A stretch of 64,000 bases of DNA from Clostridia bacterium (lineage in GTDB: Bacteria; Bacillota; Clostridia; Christensenellales; CAG-917), in contig JAVVSR010000002.1 in assembly GCA_036654095.1 (NCBI GenBank), positions 1,375 through 65,374 on the forward strand, in the 5' to 3' direction. The translations under genes were made by a program, and so were the position numbers. The notes beneath the pieces are model-generated. The model was given only the letters and a program-made list of their open reading frames with translations. It was not told the origin of the DNA and did no database searches. This document shows positions 1 to 64,000 of this stretch, in pieces (the stretch's first letter is position 1; each line of letters opens with the position of its first letter).

Positions 1-1214
1 GCGCCGTCACGTACAGCGGCAACAGTATAAGCGGTCGAGCGAGGGTCATCCAAATTTAACAAAACTTCAAAAGTGATACCACCCCACTCATTAATTTTCA
101 AAACAAATTTTCTAGTGTCTTCAGGTTCAGTATTGAGATAATTATTAAGTTCATCAAAATCCATAATTGTGTCATTCAATCCGCCAAAGTCAGCTTCCAT
201 AGTGTGAGCGCATTTTTGATAGCCACGTCTTGTGTATGGAGTACTAACGCCAGCCTGGCCTTTTTCAAACATAGGTTTTGACTGAGCTAAATAGGTTTCG
301 GCATTTTTGACACCACTCTTGTCGCTAAAAAATGAAGGTTCAAAAACCATAGGGTCGGTATAGCCTTTACTTAAAGACAACCAATCAGTTGTAGGCACGT
401 TTTTTTCATTAAGTTTTGAGTTATTAGCCCTTACATATAAAGTTTTGTCCATTTTATCATTGCAATATCTACGCTCAGCGCACTTTAACTCAAGCATATC
501 ATTAAGTTGTTTCTCAACATTTGGAAGAGCTGCAAACAAATCAACACCGCCGTCGATACGATAATCTTGACGATACATCTCATTATTTTTACGAATTTCT
601 AAAATATCAAGGTTGATACGATTATGCAAGCCAATCGCGAGGTTGTCGGTAAATGTAACAGAATAGTAACCAGCCGAATCAGCGTTTACATATTGAGCGT
701 TAGCATACCAATAAAGGCCAACAACCAACTTTTTCTTTTCAGCGGGAGTTAAAGCATCTATGCCCGCTTGGTCAGCAGGGACATCAACTGTAAAAGCAGT
801 ATTCACATCCCAACCATCGGCATAGTTGTTTGCATCGGGAGCATAAACTGTAATTGTTTTGCCTAAAATAGAAGTTTCTGGAATTTTTGTATTTTCTTCC
901 CAAGGAGGTAAAATAGCAACTTCACGTAATGTTTGGAAGTGATTGATAGTACGAGGAAGTATTTCACCCGATATCTTATCCTTTCCGCCCCAACCTTTTA
1001 ACGTTTCAGTACGAAGGTCATACGCTGCTTTATTTTCAGGAGAAGCGGCAACCCATTTTTCAATGATACTTGATGGAGACTTGTCTGACATACCCCACGG
1101 ATTGATAGCTGACTGCACGTTCACTTTGACAGGCGCCCATCCCAAAAACACGACAGCTACTGTTGCCAAACACAAAACGCCAACAACAATTTTTTTAGCA
1201 ATTCCAATCTTCAT
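1..1214 (-). CDS. hypothetical secreted or membrane-anchored protein (N-terminus in window, C-terminus runs off the left edge)
   Basis: Own translation of the minus strand. ATG at 1214-1212 gives MKIGIAKKIVVGVLCLATVAVVFLGWAPV..., a hydrophobic signal/anchor, and the frame stays open to position 1. It is absent from the ORF track because no stop lies in the window. No family recognised. Confidence 0.6.
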   Translation of the reverse strand, partial: MKIGIAKKIVVGVLCLATVAVVFLGWAPVKVNVQSAINPWGMSDKSPSSIIEKWVAASPENKAAYDLRTETLKGWGGKDKISGEILPRTINHFQTLREVAILPPWEENTKIPETSILGKTITVYAPDANNYADGWDVNTAFTVDVPADQAGIDALTPAEKKKLVVGLYWYANAQYVNADSAGYYSVTFTDNLAIGLHNRINLDILEIRKNNEMYRQDYRIDGGVDLFAALPNVEKQLNDMLELKCAERRYCNDKMDKTLYVRANNSKLNEKNVPTTDWLSLSKGYTDPMVFEPSFFSDKSGVKNAETYLAQSKPMFEKGQAGVSTPYTRRGYQKCAHTMEADFGGLNDTIMDFDELNNYLNTEPEDTRKFVLKINEWGGITFEVLLNLDDPRSTAYTVAAVRDG

Positions 1215-1462
1215 AATTACCTCACTCATAAATTATAGTGTATTAATAAGCCAAATTTACTTACAAAAACCAATAACCTTTTTTCATAATACTATTTTTC
1301 CAATAAAAAAGCAACAATTTTCAAACGTAATGTTTTAAAAAAACAAATATTATTGTAAATAGTATCTAAACAAGTGGATATAAGTATTCAATTTTTAAAA
1401 TTAGTTTGCTTATTTAAAATATAATTGATATAATATTATCACGAAATATTTAGGAGGAAATT

Positions 1463-4400
1463 ATGAGAAAGAGTATTATAAGAGGCATTTCTTATTGCAT
1501 AGCGCTCGTGATGATGGTTGCGCTAGTTTTCGGAATAATTGGTACATCCAATTTAACGGCAAGCGCAGTTGGAGCGCCAATCACGTCGGAAATAAAAATT
1601 GCGCACATTACAGACCTGCACTATTTTCCATTTGAGGATTGCAATGTTAAAGACCCTAACGACAAAAAATCGGATTTTTATATTAAGCTAGCAACCGACA
1701 CAAAGTTATGTCAGGAAGCAGGCACTATATTAAATGCGGTATACAAAAAAATTGTTGCGGAAAATCCCGACTATCTTGTTGTAAGCGGTGATATTACGCG
1801 TGACAGCGAATTACAAGCGCATATTGATGTAGCGAACGGGCTTAGGTATTTGCAAAACACAATTCGTGAAACAAATCCTGAGTTTCAAATATTTGTAGTT
1901 CCTGGCAACCACGACCTAGTAAACACAAACGCATCTAAATTTGACGCCAATGGAAGCCGCGCGAAAGATGCCGATGGAAACGTAATTAGCGGCGAAAAGT
2001 TAGCAACTTCTGTTTCTGAATTTCCAAAAATATACGCTGGGTTGGGATATCCTAACCTTACCGCTGAAAATCGCGCAGAATATATTGCTAAATATGTTAG
2101 TCACAGCGCGTCATTTGGATTGACGACATCATATATCGAGTCAAGCAATCTTCCAAATATTGTGTTTCACCGTTATTCGGACATAATTGGATACCCTACC
2201 GCGGACGATAAAGCAGTGAACTGCTTAACTTATGTGGCTATTATAGATAACGCAAAGGTAGCTGTATGCGGTATAGATAGCACCGAACGCAAAGCCGCCG
2301 AAAACATTTTTGGCTGGGAACACGAAACAGGCGGTCGCATAACTCAAAATTGTTTAAACTGGCTTTCGGCAAAAACCGCAGCTTCTCGTGAGGCCAACTA
2401 TACATTAATTGGAACGCTTCATCACAATGTTGCGCCGCATTACGCTATGGAAGAAAATTTAACTAAAGACTTTACTTTATACAACTGGGAAGATACCGCC
2501 ACTTACCTTGCCGACGAAGTTGGCTTGCGCTATGTATTTACCGGCCATATGCACGCGAGCGACCGCGCGCAATTTACATCATATAAAGGAAACACAATTA
2601 CCGACTTTGAAACAGGTAGTACCGTTTCATTGAAAGCGCCATCGCGCTATGTCACAATTTCAAGAACGGAATATGATAATAAGGTTTACGAAGATGTAAC
2701 GTCACTGGTCATTCCTATTGAGTCGCTTGAAAATATTCAAAGTTTTCATATTGATAAACCCACAACATTTGAAGTTCATCCCGAGTACTTTGCTTTTCAA
2801 CAAGTCACCAATTTGACCGATATGATTGAAAAAGGGCTGTATGACTTACTTATAAGACGTTTGGTTGACGGGTTCGTAAATGAAGGCCTACAAAGTATGT
2901 TATATGATTTAGTTGATGGTGTCATTCCCCCGAGCCTGTCCTTAGCGGGCTTAAAACTAGAGTTACCGCAAACAGCGCTTATGAAGGTTGTAAATATAGT
3001 CCTTGACGATTTGTTTAACAATTTAACGTATGTTTACGATGGAAAATCTTATGATAATTTAATTTCTGTGGCGCACGCCCTCGTTAATGGAGTTTTAAAT
3101 ATCGTTGTCTACACCGACGGCGAAGAAGCGTACACGCTTGAACAAGTTGGCATAAAAATGTATAAAGAACATTTGATTGGCGGAGAAGCCGCCGATTACG
3201 CCGCGCTTGACGCTAAATTTAAAGGGCTGTCGGAACGCCTTTTAACAACAGACTTAAAACAAAACACAATTAAACAGTTAGCAGATATTTTGCTTAACAC
3301 TTTAATTATGAATAAAGACTCATTAATTCCCGTTTTACTTTCACACAAATTTGACATTAGCGGGCTTACATATGACGCTTCAATAACTGACCCCGCCGCC
3401 GCTTCAAAACGTTTTACAGCGAAAGAACAAGCGGATATAACTAAACTATTTAATGTGCTTAGAGATTTAGCTGGCATTGATATTTTAGAGAAGGGTTACA
3501 TTTGTCTTAACGAAATAGTTGAATTACCGCTTGTACAAAGCTTATTGTCGAAACTTATTGATACAAAAGGTATGCCATTGCTTGATTTCGTTTATGATGC
3601 CCTCGGAAAATACTTAACCACAAGTTTTTACACCGGCTTGGGCGGAATTGTAAACAATATTGTTATGGCATTTTCCATAGACGATACTTTTGACGGCCAC
3701 ACCGCTGACATATCTAAAACCAATTTCCACGAGTTATACACCTATCGCGTTGACAACGGCTTAAATATGGGTATCACGGTAAACGGAGTTAAGTTTGGGA
3801 CAGCTTATGACGGCGAACCTCACTTTACAACAGCTACGTATGCTGACGGACGTCTTCCCTCACACGCGACCGCCACTTTTGGAGACAAAACAAATACATC
3901 GGTAAATTTGTCATTCTATACAAATCACGAAGTAAACGGTTTAGTTAAGTATCGCGTAAAGGGTTCGACAGCCGAGTGGAGTACTATTAATTCATCAGTC
4001 GAACTGAAACCAGTTGCCTTCCCCCTTATGGACTTAGGCTTGTTTGCAACATATACAAGCACATCACTAGATAAAAAGGGGACTATACCCGCAACTTTTG
4101 CCAATCGAGAAGAAGTTAAAGGCTCGGTAAAATTTGCAAATATTCATAGTGTGACACTTTCAAACTTACTTCCAAATACTGAGTACGAATATCAGTTAGT
4201 AGGTACATTTGAAGACAAAGTGTATCCAACAAAAACTAAATATTTTAAAACCGCCCTTAGCGAAGGTAGCACAAATGAGTTTACCGTACTCGCTATGACA
4301 GACGTTCAGGCTATGCTTAAATCCGATTATCAAAACGCTTTAGAGGCATTTGAAAAAATAGAAGTTGCTTATGACTTTATTATAAACTGTGGCGACGTAG

Positions 4401-5848
4401 TCGATAGTGGCAAAAACACAACTCAATGGAGTTACAGCCAAAATATTTTATCTACTGTTTGGGGCGAAACTTTGACTGTTGTTGCGGCAGGTAACCACGA
4501 AGATTCTGACTTTGCGCTAGACAACTACTACAACTTCGGAAATGCTCCATCGCAAAAAACCGAAACAGGCGTATATTATAGTTTCAATTATGGAAACGCG
4601 CACTTCACTGTTATTAATACTAACGACTCTACCGCAAAAGAAGGCTTAGGAAAAGCACAACTTGAATGGTTAGTTGCCGACCTTGCTGCCGCTAAAAATA
4701 ATCCAAATATTAAGTGGATAGTCGTTTCACAACACAAAGGCCTTTATTCGGCAGGCTCGCACAGCTATGACAGCGAAGTAATTGCTTTGCGCGGACAACT
4801 TTCAAGCATTTACTATGATTATGGCGTCGACCTTGTTTTGCAAGGACACGACCACGTTTATAACACTACCGAATTTTTAGATAGGCTTGGTAAACCCGTT
4901 AATGTTCGTGAAACCGACGGCACTGTTTTCGCGCCTAAAGGCGTTATGTATGTAACATTAGGGACTATTGGCAACAAATATTATGAATATCGCAAAAATC
5001 ATATCGTTACCGATGTTTGCAATGATACGCTTACCTACTCGGATATGCTTTCGCAACCCACATATGCGACGCTTACTTTTGCCAACGATAAACTTACAAT
5101 TTCAAACTATATGGTCGGAAATGAAAAGTTTAACAAGTCAATTAGCATCAGTAAAACTGCCATAGTTGAGGAAACCGATGTTAAACTTGATAAAATTACA
5201 TTCGGTGGCGCAATCGTTTCTGACGGAGCAAATATCTTGGCTACGAAAGATACTCTTCTTAATGCGCTTAATATTGCGCGCTTCGATTTTGGCTCAAACT
5301 GCCTAATTACTGTAAATAATGTTACCGCGCAAGAAAATATCTATAAGGCTTTACATAATGGCGCAAATACTATTTCCATTAAGCTGTTGCCCGAAAACGG
5401 CGACGAGGCAGGCGCGAAAGTAATTTCATTTGGCGTCTATATTTTAAATTACGAGCTGACTGTGAATGGTAAAACATATAATGTTGGCGACACTATTACT
5501 GTTCCTAGTAAAACAAAATCCATTGACATTAAATACCTAGCCGACGAAAACAACGAAAACGCTGAAACAATTATTGTTGAAAATAACAAATTGAAAAAAG
5601 GCGACAATACAGTTGTTGTTAAAGTCACTAGCAAAAATGCCGATGGCACAATTTCCACCGATTATACTTATTCTATTAATGTTTATGTAGAAAAGGGTAA
5701 TTCTAATATTCCGCTTATTTTAGGCGCTGTTGGCGGCGTCATTCTTGTTGGCGGAGTGGTTTTAGCAATAGTTATGGTTAAGCGTAAAGATAAATCATTA
5801 GATAATGGAGATAAAACGGATAAAAACTCTGACGATAATGCCGCGTAA
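1463..5848 (+). CDS. large cell-surface protein with two calcineurin-like metallophosphoesterase domains, a purple-acid-phosphatase-type N-terminal beta domain and a C-terminal TM anchor
   Basis: RBS AGGAGG lies 7 nt upstream, and the N-terminus is a signal/TM segment. MPE motif set 1: GDITRD, VPGNHD, TGHMHASD. MPE motif set 2: CGDVVDSG, AAGNHE, QGHDHVY. An FN3-like stretch (LLPNTEYEYQL) precedes the second domain. The C-terminus has IPLILGAVGGVILVGGVVLAIVMV followed by a charged tail. Confidence 0.8.
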   Translation: MRKSIIRGISYCIALVMMVALVFGIIGTSNLTASAVGAPITSEIKIAHITDLHYFPFEDCNVKDPNDKKSDFYIKLATDTKLCQEAGTILNAVYKKIVAENPDYLVVSGDITRDSELQAHIDVANGLRYLQNTIRETNPEFQIFVVPGNHDLVNTNASKFDANGSRAKDADGNVISGEKLATSVSEFPKIYAGLGYPNLTAENRAEYIAKYVSHSASFGLTTSYIESSNLPNIVFHRYSDIIGYPTADDKAVNCLTYVAIIDNAKVAVCGIDSTERKAAENIFGWEHETGGRITQNCLNWLSAKTAASREANYTLIGTLHHNVAPHYAMEENLTKDFTLYNWEDTATYLADEVGLRYVFTGHMHASDRAQFTSYKGNTITDFETGSTVSLKAPSRYVTISRTEYDNKVYEDVTSLVIPIESLENIQSFHIDKPTTFEVHPEYFAFQQVTNLTDMIEKGLYDLLIRRLVDGFVNEGLQSMLYDLVDGVIPPSLSLAGLKLELPQTALMKVVNIVLDDLFNNLTYVYDGKSYDNLISVAHALVNGVLNIVVYTDGEEAYTLEQVGIKMYKEHLIGGEAADYAALDAKFKGLSERLLTTDLKQNTIKQLADILLNTLIMNKDSLIPVLLSHKFDISGLTYDASITDPAAASKRFTAKEQADITKLFNVLRDLAGIDILEKGYICLNEIVELPLVQSLLSKLIDTKGMPLLDFVYDALGKYLTTSFYTGLGGIVNNIVMAFSIDDTFDGHTADISKTNFHELYTYRVDNGLNMGITVNGVKFGTAYDGEPHFTTATYADGRLPSHATATFGDKTNTSVNLSFYTNHEVNGLVKYRVKGSTAEWSTINSSVELKPVAFPLMDLGLFATYTSTSLDKKGTIPATFANREEVKGSVKFANIHSVTLSNLLPNTEYEYQLVGTFEDKVYPTKTKYFKTALSEGSTNEFTVLAMTDVQAMLKSDYQNALEAFEKIEVAYDFIINCGDVVDSGKNTTQWSYSQNILSTVWGETLTVVAAGNHEDSDFALDNYYNFGNAPSQKTETGVYYSFNYGNAHFTVINTNDSTAKEGLGKAQLEWLVADLAAAKNNPNIKWIVVSQHKGLYSAGSHSYDSEVIALRGQLSSIYYDYGVDLVLQGHDHVYNTTEFLDRLGKPVNVRETDGTVFAPKGVMYVTLGTIGNKYYEYRKNHIVTDVCNDTLTYSDMLSQPTYATLTFANDKLTISNYMVGNEKFNKSISISKTAIVEETDVKLDKITFGGAIVSDGANILATKDTLLNALNIARFDFGSNCLITVNNVTAQENIYKALHNGANTISIKLLPENGDEAGAKVISFGVYILNYELTVNGKTYNVGDTITVPSKTKSIDIKYLADENNENAETIIVENNKLKKGDNTVVVKVTSKNADGTISTDYTYSINVYVEKGNSNIPLILGAVGGVILVGGVVLAIVMVKRKDKSLDNGDKTDKNSDDNAA

Positions 5849-5948
5849 TACCTCATCAGTTTGTTGTTATTTTACTTTTTTTAAATCTATTTTGAATGTT
5901 TTTAGTTTAATCGCTAGTCACGCTCGTTAAATAATATCGATATATTTT

Positions 5949-5986
5949 AAAAGCCGTCAAGGATAATCTTGACGGCTTTTATTTTA
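5949..5986. terminator. bidirectional rho-independent terminator
   Basis: AAGCCGTCAAG-gataat-CTTGACGGCTT is flanked by an A-run and a T-run. It sits between the convergent genes ending at 5848 and 6102. Confidence 0.7.
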
Positions 5987-6101
5987 TTAAATTATACTAA
6001 TTAAACAATTCCAAACTTGTTACAAAATTATAGCGTTTACAATTTACAATCATTTTCTAACATTATAAACTTATTCTACTCTCGTACAACTTATATGCGC
6101 G

Positions 6102-8537
6102 CTATTTGTCAACTTCTTCTTGTTCATTAACAACCGCCGTCTGCTCGCAAACATCGTCGCTAATCGGCGCGCCTTCACCTTCAATACTAGGTTCGGTCGC
6201 AAGTGTTTTTGCATCATATCCGCAATTAGGCTCGTTGTCGACATCTGTATAATCAGCATCTATATCTTCCAAAGCGCGTTCTTTCTTTATCCGTTTGCCC
6301 GAACTATCTTTCGGGGGTTTTTTCATTGCATTTTTTAAAAATGGCCTATCCATAAACGTCAACACGGCTGGCAATACAAATATTACTAGAACCGCGCTAA
6401 TTATTGCGCCCCTCGCTATAAGCATAGTTATTTCAGCTACAATAAGGTTTGATGTCATAAGATAAACACAGAAGCACGCCGCCGCTAAAATTGACGAACT
6501 TGTAAGTATTGACATAATCGAGCTTGTTGTTGCTTGATATGCCGCCTGCGGAGGCATCAATTTTTTTCTAAATTCTCGATACTTCGTCGTTACAAGAATT
6601 GCGTAGTCAACCGTACCGCCCATTTGTATTGAACTTATTATGATATATGACATAAAGTTGATTTGATGGCCTATTAGCTTTTGAATAGCTAAATTTACCC
6701 AAATACCAAATTGAATAATAAGCATCAAAATTAAGCTGTGTTTCAGTGATTTGAAGCTAAAAATCATTATTACTATGATAATTAAAACTGACGCGATAGA
6801 AACACGGTTAAAGTCAGTTGGAGTAATGAACGCAAAGTCTTTCGCCGCCTGCGCCATACCTGTTACATAATAATCTTGCCCGGGGAAATGCTTAGCAATT
6901 AATGCCTGAATATCATTAATTGTTTTAAACATATCATCACTTTCAATGTTAGAGTTTGTCATTCCAACAGTGTACATACCATAACCGTTGTTTACATACT
7001 GCCCCGATTGACTTTTAATTGCGCCACCCATTGGGCCCTCTAGCGCTTCCTTAGGAAGTAGCGCGTTAAGCCCTAGCATAAAGCTAACAGCAGGAGAACC
7101 ATCGGGATTTTTTAGCCCGCGAAGTTCCTCAATAAAAATGTAGTGTGTCGTCATGCTTTCTTCGCTATCCAAATCGATTGGAACTGAAATGACTAGCTGA
7201 TTTGCAAGCGTATCAACTTTGTCGTAAAGCGCGCCCTCTTTAGGCACTTCCTTGACAAAATTAAAGTATCCGTATCCCAAATTGCTTTGAAGCAAAACTG
7301 CTGGGAAAATAGCTATTAACAGGCCAACAACCACAACTGTCCTATATTTAATTATGCCTTTGACGGGTTTTTTAAATTTTAGGTCAATAGACTTATGTTG
7401 CCAGGTTTCCATTTTGTTTCTTAGCAATATAACCAAAACAGGTTGGAAGAAAATAACTGTCAAAAAGCTTAATCCAATGCCCTTAGCAAGCACTAACCCC
7501 AAGTCCATACCTATTGTGAACCGCATAAAGAACAATGCAATAAATCCGCCAACAGTGGTCAACGCGCTTGAAAATACCGCATTAAATGTACGAGGAATTG
7601 TTTTTTCCAAGGCCTCAAACGGGTCAAGCGTTGTGCGTTTTTCCGTTCGATAAGCGTGTAAGAAAAAAACAGCATAGTCCATCGCGAGCGCCAACTGAAG
7701 TATCGCAGACGCTGAAAACGTAATTATTGATGTGCTTGGTAAAATAATATTGCTTCCTAAATTAAGTATTATTGAAATTCCAAGTGTCGCCAATAAAATA
7801 ATTGGGTCAATCCAAGATTTCGTAAACATAAATAGAATAACCAAAACAATAACAACACCGGCAATACTATATTTCCAAACTTCATCAAGTGTACTTTCAA
7901 AAATTGTTTTTGCAAGTTGAGTCGAACCGCCAATATAACATTCTGCGCTTGAATTTTCTTGCTCAATAATATCCTCAATAGCGTCGATTGTATCAAACGA
8001 CTCACTCGACGACGGCCCAAAATTTAATGTAATCATCAATACATACGTGTCGTCTGTATCTATGTCGGCAGTTCCGTTGTTGCTGAACATAATATTATCT
8101 ATATAACTAGGATTATATGGCGAACCATCGGGATACTTTTCACCCAACGCTAGCAATAACTTTAAACCCAAAAAGAACTCCGAATCTTTCCACAAACAAG
8201 TTGCAACAGCTTTATCCTCAGGCTCTAAAGCTGTATCCGAAACAACAATATTTTTTCCGTTTTTAGTTAAGTTGCTAATTTTCCCACAGATATTATAAAT
8301 TTCATCAGACGTCGCGCCCTTAACGCCAACAATTACGTCAGCCTCTATTCCAAAGTTGTCTTTTAAAAACTTTTGGCCGTCAGATGTCATAGTACCTTTT
8401 GGCAAATATGAAGTCAAATCCGAATTAACTCGTTTAAAAACCGTCGGCAATGCCACGCACGACAAAATTGTCAGCACAACAAACACAACTAATAGAATTT
8501 TATACCTTTTTACAATAAACTTAGCTAGCTTTTTCAT
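6102..8537 (-). CDS. MMPL/RND-superfamily membrane transporter
   Basis: Two ~6-TM bundles are separated by large extracytoplasmic loops, and a TetR gene lies divergently upstream. Start moved to MKKLAKFIVKRYK (ATG at 8537). The upstream extension in the ORF track has no support. Confidence 0.7.
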   Translation of the reverse strand: MKKLAKFIVKRYKILLVVFVVLTILSCVALPTVFKRVNSDLTSYLPKGTMTSDGQKFLKDNFGIEADVIVGVKGATSDEIYNICGKISNLTKNGKNIVVSDTALEPEDKAVATCLWKDSEFFLGLKLLLALGEKYPDGSPYNPSYIDNIMFSNNGTADIDTDDTYVLMITLNFGPSSSESFDTIDAIEDIIEQENSSAECYIGGSTQLAKTIFESTLDEVWKYSIAGVVIVLVILFMFTKSWIDPIILLATLGISIILNLGSNIILPSTSIITFSASAILQLALAMDYAVFFLHAYRTEKRTTLDPFEALEKTIPRTFNAVFSSALTTVGGFIALFFMRFTIGMDLGLVLAKGIGLSFLTVIFFQPVLVILLRNKMETWQHKSIDLKFKKPVKGIIKYRTVVVVGLLIAIFPAVLLQSNLGYGYFNFVKEVPKEGALYDKVDTLANQLVISVPIDLDSEESMTTHYIFIEELRGLKNPDGSPAVSFMLGLNALLPKEALEGPMGGAIKSQSGQYVNNGYGMYTVGMTNSNIESDDMFKTINDIQALIAKHFPGQDYYVTGMAQAAKDFAFITPTDFNRVSIASVLIIIVIMIFSFKSLKHSLILMLIIQFGIWVNLAIQKLIGHQINFMSYIIISSIQMGGTVDYAILVTTKYREFRKKLMPPQAAYQATTSSIMSILTSSSILAAACFCVYLMTSNLIVAEITMLIARGAIISAVLVIFVLPAVLTFMDRPFLKNAMKKPPKDSSGKRIKKERALEDIDADYTDVDNEPNCGYDAKTLATEPSIEGEGAPISDDVCEQTAVVNEQEEVDK

Positions 8538-8611
8538 ATTATTATTACCCAAATGACAAATCAAACATCTATTTAAAACATAAAAATTCAAATCGCCATT
8601 TGAAACTCTCC

Positions 8612-8648
8612 TTGACAATATTGTATATACACTTGTACTAATTGTCAA
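8612..8648. promoter_or_regulatory. candidate TetR operator overlapping divergent sigma-A-type promoters
   Basis: Inverted repeat TTGACAAT(8612-8619)...ATTGTCAA(8641-8648) with an inner palindrome TGTATATACA (8622-8631). On the minus strand it reads TTGACA-17nt-TACAAT, pointing at the MMPL gene. Confidence 0.45.
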
Positions 8649-8759
8649 TAAATTTATGGCATTTAATTAGACAAATATAACATAAATTATTATTATCAAA
8701 ATTTTGGCAGTTTTATTTAAAATTAGTTATTACTTTTTTTTAATTGAATGACAATTTGC

Positions 8760-8787
8760 TTTACATTTTTAGGTGATGTGTTATAAT
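8760..8787 (+). promoter_or_regulatory. candidate sigma-A promoter of the TetR gene
   Basis: TTTACA (8760-8765), 16-nt spacer, then extended -10 TGtTATAAT (TATAAT at 8782-8787), about 30 nt upstream of the start codon. Confidence 0.45.
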
Positions 8788-8816
8788 TAAAAATGAATTT
8801 ACTAAAAGGGGTTTTT

Positions 8817-9428
8817 ATGAAAAAAACAGATTTGACAAAAAAAACGATTATTGACAGCACTATTAAAATACTTCGTAAAAACGGTAATGTCACAGTTAAG
8901 GAAATTGCCGCCGACGCAAATGTAAATATTGCCGCAATAAATTATCATTTTAACGATAAACAAAACTTAATAGTTATTGTTGTGCGCCGTCTTTTAACCG
9001 AATTCAAGGCCACAATGGATGAATTTTTAAATACATCCGTTTCAACCTCGGCGGAAATATACAGCGAAATCAAAGGTTTTTTGGATACTTTTTATCAATT
9101 TGCTTTTGAAAATATTGGCATAATTAAATATATCCTTATCCCCAATAACAATGATATATTGGAAAGTTGTAGCCGCCTATTTATGTCGCAGTTTTCTATC
9201 GACTCGGAGTTTACTCACAAAATTGTTTCTAAACTTGGCGAAATTAACACCCAGCACACTTCCGAACAATTAAAGGTTAAATACGTATTTTTGTTTAGCG
9301 CGTTTGCCTTTCCTTTAATTTTTCAACTTAATTTAAAAGATTTTGACAACAAATCTCTTTTCCAAATTAGCGAAGGCGCAATTAGAGATATTTATATCGA
9401 ACAACTTACCAAGGTTATATTGGATTAG
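8817..9428 (+). CDS. TetR/AcrR family transcriptional regulator
   Basis: N-terminal HTH (TVKEIAADANVNIAAINYHFNDKQNL). RBS AAAAGGGG precedes the ATG at 8817. Divergent from the MMPL transporter. Confidence 0.8.
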   Translation: MKKTDLTKKTIIDSTIKILRKNGNVTVKEIAADANVNIAAINYHFNDKQNLIVIVVRRLLTEFKATMDEFLNTSVSTSAEIYSEIKGFLDTFYQFAFENIGIIKYILIPNNNDILESCSRLFMSQFSIDSEFTHKIVSKLGEINTQHTSEQLKVKYVFLFSAFAFPLIFQLNLKDFDNKSLFQISEGAIRDIYIEQLTKVILD

Positions 9429-9439
9429 TTTTAAATTTA

Positions 9440-9591
9440 TTTTATACTTATATTAGATGTTTTTATACTTATATTAGATGTTTTATAAAGCGTGTTCGGC
9501 TCAACCTTTTAATGTACATTTTTTGTTATAAAGCGTGTTCGGCTCAATCTTTTAGTGTACATTTTTTGTTGTAAAGCGTATTCGGCTAAAC
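9440..9591. repeat. tandem direct repeats: a 20/21-bp unit x2, then a 43-bp unit x2.5
   Basis: TTTTATACTTATATTAGATG occurs twice (9440-9480). TTATAAAGCGTGTTCGGCTCAACCTTTTAATGTACATTTTTTG occurs at 9483-9525, 9526-9568 (3 mismatches) and partially at 9569-9590. Confidence 0.9.
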
Positions 9592-9606
9592 ATATTACGC
9601 AAACTC

Positions 9607-9741
9607 TTTTTGAGTTTGAGATTGAGATTGAGTTTAGGGTTTTTGAGTTTTAAGTTTTAGGGTTTAGGGTTTAGGGTTTAGGGTTTAGGGTTTAGGGTTT
9701 AGGGTTTAGGGTTTTAGGGTTTTTGAGTTTTTGAGTTTTAG
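9607..9741. repeat. heptamer microsatellite with a perfect (TTTAGGG)8 core
   Basis: The core at 9656-9711 is eight perfect TTTAGGG units, followed by TTTTAGGG. It is flanked by degenerate relatives (TTTGAG, ATTGAG, TTTTTGAG). Confidence 0.95.
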
Positions 9742-9759
9742 TTAAAATACATATTTAAA

Positions 9760-9802
9760 ACGCGCCACAAAGTTACAAATAACTTAGCGGCGCGTTTTTT
9801 TA
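9760..9802. terminator. rho-independent terminator between convergent genes
   Basis: ACGCGCCAC-18nt-GCGGCGCGT stem, then T7 on the plus strand. The minus-strand reading has a weaker T-run. Confidence 0.6.
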
Positions 9803-9833
9803 TACATCAATATAAGTTTAAAATTAAATAAAT

Positions 9834-11495
9834 TTAAGTATTAGCGCTTTCGCTTCCTTTGCGAATTTCTGTACGTTTAATTTTACCCGAAATAGTTTTT
9901 GGCAACTCCGAAACAAATTCAATCACACGCGGATATTTGTATGGCGCAGTTGCGTGCTTAACATAAGTTTGTATCTCTTTTTTCAACTCCTCAGTGCCTT
10001 CAACGCCCTTTATTAAAACTATTGTAGCCTTGACAATTTGGCCGCGCACAGGGTCAGGAACGCCTGTCACTGCGCACTCTAAAACGGAAGGATACTCCAT
10101 AATAACGCTTTCAATTTCAAACGGACCTATGCGATATCCCGACGATTTAATCAAGTCATCCGTTCTACCAACAAACCAATAATAGCCGTCCTCGTCAAAC
10201 CAAGCCATATCCCCCGTATGATAAACGCCATCATGAATAACAGCATTGGTATTTACCTCATCGTGATAATAACCTTTAAACAAACCGACAGGCGGAACAC
10301 TGACATCAATACAAACCTCGCCAACTTCACCGGCTACCGCCAAATTACCTTCGCTTGTAATTAGTCTAATTTTATATTGTGGGTTTGGTTTTCCCATTGA
10401 ACCGGGCTTACTTGTAGCGCCAATAAGGTTAGCAAGCGTTAAACTTGTTTCAGTCTGCCCAAAACCTTCCATAAGTTTTAGCCCAGTTGCATTTTGTAGT
10501 TGTTTAAAAACTTCAGGGTTTAAAGCCTCGCCTGCTGTTGTAACATATTGCAAACTTGATAAATCGTATTTAGATAAATCCTCTTTAATAAAAAATCTAT
10601 AAATTGTAGGTGGCGCGCAAAACGTTGTAATTCTATATTTTTGAATTAGTGTCAATAAATCGTCAGCATTAAATTTGGTAAAATCATAAACAAAAATTGG
10701 CGCAGATAAAATCCACTGACCATAGAGTTTTCCCCACAATGCTTTTCCCCACCCAGTATCGGCAACGGTAAGGTGTAATCCCTCAACATTGACATTATGC
10801 CACCATTTTGCGGTTGTAAAGTGCGCAATAGCGTAAGTATAGTCATGAATAGCTAGTTTAGGATAGCCCGTTGTTCCCGACGTAAAGAACATAACCATTG
10901 TGTCAGATTTTGAGGTGGCGTCATTCCCTTCTGGACGCAAAAAAGTCGACGAAAAAGTTGCCATTTCCGAATCAAAGTCACGCCAACCTTCACGTGAACA
11001 ACCTGTTATTACCTTGACTTTTACTTGCCCACAATCGGCAACGGCTTTTTCAACTTCTGTGGCGATTGTACCGCTGCTGCTACAAATTACAGCTTTCACT
11101 TCTGCCAAATTAATACGATATACTAAGTCCTTTTTCATAAGTTGGTCGGTGGCAGGTATTGCAACCGCGCCTAGCTTGTGCAACGCAAGTATTGAAAACC
11201 AAAATTGGTAATGACGCCGTAAAATTAACAATACTTTATCGCCTTTTTTTATACCTAACGATTTAAAATAATTTGCGGTCATCGAACTGTATTCCGAAAT
11301 ATCTTTAAAGGTAAATTTCCTTTCCGATTTATCATCAGCAATCCATATCATTGCTACTTTATTTGGCTTAACTTTGCCATAATAATCTATAATGTCAAAA
11401 GCAAAATTAAAATTTTCGGGTATATTAAACGATATATCCGTAAGATGACCAAATTCGTCGATAGTCTCCTTGATGTACTTTTCGTAAAGTTCCAT
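9834..11495 (-). CDS. AMP-forming acyl-CoA synthetase, medium-chain (ACSM/MacS-like) family
   Basis: AMP-binding motif FFTSGTTGYPK, GYYHDE...YHTGD, and C-terminal SGKIKR. The N-terminal region resembles medium-chain acyl-CoA synthetases. Confidence 0.8.
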   Translation of the reverse strand: MELYEKYIKETIDEFGHLTDISFNIPENFNFAFDIIDYYGKVKPNKVAMIWIADDKSERKFTFKDISEYSSMTANYFKSLGIKKGDKVLLILRRHYQFWFSILALHKLGAVAIPATDQLMKKDLVYRINLAEVKAVICSSSGTIATEVEKAVADCGQVKVKVITGCSREGWRDFDSEMATFSSTFLRPEGNDATSKSDTMVMFFTSGTTGYPKLAIHDYTYAIAHFTTAKWWHNVNVEGLHLTVADTGWGKALWGKLYGQWILSAPIFVYDFTKFNADDLLTLIQKYRITTFCAPPTIYRFFIKEDLSKYDLSSLQYVTTAGEALNPEVFKQLQNATGLKLMEGFGQTETSLTLANLIGATSKPGSMGKPNPQYKIRLITSEGNLAVAGEVGEVCIDVSVPPVGLFKGYYHDEVNTNAVIHDGVYHTGDMAWFDEDGYYWFVGRTDDLIKSSGYRIGPFEIESVIMEYPSVLECAVTGVPDPVRGQIVKATIVLIKGVEGTEELKKEIQTYVKHATAPYKYPRVIEFVSELPKTISGKIKRTEIRKGSESANT

Positions 11496-11553
11496 AGCAA
11501 TTACCTTTACCCTATTTTATTTGCTTAATACAAATTTCATTTAAATTTTGCAA

Positions 11554-11795
11554 TAAAAATGCTTCGTCTCCATAGAGACGAAGCATTAAACAACTCCGCG
11601 GTACCACTCTAATTGCTTGCACGCAAGCCACTTTGCCATATCCAACAATATGTTCCCTATAACGGGGGGCCCGTCTTGACTTAATAGTTTCCGTTCGGCC
11701 AAGCAACTGAAAGGTGATTAGATTTAAGCAAACCATTGTTTCGCACCAGCCAACAACTCTCTGAGATTTGTATTTAAATCACGTCCTTATAAACG
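11554..11795 (-). promoter_or_regulatory. T-box riboswitch leader (tRNA-sensing transcription attenuator)
   Basis: The minus strand carries the stem I AGAGAG bulge and CUGGUGCGAAA distal loop, and an F-box-like CCGUUA. The T-box sequence AAUUAGAGUGGUACCGCG lies at 11614-11597. Terminator AAUGCUUCGUCUC-uaug-GAGACGAAGCAUU plus a U-run lies at 11587-11554, immediately upstream of the synthetase RBS. Confidence 0.85.
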
Positions 11796-11868
11796 CCTTT
11801 AAATGGTATTCAATTTTACTTAGTGTTATTAAAACACATTTAAACAATTTTGTCAATTATTTTAACAA

Positions 11869-14184
11869 TTATTGCTCATCTTCCGAGGGATTATTATCGT
11901 CGTCGGAATAATAAGTATCGTTATCCTCTGAACCATCTGCCTCATAGGTTTCATAGTTTTCGTCAGGGCTAACGTTTTCATCATATGCTTGACCAACATC
12001 AGCGCTTTCGTCATCAGACAGTTGACCAGTAGCTTGAAGAGCTGCGCGCCTAGCATTGATAAGCCTTTCTAGTTTAGCAGGATTAGGCTTCCTTAAACCA
12101 ACAAACAACAAACTTCCAATAAACAAACTCGCCAAAACGATAGTCAAAATTAAAATTGTCATTTCCGTTGATGTTAAGCCTTTCTTTTTGTAGTTAATTT
12201 GAATATTTTGACTATCGATAATGTTAGAAACTGTAATAGTAGCAACCTTGTCATTATCAATTTTTTGTTCAAATCCGTTGACGAAAATAGACTCAATGAC
12301 ATAACCTTTGTTGGCCTTTACTATAATTTGTTGAGTCTGCCCGCTGTAAACTTTCGTCGCGCCCTCACACGTACCGCCTAAAGCAACATTTGACGAATAA
12401 ATAATATCGCATTTTTTAGGTTGGAATATTGCAACAAAACTTGCGCTTGCAGTGATATTTTCAACAGTAGTTACGCGTTCGGTTGTGATACGAATGCCGT
12501 CTTTTTCCCAAGCGATAAATTCATAGCCGTCGCTAGGATACGCGCCTAAAGTTGTTAATCCGCCAACGCTTATATCCGAACCGTTAGATGACGTAACTCC
12601 GCCCATACCTGAATTATTTGCCCTAACTGAAATTTTAATTTTAACAACAACTTCTTCCTCAATAGGAGGGGGGAGTTCGCTAATTTTTGCGCCTACAACC
12701 AACGATGACGAAACATTAAAAGACATTTGCCTTGAGCTTGAACTGCCAGCCATTCTATTTCCATTATTAGTCCAATAATCAAATTTCTTGCCTTCTAAAC
12801 CATCTTCTGCATAAGTCAAAGTCACCAACTCACCTATGGCATAAATATTGTTGCCCTTGGATGAAAGTGAAATTTTAATATTGCTGTCAGCCAAATTTTC
12901 TTTCACAATGGTAAATGTTTTAACAGATGCGATAGGCGTCAACACGACATCAGCATTAATAACAAATTCATAAACATCTTGATTGACTGCTGGTTTAACG
13001 ACGCCACCTACAACAACTTCCCAATGTTCAAAATTAAGTTTTTCCGAGCTAAACACAACTCTAACGGGCGTACCTTCAACGTATGTACCTGCGCCAGTTT
13101 TGTTATATTCAAATCCGCTGATGTTAGGAACATTGTTTATAGTAACAGTGTAGCGCTTCGTTGTAACGCTTATTGGCACAAATTCTGCTGATATTGTAAT
13201 ACTTTCCAATGAACCATCAATCGTAAATTGATAGCCTAACGGATTAGCGTTAGCAACTGGTTGACCGTTAATTAAAAGCTTAGAAAATTCAACTCCGCTA
13301 TCGCTTTTAGTTAAAACTTTTACAGTTATATTATCGCCCTTATAGTATGGAGCAGCGTGACTAAGTTCAATACTTCCATAAACTGGGTCGGGAGCAATTA
13401 CGTTGACCGAATACTCCTTACGTGTGCAAACAACAGGAATAGCGTTGTATTGTGGGTCAAAGTTTGAAATTGTATAAGTAAATTCATTTGCCGAACCGCT
13501 AACTTTAACCAAATTACCTAAAGACATTTTGATATTATTTAGGTCATAGCCTTCAGCAAGTGTAATTTTAACAACAACGTCATCACCCTTTTCAATATAT
13601 GCTTTTGTAAATTTCAACGTAGGATTATTAACGGATACTAACGGCCGTCCATTTATGGTATCAAAATAAGCGGTTGCGCCAACATCGGCATTAACCGACA
13701 CGACATACGCTTGATTTGTCACACAAAAATATATTTCATTGGTATTTTTAAAAGTATATGTAAATTCAAACTTAGTAATTAAACCTGTTTCAACTCCATT
13801 TTCAACGCCCATAATTTCTTTAGCAATTAAGCCAACATCGGGGCCATCTTTTGAGCCATTAGCCCACTTTACGAACTTTTTGTTGCCGGGTATCAATGTG
13901 AAAGTAACAGAACTGCCAACCGTTCCTGAAAATAGAATTGGATTGATAGAAGTCCCTTGTTCTGTTTTATACTTCGGCTGACCCAAAGCGTCTATGCCAT
14001 CTTGAAACACAATTTGCGCGTCGCTATCAAACTTTAACGTCAAGGTAGGATTTGCATTCGGAACAGGCGCGCCTTCTCCCGCGGCGTTAGCCTCAGTACG
14101 CGTGTCATTCGTTGCAAAAATTGAAAATGAAAACACTAACGCTAAGGTCAACATCACAACAATCAGTTTGGCATTTTTTTTCAT
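11869..14184 (-). CDS. cell-surface protein with Listeria/Bacteroides-type (InlB B-repeat-like) beta repeats, a C-terminal TM anchor and an acidic tail
   Basis: Signal peptide MKKNAKLIVVMLTLALVFSFSIFA. Recurrent x-F-x-x-W motifs (KFVKWANGS, FEHWEVV, FDYWTNNG, FIAWEKDG). TM segment ILILTIVLASLFIGSLLFVGL, then a D/E-rich tail. Confidence 0.55.
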   Translation of the reverse strand: MKKNAKLIVVMLTLALVFSFSIFATNDTRTEANAAGEGAPVPNANPTLTLKFDSDAQIVFQDGIDALGQPKYKTEQGTSINPILFSGTVGSSVTFTLIPGNKKFVKWANGSKDGPDVGLIAKEIMGVENGVETGLITKFEFTYTFKNTNEIYFCVTNQAYVVSVNADVGATAYFDTINGRPLVSVNNPTLKFTKAYIEKGDDVVVKITLAEGYDLNNIKMSLGNLVKVSGSANEFTYTISNFDPQYNAIPVVCTRKEYSVNVIAPDPVYGSIELSHAAPYYKGDNITVKVLTKSDSGVEFSKLLINGQPVANANPLGYQFTIDGSLESITISAEFVPISVTTKRYTVTINNVPNISGFEYNKTGAGTYVEGTPVRVVFSSEKLNFEHWEVVVGGVVKPAVNQDVYEFVINADVVLTPIASVKTFTIVKENLADSNIKISLSSKGNNIYAIGELVTLTYAEDGLEGKKFDYWTNNGNRMAGSSSSRQMSFNVSSSLVVGAKISELPPPIEEEVVVKIKISVRANNSGMGGVTSSNGSDISVGGLTTLGAYPSDGYEFIAWEKDGIRITTERVTTVENITASASFVAIFQPKKCDIIYSSNVALGGTCEGATKVYSGQTQQIIVKANKGYVIESIFVNGFEQKIDNDKVATITVSNIIDSQNIQINYKKKGLTSTEMTILILTIVLASLFIGSLLFVGLRKPNPAKLERLINARRAALQATGQLSDDESADVGQAYDENVSPDENYETYEADGSEDNDTYYSDDDNNPSEDEQ

Positions 14185-14311
14185 ACTTTACCCCTTTAAT
14201 ATACCTAATGCATAAGCATATACTTTATATTTATACATATTAGATTATAAAGTAAACATTAAACTATGTCAACTTATAATAAAAAAAATATGCAATTTTG
14301 AGCTTTTTAAG

Positions 14312-14344
14312 CAAAAAAAGTGCAAGTCCTAAGGGGCTTGCACT
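14312..14344 (-). terminator. rho-independent terminator of pck
   Basis: AGTGCAAG-10nt-CTTGCACT stem followed by a U-run on the minus strand (A-run 14313-14319), 14 nt after the stop. Confidence 0.7.
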
Positions 14345-14357
14345 CAAAATATGGTAA

Positions 14358-16133
14358 TTAATTTAATTTTGATTGAAGTGTATCAAGTTCAGTCGCAAGT
14401 TCTTTTGGAAGAGTAGCGCCGAACTTTTGATAAAATTCACCTATTCCAACAGCTTCTTTTTTCCAAGTTTCCTTATCTACTTTTAACAAACCTTTAAGTG
14501 TTTCATTATCAATAGAAAGGCCATTAACGTTTATATCTTCGGCCTTTGGAACATAGCCAATAGGTGTTTCAACTGCGTCAACAGAATCTTCACAGCGACG
14601 TAAAATCCAGTCAAGAACACGTAAATTGTCGCCAAATCCCGGCCAAATAAAGTGTCCCTCGTCATCGGTGCGGAACCAGTTGACGTTAAATATTTTAGGC
14701 TGATGCTTGATTTTTTTACCCATTTCAATCCAGTGCGCAAAGTAGTCGCCCATATTATATCCACAAAATGGTATCATCGCCATAGGGTCACGTCTGACTA
14801 CGCCAACTGCGCCTGATGCGGCGGCAGTCGTTTCAGATGCCATAATTGAACCTACAAATACACCATTGTTCCAATCATATGACTGATATACCAACGGCGT
14901 TGTTTGCGCGCGTCGGCCACCAAATACTATTGCGCTTATTGGAACGCCCTGTGGATTTTCAAATTCGGGGCTAATACACGGACAGTTGATTGCAGGAGCG
15001 GTAAAGCGACTATTTGGATGCGCTGCTTTCACAGGTTTTCCGTCGGCGTCTTTTGTATCGGGAGTCCACGGATTACCTTTCCAATCAATAAGTTCTTCAG
15101 GGGGCTGCTTTGTTAAGCCTTCCCACCAAACTGTATTGTCCTTAGGATTAATTGCAACGTTAGTAAAAATTGTGTTTTTACTAGTGCTTGCAAGCGCATT
15201 GAAATTTGATTTTTCATTAGTCCCGGGAGCTACTCCAAAGAAGCCAGCTTCGGGATTAATTGCGTACAACCGACCATCTGCGCCGACTCTAAGCCAAGCG
15301 ATATCGTCGCCAACCGTAAATACCTTGTAGCCTTTTTTTGTATAAACTTCAGGCGGAATAAGCATAGCAAGATTGGTTTTTCCACAAGCTGACGGAAATG
15401 CTGCTGTAATATATTTGGTTTCGCCATTTGGTTTTTGAACGCCTAAAATAAGCATATGTTCAGCCATCCAACCTTCGGTTTTGCCTTGATATGACGCAAT
15501 ACGCAACGCAAAGCACTTTTTACCTAATAAAACATTCCCACCGTATGCGCTGTTTACCGACCAGATTGCGTTATCTTCGGGGAATTGGCAAATATATCTG
15601 TTATTTTCGTCAACATTGCACTTTGCGTGAAAACCACGTACAAAGTCATTACTGTTGCTTAAAACATCTAACACTCTTGTGCCTACACGTGTCATTATTG
15701 ACATATTTAAAACAACGTAAATACTATCGGTAACTTCAATACCAATTTTCGCAAATGGAGAACCTACTGCTCCCATCGAAAATGGAATAACATACATTGC
15801 GCGCCCTTTCATTGAACCTCTTGCAATATCTTTTAACATAGCGTACATTTCTGAAGGTGCTTTCCAATTATTTGTAGGGCCTGCATCCTTTTCATTTCGC
15901 GAGCAAATAAACGTTCTGCCCTCAACGCGCGCCACGTCATTTGGCCTCGTGCGATGGTATAAACAACCTGGATATTTATCTTCGTTAAGTTTAATCATCT
16001 CGCCCGTAGAAATAGCTTCCTTTCGCAATAAATTAAGCTGAGCCTCGCTTCCATCAATCCAAATTACCTTATCGGGATTAGTCAACTGTCGGGACTCCTC
16101 AACAAACTGTAAAACCTTTGTGTTATTAGTCAT
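14358..16133 (-). CDS. pckG: phosphoenolpyruvate carboxykinase (GTP)
   Basis: 591 aa with the kinase-1a P-loop FPSACGKTNLAM and PEPCK-GTP blocks YGGNVLLGKKCFALR and GVAPGT. RBS AGGAGG. Confidence 0.9.
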   Translation of the reverse strand: MTNNTKVLQFVEESRQLTNPDKVIWIDGSEAQLNLLRKEAISTGEMIKLNEDKYPGCLYHRTRPNDVARVEGRTFICSRNEKDAGPTNNWKAPSEMYAMLKDIARGSMKGRAMYVIPFSMGAVGSPFAKIGIEVTDSIYVVLNMSIMTRVGTRVLDVLSNSNDFVRGFHAKCNVDENNRYICQFPEDNAIWSVNSAYGGNVLLGKKCFALRIASYQGKTEGWMAEHMLILGVQKPNGETKYITAAFPSACGKTNLAMLIPPEVYTKKGYKVFTVGDDIAWLRVGADGRLYAINPEAGFFGVAPGTNEKSNFNALASTSKNTIFTNVAINPKDNTVWWEGLTKQPPEELIDWKGNPWTPDTKDADGKPVKAAHPNSRFTAPAINCPCISPEFENPQGVPISAIVFGGRRAQTTPLVYQSYDWNNGVFVGSIMASETTAAASGAVGVVRRDPMAMIPFCGYNMGDYFAHWIEMGKKIKHQPKIFNVNWFRTDDEGHFIWPGFGDNLRVLDWILRRCEDSVDAVETPIGYVPKAEDINVNGLSIDNETLKGLLKVDKETWKKEAVGIGEFYQKFGATLPKELATELDTLQSKLN

Positions 16134-16453
16134 TGTATGCCTCCTAAATTTTTTTATATTTTACACAACTCATTAATGACCTTTATCATTAATAATTGTT
16201 TGCTATAAGAACAATTTGATACAAATAATATGCAATACTAGTAAATTTATAAATAAAAACTTTAACATCAAATCTATTGTACTAATATTTTATTGCCTAC
16301 ACTTTCAATTAAAATACATTATTATTAAAAAACTCTACCGACCGCCAAACGCGCTTAACCTATTTAAAGAATTTTGCTTATTTTTTAAGCGACAATTACG
16401 CTAAACAAGTTTTTAATAAACGCTTTCATTGTATATCTAATAAAACATTCAAA

Positions 16454-17773
16454 TTAATTGTTTACATAGTATTTTTTAAACTGAACATACGGTTCCGCAA
16501 TAAAGACGTCATCAGTTATTGTCGGAGTATTGTAGCCATCAATGATAATAAAGTTTTTGCCCATAAGTTTTGCCGAGTCTTCAAGCGGTGTCGACGCGCT
16601 TATGCAACATTCGTTTGTCCCTTGAATTTTCACTGGGTCATAGATAATTGACGACATAAACAGTTCCCTAACCGTGTTGTGAGCGCCTGTACCATAGCTA
16701 TTTAAAAATACAGGGCTATACATTGCCGACGCCACATACTTAACAACTTCATTAATGTTATCATTAAGGCCGTTTACCGTGCTGACTTCAGCATAAATAG
16801 AGTCCATTACCAAACCGCGTTTAGCCATTGCCTTTACACACTCAACGTATGTCTTGCCTTGACTGTTTTCTATAAGCTGTTTATTTGACCAAGCAATAGG
16901 CGTTTCGCTGTAATCGCCGCCGCCATACATCGCGATATATGAGTCCATATAAGTCAAGCGGTCGGGCATACATCTGCTTTCAATTTGACCAGCCAAATTA
17001 AGTTCGGTAAGTAAAAATATACCAGCTGTACACAGCACGCCACCCATACTGTGGCCTGCAATTCGAATTTCTTTGTTGCCCATAGTTTTTGGAAGAAGGT
17101 TCATTGCGCGAATATATTCCGCCGCGAAAAACTGAGCTATTGAATAATTTGACGCGTTTTCGTATGTAACTAAACTACCATTTACATTTTGTATAAAAGA
17201 TAGGCCACCCTCTTTAACACCCCAAATATTATTTGAGGATTCAACAGGTAACGAAACAATGTTTATTGTGTCAACAAAGTGTTCATAGTGAAAAATCCCA
17301 ACGTTATAACCCTTGTCTAGCCAAAACTTTGTTGAATAAAGTTTATCACCCTTTTGAAAAGTATTAGGAAAGTCAACTTCGTCGCCTAAAAAACCCAATT
17401 CAAAAGTTTCACGATAGTTCATTCTACCTAAGCCCGTCAGTACTCCGTGAACGAAAATTGCCGTCGGTTTATTGGTATCTATAATAGCCGCGCCAGCCTC
17501 TGTCCCCGAGTAATATTCTTCCATTAAACGAGTTTCATTATTATATTTCAACCACCACAACCCCTCGCCCTTAAGCGCAGGATAGGTTTCCGTATTTAAA
17601 AATACTTTTTTTGCATAATCTTCATAGCCTTTATCATTAACTAAACAGGTGTTTGGCTTAAACACTTTAAAATCAGGAGGAACAACCGAATCATCTTTCC
17701 CACAAGCGCCAAATATAAATATACAGCTACAAATTGAAACAACTATCATAAGTACAATTAAAAATTTCCTCAT
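16454..17773 (-). CDS. lipoprotein alpha/beta-hydrolase (lipase/esterase-like)
   Basis: Start moved to MRKFLIVLMIVVSICSCIFIFGAC (lipobox-like FGAC) behind RBS GAGGGAAG. Nucleophile elbow GHSMGG. Confidence 0.55.
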   Translation of the reverse strand: MRKFLIVLMIVVSICSCIFIFGACGKDDSVVPPDFKVFKPNTCLVNDKGYEDYAKKVFLNTETYPALKGEGLWWLKYNNETRLMEEYYSGTEAGAAIIDTNKPTAIFVHGVLTGLGRMNYRETFELGFLGDEVDFPNTFQKGDKLYSTKFWLDKGYNVGIFHYEHFVDTINIVSLPVESSNNIWGVKEGGLSFIQNVNGSLVTYENASNYSIAQFFAAEYIRAMNLLPKTMGNKEIRIAGHSMGGVLCTAGIFLLTELNLAGQIESRCMPDRLTYMDSYIAMYGGGDYSETPIAWSNKQLIENSQGKTYVECVKAMAKRGLVMDSIYAEVSTVNGLNDNINEVVKYVASAMYSPVFLNSYGTGAHNTVRELFMSSIIYDPVKIQGTNECCISASTPLEDSAKLMGKNFIIIDGYNTPTITDDVFIAEPYVQFKKYYVNN

Positions 17774-18233
17774 CAAACTTCCCTCATAAATATAGTACAA
17801 TAATGATACACCTCACGCGCGAGATATGTCAACTAATAAATTTGTTTCAGTAAAATTATCCAAAGATATTTTGATTATCTTAAAAATTTCCTATCAATTT
17901 AGCTGTTTTTTATAATTATTGCATTTCAATTTTCAAATTAACACCTGACGCCGCTCAATGCAAAATTAAAACATAAATTTGTTTTATATTCTAAGTTAAA
18001 TAATCTATTTAATTTTATCAAAATCGCATTGCGTTTAATAACTTAACCAAAAAAAACACCATTGTTTAATTTGAATTAAAACAAAATGATTTTTAGGCTA
18101 ACATCTTTTGCTAGCACATTTTAACTAAAAAAACCTAAAAAAATCGTTAATATTTTATTTCGTTTTCTATTTACCTTGATTTTAAAACAACAATGTATTA
18201 CAATAAATAAATAATGATTTTGGAGGAGCTTTT

Positions 18234-19679
18234 ATGATAGTATTATGGATTTTACTTGGACTATTGGGTCTATTGTTTATAATTATGCTTATACGCACAT
18301 TCTGCTGTAAACTTGTTGAATTACCTGCCGGCAAATATAGTGTACGCGAATTTGACAGCGACCTCATTGCAAAACATCTTTCTGAAGCCGTGCAAATACC
18401 AACCGTATCAATGACGGGGGATTATGTAGGGTTAGATAAACCATTTTATGATTATCACGCATTTCTTGAAAAAACCTATCCGCTTATTCATAAAACTGCC
18501 GAAAAAACAATAATTAATACGTACAGCTTGCTTTACTTATTTAAGGGTAAAGACAGTTTGTTAAAGCCAGGCCTGTTTTTAGCGCATCAAGACGTAGTGC
18601 CAGCCCCCGCAGATGGTTGGGAAGTCCCTCCGTTTAGTGGCGAGCTGAAAGATGGCTTTATTTACGGACGTGGCACACAAGATATGAAAGGCACACAAAT
18701 TTCATTGCTTGAAGGTATGGAAAAATTACTTTCTGAAGGTTTTATTCCCGAACGCGACATATATTTTGGGTTTGGTCACGACGAAGAAACCTTTACGACT
18801 GACGGCGCGCCTCAAATTATGGAGTGGCTTAAAGCTAAAAATATTGAACTTGAATTTGTTGTTGACGAAGGTGGAACGGTTATTGACGGACATATGATAG
18901 GTATGGATAAGTTTATTGGCCTAATTGGAATTTGTGAAAAAGGTCAAATAAATATGAAATTGTCAGTCGAAAAGTCTGGTGGACACGCGTCAAATCCATC
19001 AAAGCCGTCAGCGGCGGTCGTCTTAGCGAAAGCCTTAATTAAAATAGAAAAAAATCCTATGCCGTCAAAATGGACTAATGCAACAAAACAACTTTTTAAA
19101 ACACTCGCGCCGCATATGATGTTTCCTATTAAATTCGTGTTGGTAAACCGTGATATATTTAGCCCGCTTTTAAAATTTGTGTTTAAAAAAATTCCAATAG
19201 CAAACGCCTTAATATCTACAACCTTTGCGCAGACAATGCTTAAAGGTAGCGCCGCTGAAAACGTAATCCCCGCAAAAGTAGAAGCAAACATCAATACCCG
19301 CATAATTACAGGCGTCACTCGAAAAGAAGTTTTAACATATACTCAAAAATTAGTTGGCGAAAAAGTTAAGGTAGGCGGTTGGGACGGCACCGAGGCAACC
19401 CCCGAATCGCCAACAAATGTATCGGCTTATACCAATTTAAATGTTGCAATTAAACAGGTTTTCCCCGATATGATAACTGCGCCCTATATGTTTATTGCAA
19501 ACGATGACGCTCGTTACTTTTATCCTATTTGCAAAAATATATATCGTTTTACACCGTTCATAATGACGATGGAAGACCAAAAGCGTATACACGCAATTAA
19601 CGAACGAGTTTCGCCCGACGCAATGGTAAAAGCAACACAATTCTTTGTTCAGTGTATTGAACAAATGTCAAAAAAATAA
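18234..19679 (+). CDS. M20/M25/M40 family metallopeptidase with an N-terminal TM anchor
   Basis: Motifs LAHQDVVPA, GRGTQDMKG and GHDEE. RBS GGAGGAG. Confidence 0.75.
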   Translation: MIVLWILLGLLGLLFIIMLIRTFCCKLVELPAGKYSVREFDSDLIAKHLSEAVQIPTVSMTGDYVGLDKPFYDYHAFLEKTYPLIHKTAEKTIINTYSLLYLFKGKDSLLKPGLFLAHQDVVPAPADGWEVPPFSGELKDGFIYGRGTQDMKGTQISLLEGMEKLLSEGFIPERDIYFGFGHDEETFTTDGAPQIMEWLKAKNIELEFVVDEGGTVIDGHMIGMDKFIGLIGICEKGQINMKLSVEKSGGHASNPSKPSAAVVLAKALIKIEKNPMPSKWTNATKQLFKTLAPHMMFPIKFVLVNRDIFSPLLKFVFKKIPIANALISTTFAQTMLKGSAAENVIPAKVEANINTRIITGVTRKEVLTYTQKLVGEKVKVGGWDGTEATPESPTNVSAYTNLNVAIKQVFPDMITAPYMFIANDDARYFYPICKNIYRFTPFIMTMEDQKRIHAINERVSPDAMVKATQFFVQCIEQMSKK

Positions 19680-19782
19680 TTGTTGAATTTATTATTTAAA
19701 GTGTACGCTCGAAAATAAAATTTGACAATGCCAAAATATAGCTTGCAATAATTAGTAAAAAAATATTATGCCTATAATATAA

Positions 19783-19818
19783 AAACCCTCTGCTGTTAAA
19801 AACTGCAAAGGGTTTTTT
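19783..19818. terminator. bidirectional terminator
   Basis: AACCCTCTGC-11nt-GCAAAGGGTT (one mismatch) followed by T6. It lies between convergent genes. Confidence 0.6.
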
Positions 19819-19822
19819 AATA

Positions 19823-20713
19823 CTACTTAATTAAAAGCAAAGCGTTTGGCGCAATCGTCGCCTCAAAATTTATGTTTTCAAATAACTCGCCATCAATGTC
19901 TGTAACGGTTTGTTGATTTGTTACTGTAACCGTTTTGCATTTTCTAAATTCAACTCCACTGGTTGAATTAGCCCTACCTTTAAAAATCATTAATAATGTG
20001 TAAAGCATTTTAAACAAATTTTGATGTTTTATCATAACTAAATTTAAAAAGCCATCATCGACCTTGGCATCAGGGCAAAAATCTATCCCACCTGCTACCT
20101 TTCCACCGTTTAAAACAGCTGTAAATACACCGTTATATTTAATATGTTCTCCGTCAGCTAAAATATCAAAATCATAGTTTATGCGTTTAAAAATACACTT
20201 TAAAATGTTTTTAAGGTAACTTGACTCGGTTTTTTTTGCGCTAGCATTTACCATATTTACAACATCAACATCTATCCCTTTACAAGCAAATGTAATTTCA
20301 TATCGGCCATCGATATTAATCGCGTCAACATTTTGTGGTTTACCTGAAATTAAAACATCCGCTGCTTCAAGCGTGGCAATACTCATACCTGCCGAACGCA
20401 TAAAATCATTGCCTGTGCCACACGGCAAAATCCCCAATTTCGTGTTACACTGCAACCCTTCATTTGCCATTTTCTGCTTTGCTTTTATAATACCATTTAT
20501 GACTTCGTGTATCGTTCCGTCGCCACCACAAGCGACTATTACGTCTGCCGATTGCAATGTCAAATCATATGACAATTCAGTCGCGTGCTTAACATATTTT
20601 GTATAATGTTCAATATAATCAATATTTTTTTTAGCAAAATAGCTTTCTACGCGACGAACTTCATCAAGTCCGCGTCCACGCTTTGCCATTGGATTTATAA
20701 TTAAATCAAACAT
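19823..20713 (-). CDS. diacylglycerol/lipid kinase family protein (YegS/DagK-like)
   Basis: Signature VACGGDGTIHEV and GILPCGTGNDF. ATG at 20713 preferred over the GTG at 20725. Confidence 0.75.
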   Translation of the reverse strand: MFDLIINPMAKRGRGLDEVRRVESYFAKKNIDYIEHYTKYVKHATELSYDLTLQSADVIVACGGDGTIHEVINGIIKAKQKMANEGLQCNTKLGILPCGTGNDFMRSAGMSIATLEAADVLISGKPQNVDAINIDGRYEITFACKGIDVDVVNMVNASAKKTESSYLKNILKCIFKRINYDFDILADGEHIKYNGVFTAVLNGGKVAGGIDFCPDAKVDDGFLNLVMIKHQNLFKMLYTLLMIFKGRANSTSGVEFRKCKTVTVTNQQTVTDIDGELFENINFEATIAPNALLLIK

Positions 20714-21092
20714 TTTACTACCCACTTATAAAATATAAATTTCGTTTACTTTACCTACATTTTTAAAATTTTTTGCTTATATTACAATTATTTCACAATT
20801 AAATTTTTATTATATTCATTCTTCTGTATTTTGCCCAAATAATAACTTTATATTTTAAAAACCATATACATTATTGTGTATTATTGTTTACCATTTAAAA
20901 AAACGATTAAATATTTTTTAAATTTCTAAGACTTTATATGTTTTTTATTATATCACTTAAATATATTTTTGGCAATTACTAATTTCGTCGCTCAAATTTA
21001 AATAATCATAACAAAATTATATAAACATATTGAATTTATTTTTAAAGTGTGCTATACTATGTGTTACTGTTAAGCAAAAAGGACTGCATTGA

Positions 21093-21611
21093 ATGGATAG
21101 TACAATTCATAAACTAATAGTTTTATATGTGTTTGACGCTATGGGTATGCCACTGAATGAAGATTCTGTGGTGGATATTTGCTACTATGAAATTGCTTGT
21201 ATGCAGTTTATTGACTGTAAAGAGGCCTTGTTTAATCTTCTCGACGCTGGTTTGTTATGTGTCGCCAGCAATGCAACAAGCAAACCGTTATATACTATTA
21301 CTAGCGACGGGAGCGAATGTTTGACGCATTTTTATATGCGTATTCCCTCTCATCTTCGCGAGCAAATCACCACTTTCGGAAAGGAAAACCGCTTGCGCCT
21401 TCGTAAGCAACAAGAATATTTTAGCGATTACTATAAAAACGAAGATGGCAGTCATACGGTATTATTGCGTATTATTAATCAAAACATAATTATGATGGAG
21501 CTTAAATTAGTGGTCAGCAGTCGCGCCAATGCTAAATGGATTACAAAAAACTGGTGCGATAAAGCGGCTCAGGTTTACAGCGTATTACACGAAACATTGT
21601 TAGACAATTAG
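21093..21611 (+). CDS. DUF4364-like putative regulator
   Basis: The N-terminal pattern KLIVLYVFDAMGMPLNEDSV and the ~170-aa length resemble the clostridial DUF4364 family. Recalled from memory only. Confidence 0.45.
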   Translation: MDSTIHKLIVLYVFDAMGMPLNEDSVVDICYYEIACMQFIDCKEALFNLLDAGLLCVASNATSKPLYTITSDGSECLTHFYMRIPSHLREQITTFGKENRLRLRKQQEYFSDYYKNEDGSHTVLLRIINQNIIMMELKLVVSSRANAKWITKNWCDKAAQVYSVLHETLLDN

Positions 21612-21620
21612 GAGGTACTT

Positions 21621-21878
21621 ATGCCAATATTTAGGACTAGAGGCACTTGCTCACGCGAAATTTTATTTTCCGTGGAAAACAACATTTTGACAGATTTAAA
21701 ATTTATAGGCGGTTGCTCGGGCAATCTACAAGCTTTATCGCGTTTGACGGTAGGCAAAAATATTGATGAAATAATTTCAATTTTAAAGGGTATACGTTGC
21801 AAAAATGATACCTCATGCCCCGACCAACTTGCAAAAGCTCTTACCGAATACAAGGCCGCTAACAGCACAACTCGTTAA
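21621..21878 (+). CDS. TSCPD-domain protein (TIGR03905-like)
   Basis: GTCSREI...GGCSGN...TSCPDQLAKAL. RBS AGGAGG, 10 nt after the upstream stop. Confidence 0.8.
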   Translation: MPIFRTRGTCSREILFSVENNILTDLKFIGGCSGNLQALSRLTVGKNIDEIISILKGIRCKNDTSCPDQLAKALTEYKAANSTTR

Positions 21879-21936
21879 GTATATTTAAACTTTGCGTATT
21901 TGGGCAATTTTAAATATGTATTTAACAATATTAAAA

Positions 21937-21962
21937 AACTCTCGCGATTACGAGAGTTTTTG
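21937..21962 (+). terminator. rho-independent terminator
   Basis: CTCTCG-cgatta-CGAGAG followed by TTTTTG. Confidence 0.6.
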
Positions 21963-22049
21963 TTTGCCGTTTAAAGTATTCATATTAAGTTTTGATTTAG
22001 AAATATCAATTTAAACTTTTTAATCGCAGTTTGAAAAAAACAAAATCCG

Positions 22050-23366
22050 TTAAAAAAATGCGTGATATATTGCATTTATGGCTTTTTCGTAATCTCCCAA
22101 CTCAACCGCTACAATGATATTCATTTCACTGCTGCCTTGGTCAATCATTCGTATGTTCACATTTGATGCAGCTAGCGCGCTAAACAACTTTGCCGCAGTA
22201 CCCGGACGGTCAGCCATACGTTGTCCAACAGTTGCAATTAAGGCCAAACCGCTGTGAATATCAATTTTATCGGGATTGACGGCCTCGCGCAATTTATTTA
22301 ATAATTTTTCAAGTTTTCCTTGAATTTCATTGTCGGCAATGACCAAGCTCATTGTATCGATGCCTGACGGAATATGCTCAAACGAAATACCGCATTGCTC
22401 CAAAACCGACAATACTTTGCGACCAAAACCCAGTTCGCTGTTCATCATTGATTTTGAAATATTTATTGAAGTAAAACCCGTATGCCCTGCAATTCCAGTA
22501 ACTATATTGTCCGATTGACAACCATCTTCATATCTAGCGACAATAGTTGTGCCTGCATGCTCGGGGAAAAACGTGTTGCGAATGTTTATTGGCGTTTGAC
22601 TTATACGAACTGGAAATATCGAGTCGGGGTGCAGCACATCTGCGCCCATATAAGAAAGCTCGCGCAGTTCCGAATAGGACAACGTGCTAATTTGTTTTGG
22701 ATTGTCAACAATACGTGGGTCTGCTGTTAAAAATCCGTCAACATCTGTCCAGTTTTCATAAACATCAGCGTTGACCGCGCGCGCAACGATTGCGCCCGAA
22801 ACATCTGAACCGCCTCGTGAAAATGTTTTAATTTGGCCATTATCAAAGCTTCCATAAAAACCTGGCACTACAACATACTTACATTTCTCAAGATTTTTTG
22901 AAGCTATATCGTTGGTATATTCGGCATTAAACGCGCCGTTTTCAGCAAAACGAATTAGGTCGGAAGCGTCAACAAAGCCAAATCTAAGTTTAGCGGCCAA
23001 AAGCATAGCTGCCAAAAATTCCCCGCGTGAAGCCGCGTAGTCAGGAGTGGACGAAGCGTTAATATTTGCTTCAATTTCATCTAAATAGTCGTTAAAATTG
23101 ACCGAAAGTTTTAAATCTGAAACAAGGCCTAAAAATCTTTCGCGAACTTTAGAAAACGAATTTTTACAACTTCCCGTTTCTAAAGCCTCGTCAAAACTTG
23201 CATACAACAAATCGGTAACTTTATTATCACCGCGAAAACGTTTACCCGGAGCGGACACAACTATATACTTTCTGTCTTTATCCGACAAAATAATTTCGGC
23301 AACTCTTTCAATACTTTCAGCGGTAGACATTGAAGTTCCGCCAAATTTACAAACCTTAACACCCAT
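22050..23366 (-). CDS. aspartate kinase
   Basis: KFGGTSM, VVSAPG and SRGGSD motifs, with C-terminal ACT-like repeats. Confidence 0.85.
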   Translation of the reverse strand: MGVKVCKFGGTSMSTAESIERVAEIILSDKDRKYIVVSAPGKRFRGDNKVTDLLYASFDEALETGSCKNSFSKVRERFLGLVSDLKLSVNFNDYLDEIEANINASSTPDYAASRGEFLAAMLLAAKLRFGFVDASDLIRFAENGAFNAEYTNDIASKNLEKCKYVVVPGFYGSFDNGQIKTFSRGGSDVSGAIVARAVNADVYENWTDVDGFLTADPRIVDNPKQISTLSYSELRELSYMGADVLHPDSIFPVRISQTPINIRNTFFPEHAGTTIVARYEDGCQSDNIVTGIAGHTGFTSINISKSMMNSELGFGRKVLSVLEQCGISFEHIPSGIDTMSLVIADNEIQGKLEKLLNKLREAVNPDKIDIHSGLALIATVGQRMADRPGTAAKLFSALAASNVNIRMIDQGSSEMNIIVAVELGDYEKAINAIYHAFF

Positions 23367-23377
23367 ACAAACCTCTA

Positions 23378-24610
23378 TTAGTATTTAATAATTTTTTTAG
23401 CTTCCAAATAATATCTTTTTTCAACAGCTTCGCCCATAGAAAATGATTTTCTGGGCAGCACGCCTTTACGTATAATATAATCAAACAACTCACATTTATC
23501 GATAGTTGGCATAACTAAACCGATACCATTTTCAGCATTGCAAACTTCATTCAAATCATCAATACCGTGCACGTAATCAACCTTAACCGATGGATTACAC
23601 TTAATATATTGGTCAATAAAGTCTTGAACCTGCTTTATAGCCTCAATTTTATTTTCACTAACAGACAAAATAATTTCACTTCCATTATACAGCAATTTCA
23701 TTTTACCTGCGCCCTTGCAATAATTTAAAATATCTGAAATAAATTGGTCGCCACCATTAAATATAACACGATGTATTGGTTCAAACACCAATGCCTTACT
23801 GTGCAAATTCATCACTTCAACAAGCGCAAATCGAGCTGGGTGATTTGTTTTATCGGCCTCAGAAAGTTCAGCTTTTATACTGTCCCAATGCGCTTTTGCA
23901 GTCGCCAATGAGTGGTTGCCATCGCCCACTGCAAACAAAAAATTTGTTACAGTATTATACTTTTCTTTTTGTATTTTTTCATCAAGCAGCGCATATAGTT
24001 TTTTAATAATTTCATTAGGATTAGAAACCTTATAGCCTTTGATATGTCCGCCCTTCATATTCAGTTTTGTATCGTACAATACTTCGAGCGATTGACGATT
24101 TTCATATATAGGTTCAATAATATCACACGCAGTATCATCAATTAATAGCATTATATGCGGAAGTTCAAGCGGCGCGTTACTTCGGATTTTTACACGCGGA
24201 GGTATGCGTTCAATAATCGTACCTTCGGTAGCTTTTATGTATGCGTTTGAAAACGGAGTATAGTCATAACTTTCCAAATCCACCGCGAGAATAAGCCCTA
24301 GCCTACACTTAGCATACATCGTATCACGTTCAACTAAAATAAAACTGTCGCGTATTGTATCAAAAATGCCGTCATTCAAATATTTTCGCATACAGGTATT
24401 AATGCTTTCAATACGCTTATCGTTATCCTCATTTAAATAAACTTCGGGAAAAATTAAATTAAAGGCGCTAGGCGCACCTTTTGTAAACTTTTGAAGCTGT
24501 TCCCAATAGTCGGGTTGAGATGTAAACTGGTCGCAAGCAACTACCGCCCATTTCTCTAAATCTACCGCCTTCTTTGGCAATAAGATTTCGGGAATTTTAA
24601 CTATATTCAT
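23378..24610 (-). CDS. DUF1015-like protein
   Basis: 410 aa with an FAVGDGNHSLATAKAHW core reminiscent of the DUF1015 (I)ADG(H)HR motif. The start overlaps the cdaA stop (TAATG). Confidence 0.5.
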   Translation of the reverse strand: MNIVKIPEILLPKKAVDLEKWAVVACDQFTSQPDYWEQLQKFTKGAPSAFNLIFPEVYLNEDNDKRIESINTCMRKYLNDGIFDTIRDSFILVERDTMYAKCRLGLILAVDLESYDYTPFSNAYIKATEGTIIERIPPRVKIRSNAPLELPHIMLLIDDTACDIIEPIYENRQSLEVLYDTKLNMKGGHIKGYKVSNPNEIIKKLYALLDEKIQKEKYNTVTNFLFAVGDGNHSLATAKAHWDSIKAELSEADKTNHPARFALVEVMNLHSKALVFEPIHRVIFNGGDQFISDILNYCKGAGKMKLLYNGSEIILSVSENKIEAIKQVQDFIDQYIKCNPSVKVDYVHGIDDLNEVCNAENGIGLVMPTIDKCELFDYIIRKGVLPRKSFSMGEAVEKRYYLEAKKIIKY

Positions 24611-25473
24611 TATCTTCTGAACCTCTTTTTATTTTTTTCATTTTTATTAAATGACTTTGCTTCCATAGCCAAAGGCGAAATACCATATATGGTTTCAATT
24701 TTTTCTTTCAATTTTTCGATAGTCATATAACGTTGCATAAGGCCGTGCATAGCAACGGATATAATACCCGTTTCCTCGCTGACAACAATAGCCATAACAT
24801 CGCTTTCTTCGGTAATGCCAAGAGCTGCGCGGTGACGTGTGCCAAGTTCTTTAGCGACACCTGCATCTTGCGTTAAGGGTAGAAAACAACCAGCCGACAA
24901 AATTTTATTGCCCTTTACTATAACAGCGCCATCGTGCAAAGGTGATTTTGTATTAAAAACACTGACCAAAAGCGACGAACTAATAACTGCGTTTATGTCA
25001 GTACCCGTTCGCAAAATATGCGAATCCATAGTTGTTGGAGTGATAATAATAATTGCACCAGTGTTTTGTTTTGCCATAGCTTGCAATGCGGAAAGCAGCT
25101 GTTCAGTAGCCTCGTGAAGTTCATCATCGCTGCCATAACCCTCAGCAAATAAGTCGACGCCAGAAGGAGCCGCGATATGCTGAAATAGTGACCTGAAATC
25201 CGATTGATAAACGACAATTACTGTCACCAATGAAAATAGATACACATAATCCAAGACCATTGAAGAAATCAAAAAAGATTCTTTAGCGGAAAGCGCATTT
25301 AAAGTACCTGCCGTAATTTTCAAAGCGGTAACGGCAAGTAGCAAAAAAAACACCCTTAAACAACGTTTGTGGTAAAAGAAAATAAACGCCAACACCAAAA
25401 CAGTTAAGCAAACGAAACCGTCAACTATGCCAAGTAAGCCTAAATTCTCAAAATAAACGGCAATCTTATCCAT
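24610..25473 (-). CDS. cdaA: diadenylate cyclase CdaA
   Basis: Three N-terminal TM helices plus DAC-domain motifs GAIIII, PLHDGAVIV and GTRHRAALG. The second ATG is chosen for better spacing from GAGGAG. Confidence 0.9.
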   Translation of the reverse strand: MDKIAVYFENLGLLGIVDGFVCLTVLVLAFIFFYHKRCLRVFFLLLAVTALKITAGTLNALSAKESFLISSMVLDYVYLFSLVTVIVVYQSDFRSLFQHIAAPSGVDLFAEGYGSDDELHEATEQLLSALQAMAKQNTGAIIIITPTTMDSHILRTGTDINAVISSSLLVSVFNTKSPLHDGAVIVKGNKILSAGCFLPLTQDAGVAKELGTRHRAALGITEESDVMAIVVSEETGIISVAMHGLMQRYMTIEKLKEKIETIYGISPLAMEAKSFNKNEKNKKRFRR

Positions 25474-25603
25474 CGTCATTGCTCCTCAAATTAGTACACT
25501 TAGTATACCATATACTAAATAATTTCACAATACATTTGCGCGTTTTTTAGTTACTTTTTATGCAACTTCATTTAAAAAATTACATTTAGATTAACTTTAA
25601 GTA

Positions 25604-25640
25604 CAAAAAAATCGCCTTCATTAGGCGATTTCAGTTTTTT
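25604..25640 (-). terminator. rho-independent terminator after holA
   Basis: AATCGCCT-5nt-AGGCGATT with a U-run on the minus strand (A-run 25605-25610). Confidence 0.65.
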
Positions 25641-25660
25641 CCATCATCACGTCATACCAC

Positions 25661-26623
25661 TTACTTTTTAATTAACATCAACATCGCTCGCTGTAAAGCC
25701 TCTCTTTCGTCAGTTTGGCCACTCTTAAATAAAAATTCCAATTCGTGCAAAGTATCATTAAATTTTTTAAGTTCAATTTGCGTATATTTTTCGGCCTGCT
25801 TCCGCGCTAAAGTGATTGCATAAGGCTTAACTCCCAATACTTTTGCCAGTTCATTTACGTCAAGCGAACTTACCTTAGCCTCAAACATTCTTCGATAATT
25901 CCCCGACAAGGTGGATATTATAACCGATGGTTTTGTGCCCTTACTAAGCATACTGTTAAGCACGGTTAAGGCCTCAAAATTATTGCCGTCTTTAAGTGCG
26001 TCAGTCAATTTAAAAATGCTGTATTCGTTGTCAGGCGTAACCAAAAGTTCAACTTCATTGACTGTAATTTTTTTACCATCGCAATAAGCGACAAGCTTTT
26101 CAACCTCTTTTAAAACGCGCATCATATTGCAGTCGGTAAACTTTGAAAGCAACAAAATCGCTTTATCGTCAATATCAATATTTCGACTTTGCGCAACTTC
26201 TTTAACCCACTTTAGGATTTGCGCTTCGCTGCACCCTTTGCAATCAACAACTTCGCCATACTTATATAATTGATTTAACACGCTAGGACTAGAATCATCA
26301 GAAAGCACTAGTGTTGTAAAATCAGCGGGTTTTTTTAAATAACTAATTAATTGCGCTTTATCCGAGTCGCTAAGTTTTGAAGTTGACCTTACAATAACAA
26401 CTTTACTGTTGTCCATAACGGGCATCATATTGCACGCAGAAATAACGTCGTTCATAGCTTCAACGTCGTCAAATATTTGTAAATTAAAAATGGAAAGGTC
26501 GTCACTTACAAGTTTTACAAAATATTCAATAGCTTTATTTCGCAAAAAACCGTCGGCGCCTTCTAAAAAATATACAGGCAATTTTTCTATATTTAAACGT
26601 TTTTCCAAATCATCAACAATCAT
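25661..26623 (-). CDS. holA: DNA polymerase III delta subunit
   Basis: ~320 aa with a delta-subunit-like layout, directly downstream of comEC as in Bacillus. The ATG at 26623 sits behind GAGGAAAT; the ORF-track start is a TTG. Confidence 0.75.
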   Translation of the reverse strand: MIVDDLEKRLNIEKLPVYFLEGADGFLRNKAIEYFVKLVSDDLSIFNLQIFDDVEAMNDVISACNMMPVMDNSKVVIVRSTSKLSDSDKAQLISYLKKPADFTTLVLSDDSSPSVLNQLYKYGEVVDCKGCSEAQILKWVKEVAQSRNIDIDDKAILLLSKFTDCNMMRVLKEVEKLVAYCDGKKITVNEVELLVTPDNEYSIFKLTDALKDGNNFEALTVLNSMLSKGTKPSVIISTLSGNYRRMFEAKVSSLDVNELAKVLGVKPYAITLARKQAEKYTQIELKKFNDTLHELEFLFKSGQTDEREALQRAMLMLIKK

Positions 26624-26846
26624 TATATTTCCTCGACGCAACTGTCAATATTGCAATTTTATTTATAAATATTGTAACGCTTTTTTAGTTAAAAGTCAAT
26701 TTGTTTTTAGTCGCACGCTTTTATAAAAATCTTAATAAATATGAACACTAAAAAAAGTTTTATGCTGCTTAATTTATTTTGACCATAAACTTTTATAGCC
26801 CACAAAAAATAGTTTTGTATTTTAAACAAGACCATTAATTTTTTAT

Positions 26847-28349
26847 CTAAATTATCATTGTAATAGTTAAAAATAAAACAGCAGTTGCGCTCAATGAGTA
26901 TAAGGCAATATATTTTGTTTTTAAAGTACAAAAAATATACCTCGAAAATAAAAATATTAATAAATAGTAAATGGCTGAAAACAATCCTAAGCTTACCACG
27001 TCAATAACCGAAATAGCCAAGTTACCTAAACACATTGACACAAACAAAATTGGAAATGTAACAACATTAAATGTTGCCAACAGCGGAGCAAAAATAGGTA
27101 TAACAAGCACAATAAATGAGATTATAAGTATAAATATGTAGATAAACGGCAGTATTGGTAAAATTGCTATATTTGCAAATAAAAACAAAGTTTGAAATGC
27201 GTTGAAAAAATATGCCATTATTGGATAAAGCATAATGTTTACAGCTAAACTTACGCCTACTAATTCTTTTACGAATTTTGGCATAAATTTTAGCCGCGCC
27301 AATATCGGCGGATACAAAACAATAATCCCTAAAACTGCTATAAATGACATTAAACATCCTGCCGAAAATAAGTCAGTCGGGAAAAATAGCAACGCTATTA
27401 TACCCGCAAATCCTAACGTTGACAGCCCGTCACTCTGTCTGCCTATGCAATCGGCCAGCATAAAAGAAAAGCACAATATCATCGCTCGAATTACTGACGA
27501 CGGAAAACCGCACAACGCACTGTACGCAATTAACAGGCTCATAACTACCGCTAATTTTATATAACCTTTTAATTTTAGTTTTTTAGCAATCTTATTTATA
27601 AATGCCGCAAGTATCCCAATATGCAAACCACTTACAGCAAAAATGTGCGCCAATCCGCTTGCTATAATATTGCTGTAAAAATGGTAATTTATTCCATATT
27701 TGTCGCTAAATAAAAGCGCGCAAGTAATTTCTGCGGTGGTATCATTTGTATAGTCGGCTAACATTCGCTTTAAATTTATGCGGATATTATCAGGAACAGG
27801 AAGTACGCCTTCGCCTACTGTTTGTATACTTTTTGCCCAAACGTCATAATAATTTCCCTTATGAAATAAACTTATAAACGCGCTGTCGGTTACGTCAAAT
27901 TCATTTGAATTAAACGAACCCTTAATTTTTATCTTATCTCCCGCTCGAGCCAAAGGTAAATCTTCTGCAATAATTGTTGCTCGTCCTTTAACTTTTTGGC
28001 CGTTCACGGTTATGTTGCACAGCTCAAATTTATGTAGTTCTCCATTTTTCATATCGGCAATTTCTGACGAAATTGTACCTTCTATTACCGCGCTTTTTTC
28101 GTGAATTTCTTTTACACTGTATAAGTCGTACGCGCCGCATATTGAAATAAGCCCAATCGCAAACGCTATCGGTAAATAGGCAAAACGATTTTGCTTAAAT
28201 ATACAAAAACCGCTTGCAAAAAGCGCGCAAGCAGCTATCGATAAAGTCCTAACCCAATAAAGTTCTTTAAAACTAACTCCGACCAAAATGCCCAATATCT
28301 GAAAAACAAGAAAAAAGCACATCGGCCTATTGTTAAAAAACCTTTTCAT
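26847..28349 (-). CDS. comEC: ComEC/Rec2 family competence channel protein (short form, no metallo-beta-lactamase domain)
   Basis: Polytopic membrane protein with the competence-domain motif FAVSGLHIGILAA. It ends after the TM core at 500 aa. Confidence 0.75.
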   Translation of the reverse strand: MKRFFNNRPMCFFLVFQILGILVGVSFKELYWVRTLSIAACALFASGFCIFKQNRFAYLPIAFAIGLISICGAYDLYSVKEIHEKSAVIEGTISSEIADMKNGELHKFELCNITVNGQKVKGRATIIAEDLPLARAGDKIKIKGSFNSNEFDVTDSAFISLFHKGNYYDVWAKSIQTVGEGVLPVPDNIRINLKRMLADYTNDTTAEITCALLFSDKYGINYHFYSNIIASGLAHIFAVSGLHIGILAAFINKIAKKLKLKGYIKLAVVMSLLIAYSALCGFPSSVIRAMILCFSFMLADCIGRQSDGLSTLGFAGIIALLFFPTDLFSAGCLMSFIAVLGIIVLYPPILARLKFMPKFVKELVGVSLAVNIMLYPIMAYFFNAFQTLFLFANIAILPILPFIYIFILIISFIVLVIPIFAPLLATFNVVTFPILFVSMCLGNLAISVIDVVSLGLFSAIYYLLIFLFSRYIFCTLKTKYIALYSLSATAVLFLTITMII

Positions 28350-28350
28350 T

Positions 28351-28692
28351 CTAATTAACGTTTGAAGTAGCTACAACATCAACGCCACTGTTTAAAATAT
28401 TTTTTAAAACAATATCGCCTATTTTAATAGGCAAATCTAAAGTGACAGTTTTTAAAATTTCGAGTACTGGAAAAATATCCGATTTATTAATTAAGCCATT
28501 AGTTTTAACCGAAACAACTCCGCCATTAGAAAGTTTAACAAGGCTAGTAACAACACGTTTTGGCGATTTAAATTCCTGTTCGCCATATGTTGCTCCACGC
28601 TTACACGTATTTCCCCTTACAACTATTTTCCCGTTTAGCTCCTCAATTTCTAACGGACAGCCCATTGGGCACATTATACAAATTGTTTTCAT
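28351..28692 (-). CDS. DUF1667 domain protein
   Basis: CIMCPMGCPLE...VRGNTCKRGATYGEQE...PKRVVTSLV. Third gene of the glpA-like trio. Confidence 0.75.
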   Translation of the reverse strand: MKTICIMCPMGCPLEIEELNGKIVVRGNTCKRGATYGEQEFKSPKRVVTSLVKLSNGGVVSVKTNGLINKSDIFPVLEILKTVTLDLPIKIGDIVLKNILNSGVDVVATSNVN

Positions 28693-28694
28693 AA

Positions 28695-29924
28695 TTATCT
28701 TAGCCTCAAAGTAACATTATCATTGATTTCTGCTTTTTGAAGTTCAATGCTTTCCATTTCGCCGGGCGATAAAATAAGATATTTTTTTGAAAAAATCACC
28801 TTTTCTCCGCACAACGCCTCAATTATTGCGCCTTTATAAACCGCGCCAACACGAAAATATATCTTCACAGTTTTATCACCGCTATAAATATAATTTGGCA
28901 AAGCATAGCGCACTCCATTTTCCGCTAAAACGCTGAATTTGGCCGTTGTTTTCAATTCGTCTTTTGCAAACTGCGACGCAAAATAACCAGCCATTGCCCC
29001 TTCCTCTGACACGTTGTCAACAAGGTCATGTACGTGCAGAACATTTCCGCACGAGAAAATGCCTGCAATAGAGGTTTGCCTATGTTCATCAACCACCGCT
29101 CCGCCTGTAATGCCATTCATTTCAATAGATAATTCAGAAATTAAATCATTTTCAGGAATCAACCCAACCGACAACAATAGCGTGTCACACTCAATATAAG
29201 TTTCGGTTTCAGGTTTAACCTGCATATTTTTGTCAACCTCGGCATAATACAGACCTTCAAGCCTGCTTTCTCCAAGTAAACGAGTTATAGTATGACTGTA
29301 TTTAATTGGAATATTAAAGTCATCTAAGCACTGAACGATGTTCCGCTTAAGGCCACTTGAATAAGGCAATAACTCGAGTACCTGCAAAACTTTTGCGCCT
29401 TCAAATGTCATACGACGCGCCATAATTAAGCCAATATCGCCACTGCCGAGTATCACAATTTTTTTGCCAACCATATAGCCCTCAATGTTTGACATACGTT
29501 GCGCCATTCCAGCCGTGTACACCCCAGTCGGCCGTGTGCCTGTCAACATAATTGCGCCAGCCGTCCTCTCGCGACAGCCCATTGCCAAAACGATAGCCTT
29601 TGCTTGTACGGTAAACAAGCCCTCGCTAGGACACACTGCCGTAACTGTTTTATTTGCAGTCAACGAAAGCACCATTGCTTCGGTAATAACTTTAATACTT
29701 GTATTTTCAACCATTTTAACAAAACGGTCAGCGTATTCAGGGCCCGTAAGTTCTTCCTTAAAATAATGCAATCCAAAACCATTATGGATACATTGATTTA
29801 AAATGCCACCAAGTTTAATATCGCGTTCCAAAATAAGCACGCTGCTACCATTGTCGTAAGCTTGAATTGCAGCCGCCATACCAGCCGGACCTCCGCCGAT
29901 AACAACAACATCAAAGGTTTCCAT
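28695..29924 (-). CDS. FAD-dependent pyridine nucleotide-disulfide oxidoreductase
   Basis: Start moved to METFDVVVIGGGPAGMAAA behind AAGGAGGT. A second Rossmann motif, ILGSGDIGL, is present. It overlaps the upstream gene by 14 nt. Confidence 0.8.
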   Translation of the reverse strand: METFDVVVIGGGPAGMAAAIQAYDNGSSVLILERDIKLGGILNQCIHNGFGLHYFKEELTGPEYADRFVKMVENTSIKVITEAMVLSLTANKTVTAVCPSEGLFTVQAKAIVLAMGCRERTAGAIMLTGTRPTGVYTAGMAQRMSNIEGYMVGKKIVILGSGDIGLIMARRMTFEGAKVLQVLELLPYSSGLKRNIVQCLDDFNIPIKYSHTITRLLGESRLEGLYYAEVDKNMQVKPETETYIECDTLLLSVGLIPENDLISELSIEMNGITGGAVVDEHRQTSIAGIFSCGNVLHVHDLVDNVSEEGAMAGYFASQFAKDELKTTAKFSVLAENGVRYALPNYIYSGDKTVKIYFRVGAVYKGAIIEALCGEKVIFSKKYLILSPGEMESIELQKAEINDNVTLRLR

Positions 29925-31344
29925 TATCGACCTCCTTGACCCTACACACGGCAATTTCGCTGTGTTCGCCGCCCTTTTTGACAGCCGTTAATGGAATATT
30001 CAATTCACGTGAAATGATTTCCATAACTCGTGGCGCGCAAAACCCGCCCTGACATCTTCCCATACCCGCGCGGACTCTACGCTTAACAGCGTCGACCGTT
30101 GTCGCAGGGAGCGGACTGTGAATAGCGTTCACTATTTCTGCTTCGGTAATTTTTTCACATCGACAAATAATACGTCCCCATTTTTCGTCATTCTTAACAA
30201 GCTCATCGTGTTCGCTAGGAGTGAGTTTTGTAAACTTTTGATGATGAATATTATTTATAATGTTTAACGGCATAGGCTTAGGATATTCAGCGCAAATAAG
30301 GTCGGCGATATAATTGCCGATTGCAGGCGCGGCCGAAAGTCCTGGCGAACATATGCCAGCTAATATAAAATAATTTTTAATTATATCGGATTTTTTTATA
30401 ACAAAGTCGTCGCCAACAGCTGCGCGCAAGCCTGCGTAAAGTCTAATAACTTTTTTAAAGTTTGGATTTTTATAAACTCGTTTAGCGCCATCACGAATAA
30501 GAGTTAAGCTATTGCTATCAACCGACGTATCGCCTATGTTAGTATGAATTGACGTTGGCCCGTATAGCACATTTCCATCGGCGGTCGGAGCAACTAAAAT
30601 ACCTTTTCCACGCTCGTCTGGAAGCGGAAAAATAACACAATTTACCTTGTCGCCTTCAGTGTTGTCAAGCACAAAATATTCGCCCTTTTTATACTCGGTA
30701 GGATATTCCGCCTCGCCAACATAACGATTTATAATATTTGCGTTTGAACCTGCCGCATTAATTAAAAATTTGGACTTGTATTCAAATTTAGCCGTTTTAA
30801 CAGCAAAATAGCTGTCATAAACGTCAATTTTCGTAACTTCACTGTCAACTTTAACTTCAGCGCCGTTTAAAATTGCGCGGTCAACTAAGGCCACCGTCAA
30901 CTTGTATGGCGACACAACGCCTGCATCTGGCGCATACAATGCAATCGTCATATTTTTTGCAATATTTGGTTCAAGTTCAATAAGCCGTTCTCTTTCGACA
31001 ACCTGAACTTTAACACCATTTTCAAGACCTCTATTGTAAAGTTCATTAATACTTTCACGCCCCGCTTCGTCAGACACCACAATGCTGCCTACTTTTTTAA
31101 AAGGAACATCAAGCTCGTCACAAAGCATTGGATACATTGCATTTCCTAAAACATTAAATATCGCTTTTAATGTTTTAGGAAGGCAGTCATACCCGGCGTG
31201 TACAATACCACTGTTGGCTCGACTTGCGCATACTGCAACATCATCACCCTTTTCAAGCAACAAAACTTTGTAGCCACGACGGCTTAAACAATCTAATATT
31301 GACGCGCCAACAACACCGCCCCCTACAATAATACAGTCAAACAT
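29911..31344 (-). CDS. FAD-dependent glycerol-3-phosphate-dehydrogenase-like oxidoreductase with a BFD-like [2Fe-2S] domain
   Basis: DCIIVGGGVVGASI dinucleotide fold. C-terminal CRCEKITEAEI...GMGRCQGGFC. Confidence 0.7.
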   Translation of the reverse strand: MFDCIIVGGGVVGASILDCLSRRGYKVLLLEKGDDVAVCASRANSGIVHAGYDCLPKTLKAIFNVLGNAMYPMLCDELDVPFKKVGSIVVSDEAGRESINELYNRGLENGVKVQVVERERLIELEPNIAKNMTIALYAPDAGVVSPYKLTVALVDRAILNGAEVKVDSEVTKIDVYDSYFAVKTAKFEYKSKFLINAAGSNANIINRYVGEAEYPTEYKKGEYFVLDNTEGDKVNCVIFPLPDERGKGILVAPTADGNVLYGPTSIHTNIGDTSVDSNSLTLIRDGAKRVYKNPNFKKVIRLYAGLRAAVGDDFVIKKSDIIKNYFILAGICSPGLSAAPAIGNYIADLICAEYPKPMPLNIINNIHHQKFTKLTPSEHDELVKNDEKWGRIICRCEKITEAEIVNAIHSPLPATTVDAVKRRVRAGMGRCQGGFCAPRVMEIISRELNIPLTAVKKGGEHSEIAVCRVKEVDNGNL

Positions 31345-31539
31345 TTTTTCATCCTTAACGTTTTTTCTTATAGTTTATTTTGTGCTAATTTTAATTAAAC
31401 AATGTATTGCAGTTTACTTATGTAAAATACGTTTCTATTGTTTTTGTTAAAAACATATTTTTTAAATCAACATAGACACTTTAAATTTATGTAAGTCCAT
31501 AACCCGCAAACCTAACAAAAATTTTTGCTTAACAACCTG

Positions 31540-32097
31540 TTAGTCGTTATTTTCTTTACATACCTTTCCCTTGCCATACTTAGCTTCATATTGATTCATA
31601 TTATCTTCAATTACCAGTTCGGCATAACTGCGGTCACGTACTTCTAAAACTGTTGTAGTTTTATATTCAAGCTGTTTATATACATTCAAAAAGTGTGTCA
31701 TCTCCTCCATAATATGAGGCGGTAACTCAATAATATGATTGTAACTGTTCCACATTGGGTCCCTAAATGGTATAGCAATTATTTTGTGGTCAACCATACC
31801 TTCGTCTTGCATTGTAATTACTCCAATCGGATAGCACCTAACCAAAGACATCGGCGCAATAGTTTCGCTACAAAGCACCAATACGTCAAGCGGGTCCTTG
31901 TCATCGCTGTAAGTGCGAGGTATAAAACCGTAGTTTGCAGGATAATGCGTAGAGGTATAAAGAATTCTATCTAAAATCAGACAACCTGTTTCCTTGTCCA
32001 TTTCATACTTATTTTTGCTACCTTTAGGTATCTCAATAACGGCAATAAAGTCGTCCTTTTTAATGCGTTCTGCGGCAATGTCGTGCCAAATAGTCAT
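31540..32097 (-). CDS. ppa: inorganic pyrophosphatase (family I)
   Basis: EIPKGSKNKYE, YGFIPRT and DPLDVLV motifs. RBS AAGGAGAA. Confidence 0.9.
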   Translation of the reverse strand: MTIWHDIAAERIKKDDFIAVIEIPKGSKNKYEMDKETGCLILDRILYTSTHYPANYGFIPRTYSDDKDPLDVLVLCSETIAPMSLVRCYPIGVITMQDEGMVDHKIIAIPFRDPMWNSYNHIIELPPHIMEEMTHFLNVYKQLEYKTTTVLEVRDRSYAELVIEDNMNQYEAKYGKGKVCKENND

Positions 32098-32275
32098 AAT
32101 AATTCTCCTTCAATATTCATATAGTTTTAATATTATACTATATAAACAAATTTTTTGCCATAAAAAATAGGCACTTTTAGCAAATATAATGAAATATTTA
32201 GTAAAAAATCTTCATTCAAGTATAAAAAAATAGTTGCCAAAACAAAAGTCGTATGTTATTATAAACTAGCAATTC

Positions 32276-32362
32276 GCCGATGTGATGGAATTGGCAGACG
32301 TAGTGGACTCAAAATCCACCGGTGGCAACACCGTGCCGGTTCGAGTCCGGCCATCGGCACCA
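32276..32362 (+). tRNA. tRNA-Leu (anticodon CAA)
   Basis: Acceptor GCCGATG/CATCGGC. Anticodon arm GTGGA-CTCAAAA-TCCAC. Long variable arm. T arm GCCGG-TTCGAGT-CCGGC. Discriminator A and encoded CCA. Confidence 0.9.
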
Positions 32363-32371
32363 ATACAAAAT

Positions 32372-32405
32372 AAAACGAACTTAGATAATGAGTTCGTTTT
32401 ATTTT
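32372..32405 (+). terminator. terminator after the tRNA
   Basis: AAAACGAACT-9nt-AGTTCGTTTT followed by ATTTTAT. Confidence 0.65.
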
Positions 32406-32517
32406 ATACAAAAATTATTGTAGTACTTTATATTTTGATTATAGAGTATTTTATTTTTACAGTAAGAGTATAAAAAAATTTTAGACTTTGCAACGCGCTT
32501 TCCGTTTCAAATATAAA

Positions 32518-32548
32518 AGACACCGTAAACTTAATTCAGCGGTGTCTT
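32518..32548. terminator. terminator downstream of the EF-G paralog
   Basis: AAGACACCG-13nt-CGGTGTCTT with T/A runs on both sides. Confidence 0.6.
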
Positions 32549-32586
32549 TTATTTTTGATTTATGTTTAATTTATTTTTAATTACAT

Positions 32587-34659
32587 TTATTTTACAGCTT
32601 CAGCGCGCTTTTTAGCATCTTCAATGATTTTGGGCGCAACGCTTGACGGAACTTCTTCATATCTATTAAAACTCATTTTAAAGCGCCCTCTACCTTGCGT
32701 CATACTGTTAAGGTCGGTTGCGTAGCGGAACATCTCGGCCATAGGAGCTTCAGCTGTCAAAACTTGTTTTTTGCCCATAGTATCTGTCCCGATAATGCGA
32801 CCACGACGTTTTGTGATGTCACCCATAATATCGCCTAAGAATGTATCAGGTATGGTGATTTTAACGTCCATAATAGGTTCTAAAAAACAAGGATTTGCTT
32901 TTAAACAAGCTTCATTATAAGCCAACTTTGCCGCTGTGACAAACGCGATTTCCTTGCTATCAACTGGGTGATATTTGCCATCGATAAGTGACGCTTTAAG
33001 ATTTACCATAGGATAACCGGCTAACACGCCGCCCTTTATTGCCTCGCGCAAACCTTTTTCAACTGCCGGAATAAACTGTTTAGGAACAGCTCCGCCAACA
33101 ACGCCATCAACAAATTCAAATTCGCCATCGGCAGCGCCCGGCTCAAACCTGATGACAACAACGCCGAACTGACCTGCTCCGCCCGACTGTTTTTTATGTT
33201 TGCCTTCAGCTTCAACAGCTTTTTTAATTGTTTCGCGATACTCGATTTTCGGGTCAGAAAGTTTTGCTTCGACGCCAAACTTATTTTTCAATCTTGCGCA
33301 AATAATTTGAAGTTGCGACTCGCCCAAACCGCTAACAAGAACGTCGCCTGTTGCGGCATTTTTAGTAAGTTTAAATGTGCTGTCTTCTTCAAGCATACGC
33401 GTCAATCCATTGATAACTTTATCTTCCTCGCCCGACTTCGCGCTTGTGACAGCTAGGCTAATAACAGGCTCGGGAAAAGCTATTGACGGAAACTTAATTT
33501 TTTTGTTGCTATCACAAAGCGTGTCGCCGATATTTGTAGCAACTAACTTAGCTAACGCTCCAATGTCCCCCGCAACAAGGGAGTCCACAGTTTCTTGTTT
33601 TTTGCCTTTCAAAATATATAATGAACTTGCTTTTTCAGTTTTTTCCGAATTTGTGTTAAACATTTGGTCGCCCGCATTTAGCTTGCCCGACATAACTTTG
33701 AAATATAAAAGTTTACCAACGTACGGGTCGGCAACAGCTTTAAATACTTGAGCGCTAAATGGCAAATTTTCATCACACGAAACGTCAATCTCATTTGCGT
33801 CAACAAATGCCTTTTTAACGGGCGAATCAGCTGGAGACGGCAACATTTCACATATCTTGTCAAGTAAATTCATAACGCCTAAATTCGTTGTCGCGTTGCC
33901 CGCCATAAGAGGGATTAATGTATCGTTTAAAATGGCTTTACGAATACCAATTCTCAATTCTTCTTCGGTCAATGTTGCGCCTTCAAAATACTTTTCAATT
34001 AATGCGTCATCTGTTTCGGCCGCTATTTCAATAATACGAGCGCGGTAATCTTCAAATCGCGCTACCATTGACTCGGGAATAGGCATTTCATCGGTAATTG
34101 TATCAAACCTAAATGCTTTGCCCTTAATAACATCAACACAACCAATCATCTTGTTAGCTTCAATAATAGGAATTTCAACGGGAATAACTTTGCCGCCATA
34201 CGCCGCTGTGATTGCTTCTAGCGTGCCTTCAAAATTTGAATTTTCCTTATTAATTTGATTAATAAAAACAAATGCAGGTACTTTTTTTTCGGTGCACATT
34301 TCAATAGCCTTTTCTGTGCCAACGGAAAGCGAACCACTTGCGCTTGTAACAATAATCGCGCTGTCAACTACCGAAAGAGCAGATACTACTTCGCCTTCAA
34401 AATCAAAAAAACCTGGAACGTCTAGAATGTTTAGCTTGTTTTCCTTCCAAAAGCCGTACGCTGCAGCCAAACTTATGGAAATTTTGCGGTTAATTTCCTC
34501 GGGGTCAAAGTCCATTGTTGAGTTACCATCGTCGGTTTTTCCAAGCCTTTCAATACTTTTTGCATTGAACAACATTGCCTCTGCCAAGGAGGTTTTCCCC
34601 TCACCACTGTGGCCGATTAAAGCGATGTTGCGTATTAAATCAGTTGTAACCTTGCTCAT
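32587..34659 (-). CDS. elongation factor G family GTPase (EF-G paralog type)
   Basis: 690 aa with G1 GHSGEGKTS and G3 DVPG, and EF-G domain IV/V-like blocks. It is not next to rpsL/rpsG/tuf. Confidence 0.8.
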   Translation of the reverse strand: MSKVTTDLIRNIALIGHSGEGKTSLAEAMLFNAKSIERLGKTDDGNSTMDFDPEEINRKISISLAAAYGFWKENKLNILDVPGFFDFEGEVVSALSVVDSAIIVTSASGSLSVGTEKAIEMCTEKKVPAFVFINQINKENSNFEGTLEAITAAYGGKVIPVEIPIIEANKMIGCVDVIKGKAFRFDTITDEMPIPESMVARFEDYRARIIEIAAETDDALIEKYFEGATLTEEELRIGIRKAILNDTLIPLMAGNATTNLGVMNLLDKICEMLPSPADSPVKKAFVDANEIDVSCDENLPFSAQVFKAVADPYVGKLLYFKVMSGKLNAGDQMFNTNSEKTEKASSLYILKGKKQETVDSLVAGDIGALAKLVATNIGDTLCDSNKKIKFPSIAFPEPVISLAVTSAKSGEEDKVINGLTRMLEEDSTFKLTKNAATGDVLVSGLGESQLQIICARLKNKFGVEAKLSDPKIEYRETIKKAVEAEGKHKKQSGGAGQFGVVVIRFEPGAADGEFEFVDGVVGGAVPKQFIPAVEKGLREAIKGGVLAGYPMVNLKASLIDGKYHPVDSKEIAFVTAAKLAYNEACLKANPCFLEPIMDVKITIPDTFLGDIMGDITKRRGRIIGTDTMGKKQVLTAEAPMAEMFRYATDLNSMTQGRGRFKMSFNRYEEVPSSVAPKIIEDAKKRAEAVK

Positions 34660-34921
34660 AATTTACCTCATTTTATAATAAGTTGTTGTGAAAACATTAC
34701 CATTCTACAATATTTAGCGTCAATACGCAAGGATTTTTAAAAAGAAATATGTTTGGATTTTAAAATAGTATTTTATATTAAAGCAATAAAACATAATAAT
34801 ATAAGTAAAAAAAGCTATAAAATGATTAAATACTGTTAAAAATTGTATAAAAATTTATTGTTAATTTTATTTTTAAATTTATAAAAAAAGTTATTTTACG
34901 CAAATTTAAAATTTTGATTTT

Positions 34922-35680
34922 TTAATCGATATCAATAACTATTGATGAAATGTATGTATTGTAACTCATAAGCGATTGTAAATATTTAGTTGACTCATCT
35001 TCTCCGCTAAAGTGCAGATATAGGTGCGCAGTCGCATCACAAAACGGAACATTTAGCAAATTTTGAACACGCAACGCAACGCCATCGTTGCCGTCAAAAA
35101 CCAATTTATTTGGAAACAATTTTGCAATAGATGGCCTTAAAAAACAATAATGCGTACACCCTAAAACCAAATTTTCTACTTTATCAAAACCATTCAACAA
35201 CTCGCTAGTTAAATTTTCCAACAAGTCAAAATTAGGCAAACAATTTTCTATTTTCGACGCAAGCATAGTGGTGTCGCAGGTCACAATTCTTGACTTATTA
35301 TCTTCTACAATTTGCGCCTGTCTTTTTATTTTATATGTTAGCGGCGTAGCTAAATAGAGTATACTTCCATTCATTCGTAACGCTGGCTTGATGGCAGGTT
35401 CAATGCCCACAATGTTTATTGAAAAGCGCGCGCGCAAAGCTTCAATTACAGATGCCGTTGCAGTGTTACACGCAAGCACAACGAGGTCTACTCCTCTTTC
35501 AATAAAATACTCAATCCCCTTTTCAACATATACAAAAATTTCGTGCGGCCTTTTTGCGCCGTACGGAAGGTTTTTGTTGTCGGCGTAATAAATAATATCT
35601 ACGCCACCAAGCCTATGTAGAATTGCAGAACAGGTTGTTATTCCTCCAATTCCGCTATCTAAAACCCCTATTTTTATCAT
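34922..35680 (-). CDS. murI: glutamate racemase
   Basis: GVLDSGIGG, LACNTA and LGCTHY motifs. Confidence 0.85.
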   Translation of the reverse strand: MIKIGVLDSGIGGITTCSAILHRLGGVDIIYYADNKNLPYGAKRPHEIFVYVEKGIEYFIERGVDLVVLACNTATASVIEALRARFSINIVGIEPAIKPALRMNGSILYLATPLTYKIKRQAQIVEDNKSRIVTCDTTMLASKIENCLPNFDLLENLTSELLNGFDKVENLVLGCTHYCFLRPSIAKLFPNKLVFDGNDGVALRVQNLLNVPFCDATAHLYLHFSGEDESTKYLQSLMSYNTYISSIVIDID

Positions 35681-35702
35681 ATTATATGATATTGCAGCAA
35701 CT

Positions 35703-36632
35703 TTAAAAATATGAGAAGTATTTTTTTTCTGTGGTATTTTGGTAGGTTAAATTAATTCCATCGGCTATTATCTTCGCGCATATTTTAACGGCCTCATCTA
35801 TATCTTTAGGAGTCACTATTAAATTCAGATTGCCTTCTCCCAATACATTTACAGCTAGCGTTCTACGCTCAATTTGACCACTCTCGCGCACATCTAAAGC
35901 CATTTGCTTAAAGCAGTCTAGACTGTCAAAAATTATCGCGCGGGCATACATCGCTAGCGGAACGCCTATCGCTATTGTAGGCACTCCTAGGCTTAATTGC
36001 GATATTGCTTTTCGACCCGATTGACTTGCGCTCCCTGGTTCTATCCCCGCATTTGTCAACTGAAATGATTTAAATACTCGACTTATTTTTGTTGTCGCCA
36101 ATGTGTCAATTACTATCACAAGAGAAGCTTTTATTCTGTCAACAATCCCTTTTATTATATCAAACGACTCAATTCCAGTTACCCCAAATACCCCAGTAGA
36201 TATCGCGCATACATTTTTTAGACGCTGCCCCCTTGTATAGTCGCTTTCAATTATATTTCGCGTCACAATAAGGTCGTCAACAACCATCGCGCCTAACGCG
36301 TCTGCAACGACTTTTTCATTTCCTAAACCAACTACCAAAATAGTTGGCTTTGCGCCCATAAGCGTAGCCGTCATATCTCGCAATACATTTTTAATGCCTT
36401 TTGAGATATCTTGTTGCACTTCTCGTTCTGTTATTCGGCCATCACATTCTAACGTAATGTATATTCCCTTTTTCTTTTGAAGTTCCTTGGCTTCCAAATC
36501 TGTTTTAACTAGCATTTTGCGCTGCGTAATGCTATCGCTAATTTTTTTTGTTTCCGTATTATACTTTTTACTATTATCTAAATTTTCAGCAGCCTCAAAG
36601 GCCATATCGAACTTTAAATTTTGTTTTTCCAT
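35703..36632 (-). CDS. gpr: GPR endopeptidase (spore germination protease)
   Basis: VVGLGNEKVVADALG, GVTGIES, IVIDTLA and IAIGVP blocks, collinear with Bacillus Gpr. No obvious SD, so the start is uncertain. Confidence 0.75.
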   Translation of the reverse strand: MEKQNLKFDMAFEAAENLDNSKKYNTETKKISDSITQRKMLVKTDLEAKELQKKKGIYITLECDGRITEREVQQDISKGIKNVLRDMTATLMGAKPTILVVGLGNEKVVADALGAMVVDDLIVTRNIIESDYTRGQRLKNVCAISTGVFGVTGIESFDIIKGIVDRIKASLVIVIDTLATTKISRVFKSFQLTNAGIEPGSASQSGRKAISQLSLGVPTIAIGVPLAMYARAIIFDSLDCFKQMALDVRESGQIERRTLAVNVLGEGNLNLIVTPKDIDEAVKICAKIIADGINLTYQNTTEKKYFSYF

Positions 36633-36813
36633 ATAAATATTATGTATATAATTACAAAATAATTGCGTTCACATATATACACATTAATGTTTGTTCATAT
36701 TATTTTATGATGTGCCATTTTTTAAGGTAGACGTTAATAGATAAAATGAACTTGCCGATAACAAAAGTGGATAAACAAACTAAATGTATTAAAATTACAA
36801 ATTTTAGTTTGTT

Positions 36814-37043
36814 AAAAGCAGTTGCAAAGGCCTATAAAAGTGCTTGCAAAGGCTTATATTAGTTGTTGCAAAGACTTGTAAAAGCAGTTGCAAAGGCCTA
36901 AAAAGTTGTTTTAAAGGCTTATAATGGTTGTTGCAAAGGCTTATAAAAGTGCTGCGAAGGTTTATAAAAGTGCTTGCAAAGGCTTATAAAAGCAGTTGCA
37001 AAGGCTTATGAAAGTGCTTGCAAAGACTTATGAAAGTTTATGA
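36814..37043. repeat. tandem array of ~10.5 copies of a 22-bp unit (AAAAGYRSTTGCAAAGGCTTAT)
   Basis: Read directly: 8 units of 22 bp and 2 of 21 bp, each containing the TTGCAA palindrome. It lies in the gpr/rpsT divergent intergenic region. Confidence 0.95.
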
Positions 37044-37326
37044 TATTTTATCTAATGTATGTTATGTAAGCGAACTTACCCCTAAAACCAATATGATTTT
37101 ATTTTAAAGCGACAAATAAAGTCAAACAATAAAAAGACAATTAGCAAATATTTAATAAAAGTTTTTAGTTTTTTAATCAATTTAATAACTATATTAGCAA
37201 TATCTTTATGTTTTTATATAAATAGTAGGTTAAATTTTGAAAAAAAGATATGTTTTTTGTTGCCAAATAAATATTCTTATGTTATTATGTACAAGCATAT
37301 TGAGCTACACGAAAGGAGATATATCT

Positions 37327-37737
37327 GTGCCAAACATAAAATCACAAATTAAACGCGTTGAAATTTCCGCGAAAGAAAATGCAAATAATTCTGCTAAAAA
37401 AACAAGAGTTAAAAATGCTATTAAAAAGTTTAATGCCGCTATTGATGCTAAAGACATAAAAACTGCTGAGGCTTTGCTTCCTGAAACTGTTTCATTAATT
37501 AATTGCGCAAAAAGCGATGGCGTTTTCCACGCAAATACCGCTGCGCGCAAAATTGCATCATTAAACAAGTTTTTACACGCACTACAAATAGGCGCGCCTA
37601 TTCTTCCTGCTGTAAAGGTTTCAAAAAAGCCTATTGCCGCTCCCGTTGTTGAAGCTGTTGCAGCTCCCGTTGTTAAAGCTGTTGTAGCGCCTGTTGTTGA
37701 AGCTCCTGTTAAAAAAACAAGAAAGGCTAAAGCTTAA
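37327..37737 (+). CDS. rpsT: 30S ribosomal protein S20 with a ~50-aa Ala/Pro/Val-rich C-terminal extension
   Basis: GTG start behind AAAGGAGA gives (M)PNIKSQIKRV...HANTAARKIASLNK, the S20 core. The frame then continues through 3 in-frame 24-bp repeats encoding APVVEAVA/APVVKAVV/APVVEAPV. Confidence 0.85.
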   Translation: MPNIKSQIKRVEISAKENANNSAKKTRVKNAIKKFNAAIDAKDIKTAEALLPETVSLINCAKSDGVFHANTAARKIASLNKFLHALQIGAPILPAVKVSKKPIAAPVVEAVAAPVVKAVVAPVVEAPVKKTRKAKA

Positions 37738-37797
37738 CACTTATTTATATCGCTAATTACTTTCCTGCTGATAATCGGTAGAAGAGTTTTAATTTTG

Positions 37798-37825
37798 GGC
37801 AATCTAATTGATAGATTGCCTTTTT
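37798..37825 (+). terminator. rpsT terminator
   Basis: GGCAATCTA-attga-TAGATTGCC followed by TTTTT. Confidence 0.7.
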
Positions 37826-38073
37826 CAATTTCTAAACAAAATAATTATTACCTGCGCACTTATCGCAATACTTATAATTTTTTTATATGTAATGTATTTT
37901 AAGATTAACTGTTTTAATTCAAAATAAATATCCTTTTCAATAGGCAGTCAAAATAACACTCATTTTGACTGCCTATAACATTTAATAACAATATAATAAA
38001 AAATGAAAAATTACCTTGTAATTTAGTTAAAATTGCTGTAAAATTAAATTAATTATTATTAGGGAGGTAGTTT

Positions 38074-39447
38074 ATGAATTCTAATTACGACATCATTGTT
38101 GTCGGCGCAGGCACCGCTGGTACTTACTTTGCTAAAAGAATGGCCTCGGAAGGCTATTCTGTTTTAGTAATTGACAAAACTATTCAACAGGACTTAGGTA
38201 ACCGCTTAAATGTTTTTCATATTGATGAGGAATTGTTTTCGCGATTTGACGTTCCAAAACCTCAACCGGGCGATGAAGAATATGTAACTTTATTTAAATA
38301 TGGATTAGCGCGCTCGCCTTTTAACCGCTATGATAAACGTACGGATTATCCATTTTTAGTCATGAAATTGCCTGCTTTTTTAAAACGCTTAACCTCGTGG
38401 GCAACAAGTTTCGGCGTTGAATACTCTTTTGAAACCGAATTTGTTGATTTTATATATGCAAATGGCAAAATTTGTGGCGTAAAAATTAACAAAAACGGCG
38501 TTCGACTTGAAATTATGTGTCGATTAGTTGCAGATTGCTCGGGTATACCAAGTGTTGCTCGGCGCAAACTTCCGCTAAATTATGGCGTCGAAAACTTTGA
38601 AATTTCTTCGCGTGATAAATTTTATGTCGTTTTACGTTATGTTACTTTAACTAATCCTGAAAAAGATAAAATAAATACGTCAATAGGGTTTCCTTATTAC
38701 AAAACATGGATGGCGCCTTCGCTTGAAGCTAACGGAGCAATCTTTGGAGTCGGCGCAAATTTGAGCTATGAGTTTGCCGAAAAATGCTATCAGCAATTTG
38801 AAAAGGATATAAAACTTCCAAGCCATACCTTAGACCATATCGAAAAAGGTTCAACTCCTTATCGGCGTCCGCCATACTCATTTGTTGCAGACGGATTTAT
38901 TACACTCGGCGACAGCGCTTGCATTACAAAACCATTTAGCGGCGAAGGAATTACTGCCGCGTGGGTATTATGTGACATAGCAGCCAAAGCCATTACACCC
39001 GTTATGGCTAACAACAAATATCCTACTCGCGAAGCAATGTGGCGCGTAAATGTTGAATACAACAGAACACAAGGCGCAGATTTTGCAGAGCTTATGACAA
39101 CATTGATAGGCGCGGTTGACTGTACTCGGGAAGAAATGGATTATGAATTTAAAAAGAGTATTGTTTTTGAAGAAGCTATAATGACTCGTATGAATCGCAA
39201 ATTTGCAAACGTTATGACGATAGGTGAAATGTTTAGCATTGTCTTTAGAGTTTTAGGTGGATTATTTAGCCTAAATATTCGTTTTAAAACTGTTATGGAT
39301 TTAATTAAAACCATTCTTGATGCTGGAAAATTTAAAAAACTTTATCGCAAGTTTCCCGAAAATCCACAACAATTTTCAGAGTGGACAAAAAAGGTTGACC
39401 ATATGTGGAAAAAAGTTGGCACTATGGCTGACAAATGCAAAATTTAG
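38074..39447 (+). CDS. FAD-dependent oxidoreductase (geranylgeranyl-reductase/halogenase-like fold)
   Basis: N-terminal YDIIVVGAGTAGTYFAKRMA...VLVIDK dinucleotide fold. RBS GGGAGG. Confidence 0.6.
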   Translation: MNSNYDIIVVGAGTAGTYFAKRMASEGYSVLVIDKTIQQDLGNRLNVFHIDEELFSRFDVPKPQPGDEEYVTLFKYGLARSPFNRYDKRTDYPFLVMKLPAFLKRLTSWATSFGVEYSFETEFVDFIYANGKICGVKINKNGVRLEIMCRLVADCSGIPSVARRKLPLNYGVENFEISSRDKFYVVLRYVTLTNPEKDKINTSIGFPYYKTWMAPSLEANGAIFGVGANLSYEFAEKCYQQFEKDIKLPSHTLDHIEKGSTPYRRPPYSFVADGFITLGDSACITKPFSGEGITAAWVLCDIAAKAITPVMANNKYPTREAMWRVNVEYNRTQGADFAELMTTLIGAVDCTREEMDYEFKKSIVFEEAIMTRMNRKFANVMTIGEMFSIVFRVLGGLFSLNIRFKTVMDLIKTILDAGKFKKLYRKFPENPQQFSEWTKKVDHMWKKVGTMADKCKI

Positions 39448-39635
39448 CCTAAATATTCGTTTTAAAACTGTTATGGATTTAATTAAAACCATTCTTGATG
39501 CTGGAAAATTTAAAAAACTTTATCGCAAGTTTCCCGAAAATCCACAACAATTTTCAGAGTGGACAAAAAAGGTTGACCATATGTGGAAAAAAGTTGGCAC
39601 TATGGCTGACAAATGCAAAATTTAGCCTAAATATT
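39265..39635. repeat. perfect 178-bp tandem duplication (2 copies plus a 15-bp third start)
   Basis: 39265-39442 and 39443-39620 read as identical, and TTTAGCCTAAATATT recurs at 39621-39635. It covers the last ~60 codons and the stop of the preceding gene. Confidence 0.9.
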
Positions 39636-39656
39636 AACAACCCTACGATGTGCTTT

Positions 39657-39843
39657 GGCAAAATACTATCGCGCTATTCGTGACTGCCATATTGCGAAAG
39701 GCAAAATACTATCGCGCTATTCGTGACTACCATATTGCGAAAGGCAAAATACTATCGCGCTATTCGTGACTGCCATTTTGCGAAATGCAAAATACTATCG
39801 CGCTGTTCGTGACTGCCATTTTGCGAAAGGCAAAATACTATCC
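39657..39843. repeat. tandem array, 43-bp unit x4.3
   Basis: GGCAAAATACTATCGCGCTATTCGTGACTGCCATATTGCGAAA at 39657, 39700, 39743 and 39786, with a partial copy at 39829. Units differ at a few positions. Unit junctions form ATTTTGC-gaaag-GCAAAAT hairpins. Confidence 0.9.
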
Positions 39844-40209
39844 ATACAATTTTTTTATTTTTTTAAACTTATTAATGATACTGATTTAATTATATGAATA
39901 AAATTTTATTTTTTTCGCGCAACTTATATTGTATAAATTGCGCGATTTTTTATTTATAACCGTTTATCCATTAAAAATGTTGTATGTCACAATTAATGTT
40001 CATATACATTATTATGTGGCATTTTTTTTGCAAAATAACATATTTAAAACAATTAACCACTATGACAATATTGTTAATAAATTTAATAATACTATTTTGT
40101 AGTAATTTTTAGCTAAAATAGTAAAATGATTACATTTTTGTTAAAATCTATTGCCTAGTTAAAATTGAAGTGATATAATAATTTTATCAGTTTGATGTAA
40201 GGAGGAGTT

Positions 40210-41406
40210 ATGAACGTTTTTAAACGAATTGGTTGCAGAATTTATCAAAAAGTTATGTACTGTGCAATGCCTTTCCTTCCGTGGAGAAAACCCGAGCTTG
40301 TTGACGGCGGACTTGCGGCCCTGCCTAACTTTATAAAAGGAAAAGGATTTGACAAAGTTTTACTTGTTACCGATAAAGGTATCCGCTCGCTAGGGCTTAT
40401 CGACAACCTACTAGATGGCCTCGAAAAAACATCAATTAAATGTTTTGTTTATGACGAAACGGTGGCAAACCCTACCATTGATAATATTGAAGCCGCATTG
40501 AAAATTTATAATGGAAATGGCTGTAAAGCAATTATAGCATTTGGCGGAGGGTCGGCAATGGATTGCGGCAAAGGCGTGGGAGCGCGCGTAGCTCGTCCAA
40601 ATAAGCCCGTTCAAAAAATGAAAGGAGTTTTAAAAATTTTAAAGGCTACTCCTCCTATTTTTGCCGTTCCAACAACAGCAGGCACTGGTTCGGAAGCAAC
40701 ATTAGCCGCCGTTATCTCAAACAGTCAAACTCACGAAAAATATCCTATCAATGACCCCAACTTAATTCCCAAATACGCAGTACTTGACCCGCAAATTACT
40801 GTAAAACTGCCAAAACATATCACCTCTACAACAGGTATTGACGCGCTAACGCACGCTGTTGAGGCTTTTATCGGAAGCAGTAACACTAAGGAAACCAAAC
40901 AGATGGCAGTTGATGCGACTAAGTTGATTTTCAAATATTTAAAGCGCGCATATGACAACGGCGAAGATATTGAAGCGCGAAAACAAATGCAACTTGCCGC
41001 TTATTATGCCGGCATTTCATTTACGCGAGCTTATGTGGGCTATGTGCACTCAGTAGCGCACAGTCTAGGCGGATATTATGGCGTTCCTCACGGTTTAGCA
41101 AACGCAGTTCTACTTCCATATTTTCTTGACGAATATGGTTCAACCGCGTGGAAAAAACTCGCAATTTTAGCCGACGCTGTTGGCATAAAAGGCAAGTCTG
41201 ACGAGGAAAAGGCAAAGGCCTTTATTCAAGCAATTAAAGACTTAAATGCAAGTATGGATATCCCCACAAAAATTGACAAAATTCAAGAAAAGGACATTCC
41301 AATTTTATCCGCGCGCGCGTCGTCTGAAGGCAATCCGCTATATCCCGTTCCGAAGCTTATGGACAAAAACGAACTTGCCGAAATGTATCGCAAGGTTATG
41401 AAATAA
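40210..41406 (+). CDS. iron-containing (group III) alcohol dehydrogenase
   Basis: GGGSAMDCGK, TTAGTGSE and HSVAH...GVPHG metal-site motifs. RBS AAGGAGGAG. Confidence 0.85.
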   Translation: MNVFKRIGCRIYQKVMYCAMPFLPWRKPELVDGGLAALPNFIKGKGFDKVLLVTDKGIRSLGLIDNLLDGLEKTSIKCFVYDETVANPTIDNIEAALKIYNGNGCKAIIAFGGGSAMDCGKGVGARVARPNKPVQKMKGVLKILKATPPIFAVPTTAGTGSEATLAAVISNSQTHEKYPINDPNLIPKYAVLDPQITVKLPKHITSTTGIDALTHAVEAFIGSSNTKETKQMAVDATKLIFKYLKRAYDNGEDIEARKQMQLAAYYAGISFTRAYVGYVHSVAHSLGGYYGVPHGLANAVLLPYFLDEYGSTAWKKLAILADAVGIKGKSDEEKAKAFIQAIKDLNASMDIPTKIDKIQEKDIPILSARASSEGNPLYPVPKLMDKNELAEMYRKVMK

Positions 41407-41690
41407 ATTTGTAACTATTTTAATAAACGGTTTATATTTATTTTGAATATTTTTATCTACTTAATTAAAGTTGCGCTGTAAATAATAACTTTTGTAGTAT
41501 TTGGTTTTATGGATTAAAATTTATACCAAATTTGTAATTTAAAATTGCGCTTTACATATATTTAAGCAAGCGATTTTAACCAGATATCTGGTGAATAAAT
41601 ATTTTAATTGCACCCAACAACGGCACTAGGTATTGATAAAAAACTAATTAACATAAGTATATTATCTTTATAACATTTAAAAAATAAATA

Positions 41691-41728
41691 AAAGTATCTT
41701 CAATGGCTAAATAATTTGAAGATACTTT
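41691..41728. terminator. bidirectional terminator
   Basis: AAAGTATCTTCAA-12nt-TTGAAGATACTTT with flanking A and T runs. Confidence 0.65.
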
Positions 41729-41781
41729 TTATTTGCAAAACATTATAAGCAATTTTAAAGCTAATCTATTCCACTAAGAAA

Positions 41782-42597
41782 CTAGCATTTTTTTACGCTA
41801 AAAACATCAATGTAAAACGAGCAAGTTAAATTAAGTTTTTCAATATCATTAAGTTTTTTTATGCCCTCAGCTTCAGTAGTATAGAAATATGGCGTCATTT
41901 TAACTAACTCTATTAAATCAATATTATCTTTAAACTCTATTACTTTTTTAATTTCATTATGACTTTCTTTGTTAAAAAAAACAGACTCAATTTCCTTATT
42001 ATTTTCAAACGCGCAATCACCATATAGTGTTTTTTTAATTTCAATCAAATGCTTTTCAGCAGGATACACCACAATCAATTTGCCGTTAGGTTTTAAAATC
42101 CGTTTATATTCACTAAATGCGTAAGGTGAAAATACACACATAATTACATCGAAAACGTCATCTGAATAAGGTAGGTCAAAAACACTAGAAACATAGTAAT
42201 TAGACGTTTTATCTCGCCTGCTTGCAAGTTTAACCGCCTCTTTTGATATATCAACGCCATCAGCATCAATGTTTGAAGCATATTTAATTAAGTTTTGTAA
42301 ATAATAACCACTGCCACAACCTGCATCTAATAAGGTTATATTTTTTAAATTAAAACTTAATACAATTTCTGTAATTGCTTTCGATAAAAAGTCATAATAA
42401 CCTTTATTTAAAAAATCGAAACGCGCCCTCACCATTAAACTGTTGTCGCCCGGATTTTTACTGTTTTTCATATTTGACAAAAGCAAGTTAGTATAGCCGT
42501 CGCTTGAAATATCAAAGCTATGTCCACTTTCGCAAACAAGTGATTTGCCATTTAATAGCAATGGTTTTTTACAATTTGGACAGCGAGCCTTTATCAT
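41782..42597 (-). CDS. 23S rRNA (guanine-N1)-methyltransferase RlmA-like
   Basis: Start at MIKARCPNCKKPL...CESGHSFD (Zn ribbon) behind AAGGAGAA. SAM motif LLDAGCGSGYY. Confidence 0.7.
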   Translation of the reverse strand: MIKARCPNCKKPLLLNGKSLVCESGHSFDISSDGYTNLLLSNMKNSKNPGDNSLMVRARFDFLNKGYYDFLSKAITEIVLSFNLKNITLLDAGCGSGYYLQNLIKYASNIDADGVDISKEAVKLASRRDKTSNYYVSSVFDLPYSDDVFDVIMCVFSPYAFSEYKRILKPNGKLIVVYPAEKHLIEIKKTLYGDCAFENNKEIESVFFNKESHNEIKKVIEFKDNIDLIELVKMTPYFYTTEAEGIKKLNDIEKLNLTCSFYIDVFSVKKC

Positions 42598-42830
42598 AAT
42601 TTCTCCTTGACATTTACAACAATATGTTATCACTTTTATGTGAATAAGTAAACAAAAAACACCTAAAACACGTTTTACAGTTTATCCATAAATATCATCA
42701 CATTTACCATTGACTTTAATATAACTACGTACTATAATTTCAATCATATAATGCAAAATACAAGTTTATATCTCTGCATAATTTAGTATAGATTTAACTA
42801 ATTTTGACGTTTTTGGCAAAGGATTAGATT

Positions 42831-43943
42831 ATGTCAATAAACAATAAAATTATTTCTTTTTTTAAAAGCAACATTGTTTTAATTATCGCGCTATTATGCG
42901 CGATAATTTCGTCATGCATTGTAGGCGTTGATAAAAGCTATTTTCACTATATCGATTATCGCACTATTACTTGCTTATTTTGTATGCTCGCATGTATTTG
43001 CGCATTACGTAATATATATTTTTTCCGTTTTACTGCTCGAAAAATTGTTGAAAAATTTTCAAACACCAGAAGCACTATTTTAGCGCTTGTTTTTATCACT
43101 TTTTTTGGCAGTATGTTAATTGCAAACGATATGGCTTTAATTACATTTTTGCCACTAGGTTATATGGTTTTGTCGAACACAAAAAAAGAAAAGTATTTAA
43201 TGTTTACTTTTATAATGCAAAATATAGCCGCAAATCTTGGAGGGATGTTGACGCCATTTGGAAACCCACAAAACCTTTACTTATATTCGTATTTTAACAT
43301 AGGCAACGGCGAGTTTATGCTGACAATGCTGATACCATTTATTGTATCTATGGCTTTAATATTTATAATTTGCTTGTTTGTAAAAAAAGAAACATTACAG
43401 TTTGAAAACGACCTTGACATAAAAATGGATAAAAAAAAGCTAATAACATATTTACTGTTATTTGCCTTTTCTATTGTAATAGTATTTCGCGTAATTCCAT
43501 TTTGGTGGGGACTAATTATAATACCGACAGTGATAGCGCTTTTAGATTTTCGAGCGCTTAAGCAAGTCGACTATCCATTGCTATTAACATTTGTATGCTT
43601 TTTTATATTTGCCGGAAACGTTGCGCGGATAGAAAGCGTTGACAATTTCATACAAGCCAATCTTAATAAAAACGTATTACTTTACGGTATAGTTTCGTGC
43701 CAATTTATATCAAATGTCCCGTCAGCAATATTGCTTAGTCGCTTCACAACCGACTATCGAAGCTTGCTTTTAGCTGTCAATATAGGTGGGCTAGGGACAA
43801 TTATTTCATCACTTGCCAGCCTAATAACTTTTAGGGAATATACTCGTCACTTCCCAAATAAAAAACTTCGTTATCTATTTTGGTTTTCGTTTGTGAACTT
43901 CTCATTTGTGGGTATATTATATTTAACCTCACTAATTCATTAA
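42831..43943 (+). CDS. ArsB/NhaD-superfamily (CitMHS-like) anion permease
   Basis: Polytopic membrane protein. ANDMALITFLPL and GGMLTPFGNPQNL resemble the family signature. Substrate unknown. Confidence 0.5.
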   Translation: MSINNKIISFFKSNIVLIIALLCAIISSCIVGVDKSYFHYIDYRTITCLFCMLACICALRNIYFFRFTARKIVEKFSNTRSTILALVFITFFGSMLIANDMALITFLPLGYMVLSNTKKEKYLMFTFIMQNIAANLGGMLTPFGNPQNLYLYSYFNIGNGEFMLTMLIPFIVSMALIFIICLFVKKETLQFENDLDIKMDKKKLITYLLLFAFSIVIVFRVIPFWWGLIIIPTVIALLDFRALKQVDYPLLLTFVCFFIFAGNVARIESVDNFIQANLNKNVLLYGIVSCQFISNVPSAILLSRFTTDYRSLLLAVNIGGLGTIISSLASLITFREYTRHFPNKKLRYLFWFSFVNFSFVGILYLTSLIH

Positions 43944-43953
43944 CTCCCAAATT

Positions 43954-44607
43954 TTAATAGGTATTTATTGATTGCATTTCAACATCTAAGTCAAATATTA
44001 TATCCGCGCACGCTTTTAGCCTGTCATTTGCAATATCCTTGTCTGTAATGTCTTTTTTATACCTTATTTTATGTTCCAGACTTGCCCAAAAATCCATTGC
44101 TACCGTTCGTATTTGAATTTCAACTGTTGTAGGTATTTTCCCAGTTGATAGGAAAACCGGTACTTCAATTAATAAGTGTAGGCTGCGATAACCATTCGGC
44201 TTCGGATACTTTATGTAATCCTTAATTTCTAAAAGCTTAATGTCGTCCTGCTCGGTTAGATATTTTGTCATAAGATAAATGTCATCAATAAATGTGCAAA
44301 TTACCCTAACACCTGCTACATCTCGAATACACTCGTCAATGTTTTCAATCGTACGTTCTTTGCCTAATCTGTCAAGTTTTTCAATAATGCTCAGCGGTTT
44401 TTTTAATCGAGTTTTAATGCTCTCAACAGGATTTCTTTTGTGCGTTATCGACAGTTCCATATCAAGATTTTCGATTTTCGTTTTTACCTCACCTATCGCG
44501 CAATCATAACGCATTAATAGTTCGGAAAATGGTTGTATTGCATTGCGCAACGCGCCTAAATCCATATTTGCTAGTTGCAATTTAAAATCATCTTGTTTAT
44601 TTTTCAT
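43954..44607 (-). CDS. small alarmone synthetase (RelQ/RelP-type GTP pyrophosphokinase)
   Basis: Single RelA/SpoT synthetase domain: DVAGVRVIC, GYRSLHLLIEVP and EIQIRTVAMDFWASLEH. The ATGA start overlaps the MATE stop. Confidence 0.85.
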   Translation of the reverse strand: MKNKQDDFKLQLANMDLGALRNAIQPFSELLMRYDCAIGEVKTKIENLDMELSITHKRNPVESIKTRLKKPLSIIEKLDRLGKERTIENIDECIRDVAGVRVICTFIDDIYLMTKYLTEQDDIKLLEIKDYIKYPKPNGYRSLHLLIEVPVFLSTGKIPTTVEIQIRTVAMDFWASLEHKIRYKKDITDKDIANDRLKACADIIFDLDVEMQSINTY

Positions 44608-46040
44608 AGGTCAGCTCCGTTAGGTTTTTCGATTTGTTGAGTATCGATATCAATCGTGCTAATATTATCTGTTTTTATCATTTTCAATGTTTTCTTAAAT
44701 ACTATTGTAAAGATAATTACTGTACCTGTTACTGCTAAAAAGTCGGCAATCGGCTCGGCCATATATACCGCCATCACCTTGTTTTCAAACATTAATGGTA
44801 AAATATAAATTAACGGAATTAAAATAACTATCTTTCGTAAAACTGCCACAAATACTGACGCTTTAGCATTTCCGACGGCTATCAAAATCATTTGGCAAGC
44901 AATTTGTATACCCATAAGAATTGACATTGCCATATAAATTCTAAGCGCCCAATCGGCAAAATTAATTAACGCGACGTCTGAGGTAAATATTGTTGCAAAC
45001 ACATTCGGCACGCACATAACCAACAGCCAAACCGTCCCCGAGTAAACAACACACGCCAATAAAAGTTTTTTAAATGTTTCTTTTAGCCTATCGGCATTGC
45101 CCGCGCCAAAGTTATAACTTGCAATAGGTTGCGCGCCCTGTCCCAATCCTTGAAGCGGCAACATAGTAAATTGCATAATGCTTGATAAAATAGTCATAGC
45201 GCCAACAGCTATATCGCCGCCAAACTTTTTTAAAGAGGAATAATAACAAACTTCAATTACACTTTCGGTCGCTTGCATAATAAAAGGAGCTAGCCCTAAC
45301 GCAATGCACGGAAGAATAATTTTCGGATTAAATCGCAAGTATTTTGCCCGTACTTTTAATATTGTTTTTTTGCCGCATAAAAATGACATTACCCAAATTG
45401 CCGAAATAGCTTGTGAAATAATTGTTGCAATAGCGGCTCCTTGAACGCCCATATTGAATCCATAAATAAAAATAGGGTCAAGTATTATATTGCTTATTGC
45501 GCCAACTAAGATAGTAATCATACTTGTTTTTGCAAAGCCTTGCGCGGTAATAAACGCATTCATACCTAAAGCGAACTGCACAAAAACAGTCCCTGCCGCA
45601 TAGATTGTCATATACGATGAAGCGTAACCAATGGTGTTTTCACTTGCTCCGAAAAGCAACAGAATATCTTTGTTCCAAATCGAAATAATGATTGTCAGCA
45701 ATATTGAAACAATACCAAGAAGAACAACGCTGTTTCCCATAATTTTTTCAGCAGTTTCGTTGTCTTGTCTGCCCATATAAATAGAAGCGCGAGGCGCGCC
45801 CCCCATACTAACTAAGCAAGCAAATGCCGATATTATCATGATGAGTGGCATACAAACGCCAAGACCCGTCAATGCAAGCGCGCCATCAACAGGCATATGT
45901 CCAATATAGATTCTATCAACCAAATTGTACAGCATATTAATAAGTTGCGCGAGAATTGCCGGCAACGATAATTTAAACAATAGCTTACCAATAGGTTCAG
46001 TGCCTAAAAATGTGTTATCTTTTTCCATATCAATCTTCAT
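44604..46040 (-). CDS. MATE family efflux transporter
   Basis: 12-TM protein whose N-terminus GKLLFKLSLPAILAQLINMLYNLVDRIYIG is typical of MATE. The ATGA start overlaps the marR stop. Confidence 0.85.
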   Translation of the reverse strand: MKIDMEKDNTFLGTEPIGKLLFKLSLPAILAQLINMLYNLVDRIYIGHMPVDGALALTGLGVCMPLIMIISAFACLVSMGGAPRASIYMGRQDNETAEKIMGNSVVLLGIVSILLTIIISIWNKDILLLFGASENTIGYASSYMTIYAAGTVFVQFALGMNAFITAQGFAKTSMITILVGAISNIILDPIFIYGFNMGVQGAAIATIISQAISAIWVMSFLCGKKTILKVRAKYLRFNPKIILPCIALGLAPFIMQATESVIEVCYYSSLKKFGGDIAVGAMTILSSIMQFTMLPLQGLGQGAQPIASYNFGAGNADRLKETFKKLLLACVVYSGTVWLLVMCVPNVFATIFTSDVALINFADWALRIYMAMSILMGIQIACQMILIAVGNAKASVFVAVLRKIVILIPLIYILPLMFENKVMAVYMAEPIADFLAVTGTVIIFTIVFKKTLKMIKTDNISTIDIDTQQIEKPNGADL

Positions 46041-46468
46041 AGCTCCCTTATAGCGTTGTTTGATATTTTTTTTGCGCTCAAAAACAGTTTATCAATATCG
46101 TTTTCCGAAAAATCTTTAAACATAATGTTACAAAAATTTTGTTGCATAATATGAATTTCATTTTGCATATCGTGGGTTTTTAATGTAAGTTTCAAATGCA
46201 CTTTTCGCCTATCATTATCGTCAAAAAAACGTTCAATCATTTTTTTACCCACAAGCCTGTTGACAGCCTCAGACACGTTAGATTTAATTAGCATACGTTC
46301 ATCAACAATTTCAACAGCAGTATCCTCATTGGGATGATTTGCCAAAAATGCGATAATATCCATTTCAATTTTTGTCAAATTATATTTTTTACAAACTTCA
46401 TTACTCAGTTTATCATACAGCCGAATGACGCTTTTGCCAAACTTTAACATATCAAGATTGATGTTCAT
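46037..46468 (-). CDS. MarR family transcriptional regulator
   Basis: 143 aa with a winged-HTH region (ITKIEMDIIAFLANHP...LVGKKMIERFFDDNDRRKVHLKLT). Confidence 0.8.
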   Translation of the reverse strand: MNINLDMLKFGKSVIRLYDKLSNEVCKKYNLTKIEMDIIAFLANHPNEDTAVEIVDERMLIKSNVSEAVNRLVGKKMIERFFDDNDRRKVHLKLTLKTHDMQNEIHIMQQNFCNIMFKDFSENDIDKLFLSAKKISNNAIREL

Positions 46469-46481
46469 TTTGCCTCCTCTA

Positions 46482-46521
46482 ATTTAGAACTGTTTTATTT
46501 AGAACTGTTCTATTTAGAACC
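46482..46521. promoter_or_regulatory. candidate MarR operator (three direct ATTTAGAAC repeats; central perfect palindrome TAGAACTGTTCTA)
   Basis: ATTTAGAACTGTTT / TATTTAGAACTGTTC / TATTTAGAACC lie immediately upstream of the marR RBS. The palindrome is at 46500-46512. Confidence 0.5.
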
Positions 46522-46978
46522 ATTATAGTAACCAATATATGTTTTGTCAAGCAACTAAATTAACATTTATTAAAAATAAAAAATGCACGCTATTAAACCT
46601 TGCATAATTGCTTAAGGTTTATAGCGTGCATTATCTTTTCATTTGTGCCTTTGTATAGCTTTTAACGCTACAACATTACACTTTTCGGCCGTATTATAAG
46701 TTACCTTATTCTACCTAATCATTTGTAAGAACTTTTACATTTTACACAACAACCTTATTTTTGACTGTTGTATAATCATTTGTAAAATCGAATTACTTAA
46801 ATGATTGACCAATTAGTAAGTTTTATCTTTGGTTCTTTTAACTATATTTGCTTTGGTAAAAAACTATATTTAAATTACTTGCAAGTAAATTGTTTGCCGT
46901 ATATGCTTTCGAGCTTTGCCTACTTTAAAATATATAATAACCTTTTGTGTTCAAGATTTTTGTTGCAACGACCACAAA

Positions 46979-47260
46979 CTATAAAATATTGCTACTTTCA
47001 TCTCGATTAATCTTTTTTATTTGCGCAACTATTTGATGCGAACCCGTTGCAGATAGTCCGCTTAAAATTCCATTTAAAATTGCGTGGAACACCGTAGGCG
47101 CAGGCATTATTGTAGGCGCGACATAGAACGCAACTATTCCCAAAATTCCACCAACTGCTCCAGCGATAAGCGGTATAATGCTTAGCAACTTTGTCTTGTT
47201 TTTAAATGGTATTTTTATAAGTTCCACAATGGTATAAACAATTATTGCAATTATTGGCAT
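46979..47260 (-). CDS. small 3-TM membrane protein, phage-holin-like
   Basis: 93 aa. The pattern K..K..IP.I.G..G..LG...(TM)...GIL.GL.ATG.HQ...Q.KK and the charged tail resemble clostridial phage holin family proteins, recalled from memory. Confidence 0.45.
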   Translation of the reverse strand: MPIIAIIVYTIVELIKIPFKNKTKLLSIIPLIAGAVGGILGIVAFYVAPTIMPAPTVFHAILNGILSGLSATGSHQIVAQIKKINRDESSNIL

Positions 47261-47555
47261 AAATATCTCCTAAAATAAAAAATATTACATAAAAAAAGTA
47301 TGTAATATTTGTTTATATTTAAAAAATGTTTAGTACCTATGTAGACTATTTGCAATAAAAATTTAAAATTGCGTTACAAATTTTTACACTATAATATATT
47401 GTATGGCAAAAAACATAAGACAGTTACAAACCGCTATTAACCGATTTAAAATAAAGCTATTAAAATTACAAAATGGAAAACAATATTGTTTAAAATTGAC
47501 AGCTTTTAATGATTATATTTTTAGTCAATACAAATACCTATATTAAATTTTGAAA

Positions 47556-48914
47556 CTACATATCCAATATAATTTTGTGTTTAGACATCAACTTTTTATA
47601 TACAATCAAAACAGTCGTCAAGCTAATTGCGCACGATAGAGTAAACGCTATTGGCTCGGCTAAAAAAACGGCGCTTGCTCCATAAAAACGCGGAAGCAAC
47701 AACGTCAGCGGAATTACCAACCCTAGTTTTCGTATAAGCGACAATGTAACCGAAACTGCCGACGCTCCGAGCGCAACCAAATTATCCACGCACGCATATT
47801 GTAATCCTAAGAAAATTAAGCACGAGCCAAAATACTTAATGCCTTCAACTGCGATTGCGGAAATTTGCGCGTCGCTAGTGAAAATTGCCACAAAAAACTG
47901 TGGTATAGAAAATGCTAATATCAACATAAATGCGCCGTACGCCATACAAGTCAACGCGACACCCACAAATGCGTGAAGAACGCGTTTATCATTACGCGCG
48001 CCATAGTTAAAGCTAAGTATTGGTTGGCAACCCATAGTCATTCCGCCCATTGGACTTGTAATAATTTGGACAAAACTCACAACTATTGTGCCAGCTGTAA
48101 TATATAAATCGCCACCATATTTTTGTAGCACTGTATTAAGAACAATTATTGCGACGCTTTCTGTCATCATAATAAAAAATGGCGACAATCCAATAGTTAC
48201 AATCTTTAGCATTATTTGCGGCACAAGCTTTTCAAACTTTAATTTGATTGTTGTGCTTTTACCAGTTAAAAATAATAACACCCAAATGCATGAAGCCATT
48301 TGCGCAATAACTGTTGCCAATGCAGCGCCAAATACGTTCATTTTAAATACAAAGATAAATAACGGGTCCAAGCATAAATTGATAACCGCCCCTAAAATAA
48401 CCGTCATCATACCTTGTTTAGAAAACCCTTGGCATACAATAAAATTATTTAAACCCATTGTCAAAAGTGAAAAAATACTTCCCAAAATGTATACGCTTAA
48501 ATATTCGTTTGCATATGGTAGCGTTGCTTCGCTTGCGCCAAACGCAAGTAGCATCGGCTTTTTAAAAATAAAAAATACAACAGTAATTATTGCCGACATT
48601 ATAATTAACATGGTCATTGCGTTACTCATAATTTTTTCAGCAATTTCAGGTTTTCCTTCGCCTAGTTTCATCGCGGCAAGCGGCGCGCCTCCAAGGCCAA
48701 GCAGAAAACTAAATGATGTAATCAATGTAGCGATAGGCACACATACGCCAACTCCAGCCAATGCCAAATCGCCGATTCCAGGGATATAACTTATAAACAC
48801 CCTGTCCACTATGCCGTAAAGGACATTGACAAGCTGAGCAACCATTGATGGAATTGCCAATTTTAAAATTAAACTAAAAAGTTTGTCTGTGCCTAAACTA
48901 TTCGGTTTGCCCAT
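47556..48914 (-). CDS. MATE family efflux transporter (second copy)
   Basis: 12-TM protein with N-terminus LILKLAIPSMVAQLVNVLYGIVDRVFI. Confidence 0.85.
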   Translation of the reverse strand: MGKPNSLGTDKLFSLILKLAIPSMVAQLVNVLYGIVDRVFISYIPGIGDLALAGVGVCVPIATLITSFSFLLGLGGAPLAAMKLGEGKPEIAEKIMSNAMTMLIIMSAIITVVFFIFKKPMLLAFGASEATLPYANEYLSVYILGSIFSLLTMGLNNFIVCQGFSKQGMMTVILGAVINLCLDPLFIFVFKMNVFGAALATVIAQMASCIWVLLFLTGKSTTIKLKFEKLVPQIMLKIVTIGLSPFFIMMTESVAIIVLNTVLQKYGGDLYITAGTIVVSFVQIITSPMGGMTMGCQPILSFNYGARNDKRVLHAFVGVALTCMAYGAFMLILAFSIPQFFVAIFTSDAQISAIAVEGIKYFGSCLIFLGLQYACVDNLVALGASAVSVTLSLIRKLGLVIPLTLLLPRFYGASAVFLAEPIAFTLSCAISLTTVLIVYKKLMSKHKIILDM

Positions 48915-49320
48915 ATCGTTTGCTCCTCGACGATAATCTTATTATATGATAAAACATATAATTTACCAAGCCTTAAACGAAGCATATTATACAGTAAACA
49001 ATACAAACTTGCAAGCCAAAACGATTGTCTTAAACACAAAATAATTTAGCGACAATTTTACTTGCATTAAAAGTGAAATTTGTTGAATATAAAATCAAAT
49101 TTTGATTGATAAAACACTAAAATTTATACTTTACGAAAATTTACATTGCTCATTATTTTGAAACGTCATAAAAATATTAAGTAGCGATACGTGACCACAT
49201 AAAAACGGCATTATAATTTGCTTATACAAATTTTAAAGCGTCAAATCGCTTGACGCTTTCCATTACGTTACAAAGTTTCGTTTTTAATATTTTTTTGTAT
49301 TAAAGTGAAAAATAATTTTA

Positions 49321-50214
49321 CTAGTCATCGCAAGGAATATACTGCGTAGTAAATTCATAATCAAATTTGTCACCTGCTGACAACATATTTATATTGCTTT
49401 TTTGACACATTTCCGACTTGGAAAGCTGTTCATCGGGCAATCCCCACCACGGCTCAACGCAAACAAAATTTCCATACTGCGCGTGTGACCAAACGGCCAA
49501 TACGGGTGGATTGTTTAAAATGAAATGAATTGAAATCCTATTTTTTCGTACTATTGTTATATCTCTTTCGGGTTTTGCAAAAACCAAAGCGTCATCTTTA
49601 AACAAACTTTTTTTAAGCTCGAAAATAGTTTTAAAGCCAACATCTTCAACGCCATCAATAAGCAGACTTTGACCATTTACTTTATACTTTTTTAAAAAAC
49701 CGATATTGTCAAAAATTAAAAAATTTCCGCTTGTATCTGTACCGTTTTCCGTTTCAATCCCGTCAATAATGTACCCCGCATGCGCGCCTATCATAAATGG
49801 CATCGCTTCCTTTCCGCCGTTTTCAACTTCATACAAGGTTACCAAGCTGTTATCTAAAAGTTTATAACGTATGCGCAATATAAATTTAAACGGATATTTT
49901 TTTAAACTTTCCTCATTCCAACTTAACTTAAGCGTGGCCTCGTTTTGAGATTGGCTTTCAATTTCAAACATACTATACCGCGCCAATCCGTGAATTTCCA
50001 TTGAATAAGATGTTTTATCAACAGTGTATTTTTTATCTTTAAGGCGGCCAATCATCGGAAAAATAACAGCGTCTTTACTTAACCAACTTTTCTCGTCGCC
50101 TTGCCAAAGTAACTCGTCAGCGCTACCATCGACATTTTTTATAACAACACTGTCGAGAGTGCCTCCAAAAGGATTAATTTTTATGTTGACTAACTCATTT
50201 TTTAATTGTATCAT
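49321..50214 (-). CDS. aldose 1-epimerase family protein (LacX-like)
   Basis: FPMIGRL, EIHGLARYS and IGAHAGY motifs; ~300 aa. Confidence 0.65.
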   Translation of the reverse strand: MIQLKNELVNIKINPFGGTLDSVVIKNVDGSADELLWQGDEKSWLSKDAVIFPMIGRLKDKKYTVDKTSYSMEIHGLARYSMFEIESQSQNEATLKLSWNEESLKKYPFKFILRIRYKLLDNSLVTLYEVENGGKEAMPFMIGAHAGYIIDGIETENGTDTSGNFLIFDNIGFLKKYKVNGQSLLIDGVEDVGFKTIFELKKSLFKDDALVFAKPERDITIVRKNRISIHFILNNPPVLAVWSHAQYGNFVCVEPWWGLPDEQLSKSEMCQKSNINMLSAGDKFDYEFTTQYIPCDD

Positions 50215-50513
50215 TTATAAATCCTTATTAAATTTTAGTTCTCTTTGCTAAATTTATTTTTTAATGTCACTCAATTATTTATATATTAGCTTATTTCAAC
50301 TGTTATTTGTTTTATAAAACATATAAAATCTCAAACATTTACTAATACAACAACGTTTTATTTGATTAGAATATTATAGAACAGGTACAACAAATTTACA
50401 AGCAAATATTAAATATTGGCATATAAGTTATTCGATAAACACAAAAAAATGAATTAAAAAAAAGCATATCTATTTAAGATATGCTACAATAAAATAAAAC
50501 CTAGGAGAAAATT

Positions 50514-50708
50514 ATGAAAAAACTTATTATAGATATTGACCGTTGCCCTCAAAATCACTTGTGTCCGTCAGTTAAAGTTTGCCCAGTTGGCGCGCTTTTA
50601 CAAAATGGTTTCAATGCGCCAACAGTCGACGACAAAAAATGTATTTGTTGTGGCAAATGCGTTAAGTTTTGTCCAAAGCAAGTATTTTCAATTATCGACA
50701 AAATTTAA
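50514..50708 (+). CDS. small 4Fe-4S ferredoxin-domain protein
   Basis: CPQNHLCPSVKVCP and CICCGKCVKFCP cysteine clusters. RBS AGGAGA. Confidence 0.75.
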   Translation: MKKLIIDIDRCPQNHLCPSVKVCPVGALLQNGFNAPTVDDKKCICCGKCVKFCPKQVFSIIDKI

Positions 50709-50741
50709 ATATTACCTAGATTATTAAGCTAATCAAACAAT

Positions 50742-50780
50742 AGCGTGGCAATAAAAACACTGCCAACGCTTTTGTTTTGC
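50742..50780 (+). terminator. terminator after the ferredoxin gene
   Basis: AGCGTGGCA...TGCCAACGCT (one bulge) followed by TTTTGTTTTG. Confidence 0.5.
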
Positions 50781-50839
50781 AAATTTATACCTTGACCATA
50801 ACGGCTACTCGGCTATTTTATTTTGAATTGCAAATAAAA

Positions 50840-51241
50840 TTACTTTTTATGCGCGCAACCATCGGCTCCGTGACAATGATGGACTTCCTCTCCGCCGTGG
50901 TGCGACTCGAAGTGATTGCAATGTACATCGGGATTAAATGAAAGCGCGCCTTTAATTAGCGCGTTTACCGCATCATCTGCGCTACCAGATACTCCGCCAT
51001 ATAACTTTATTCCAAGTTCTGCAAGCGCTGTTTGCGCTCCACCGCCAATACCGCCACAAATAAGTGTGTCAATTTTATTTTCCATTAAAAACCCAGCCAA
51101 AGCGCTATGTCCGCCTTCGGTTGGTTTCACTATATCGGTTTTTGTTATTTTTCCATTTTCAACGTTATAAAGTTTAAATTCCTCGGTGTGGCCAAAGTGT
51201 TGAAAAACATTTCCATTTTCATACGTTACTGCTATTTTCAA
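50840..51241 (-). CDS. NifB/NifX-family (dinitrogenase Fe-Mo cofactor biosynthesis domain) protein with a His/Cys-rich tail
   Basis: MKIAV...VFQHFGHTEEFKLY...LICGGIGGGA core, followed by the tail HCNHFESHHGGEEVHHCHGADGCAHKK. Confidence 0.7.
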   Translation of the reverse strand: MKIAVTYENGNVFQHFGHTEEFKLYNVENGKITKTDIVKPTEGGHSALAGFLMENKIDTLICGGIGGGAQTALAELGIKLYGGVSGSADDAVNALIKGALSFNPDVHCNHFESHHGGEEVHHCHGADGCAHKK

Positions 51242-51684
51242 AATAAATTCTCCTTTTCTGCATTTTCAATAATTTTTGCAGCTTGCCCAACAAGTTCAAC
51301 GCAAGGCCGCTTTTTATAATATTCAGGCGTCCTAGTTTCGGGCGAGCCGCCCACTTCGGACGATTTCAACAACTCACGACAGATTATTGTACCATTGAGT
51401 TTTTTAAATTCCTCGGCTAACTTCTGAATACGTTTATAAAGTTGTGCTTTTGATACGCTATCATTTGGCAAAGTATAGCCATCTTTCAGCCCTTCTATAA
51501 TAAACATCGCGCTTACTGCGCCACAAACTTCACGAAGCCTACCCATACCGCCGCCAAAAGATGACGCAATCATAAGCAAAGTATCTTTATCGACCTTTAC
51601 TTCGTCGGCAAATGCCAAAACCACTGCCTGACAACAATTATATCCTTCTTTAAAATAATTTTGCGCTTGCGTTTGCTTGTCCAT
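51238..51684 (-). CDS. C_GCAxxG_C_C family protein
   Basis: GYNCCQAVVLAF near the N-terminus and REVCGA...ICRELL...C downstream. Overlaps both neighbours. Confidence 0.75.
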   Translation of the reverse strand: MDKQTQAQNYFKEGYNCCQAVVLAFADEVKVDKDTLLMIASSFGGGMGRLREVCGAVSAMFIIEGLKDGYTLPNDSVSKAQLYKRIQKLAEEFKKLNGTIICRELLKSSEVGGSPETRTPEYYKKRPCVELVGQAAKIIENAEKENLF

Positions 51685-52499
51685 TAAAGCCTCATAATAC
51701 TGTTTATGGCTGACGATAAGTAATCTACATCAATATCTTCAATTTTACCGCTATCACACGCTGTGGCAAAACGTCCGTCGATTGGCAACCTACCAAGTAG
51801 TTTCAGGTCGTAATTGGTTGCAACCTCATCAATTTTACTTCCGCCAAACACCGATATTTCCTTTCCGCAATCGGGACATACGATGTAACTCATATTTTCA
51901 ACAACACCTAAAATAGGTATTTTCATCATATTAGCCATTTTTACCGCCTTGCCAACAATCATAGAAACCAACTCTTGCGGTGAAGTTATAACAATAATCC
52001 CGTCAACCTTAATTGATTGGAAAACGGTTAGCGGAACATCTCCAGTTCCCGGCGGCATATCGATAAACATATAATCAACGTCGCCCCAAATAACATCGGT
52101 CCAAAACTGCTTAACCATATTAGCTATTAACGGACCGCGCCAAATAATAGGTTCGTTTTCATTTTCAAGCAGCAAATTTGACGAAATAACTTTAATACCT
52201 TTTTTACTTTCAGCGGGATATGTCCCCGTACTGTCATAATCAACGCCACCTGTAATACCAAACATTTTCGGGACTGACGGCCCTGTAATATCGGCATCAA
52301 GTACGGCGCATTTTTTCCCAAGTTTAGCCGTTTGAGTTGCTAAAAGCGCCGTTATTAGCGATTTTCCAACACCACCCTTACCGCTAACAACCGCAATGAC
52401 TTTTTTTATTGAAGAAAGTTCATTTGGTTTTTCTAGCATACTTTTTTGTTCGTCACACTTGCTTTCACAACTGTCACAATTATGGTCACAATCACTCAT
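51684..52499 (-). CDS. Mrp/NBP35 family P-loop ATPase (Fe-S cluster carrier-like)
   Basis: Deviant Walker A SGKGGVGKS and a CPDCG motif. Cys-rich N-terminus MSDCDHNCDSCESKCDE. Confidence 0.8.
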   Translation of the reverse strand: MSDCDHNCDSCESKCDEQKSMLEKPNELSSIKKVIAVVSGKGGVGKSLITALLATQTAKLGKKCAVLDADITGPSVPKMFGITGGVDYDSTGTYPAESKKGIKVISSNLLLENENEPIIWRGPLIANMVKQFWTDVIWGDVDYMFIDMPPGTGDVPLTVFQSIKVDGIIVITSPQELVSMIVGKAVKMANMMKIPILGVVENMSYIVCPDCGKEISVFGGSKIDEVATNYDLKLLGRLPIDGRFATACDSGKIEDIDVDYLSSAINSIMRL

Positions 52500-52502
52500 C
52501 GC

Positions 52503-52853
52503 TTACTCCTCATTAAATTTTTTATGTTTTTCACACCCTCCGCAACGACACGACAACTCGTTGCCGTCGCACAAAGTGTACGTACCTCCATTAATAGACA
52601 AAACATTTCCGCAAACAATGGCCTCGGCAATCTTCTTTCGCGCGCTATCGTAAATGCGTTGGAGCGTTGTCCTCGCGATGTTCATTTGTAACGACGCTTC
52701 CTCCTGCGTAAACGACATCTTATCAATAAGCCTAATAGCCTCATATTCTTCAACTGACATACAAATTTCCGATGCTTCGGTGGCTTCAAGCGTGCCAAAA
52801 CGTTTACATTTAGGCATACTACAAACTTTTCTGCACTTAATTGGACGTGACAT
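52503..52853 (-). CDS. DUF134 family putative DNA-binding protein
   Basis: Start at MSRPIKCRKVCSMPKCKRF behind GGAGG. HTH-like EEASLQMNIARTTLQRIYDSARKKIAEAI. C-terminal Cys cluster. Confidence 0.7.
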   Translation of the reverse strand: MSRPIKCRKVCSMPKCKRFGTLEATEASEICMSVEEYEAIRLIDKMSFTQEEASLQMNIARTTLQRIYDSARKKIAEAIVCGNVLSINGGTYTLCDGNELSCRCGGCEKHKKFNEE

Positions 52854-53074
52854 AGCCGCCTCCGTTTCGGGCATATGCCCGTTATTATTTAATAATACTA
52901 TTATTGTTGACATAAGTCAATAACATACACAAAACGTAATTAAAAAAATTGCAAAATAAATATAAATGAACATATAGCAGTTTTTTTTCATACGCTACTG
53001 TGAAGGCAAAATAGATTTTACACTTGCGCAACGCCTAAACTCTTGTGCAATTCTTATCAATAGGGGGTAACAAT

Positions 53075-54409
53075 ATGGCAAACGACAAAATTTGCTGCTA
53101 CACATTAAACGATATAATAGAATCGGTCGCGCTAGAGGAAGCGGCTATTTCGCATATTTTAAACGCAGAAGGCGAAAAAATACAGAAAGCCGTTGAAAAA
53201 GCCGTCTGTATCGACGATTTATTAAAGGTAAATTGTTCTGTCCAAAACACCATAAGCAATATTACCAATTTAGAATGTGTTTTATTTAATAAATTACGCG
53301 CAGTTTTAAAAGCGGATTGTAAAGAATGTCCATTACCTCCGACCGAAAAAGGCGCAATAAGTATCTGCGTATATTCGTGCGATTCAAAACAACCCTTAAG
53401 CGGTATTGGAATACAAGTGTTTGACAAACATTCCGCTTTGGTTGGTAGCGGAGTTACCGATGCAAACGGAAAATTTTTAATTGATAACTTGCAAAATGGC
53501 ATATATACAGTTGTTTTAAAAGACCCTGTAACGGGTGCAGAAAAAACTTTTACCGCAACTATAACCGATACTCAAAAAATCGTAATTAAACAACTGTGTT
53601 TTGAGCGACCCGAAAAAACTGGCCTCTGCTTATATGTCTTTGAGTGTCAATGCAAATATCCGCTACAAAATATTGAAGTTAAACTTTATGACAACCACAA
53701 TATTTTAATTGACCACAGCGTTACCGATTCAAAAGGAAAATATAAAAAGCTTGACTTGCCATTTGGAACTTATCGGTTGCAACTAACAAACCACGAAACT
53801 ATGGAGGTTAAGGAAATATTTGTTGAAATTAACGCTCAGCACAGGTTTGTAGAAGTTGAAGAATGTTTTATTAATTCAAAAATATTAGAAGGCGTCATAA
53901 AAGTTCGCGTATTTGTTTGCGGAACAACCCGACCTCTTGATTGTATTGAAGTTATCGTTAAAGACCATTTAGGCTCGATTGTAACATCGGGTTTAACCGA
54001 CTCTAATGGCTGCTTCACAACTGAGCATTTGCCATTTGCAACCTATATTGTTGAAATTATTGATAGCGCGACATCTAAAACGGAAATACGCACTGTAATT
54101 TTATCAAATTCACAAAAAATCGTCGAAATAGACGTATGCTTTAAAAGATGTGTAAATAATTTGGTAAATATTTCAGGAGTTGTCACCGACGAATGTGGCA
54201 AACCTATTTGCAATGCGCGAGTAGTAGCGCAGGGGCTAAATAAAATGCAGGCATTAACCAACAACGAAGGTCATTATTCTTTAAGCAGTTTAAAGGTATG
54301 CAGCCAGTTCAGTATTTACGCCGAATGTAACGGACACAGCAGTGTGGCTTTTGTAAACAGCAACCCCGTAAAGAAAAACTATGTTTATAATATTCAAATT
54401 AAAATGTAG
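53075..54409 (+). CDS. protein without a signal peptide: N-terminal ~75-aa conserved helical module plus four Cys-rich prealbumin/CarboxypepD_reg-like beta-sandwich repeats
   Basis: ATG at 53075 behind TAGGGGGT gives MANDKICCYTLNDIIESVALEEAAISHILNAEGEKIQK.... It is followed by 4 repeats of ~90 aa with V(T/L)D(A/S)(N/K)G(K/C)(F/Y) and terminal C-F motifs. No signal peptide. Confidence 0.75.
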   Translation: MANDKICCYTLNDIIESVALEEAAISHILNAEGEKIQKAVEKAVCIDDLLKVNCSVQNTISNITNLECVLFNKLRAVLKADCKECPLPPTEKGAISICVYSCDSKQPLSGIGIQVFDKHSALVGSGVTDANGKFLIDNLQNGIYTVVLKDPVTGAEKTFTATITDTQKIVIKQLCFERPEKTGLCLYVFECQCKYPLQNIEVKLYDNHNILIDHSVTDSKGKYKKLDLPFGTYRLQLTNHETMEVKEIFVEINAQHRFVEVEECFINSKILEGVIKVRVFVCGTTRPLDCIEVIVKDHLGSIVTSGLTDSNGCFTTEHLPFATYIVEIIDSATSKTEIRTVILSNSQKIVEIDVCFKRCVNNLVNISGVVTDECGKPICNARVVAQGLNKMQALTNNEGHYSLSSLKVCSQFSIYAECNGHSSVAFVNSNPVKKNYVYNIQIKM

Positions 54410-54438
54410 TAAACATTAAAATATTAAGGAGTAAAAAA

Positions 54439-54723
54439 ATGAGTATGCCCCAAATTGTTCCAAGCGGAACATCAAAATGTCAAGCGATAACCGATATTAT
54501 CGCGTCGGTAGCTTTAGAGCAAGCAGGCCTTTCGCACATTTTAAATGCCGAAGGCGAAAAATTGCAAAAAGGTATTGCGCTACCAAACGTAACCAATGAC
54601 GAGCTTCTGCTGTTAAATTCGTCGGTTAAAGACACTGTAAACGCAATATCTCGCTTAGAAATGTTGCTACAAATGAAACTTGAATTATTTAACGATTGCC
54701 TGTGTGTAAGCTGTCCAACTTAA
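54439..54723 (+). CDS. small stand-alone copy of the helical module (94 aa)
   Basis: RBS AAGGAG. Sequence: MSMPQIVPSGTSKCQAITDIIASVALEQAGLSHILNAEGEKLQK...LNSSVKDTVNAISRLEMLLQMKLELFNDCLCVSCPT. Confidence 0.75.
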   Translation: MSMPQIVPSGTSKCQAITDIIASVALEQAGLSHILNAEGEKLQKGIALPNVTNDELLLLNSSVKDTVNAISRLEMLLQMKLELFNDCLCVSCPT

Positions 54724-54767
54724 AGTTAAAAATACATTTAATAAACTAATTTAATTTTAAATCAAAA

Positions 54768-54798
54768 AACCTTCTGCTACTACATAGAAGGTTTTTTG
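54768..54798 (+). terminator. rho-independent terminator of the 53075-54723 pair
   Basis: AACCTTCT-10nt-AGAAGGTT followed by TTTTT. A (GATKTT)5 hexamer repeat follows at 54798-54827. Confidence 0.75.
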
Positions 54799-54949
54799 AT
54801 TTTGATTTTGATGTTGATGTTGATGTTATCAACTAAAACACACTGCTGGTTTCTAAATTACTTTTATAAATTTGTATCCAATAATAAGTAGATACTAAAT
54901 TGTATATAAAAGCTTAAATATATTTGCAAAAATAATGCCGTATTTTGTA

Positions 54950-55714
54950 TTAACTTTTATCGACACTTTCATTTTGATTATCTAAAATGCAATTCAATTC
55001 ACTTGATTTTTGACGTTTGAATATAAGCTCGTTAATTTTAAAAAAACTTGCGAACATAAATATTAATATGGAAAATATAATAAAATAATATATTGGATAA
55101 AAAAACGATAACGACCGAAGTGCAACTGAAAGTTTGTCAATTATTGTACCGTCTATAACCTGCATTATAATTGGCTTGCCGTCTATCTTAATTAAAAATT
55201 GCACGCCTAGCGAATATAAATTTATCAACAAAGTTCCCAAGCCTACGTACATAACATCAGTTTTATCAAATTGCACCGTTTTTAAAACCATAATTGAACC
55301 AAAATATAAAAGCGAATGATTAATTGTCGCCATAACTAACAAAAACCAACTTGACCTTGATAAAATAAACATTTCAGGCAAAATAATAAAATTGATATTA
55401 TAAAACAATCCCGAAAACATACCGCAAAATGCCGCGAAAACCTGTAACCTTTTATTTCTCAATACTATGGAAAAACCTAATAAAAAATATGACACTGCCG
55501 AAATTTCAATCGGAACTTGTTTGTGCATTCCTTTAATTTGATAGCTAGTGTATTCACAAATTTTGTAGACAAGTAGATATAGGCCTATTGCGAATAATAA
55601 CCGACTTGCTAGCTTTGATTTTGTTTTAATAAATTTAAAAGCAATGATATTTAGGCTAACAAAACAACACATTTGCCCAATACCCACCCAAAAATATTGA
55701 CCTGCACCCGCCAT
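54950..55714 (-). CDS. hypothetical polytopic membrane protein
   Basis: 254 aa with ~7 hydrophobic segments. RBS TAAGGAAA. No family recognised. Confidence 0.6.
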   Translation of the reverse strand: MAGAGQYFWVGIGQMCCFVSLNIIAFKFIKTKSKLASRLLFAIGLYLLVYKICEYTSYQIKGMHKQVPIEISAVSYFLLGFSIVLRNKRLQVFAAFCGMFSGLFYNINFIILPEMFILSRSSWFLLVMATINHSLLYFGSIMVLKTVQFDKTDVMYVGLGTLLINLYSLGVQFLIKIDGKPIIMQVIDGTIIDKLSVALRSLSFFYPIYYFIIFSILIFMFASFFKINELIFKRQKSSELNCILDNQNESVDKS

Positions 55715-55825
55715 ATATTTTCCTTAAGACATAGTATAATTTATTTTACCATACTGCAATCGCATTTGCAACTTATTTAAAAAAACATGTATATTAGCAT
55801 TGTAATTAAGTAAAATTCAGTCTAA

Positions 55826-56761
55826 TTATTTGTTGAAACCGCCTTTATATTCGTCATTTATAATTCTAAATCTACCAATTTTCGGCAATTCTATTGCGCG
55901 TCCGCGAATGACATTAATAATTCCATATATGTCAAGAATTGGAAAAAGAAACAACCCTATACTCATAATTTCCATCAAATAAGGAATGTACATTCTACCG
56001 ACTAAATTAAGCACAACAGAATACAAAAAAGTTGCCAAATATAATAATAATGCTTGGTTTGTGTGAAAACGCGCAAATCTTGATTTATGCGCAAATAAAT
56101 ATGTTATAATAACCGAAGGCCCTAAATATGCTAATATTGCAATAAATTTATTATCTCTGATATCAGCAGGAGTACAGCCGTCAATAGTCTTTTTAAGTTT
56201 GCAAACATCTTCTCTATATTTGTTTTCCCACGGTTCTAACATTGGCTGCAAAGGCTTTTCGGTTTTATCGACGTCGGCTTTTTCGATTTGACTTTCATTT
56301 GTAATTACAGGTATATTTGAGGTGTTTGCCGATAATGCGCAGTTTTTAGGCGGTGGTTTTAATTGAACTTTGCAAGCCGATATATCGGCTTCACTAAGCG
56401 CTATTTTGCAATCCTCATTTTCAAGCCTATCCACTTGATTTTTTGGCAATGACGATAATTCGACGTGCTTTGATGTTCCCAATCTAGCATTTGATGACAA
56501 TCCAGATTGATGTAAAGGCAAGTCGTTTATGTATAAATTCGGTTGTTGAGTAGATTGTTTTATAAAATCATTTTTGTTTTCTTTAGATAAATTAGCGTCG
56601 GCATTTACATTATTATCACATAATGCGTCGTCTAGTAAAACGTCTGTTTTTTTTGCGTTCAGATGTTCATCGGTTTGCGTTTTTGAGAACTTGTCATCTG
56701 CTTCGCAAAACGGATAAACACCATTGTTTAATTGAATTTCATTTTTTCTATTAATGGACAT
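55826..56761 (-). CDS. hypothetical protein: ~200-aa low-complexity N-terminal region plus a DUF4870-like C-terminal membrane domain
   Basis: RBS AGGGGGT. C-terminal FIAILAYLGPSVIITYLF...FHTNQALLLYL resembles DUF4870. Confidence 0.55.
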   Translation of the reverse strand: MSINRKNEIQLNNGVYPFCEADDKFSKTQTDEHLNAKKTDVLLDDALCDNNVNADANLSKENKNDFIKQSTQQPNLYINDLPLHQSGLSSNARLGTSKHVELSSLPKNQVDRLENEDCKIALSEADISACKVQLKPPPKNCALSANTSNIPVITNESQIEKADVDKTEKPLQPMLEPWENKYREDVCKLKKTIDGCTPADIRDNKFIAILAYLGPSVIITYLFAHKSRFARFHTNQALLLYLATFLYSVVLNLVGRMYIPYLMEIMSIGLFLFPILDIYGIINVIRGRAIELPKIGRFRIINDEYKGGFNK

Positions 56762-56987
56762 ATAACTACCCCCTATCTGTCCAATTTATTTTACATAAAT
56801 ATTATACTTATTGTTTGCTAGAAAATATATCACAATAACAATTTTTCATCGCAAACTTTCAAAATATCACTAAATGGTTAAAAATCAACCCGCCCGTTTA
56901 TACACATTAAAGTAAATGATTAATTTAAATATATTAACTTCAAATTACAATTTCAACGCTTTATGTCGCTATTTTTAAATTTAAACA

Positions 56988-57680
56988 CTACTTTACTGCT
57001 AAATCCGAATTCTCTTGCTTCAAAAATTTTCGGTGTTCGCTAAACCCAATCATGACAATCCACACATACGCGATAGTTTTCGGTATCATCAACGCGCCAA
57101 TGGCTGGTACCACCCCCGCAAATAGCACAACAGGAATATAAAAAGCAAAAGATAAAATTATCGCTATGCCCATATACATATAGTCTTTGTCGCTATTTTG
57201 CTTATATTGCATAAAGCTTAAAACAATAATTATTATCCCGATAATTGCAAATGGTACATTTCTTAATATGCCAAACAAAAAATTTCCGTCGAGATTAAAC
57301 CAATTATTTTGAGGGAAACAGCATATAATAATTCGAGCTAATGCAAGCATTATTATAGATACTCTAAGGAAAGTCGTTTTTTCGGGTTTTGCGCGAAGCT
57401 CCCATACAAAATATAATATTACATAAAATATTGTCATTGTGATTGAGGTAATTAACTGCCCAAATCCTAGCGCCCACGCGTTTGCTTCCATACCATCACC
57501 CAACAACGAAACTATCCTCGGCACGAGATGGAAACTGTCGCCGCTTGCTAATACGATTGCCATAATTCCAAATAATTTAAAATATTTCGTTTTGCCCTTT
57601 ACAACCAAAATTAGCCCTACCGTCAAAGCTATTGCAAAATAACACAGGTCAAAAATCATTTCCATTATACCCTGTAACAT
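56988..57680 (-). CDS. hypothetical polytopic membrane protein
   Basis: ATG at 57680 lies 8 nt after GGAGG; the ORF-track start is a GTG within the SD. ~7 TM segments. Confidence 0.6.
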   Translation of the reverse strand: MLQGIMEMIFDLCYFAIALTVGLILVVKGKTKYFKLFGIMAIVLASGDSFHLVPRIVSLLGDGMEANAWALGFGQLITSITMTIFYVILYFVWELRAKPEKTTFLRVSIIMLALARIIICCFPQNNWFNLDGNFLFGILRNVPFAIIGIIIIVLSFMQYKQNSDKDYMYMGIAIILSFAFYIPVVLFAGVVPAIGALMIPKTIAYVWIVMIGFSEHRKFLKQENSDLAVK

Positions 57681-57953
57681 AACATTATCCTCCACTACTT
57701 AAATCAATTAATCTCACATTAAGTAGGCATTTCGTTTTTTTATTTTAATTTAATTTACCGCATTGAATATTTAAACAGCTAGTCCGCGCTCATTTAAAAA
57801 CTTTATAACATCTAACAACTTTAAATAATTTTTTAAACCTTTTATGTTTTTCAAGGCTAGTATAAGTTTGTCTACTTATTTAACTAAAGATTTGTTTAGG
57901 TAGTATCGTAACACCATTTAAGTGTTTTAAAAATTTTGCAAACAATTAATTGG

Positions 57954-58997
57954 TTAGGATTTAATTGCCCACCGCATTTTTGTAGAATGCGCGCGCGGAT
58001 TTTGGTTACACTCCTCCGCAGTAGGACGAATTACATCACGCGCCACGTCGCTGTAAACGCCATCGGCGCAATACATCTTAAAAGCTTTTTTAACCAATCT
58101 ATCTTCGCCTGAATGGAAAGTCAAAATCGCGACTCGTCCACCACTGTTTAAAATGTTTGGCAACTTTTCAAGAAACTTATACAACACTTCAAATTCGCTA
58201 TTAACATCAATTCTCAGCGCTTGAAATGTGCGCTGACAAGACTTTTTAATTGTGTCGCCACGTTCTTTTGCAGGCAAAAACGATAACGCATCTTCTATGG
58301 CCGAGTACAGTTGTCTTGTAGTTTCAATCGCCCCACCCTTATTGAATATCCGCATAATGGCCTTTGCAATCTGTTCGGCGTATGGTTCGTCAGCATTTTC
58401 GACAAGCATTCCAACTAACTCATTGTAGTTCAGCTCGCGCAGACGTTCAGCCGCAGTAACCCCCGTCGTCGGGTCAAGGCGCAGGTCAAGTTTGCCATCA
58501 CGCTTGAATGTAAAACCTCGCTCGGGATTGTCAATTTGCATAGACGATACACCAAGGTCGGCCAACACAAAATCAAATTTTTTTGATGGCTCTACTTCAT
58601 CAATATTTGCAAAGTTCATGCGCTTTATGGTCAAAATACTTTCATCGTAACCCAGCGCGTTTAGCCTTGTTTTAGTTTTTTCCAATTCGATAGGGTCAAC
58701 ATCTATGGCGTACAAATGCCCCTTACCTTGCAAACATTCAAGCATTTTTTGTGTGTGTCCGCCATAGCCCAAAGTCGCATCTAAGCCTATTTGTTGGGGT
58801 TTTATTTGCAAAAATTCCAATATTTCATTGACGCAAATTGGAATATGCATTCCAGCAGGAGTTTTTCCTTGTTGAATAATTTTTTCAACGTCTTCTTTAT
58901 ATTGCTCAGGGTTTAACTCCTTATATTTTTCTTGAAATGTATGCGGATGCGTGCCTTTGTAACGAACGCGTCGCGTATGCCCTTGTTCCTGCTCCAT
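57954..58997 (-). CDS. RsmH (MraW)-like 16S rRNA m4C1402 methyltransferase homolog with an N-terminal extension
   Basis: DATLGYGGHT, DLGVSSMQID and ILTFHSGEDRLVK motifs. ~50 extra N-terminal residues. No mraZ, ftsL or pbp genes alongside. Confidence 0.7.
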   Translation of the reverse strand: MEQEQGHTRRVRYKGTHPHTFQEKYKELNPEQYKEDVEKIIQQGKTPAGMHIPICVNEILEFLQIKPQQIGLDATLGYGGHTQKMLECLQGKGHLYAIDVDPIELEKTKTRLNALGYDESILTIKRMNFANIDEVEPSKKFDFVLADLGVSSMQIDNPERGFTFKRDGKLDLRLDPTTGVTAAERLRELNYNELVGMLVENADEPYAEQIAKAIMRIFNKGGAIETTRQLYSAIEDALSFLPAKERGDTIKKSCQRTFQALRIDVNSEFEVLYKFLEKLPNILNSGGRVAILTFHSGEDRLVKKAFKMYCADGVYSDVARDVIRPTAEECNQNPRAHSTKMRWAIKS

Positions 58998-59463
58998 ATG
59001 AGTTTCCCTCTGTTGCTTATTTTCTCAAGCGCAATTATACTATTACAATTTACTTGTAACAACATAATTTAAAAAAACTGTTTATATATTTAATTATCAT
59101 TCCATTTAAAAAACAGTTACAAAAAAACATCTTAACAACTTTTAAATATTTAAACATCAATATGTGGATATAATGTATAAATAAATTATATCACTTAATC
59201 TATTACAAAGTCAAGTTAGGATAGTTTTATTACTTAATCATCAAAAATATAAATTTTTGTTTTCCTATAAATAATTAACACAATATCTAGTCGCAATTAT
59301 TGCTTAGCGCAAGTTAAAACAAATATAAAACTATATTGCCAAAATTAGACATAATATTTCAAAACATTTAAACTAAAAATAAGTTTAATAAAAATCAATC
59401 ATTTTGGCAAAATAAATGCGCTATATCAAAAATTGATACAGCGCAAAGTAATTCAATAAAAAT

Positions 59464-59997
59464 TTAATTAAAGGTAATGTTCCCCGATTTAATGAGCCAG
59501 TATATTACAACATAAATAATAGTTAATATAACCGATAAAACTATCGCTATCACATTACGCACTTGCACGTCGCTTTCTTTTACCCACAACTTATCTTTGC
59601 GTACAAAAATACTTGACAGTATCGCCGAAATAAAAGTTATGCAAGTCCCAATAGGAAGCGTGTGAAATATTTGCACACATAACGCTATCGCCTTGTCGCT
59701 TTGCCCAAATAACGACATAAATGATGGCACCGCAAGTAAAATAAAAAACGAACACAACAATATTAAAACCAACGCAATCGTATATAAAAAAATCCCAATT
59801 ATAGACACTGCCGCTAAGCACGAATATATTGTCCCAACCGTGCGGAAAAAACCAAAAAATTTGCTTATTTTGCCATAAGTATTGGGTTTGAATTGCATTG
59901 GCGGCGCGTCGTCAATAGCGTCAACATCATCGATAAACTCGTCATCGCTGTTAGAAAGCTCATCATCGCTATCATTATAAAAGTCATTGGCTAACAT
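59464..59997 (-). CDS. hypothetical membrane protein with an acidic N-terminus
   Basis: RBS AGGAGAA. N-terminus MLANDFYNDSDDELSNSDDEFIDDVDAIDD, then 4 TM segments. Confidence 0.55.
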   Translation of the reverse strand: MLANDFYNDSDDELSNSDDEFIDDVDAIDDAPPMQFKPNTYGKISKFFGFFRTVGTIYSCLAAVSIIGIFLYTIALVLILLCSFFILLAVPSFMSLFGQSDKAIALCVQIFHTLPIGTCITFISAILSSIFVRKDKLWVKESDVQVRNVIAIVLSVILTIIYVVIYWLIKSGNITFN

Positions 59998-60412
59998 AAG
60001 TTTTCTCCTAATTTATTATATTTAATTATATCATATCCACATTAAAATGTAAATACCCAAGTGTTATCCACTTTAAATAACTTTGTAATTATATTGTTAG
60101 CATATAATTGAAAATTAGTCAGTTTTTATGTTTTATTACCTGCGCTTGACAACACCTACACTCTTGCAATGTGCTTATTAAAATAAACTTAAATATTTTT
60201 AAGTTGACAAAAAACAAAAAAGTTGCCTAAGTTTTAAACACTGCGCTATTTCTTCGCCGTAATTTTAAATATTTACTTGCATTTTATGCCAACATATAAA
60301 ATAAAAGTTTATATGCTTTAAAATCCTTGTAAACTAATTTTTATTCGCATACTTTCTTATCTGAGTTAGCTGTCTTATTTAAACGAAAACAACTCTATCG
60401 TTTTCAACAAAT

Positions 60413-60448
60413 TAAAAAAGCCCTACTATCTCAATTAATAGCAGGGCT
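60413..60448 (-). terminator. rho-independent terminator of the 63194-60510 pair
   Basis: On the minus strand: AGCCCUGCUAU-8nt-AUAGUAGGGCU (11 bp, one G-U pair) followed by U6. Confidence 0.75.
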
Positions 60449-60509
60449 TTTTGTAATTGTTTTAGAAAATCAACATAAAATTAAATTATTAAATTTATTC
60501 AACAACTTT

Positions 60510-62879
60510 TTAGCATTTCGTTTTTCCATTAATTTGACAATTTACCGTATTCAGTTTTTGCGCCAAAATCGATTCTAAAAGTGAAATTGCGTTGGTCATG
60601 TCACTTACACTTTTGTTTAAGCAAAGCAACTGCTCTGTCGTCGTGTTGGGCATCGCCACAATTTTTTGGATTTTTGCGCCTTCCGCGTTTGCAATCGCCC
60701 CTAAAGAGGCTTCTTGTAATGCAATAGATTCAATTAAATCATTTATTTGTTGACGATAATTATTTGTAAAGATAAGTGTTGAAACGCTATTGCTTACGCT
60801 GTTTCCTGCTACTCCATTGGGATTATTAGGATTTACAGTAAATGCAAAATCCGCTTTTGCTACATTTACAATAGGGTTAGGATTAGGCATTGTCACAACT
60901 TTAATTTGATAAGTGATAGTTACCGTTTCGCCAGGCAAAATAGCGTTTGTCAACGTGATTGCAGGTAGCGCGCCCGTGAAACCTACATTGCTAGCTAAAG
61001 AACCAGGTACTAAAACTGTTCCGTTTGGAATCGGGTCGTTTATGACCACTTTATCCGCTGGAACGTTGCCTGTATTTGTAATCGCAATATTATACGTTAT
61101 AACATCGCCAATATACCCTATGCTTTCGCTAGCCGACTTAACGATAGACAGCTTTGCCGTTGAAACAGGGGTTTGAACAATATTGCTTGTTCCATTGGCT
61201 TTTTCACCATTAGGAATTGCGGGGTCAACCGTATAAGCGTAATCCACATTCGCAATATTCGGAATTGGATTAATCGGAGGAGCTGAATTGCCTAGTTTGA
61301 CCTTGAACGTAATGGTAACAGTCGCGCCTGCAGCGATAGGATTTGTGAGTATAATAGCCGAAGTTGGGTCGCCTGTAAACGGCGCAGTTGCGGTTGTTGA
61401 ACCGACAACATACGTTGTTCCGCCTGGAATGACATCTGTTACGACAATGTTATTTGCCGCAACATTGCCCGTGTTTTTCAATGTCACGGTATAAGTTAAA
61501 GTGTCGCCAAACTGAGCAAACGGAGGCGTTACGGATTTAGTAACATTACCCGCGGTAGTTAAATCTGCATAGTTTATTTGAGTGGAAACAGGATTAGTAC
61601 TGCCCGACGTCCCCCCTGGGACAACTGCCGAAGCGATGTTTACAATAGGGTTATTAACAGGAGCCGTACTAGAAACCTGAACTTGATAGCTTGCAGTTAC
61701 AGTGCTGTTTGCAGGCATAGTTAAAGTTAAGCCTGTCGCTGGAGTAGTGCCCGTATACGGAACGCTTACTGCAAGGTTCCCGATATAAGTTGTCCCCGCA
61801 GGTGTTGGGTCGTTAAACACCACGTTAGCAAGCGGATAGTTATTTGGATTTGTGCCACTAACGGTGTAAGTCAAAACGTCGCCGGGTTTTGCAAAGTTTT
61901 TATCGACGCTTTTTTTAAAGATTGGTGGCGCCGAGTTTAATATTGTATAGTTTACTATATCGCCAAGCGCAGGAGTAAAGCTGATTGGCAAGCTTCCGAT
62001 TGGCGGAACGCTTCCGCCCGGAGTTAGATTGACTGCCGAGATTGTTTGAGTATATTCCGTTATCGGGCTAACACTACCCGGAGCCATAGTTTCTTTAATG
62101 GTGTAAGTGTTTCCAGCTAATCCATAAACAACCGCGCAGGGCGACTGTATTCCGTCAGCCGAACCGGTAGTTGTTATTTGATTATTAGGAGTACCCGCGA
62201 TATCAATGACAAATTGGTCGGCTGAATTAATTCGGTCACCAATATTTTTGCATACTTGAACTTTAGTCACCGCAAAACCAACCACTACGCCCTCTAAGCC
62301 GCCGGCAGTAATCAGTGTTAACGTTAACTTTTTGGGGGATAAAGTGCTTAAAACGTAATCACCTGCAAAAGCCTGCGAGTTTCCCGTAATTGTTGCCGTT
62401 TGTGTTCCAAGGCCAGTTAGTGTCGGAGGAGTATTCCCAAGTAATGCAAATTGATTCCAAACACCACCGTCTGTCTTCCACTCCCAAGACTCTCCAATGT
62501 TTGTTTCTTCCGCGTCGGAAACTAAGGTTGTATAGTTGACAATAAGATTACCTTGCGGGTCTTTTACCACGATGTTTTTTATATCGATGATGGCTGGACT
62601 TAACGAACCAATTCTGCGATTTTGTAAAATAACATTTCCTATTGTCCCAGTATAGGCAGTATACCCGAAATTGCCAGTTATCGGCGCCGCCACAGCGTCA
62701 AATATCATTGAAGATGTCAACGGCGCGGAAATGTCGAAAGTGACTGTGCTACCATCATTAAGTGTTCCGGTAAGCCCCGTTAAGGTATCTCCCGGATTAA
62801 GTGTAAAATTTCCAAAATTAAACCACCCGATTCCGCCTGCGCTTGGCCCAGAACCGGCATTTGCATAAGAAAATGACAT
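60510..62879 (-). CDS. 789-aa protein without a signal peptide: unclassified N-terminal beta-rich region, three DUF11-type repeats, and a C-terminal copy of the helical module
   Basis: RBS AAGGAGAA, with no signal peptide (MSFSYANAGSGPSAGG...). DUF11-like repeats (GD.LTYT(V)...N.G...A.NVV..D.IP.GT.YV.GS). The C-terminus reads INDLIESIALQEASLGAIANAEGAKIQK...LNKSVSDMTNAISLLESILAQKLNTVNC. Confidence 0.75.
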   Translation of the reverse strand: MSFSYANAGSGPSAGGIGWFNFGNFTLNPGDTLTGLTGTLNDGSTVTFDISAPLTSSMIFDAVAAPITGNFGYTAYTGTIGNVILQNRRIGSLSPAIIDIKNIVVKDPQGNLIVNYTTLVSDAEETNIGESWEWKTDGGVWNQFALLGNTPPTLTGLGTQTATITGNSQAFAGDYVLSTLSPKKLTLTLITAGGLEGVVVGFAVTKVQVCKNIGDRINSADQFVIDIAGTPNNQITTTGSADGIQSPCAVVYGLAGNTYTIKETMAPGSVSPITEYTQTISAVNLTPGGSVPPIGSLPISFTPALGDIVNYTILNSAPPIFKKSVDKNFAKPGDVLTYTVSGTNPNNYPLANVVFNDPTPAGTTYIGNLAVSVPYTGTTPATGLTLTMPANSTVTASYQVQVSSTAPVNNPIVNIASAVVPGGTSGSTNPVSTQINYADLTTAGNVTKSVTPPFAQFGDTLTYTVTLKNTGNVAANNIVVTDVIPGGTTYVVGSTTATAPFTGDPTSAIILTNPIAAGATVTITFKVKLGNSAPPINPIPNIANVDYAYTVDPAIPNGEKANGTSNIVQTPVSTAKLSIVKSASESIGYIGDVITYNIAITNTGNVPADKVVINDPIPNGTVLVPGSLASNVGFTGALPAITLTNAILPGETVTITYQIKVVTMPNPNPIVNVAKADFAFTVNPNNPNGVAGNSVSNSVSTLIFTNNYRQQINDLIESIALQEASLGAIANAEGAKIQKIVAMPNTTTEQLLCLNKSVSDMTNAISLLESILAQKLNTVNCQINGKTKC

Positions 62880-62921
62880 AATTATTTTTTCTCCTTTATT
62901 GTTTTTTCGTTGTCCGCAAAA

Positions 62922-63194
62922 CTATTGACATATTGTTTCTTTAAACATATCAAGTTTTGCTTGTAGTTGCATTTCAAGCCTCGAAATTGCCGAGATTGTG
63001 TTTTTTACCGATTCATTGATTTTAAGCATATCCTCTGCCGTGGCGCTACTGTTATTGACAACAACCGCTATTTTTTCACTCTCCGCATTCAAAATATGCG
63101 CAAAAGCGGCTTCCTCTGTTGCGATTGACGAAATAATGTCGCCAACTGCCTCGCCACGTGTGATTGTACCGGGCTTTATTACTGGCATTCCCAT
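62922..63194 (-). CDS. small stand-alone copy of the helical module (90 aa)
   Basis: ATG at 63194 behind AAAGGAGAAA. Sequence: MGMPVIKPGTITRGEAVGDIISSIATEEAAFAHILNAESEKIAV...INESVKNTISAISRLEMQLQAKLDMFKETICQ. Confidence 0.75.
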   Translation of the reverse strand: MGMPVIKPGTITRGEAVGDIISSIATEEAAFAHILNAESEKIAVVVNNSSATAEDMLKINESVKNTISAISRLEMQLQAKLDMFKETICQ

Positions 63195-63696
63195 ATTGAT
63201 TTTTCTCCTTTTAGGTTTTTCACAATTATGAAAAAAACGCAAAAAAATAGCTTTTTTAAAAAAAAGCTATCTCCTTATCTCTAAAATAAATTAGACAGCT
63301 TTATTTTCATAACTATGTATTACTTAAAGCCGTCTTATATATTATATGCTATCTCAACTATTCGTGATAAAATTTTATATTGACCTCTATTTATATTTTT
63401 TAACATTAAATAGCGCTAGATGTAAAGATAAAAAATAACACTTAACATTTTTCGAGCGTACCTTCTCGTCAGTTTCGAGGTCAAATTTCTCGGTATCTAT
63501 TTCGTATTGCATTTTCTCAGATATATGGTTTTTAAAATGCTCATATTATTTTGCCGATAATTCATTTTGCCGTTTGTAAAACATCACTATCCCTTCCATT
63601 TTTTCAATAATTTGTGTCCGCATTTAGAACAAACTGCATTGTTAATAAATCTGTCAAGAAATTTATAACAAAATTAAAAAATTCTATATTAACTGC

Positions 63697-63738
63697 AAAA
63701 CTGCAACTTGTCAACTTGAAGTTGCAACTTGCAGTTTT
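63697..63738. terminator. long near-perfect palindrome, probable bidirectional terminator
   Basis: AAAACTGCAACTTG...CAACTTGCAGTTTT (13/14 bp) encloses the inner palindrome CAACTTgAAGTTG. It lies ~110 nt downstream of the stop at 63849. Confidence 0.45.
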
Positions 63739-63848
63739 ATACAAATTTATTGGTATTTATCTTTATATTTGACTTTAGCTAGCTTTTGCGGAAGTAGCAA
63801 CTTTCAAAATTCTTTCTCGTTGCGTATATGCCATTGCTATTAACTATC

Positions 63849-64000
63849 CTATTTTGTTAATTCCTTTAAAAGTTTTTGCAAGTCTTTAATACTATAATCT
63901 TTTAGAGAAGCTATCGTATATGATGAATCGGCGGCAATAATGGATTCAATAAGTTTCAACTTTGCAGGCGAAATGCCTTGTTGGGTTGCCTTTTCATTAT
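63849..64000 (-). CDS. 3' end of a hypothetical gene entering from the right edge
   Basis: Own translation of the minus strand: ...NEKATQQGISPAKLKLIESIIAADSSYTIASLKDYSIKDLQKLLKELTK*, open from the window edge to a TAG at 63851-63849. Function unknown. Confidence 0.4.
   Translation of the reverse strand, partial: NEKATQQGISPAKLKLIESIIAADSSYTIASLKDYSIKDLQKLLKELTK

Follow-up and report, generated by a model that had tools for sequence, protein, structure and literature searches.

Rumen and gut anaerobes, as well as methanogens, obtain isoleucine from 2-methylbutyrate and valine from isobutyrate through reductive carboxylation, a route of classical physiology. That rumen and gut anaerobes require isobutyrate, 2-methylbutyrate, and isovalerate was recognized decades ago, and the three acids serve as feed additives. 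The branched-acid route is omitted from a genomic reconstruction of amino-acid synthesis in the gut (PMC9026213). Two described ligases activate such acids. Macs of Methanosarcina acetivorans (PDB accession number 3ETC) prefers 2-methylbutyrate; its Trp259 is critical, and a glycine residue stands in for Trp416 of Acs, which restricts the latter enzyme to acetate (PMC10455477). MbcS of S. aureus is selective for 2-methylbutyrate and isobutyrate, and its role is the supply of lipid primers (PMC10026030). With regard to regulation, the closest described systems are the branched-chain T-box leaders of Firmicutes, e.g., that of ileS with the specifier AUC and that of B. subtilis ilv-leu; AUC is the usual isoleucine specifier of T-boxes, following the third-position C rule (PMC7778990). 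The literature searched, including two surveys of T-boxes (PMC2494555 and PMC7778990), reports no acyl-CoA ligase or VOR gene preceded by a T-box, which agrees with the view taken in a preliminary description of this DNA that such a ligase lies outside the standard regulon; prior annotation in RegPrecise or TBDB is possible.

The window analyzed here, i.e., the whole 64-kb stretch of DNA, contains a T-box leader that lies directly upstream of the open reading frame of an AMP-forming acyl-CoA ligase, as had been described. The match to the Rfam model RF00230 extends from 11802 to 11571 on the minus strand and covers model positions 1 to 219 of 219 (107 bits against a gathering threshold of 93, E = 1.2e-22), and scanning the 64-kb window with RF00230 gave no further T-box, even at E ≤ 0.01. 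All of the elements named in the preliminary description are present at the coordinates checked (Table 1). As the best explanation of the locus as a whole, we consider it fairly probable that an isoleucine T-box induces a 2-methylbutyrate ligase, most likely for the purpose of isoleucine salvage; the leader would then be a class-I transcriptional T-box riboswitch with predicted specificity for tRNA-Ile and control of a single gene.

Table 1 Features of the T-box leader and the ligase gene, in the direction of transcription (window positions)
Feature	Position	Strand	Description
Likely promoter	11828-11856	-	-35 TTGACA (11856-11851); 17-nt spacer ending in TGT; -10 TTTAAT (11833-11828); read from sequence
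Stem I	11702-11797	-	Outer helix GGCG/UGCU, base helix AAGG/CCUU, specifier loop, helix GAUUUAA/UUAAAUC, AG bulge, distal loop; Rfam alignment
tRNA-elbow platform	11741-11762	-	AG bulge AGAGAG (11762-11757); helix GUUGUU/AACAAU; distal loop GGCUGGUGCGA (11751-11741)
Specifier AUC (isoleucine) and next base A	11715-11718	-	AUC 11718-11716, A 11715; just 5' of base-helix strand CCUU (11714-11711)
F-box CCGUUA	11660-11665	-	Rfam alignment
T-box sequence AAUUAGAGUGGUACCGCG	11597-11614	-	Rfam alignment; UGGU bulge 11606-11603
Antiterminator	11574-11614	-	AGAG, bulge UGGUACC, and GCGGA; pairs with UUCGUCUCU (11582-11574)
Leader intrinsic terminator	11550-11587	-	13-bp stem and 4-nt loop (11587-11558), then a U-rich tail with UUUAUU; terminator scan
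Macs/MbcS-like AMP-forming short branched-chain acyl-CoA ligase	9834-11495	-	553 aa; Pfam AMP-binding (PF00501) and AMP-binding_C (PF13193)
Terminator hairpin past the ligase stop codon	9757-9798	-	Fold of -24.9 kcal/mol, z = -6.5, then UUUU

Similar to the branched-chain leaders of Firmicutes, the leader has the full RF00230 architecture with an AG bulge, a distal loop, an F-box, a UGGN bulge, and a competing terminator. The AG bulge and the distal loop GGCUGGUGCGA match the Rfam consensus sequences AGAGA and GgUUGGUGaaA, respectively; together they form the Stem I platform that docks the tRNA elbow. Across the alignment of 55 Stem I sequences, the distal helix of Stem I is paired at 96.7%, and each of its six pairs shows compensatory changes. 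Folding of the terminator yields the 13-bp hairpin (z = -3.2 for a 101-nt segment), the 5' strand of which (11587-11575) overlaps the 3' strand of the antiterminator, so that the two structures exclude each other. The -35 hexamer TTGACA is kept in all three of the closest relatives; the promoter is not listed by a strict consensus scan because its -10 hexamer lacks A at position 2. On the other hand, the window T-box differs from the Firmicutes leaders in that it controls an acyl-CoA ligase rather than a gene for a synthetase, for de novo biosynthesis, or for transport, lacks the S-turn, and belongs to a subclade in which the K-turn is degenerate. The specifier loop of the window, with ACGU as its 5' strand and UAAUCA as its 3' strand, has no canonical AGUA ... 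GAA S-turn; the loops of relatives read AC and UAUCA, and a canonical S-turn is found only in the distant Val T-box of locus L072. The K-turn region at the base of Stem I is UUUAU / UCAGU in the window, and the window and its three closest relatives read GUUUAU ... (U/C)CAGU in place of the GA motif UGA ... GA. More distant relatives retain a K-turn-type UGUGACGA ... CUGAG.

The specifier, for which serine, leucine, and isoleucine had been considered in the preliminary description, is AUC-A and therefore encodes isoleucine, because the helix at its base covaries across 55 related Stem I sequences. The register was fixed by MAFFT alignment and base-pair counts over these sequences, in which 92.9% of the cells are paired; none of 500 shuffles was as good. 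The conserved closing helix consists of AAGG (11788-11785) and CCUU; this base helix beside AUC is paired at 99.5% and shows compensatory changes in 4 of 4 pairs. As in other T-boxes, the triplet occupies the 3' end of the specifier loop and is separated from the base helix by a single base, which in T-boxes is usually a purine. In the specifier columns, all ligase-proximal T-boxes have AUC followed by A, as in the window, or by C, and second T-boxes have GUA-G; variation in the alignment columns rules out the -1 and +1 registers. The three closest relatives, in which the ligases are 69 to 77% identical and synteny is the same, keep AAUCA together with a covarying helix above it, and their T-boxes score 102 to 124 bits. 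Leucine found no support, and no ligase under a Leu specifier was observed among 80 genome loci. The UGGU bulge is complementary to a tRNA 3' end of ACCA and thus fits an A73 discriminator, as had been argued before. The discriminator of bacterial tRNA-Ile is typically A73. A tRNA-Ile gene, sought for comparison of the discriminator base, does not occur within the window or the 60 fetched loci; L073 holds a tRNA-Val(UAC) with A73, which fits the leaders that combine GUA with UGGU.

The best PDB match of the ligase is Macs (E = 9e-204, 681 bits, 54% identity over 530 residues); the matches of the ligase to Acs proteins score at most 281 bits. The two domains are shared with Macs, as are the tryptophan and glycine residues of the pocket: W232 (in AKWW) and G346 (in EGFGQTET) align with the Macs pocket positions and do not vary among 15 homologs. 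Among the NCBIfam models, MbcS is the best match; its score of 467 bits is well under the equivalog cut-off of 850, and by this measure the ligase is a relative of MbcS, not an equivalog. The HTH-cupin domain that most orthologs carry is missing from the window ligase; in the cultured species Neobittarella massiliensis, the T-box is followed by HTH-cupin and then by the ligase. The preferred acid of Macs corresponds to isoleucine, and the two acids of MbcS match the Ile and Val specifiers seen here. Macs is archaeal, with no T-box regulation reported in the Macs literature searched, and no riboswitch control is described for MbcS (PMC10026030). On the basis of the identity to Macs and the best model, the window ligase most likely activates 2-methylbutyrate, and perhaps isobutyrate, to the CoA thioester. 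The branched-acid substrate proposed earlier is thus favored in the form of 2-methylbutyrate, while isovalerate, the acid corresponding to leucine, has no support. In a tree of 85 ligase domains, the enzymes under Ile T-boxes and those under Val T-boxes are not cleanly split; therefore, the substrate cannot be read from the sequence of the enzyme, and no specificity residues can be proposed.

A T-box lies upstream of the ligase gene in 60 of the 74 assessable orthologous loci of Clostridia. Every ortholog T-box with a readable Stem I has AUC except at two loci, where the best-matching ligase is under a GUA T-box. Twelve orthologous loci are without the core motif, and Rfam finds no T-box in them either; T-box control is therefore common, not universal. 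When the distant Val-type ligase of L072 was used to seed a scan of metagenomes, 80 loci of a subfamily 46 to 54% identical were obtained, none of which has an upstream T-box motif (two motif matches lie inside coding sequence); on this evidence, control by T-box is limited to the Clostridia subfamily. Because a terminator follows the ligase gene in the window, the T-box unit is monocistronic, as are most orthologs.

At approximately 10 loci, the ligase gene is followed by genes for a P-loop protein, a ferredoxin, and a 2-oxoacid:ferredoxin oxidoreductase of the VorB type, in some cases with IlvE in addition. A single Ile T-box precedes the ligase, P-loop protein, ferredoxin, and oxidoreductase alpha, beta, and gamma genes in L055, L058, and L078, with gaps of at most 30 nt, and the unit of L058 also includes IlvE. 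With 549 bits, the alpha subunit exceeds the VorB cut-off of 399, and IlvE, with 495 bits, exceeds its own of 307. A second T-box, of the Val type (GUA-G), stands before a ligase paralog together with the same cluster of oxidoreductase genes in L023, L043, L053, L059, L074, and L075, and a truncated second Val-type T-box is present in L034. The ligase, oxidoreductase, and IlvE are thus encoded as a set in relatives such as L058 and L075, and the three steps are those of the classical route: the acid is activated, a VorB-type enzyme carboxylates it with ferredoxin, and IlvE transaminates the product. The classical work was physiological, whereas the Clostridia genes and their T-box control are undescribed in the literature searched. 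The link to reductive carboxylation that had been suggested for the ligase is therefore supported in the relatives. In the window itself, a search of the 64 kb gave no VOR oxidoreductase, IlvE or other aminotransferase, acetolactate synthase, other ilv gene, or HTH-cupin gene, and the ligase gene has unrelated neighbors, namely PEPCK, a surface protein, TetR, and MMPL.

For this organism, we infer the following response to tRNA, reaction of the ligase, and downstream route. Transcription would start near 11820, and Stem I would offer AUC to the GAU anticodon of tRNA-Ile, with the platform of AG bulge and distal loop stacking on the tRNA elbow. When the tRNA is uncharged, its 3' ACCA would pair with the UGGU bulge and stabilize the antiterminator, and RNA polymerase would enter the ligase gene; when the tRNA is charged, the 13-bp terminator would form and transcription would halt. 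The induced enzyme of the Macs/MbcS type would convert 2-methylbutyrate to 2-methylbutyryl-CoA, a VOR-type 2-oxoacid:ferredoxin oxidoreductase would carboxylate the latter reductively to 2-oxo-3-methylvalerate, and a branched-chain aminotransferase would complete the route to isoleucine. Isoleucine starvation would thus switch on the scavenging of 2-methylbutyrate, with reductive carboxylation to isoleucine as its probable purpose. For an ATP-consuming ligase, being induced by uncharged tRNA fits an anabolic role, not a catabolic one.

The same Ile T-box and the same enzyme could also serve membrane lipids, with 2-methylbutyryl-CoA mainly priming anteiso branched-chain fatty acids, as with MbcS in S. 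aureus. The anteiso primer normally derives from isoleucine, so that a shortage of isoleucine would lead the cell to scavenge the free acid for lipids. Because no oxidoreductase gene lies in the 64-kb window, primer supply is still a rival to isoleucine salvage; the absence of IlvE from the window, the stand-alone genes of most orthologs, and the demonstrated role of MbcS, the best NCBIfam model (PMC10026030), point in the same direction. At the informative loci, however, the ligase shares an operon with ferredoxin, a VorB-type oxidoreductase, and IlvE rather than with fab genes, and the Val-specific T-boxes on paralogs fit amino-acid supply. We therefore regard lipid priming as the main purpose as rather unlikely; since both uses draw on the acyl-CoA, one does not preclude the other. 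A general CoA ligase for acetate or propionate, with a T-box unrelated to branched acids, is an improbable reading of the enzyme. Some sources name homologs "acetyl-CoA synthetase," and acetate-CoA ligase models give lower yet significant scores, but the acetate-restricting tryptophan of Acs is replaced by glycine and the Macs-type tryptophan is present (PMC10455477), the ligase is far closer to Macs than to any Acs, and the conserved Ile and Val T-boxes with VOR and IlvE partners indicate branched substrates.

The leader itself might be a decaying or nonfunctional T-box, with the gene constitutive or under other control; the missing S-turn, the replaced G.A pairs of the K-turn, and a specifier loop cut down to a few bases would agree with such decay. 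Nevertheless, the reduced architecture is kept with compensatory changes both in relatives at 69 to 77% protein identity and in dozens of distant loci, and the leader retains an intact terminator, antiterminator, T-box sequence, and platform, which makes decay very improbable. A response to tRNA-Ser is hardly credible. It would require UCU-A in an alternative fold closed by GUGAU/AUCAC, or UCA one base downstream; the helix can pair in this single sequence, UCN in the +1 register always is a serine codon, and the U of UGGU could wobble with G73. Over the 55 sequences, however, only 51.7% of this helix is paired, with 4 of its 5 pairs unpaired in 41 to 48 sequences; the closing helix proposed in the preliminary description is chance complementarity that relatives do not conserve. 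In addition, Ile-type leaders have an invariant A as the first codon base; in the GUA leaders, this base is G and at the same time the C has become A, so that their +1 register would read the stop codon UAG. The operon partners, moreover, are branched-chain amino-acid genes.

Beyond the isoleucine T-box of the window, there is about an even chance that Ile and Val T-boxes mark a widespread and apparently undescribed regulon of gut and rumen Clostridia for the conversion of branched short-chain acids to branched-chain amino acids, comprising a Macs-like ligase (often fused to HTH-cupin), a ferredoxin, a VorB-type oxidoreductase, and IlvE. If so, the specifier would predict the substrate of the ligase, i.e., 2-methylbutyrate for AUC and isobutyrate for GUA, and the stand-alone ligase of the window would be the starvation-induced entry step of the branched-acid route. 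Bacteria that appear auxotrophic for isoleucine or valine from their de novo genes may be prototrophic when given these acids. The T-box serves as an independent label, readable from sequence, of the amino acid that a gene serves, and here it would link a large family (at least 595 confirmed matches in the genome scan), whose annotation reads "AMP-binding protein" or "acetyl-CoA synthetase," with the supply of isoleucine and valine. This label gives testable predictions of substrates and could alter auxotrophy calls and models of cross-feeding for Oscillospiraceae, Ruminococcus, and related bacteria. Salvage from fermentation acids would join synthetases, de novo biosynthesis, and transport in the T-box regulon, and the leaders described here represent a T-box class that appears to work without an S-turn.

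The minus strand of positions 9600-12100 was read, and Rfam was run over the entire window. The covariance model RF00230, by which the preliminary description had wished the T-box to be checked, matches 11571-11802 (-) over its full length with 107 bits (curated cut-off 93; E = 1.2e-22), and every T-box element listed in that description was found. No second T-box was found in the 64 kb, even in a permissive rescan; tRNA-Leu(CAA) at 32276-32362 is the sole other RNA match and the only tRNA, and a tRNA-Ile gene is absent from the window. The 3' strand of the antiterminator lies within the 5' strand of the terminator, which makes the two structures mutually exclusive. Two hexamers just upstream form a plausible promoter, as judged from their sequence. 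The reading frame of the ligase starts 62 nt past the end of the terminator stem, and its stop codon is followed by a strong hairpin and a U-run (-24.9 kcal/mol, z = -6.5); the T-box-regulated unit is therefore the ligase gene alone. By score and most defining features the RNA is a normal T-box, with a reduced specifier loop and a degenerate K-turn, and it is very probably a functional isoleucine T-box.

Features of the window and of related loci (window positions unless a locus is named)
Feature	Position	Strand	Remark
Promoter -35, TTGACA (plausible)	11856-11851	-	conserved in close relatives
Promoter -10, TTTAAT (plausible)	11833-11828	-	preceded by a 17-nt spacer ending in TGT
AG bulge AGAGAG	11762-11757	-	coordinates checked
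Distal loop GGCUGGUGCGA	11751-11741	-	coordinates checked
F-box CCGUUA	11665-11660	-	coordinates checked
T-box sequence AAUUAGAGUGGUACCGCG	11614-11597	-	coordinates checked
Terminator	11587-11558	-	13-bp stem, then U-rich tail; coordinates checked
Antiterminator 3' strand UUCGUCUCU	11582-11574	-	
AMP-forming ligase ORF	9834-11495	-	553 aa; AMP-binding and AMP-binding_C domains
TTTAGGG/CCCTAAA heptamer, about 13 copies	9628-9723		plant-type telomere repeat; TetR-ligase intergenic region
43-nt unit x2.5	9483-9591		TetR-ligase intergenic region
21-nt unit x2	9440-9484		TetR-ligase intergenic region
HTH-cupin-ligase fusion (examples)	L009 5347-7647; L075 2566-4842		
P-loop protein and ferredoxin	L075 7647-8658; L058 7004-7874		also in eight other loci

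Because the specifier loop is exactly where the Rfam alignment is uncertain (posterior values of 5), the leaders of relatives were used to choose among the Ser, Leu and Ile specifiers considered previously. In a MAFFT alignment, every ligase-proximal T-box has AUC-A or AUC-C as the four bases directly 5' of the 3' strand of the Stem I base helix, a pattern that the window leader matches (CUA-AUC-A-CCUU) and that inspection by eye also revealed in the relative L036 (AUC-A); a second set of T-boxes carries GUA-G at this position. Pairs were counted for two candidate structures on 55 Stem I sequences (alignment A2). The Rfam register, which exposes AUC-A, has 92.9% of its cells paired, a value reached by 0 of 500 shuffles, and its base helix (columns 10-13 with 103-106) shows 99.5% pairing and compensatory changes in 4/4 pairs (AAGG/CCUU in the window; GAAG/CUUC, GAGG/CCUC, GGAG/CUCC, and GGGG/CCCC elsewhere). 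The closing helix GUGAU/AUCAC of the preliminary description, which exposes the serine codon UCU-A, is just 51.7% paired, and at four of its five specific pairs, 41-48 of the 55 sequences do not pair. A -1 register gives no codon, since any base (U, C, A, G) can precede AUC, and a +1 register was rejected because the GUA leaders would then read UAG. With the Rfam register best paired and the others failing, the comparison assigns the specifier as AUC (11718-11716), which retains isoleucine from the earlier choices and discards serine. From the bulge UGGU, an A73 discriminator is expected on the matching tRNA, and A73 fits bacterial tRNA-Ile.

The leaders of the window subclade depart from the textbook T-box in two points. 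The specifier loop (in the window, 5' ACGU at 11781-11784 and 3' UAAUCA at 11715-11720) is without the AGUA/GAA S-turn, as in nearly all leaders of the family, and in the K-turn of the window and its three closest relatives other bases take the place of the G.A pairs (GUUUAU ... CAGU; window 11789-11793 / 11706-11710). More distant relatives retain the K-turn (UGUGACGA ... CUGAG). Since both changes are conserved, they look like a working reduced variant of Stem I.

Scanning genomes with 15 aligned homologs as the query provided 80 Clostridia loci, mostly from MAGs (Oscillospiraceae, Ruminococcus, Acutalibacteraceae, and Christensenella); their ligases share 58-66% identity with that of the window. 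In 60 of the 80, the ligase reading frame is preceded by the T-box core motif TGGTACCGCG. Without six truncated contigs, 74 loci are assessable, and the T-box is thus kept by orthologs in 60/74; those without the motif are twelve in which Rfam finds no T-box and two more. Sampling a more distant ligase subfamily from metagenomes revealed no T-boxes, and the pairing is therefore specific to the Clostridia subfamily and no artefact of method. The closest homologs (P0003, P0007, and P0006; 69-77% identity) have the gene order of the window, i.e., PEPCK, a variable surface protein, leader, ligase, and a convergent TetR gene, with an MMPL transporter following in two of the three. Their leaders exceed the Rfam cut-off (124, 102, and 112 bits, respectively), keep AAUCA before the base helix, and show compensatory substitutions in the helix above the specifier loop. 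One Clostridia-typical ortholog with a fused HTH-cupin part (L066) is on a contig binned as Victivallales, which could reflect mis-binning or horizontal transfer. Just downstream of a T-box-less ortholog (L040), two c-di-GMP-I riboswitch aptamers lie in tandem (7832-7914 and 7986-8068).

Most orthologs are proteins of about 765 aa in which an XRE-type HTH and then a cupin domain precede the C-terminal ligase. The HTH-cupin part is a separate gene between T-box and ligase in L036, L067, L080, and the cultured Neobittarella massiliensis (L087 8399-8998), which carries an AUC T-box; neither the window nor its closest relatives nor L045 have this part. A DNA-binding and ligand-binding module that is fused to a CoA ligase under T-box control suggests that regulation has a second layer.

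Among solved structures, the ligase best matches the medium-chain acyl-CoA synthetase of Methanosarcina acetivorans (Macs; 3ETC) (E = 9e-204, 681 bits, 54% identity over 530 residues); the next structures reach at most 380 bits and acetyl-CoA synthetases at most 281 bits. The preferred substrate of Macs is 2-methylbutyrate, its Trp259 is critical, and a Gly stands where Acs has an acetate-restricting Trp (PMC10455477). The corresponding W232 and G346 of the window ligase are invariant in the 15 homologs. Among NCBIfam models, MbcS of S. aureus scores highest (467 bits, under the equivalog cut-off of 850); this enzyme selectively activates 2-methylbutyrate and isobutyrate (PMC10026030). Both characterised relatives thus favour acids that correspond to isoleucine or valine, and the window protein is a relative of both and an equivalog of neither. 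These similarities agree with the branched-acid substrate proposed earlier; the substrate is probably a short branched acid, chiefly 2-methylbutyrate.

The 2-oxoacid:ferredoxin oxidoreductase genes that the preliminary description had suggested looking for occur beside the ligase in relatives and not in the 64-kb window, which is also without IlvE, acetolactate synthase, and HTH-cupin genes; unrelated housekeeping genes surround its ligase. In L055, L058, and L078, one Ile T-box precedes the ligase, a CbiA/ParA-like P-loop protein, a 4Fe-4S ferredoxin, and oxidoreductase alpha, beta, and gamma subunits, with intergenic gaps of at most 30 nt. The alpha subunit of L058 is above the VorB cut-off of NCBIfam (549 bits vs 399), as is its additional branched-chain aminotransferase above that of IlvE (495 vs 307). 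In L053, L059, L074, and L075, after the Ile T-box and ligase come a GUA (Val) T-box, a paralogous fused ligase, and the P-loop/ferredoxin cluster, and then oxidoreductase subunits wherever the contig continues (L059, L074, and L075); L075 also has a CN-hydrolase and IlvE. L023 has this layout with the second ligase fragmented into short ORFs (8441-9499), which probably reflects pseudogene formation or faulty assembly. L043 comprises a Val T-box, ligase, IlvE, P-loop protein, ferredoxin, and oxidoreductase alpha subunit, the contig of L034 ends within a second Val T-box, and in L072 a more distant unfused ligase stands behind a canonical GUA T-box with an S-turn. The Val and Ile leaders of relatives are full-length Rfam matches (E at most 1e-13), several of them slightly under the high cut-off at 71-90 bits. 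Other neighbours include an acetolactate-synthase-like gene (L009) and IlvE (L022).

The P-loop protein (about 220 aa, no NCBIfam match) and the small ferredoxin are always located between the ligase and the VorB-type genes; the former may serve the oxidoreductase in maturation or iron-sulfur delivery. Ile-type and Val-type ligases within one genome are closely related (L059, L074, L053, and L075, 3211 vs 6001, where they are sisters in the tree), and it therefore seems that duplication with an AUC-to-GUA switch occurred more than once or that copies were homogenised. Further T-boxes lie near ligase loci (L013, ~740-1000; L016, ~740-1000 and ~10900-11170; L058, 150-394; L051, ~7090-7350; L060, ~11890-12150; L074, 4336-4561 (-)). 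The specifier loop of some contains GAA-CUC-A (Leu); one T-box precedes a gene with a 2-isopropylmalate synthase-like start.

Branched-acid routes to isoleucine and valine are known from the physiology of rumen anaerobes. The findings agree with standard T-box logic, by which uncharged tRNA-Ile would stabilise the antiterminator and allow transcription into the ligase gene. Induction of an ATP-spending enzyme when isoleucine is scarce would fit anabolic use of 2-methylbutyrate; ferredoxin-dependent reductive carboxylation by a VorB-type enzyme and transamination by IlvE would complete the route, as in the operons of relatives, from which we infer these later steps for the window organism. The main rival, by analogy with MbcS, is that the acyl-CoA product enters anteiso fatty-acid synthesis, and since both uses share this product, they may coexist. 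We moderately favour the whole chain including isoleucine salvage. An acyl-CoA ligase had been regarded as no standard T-box regulon member; indeed, a T-box-controlled acyl-CoA ligase, a T-box-controlled VOR, and the salvage route are unmentioned in the full-text literature, T-box surveys, and gut amino-acid biosynthesis reconstruction searched, with earlier database annotation being possible. The novelty appears to lie in the pairing, the riboswitch itself being conventional. The specifier provides a functional label for an extensive enzyme family with poor annotation, and for Clostridia of the gut and rumen it makes the genetic basis of their dependence on branched acids directly testable, e.g., in N. 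massiliensis.

The 405-nt intergenic region between the convergent TetR and ligase genes contains three tandem repeat arrays within 9440-9723, at a position that measures merely 28-58 nt in close relatives. In a second, independent assembly of this locus (L082) the copy is shorter and variant, and the array is thus real and variable in length. Elsewhere in the window, 1463-5848 (+) encodes a 1461-aa protein with calcineurin-like phosphoesterase and purple-acid-phosphatase domains, the N-terminus of which gives weak, sub-cut-off matches to two NCBIfam anti-phage phosphoesterase models.
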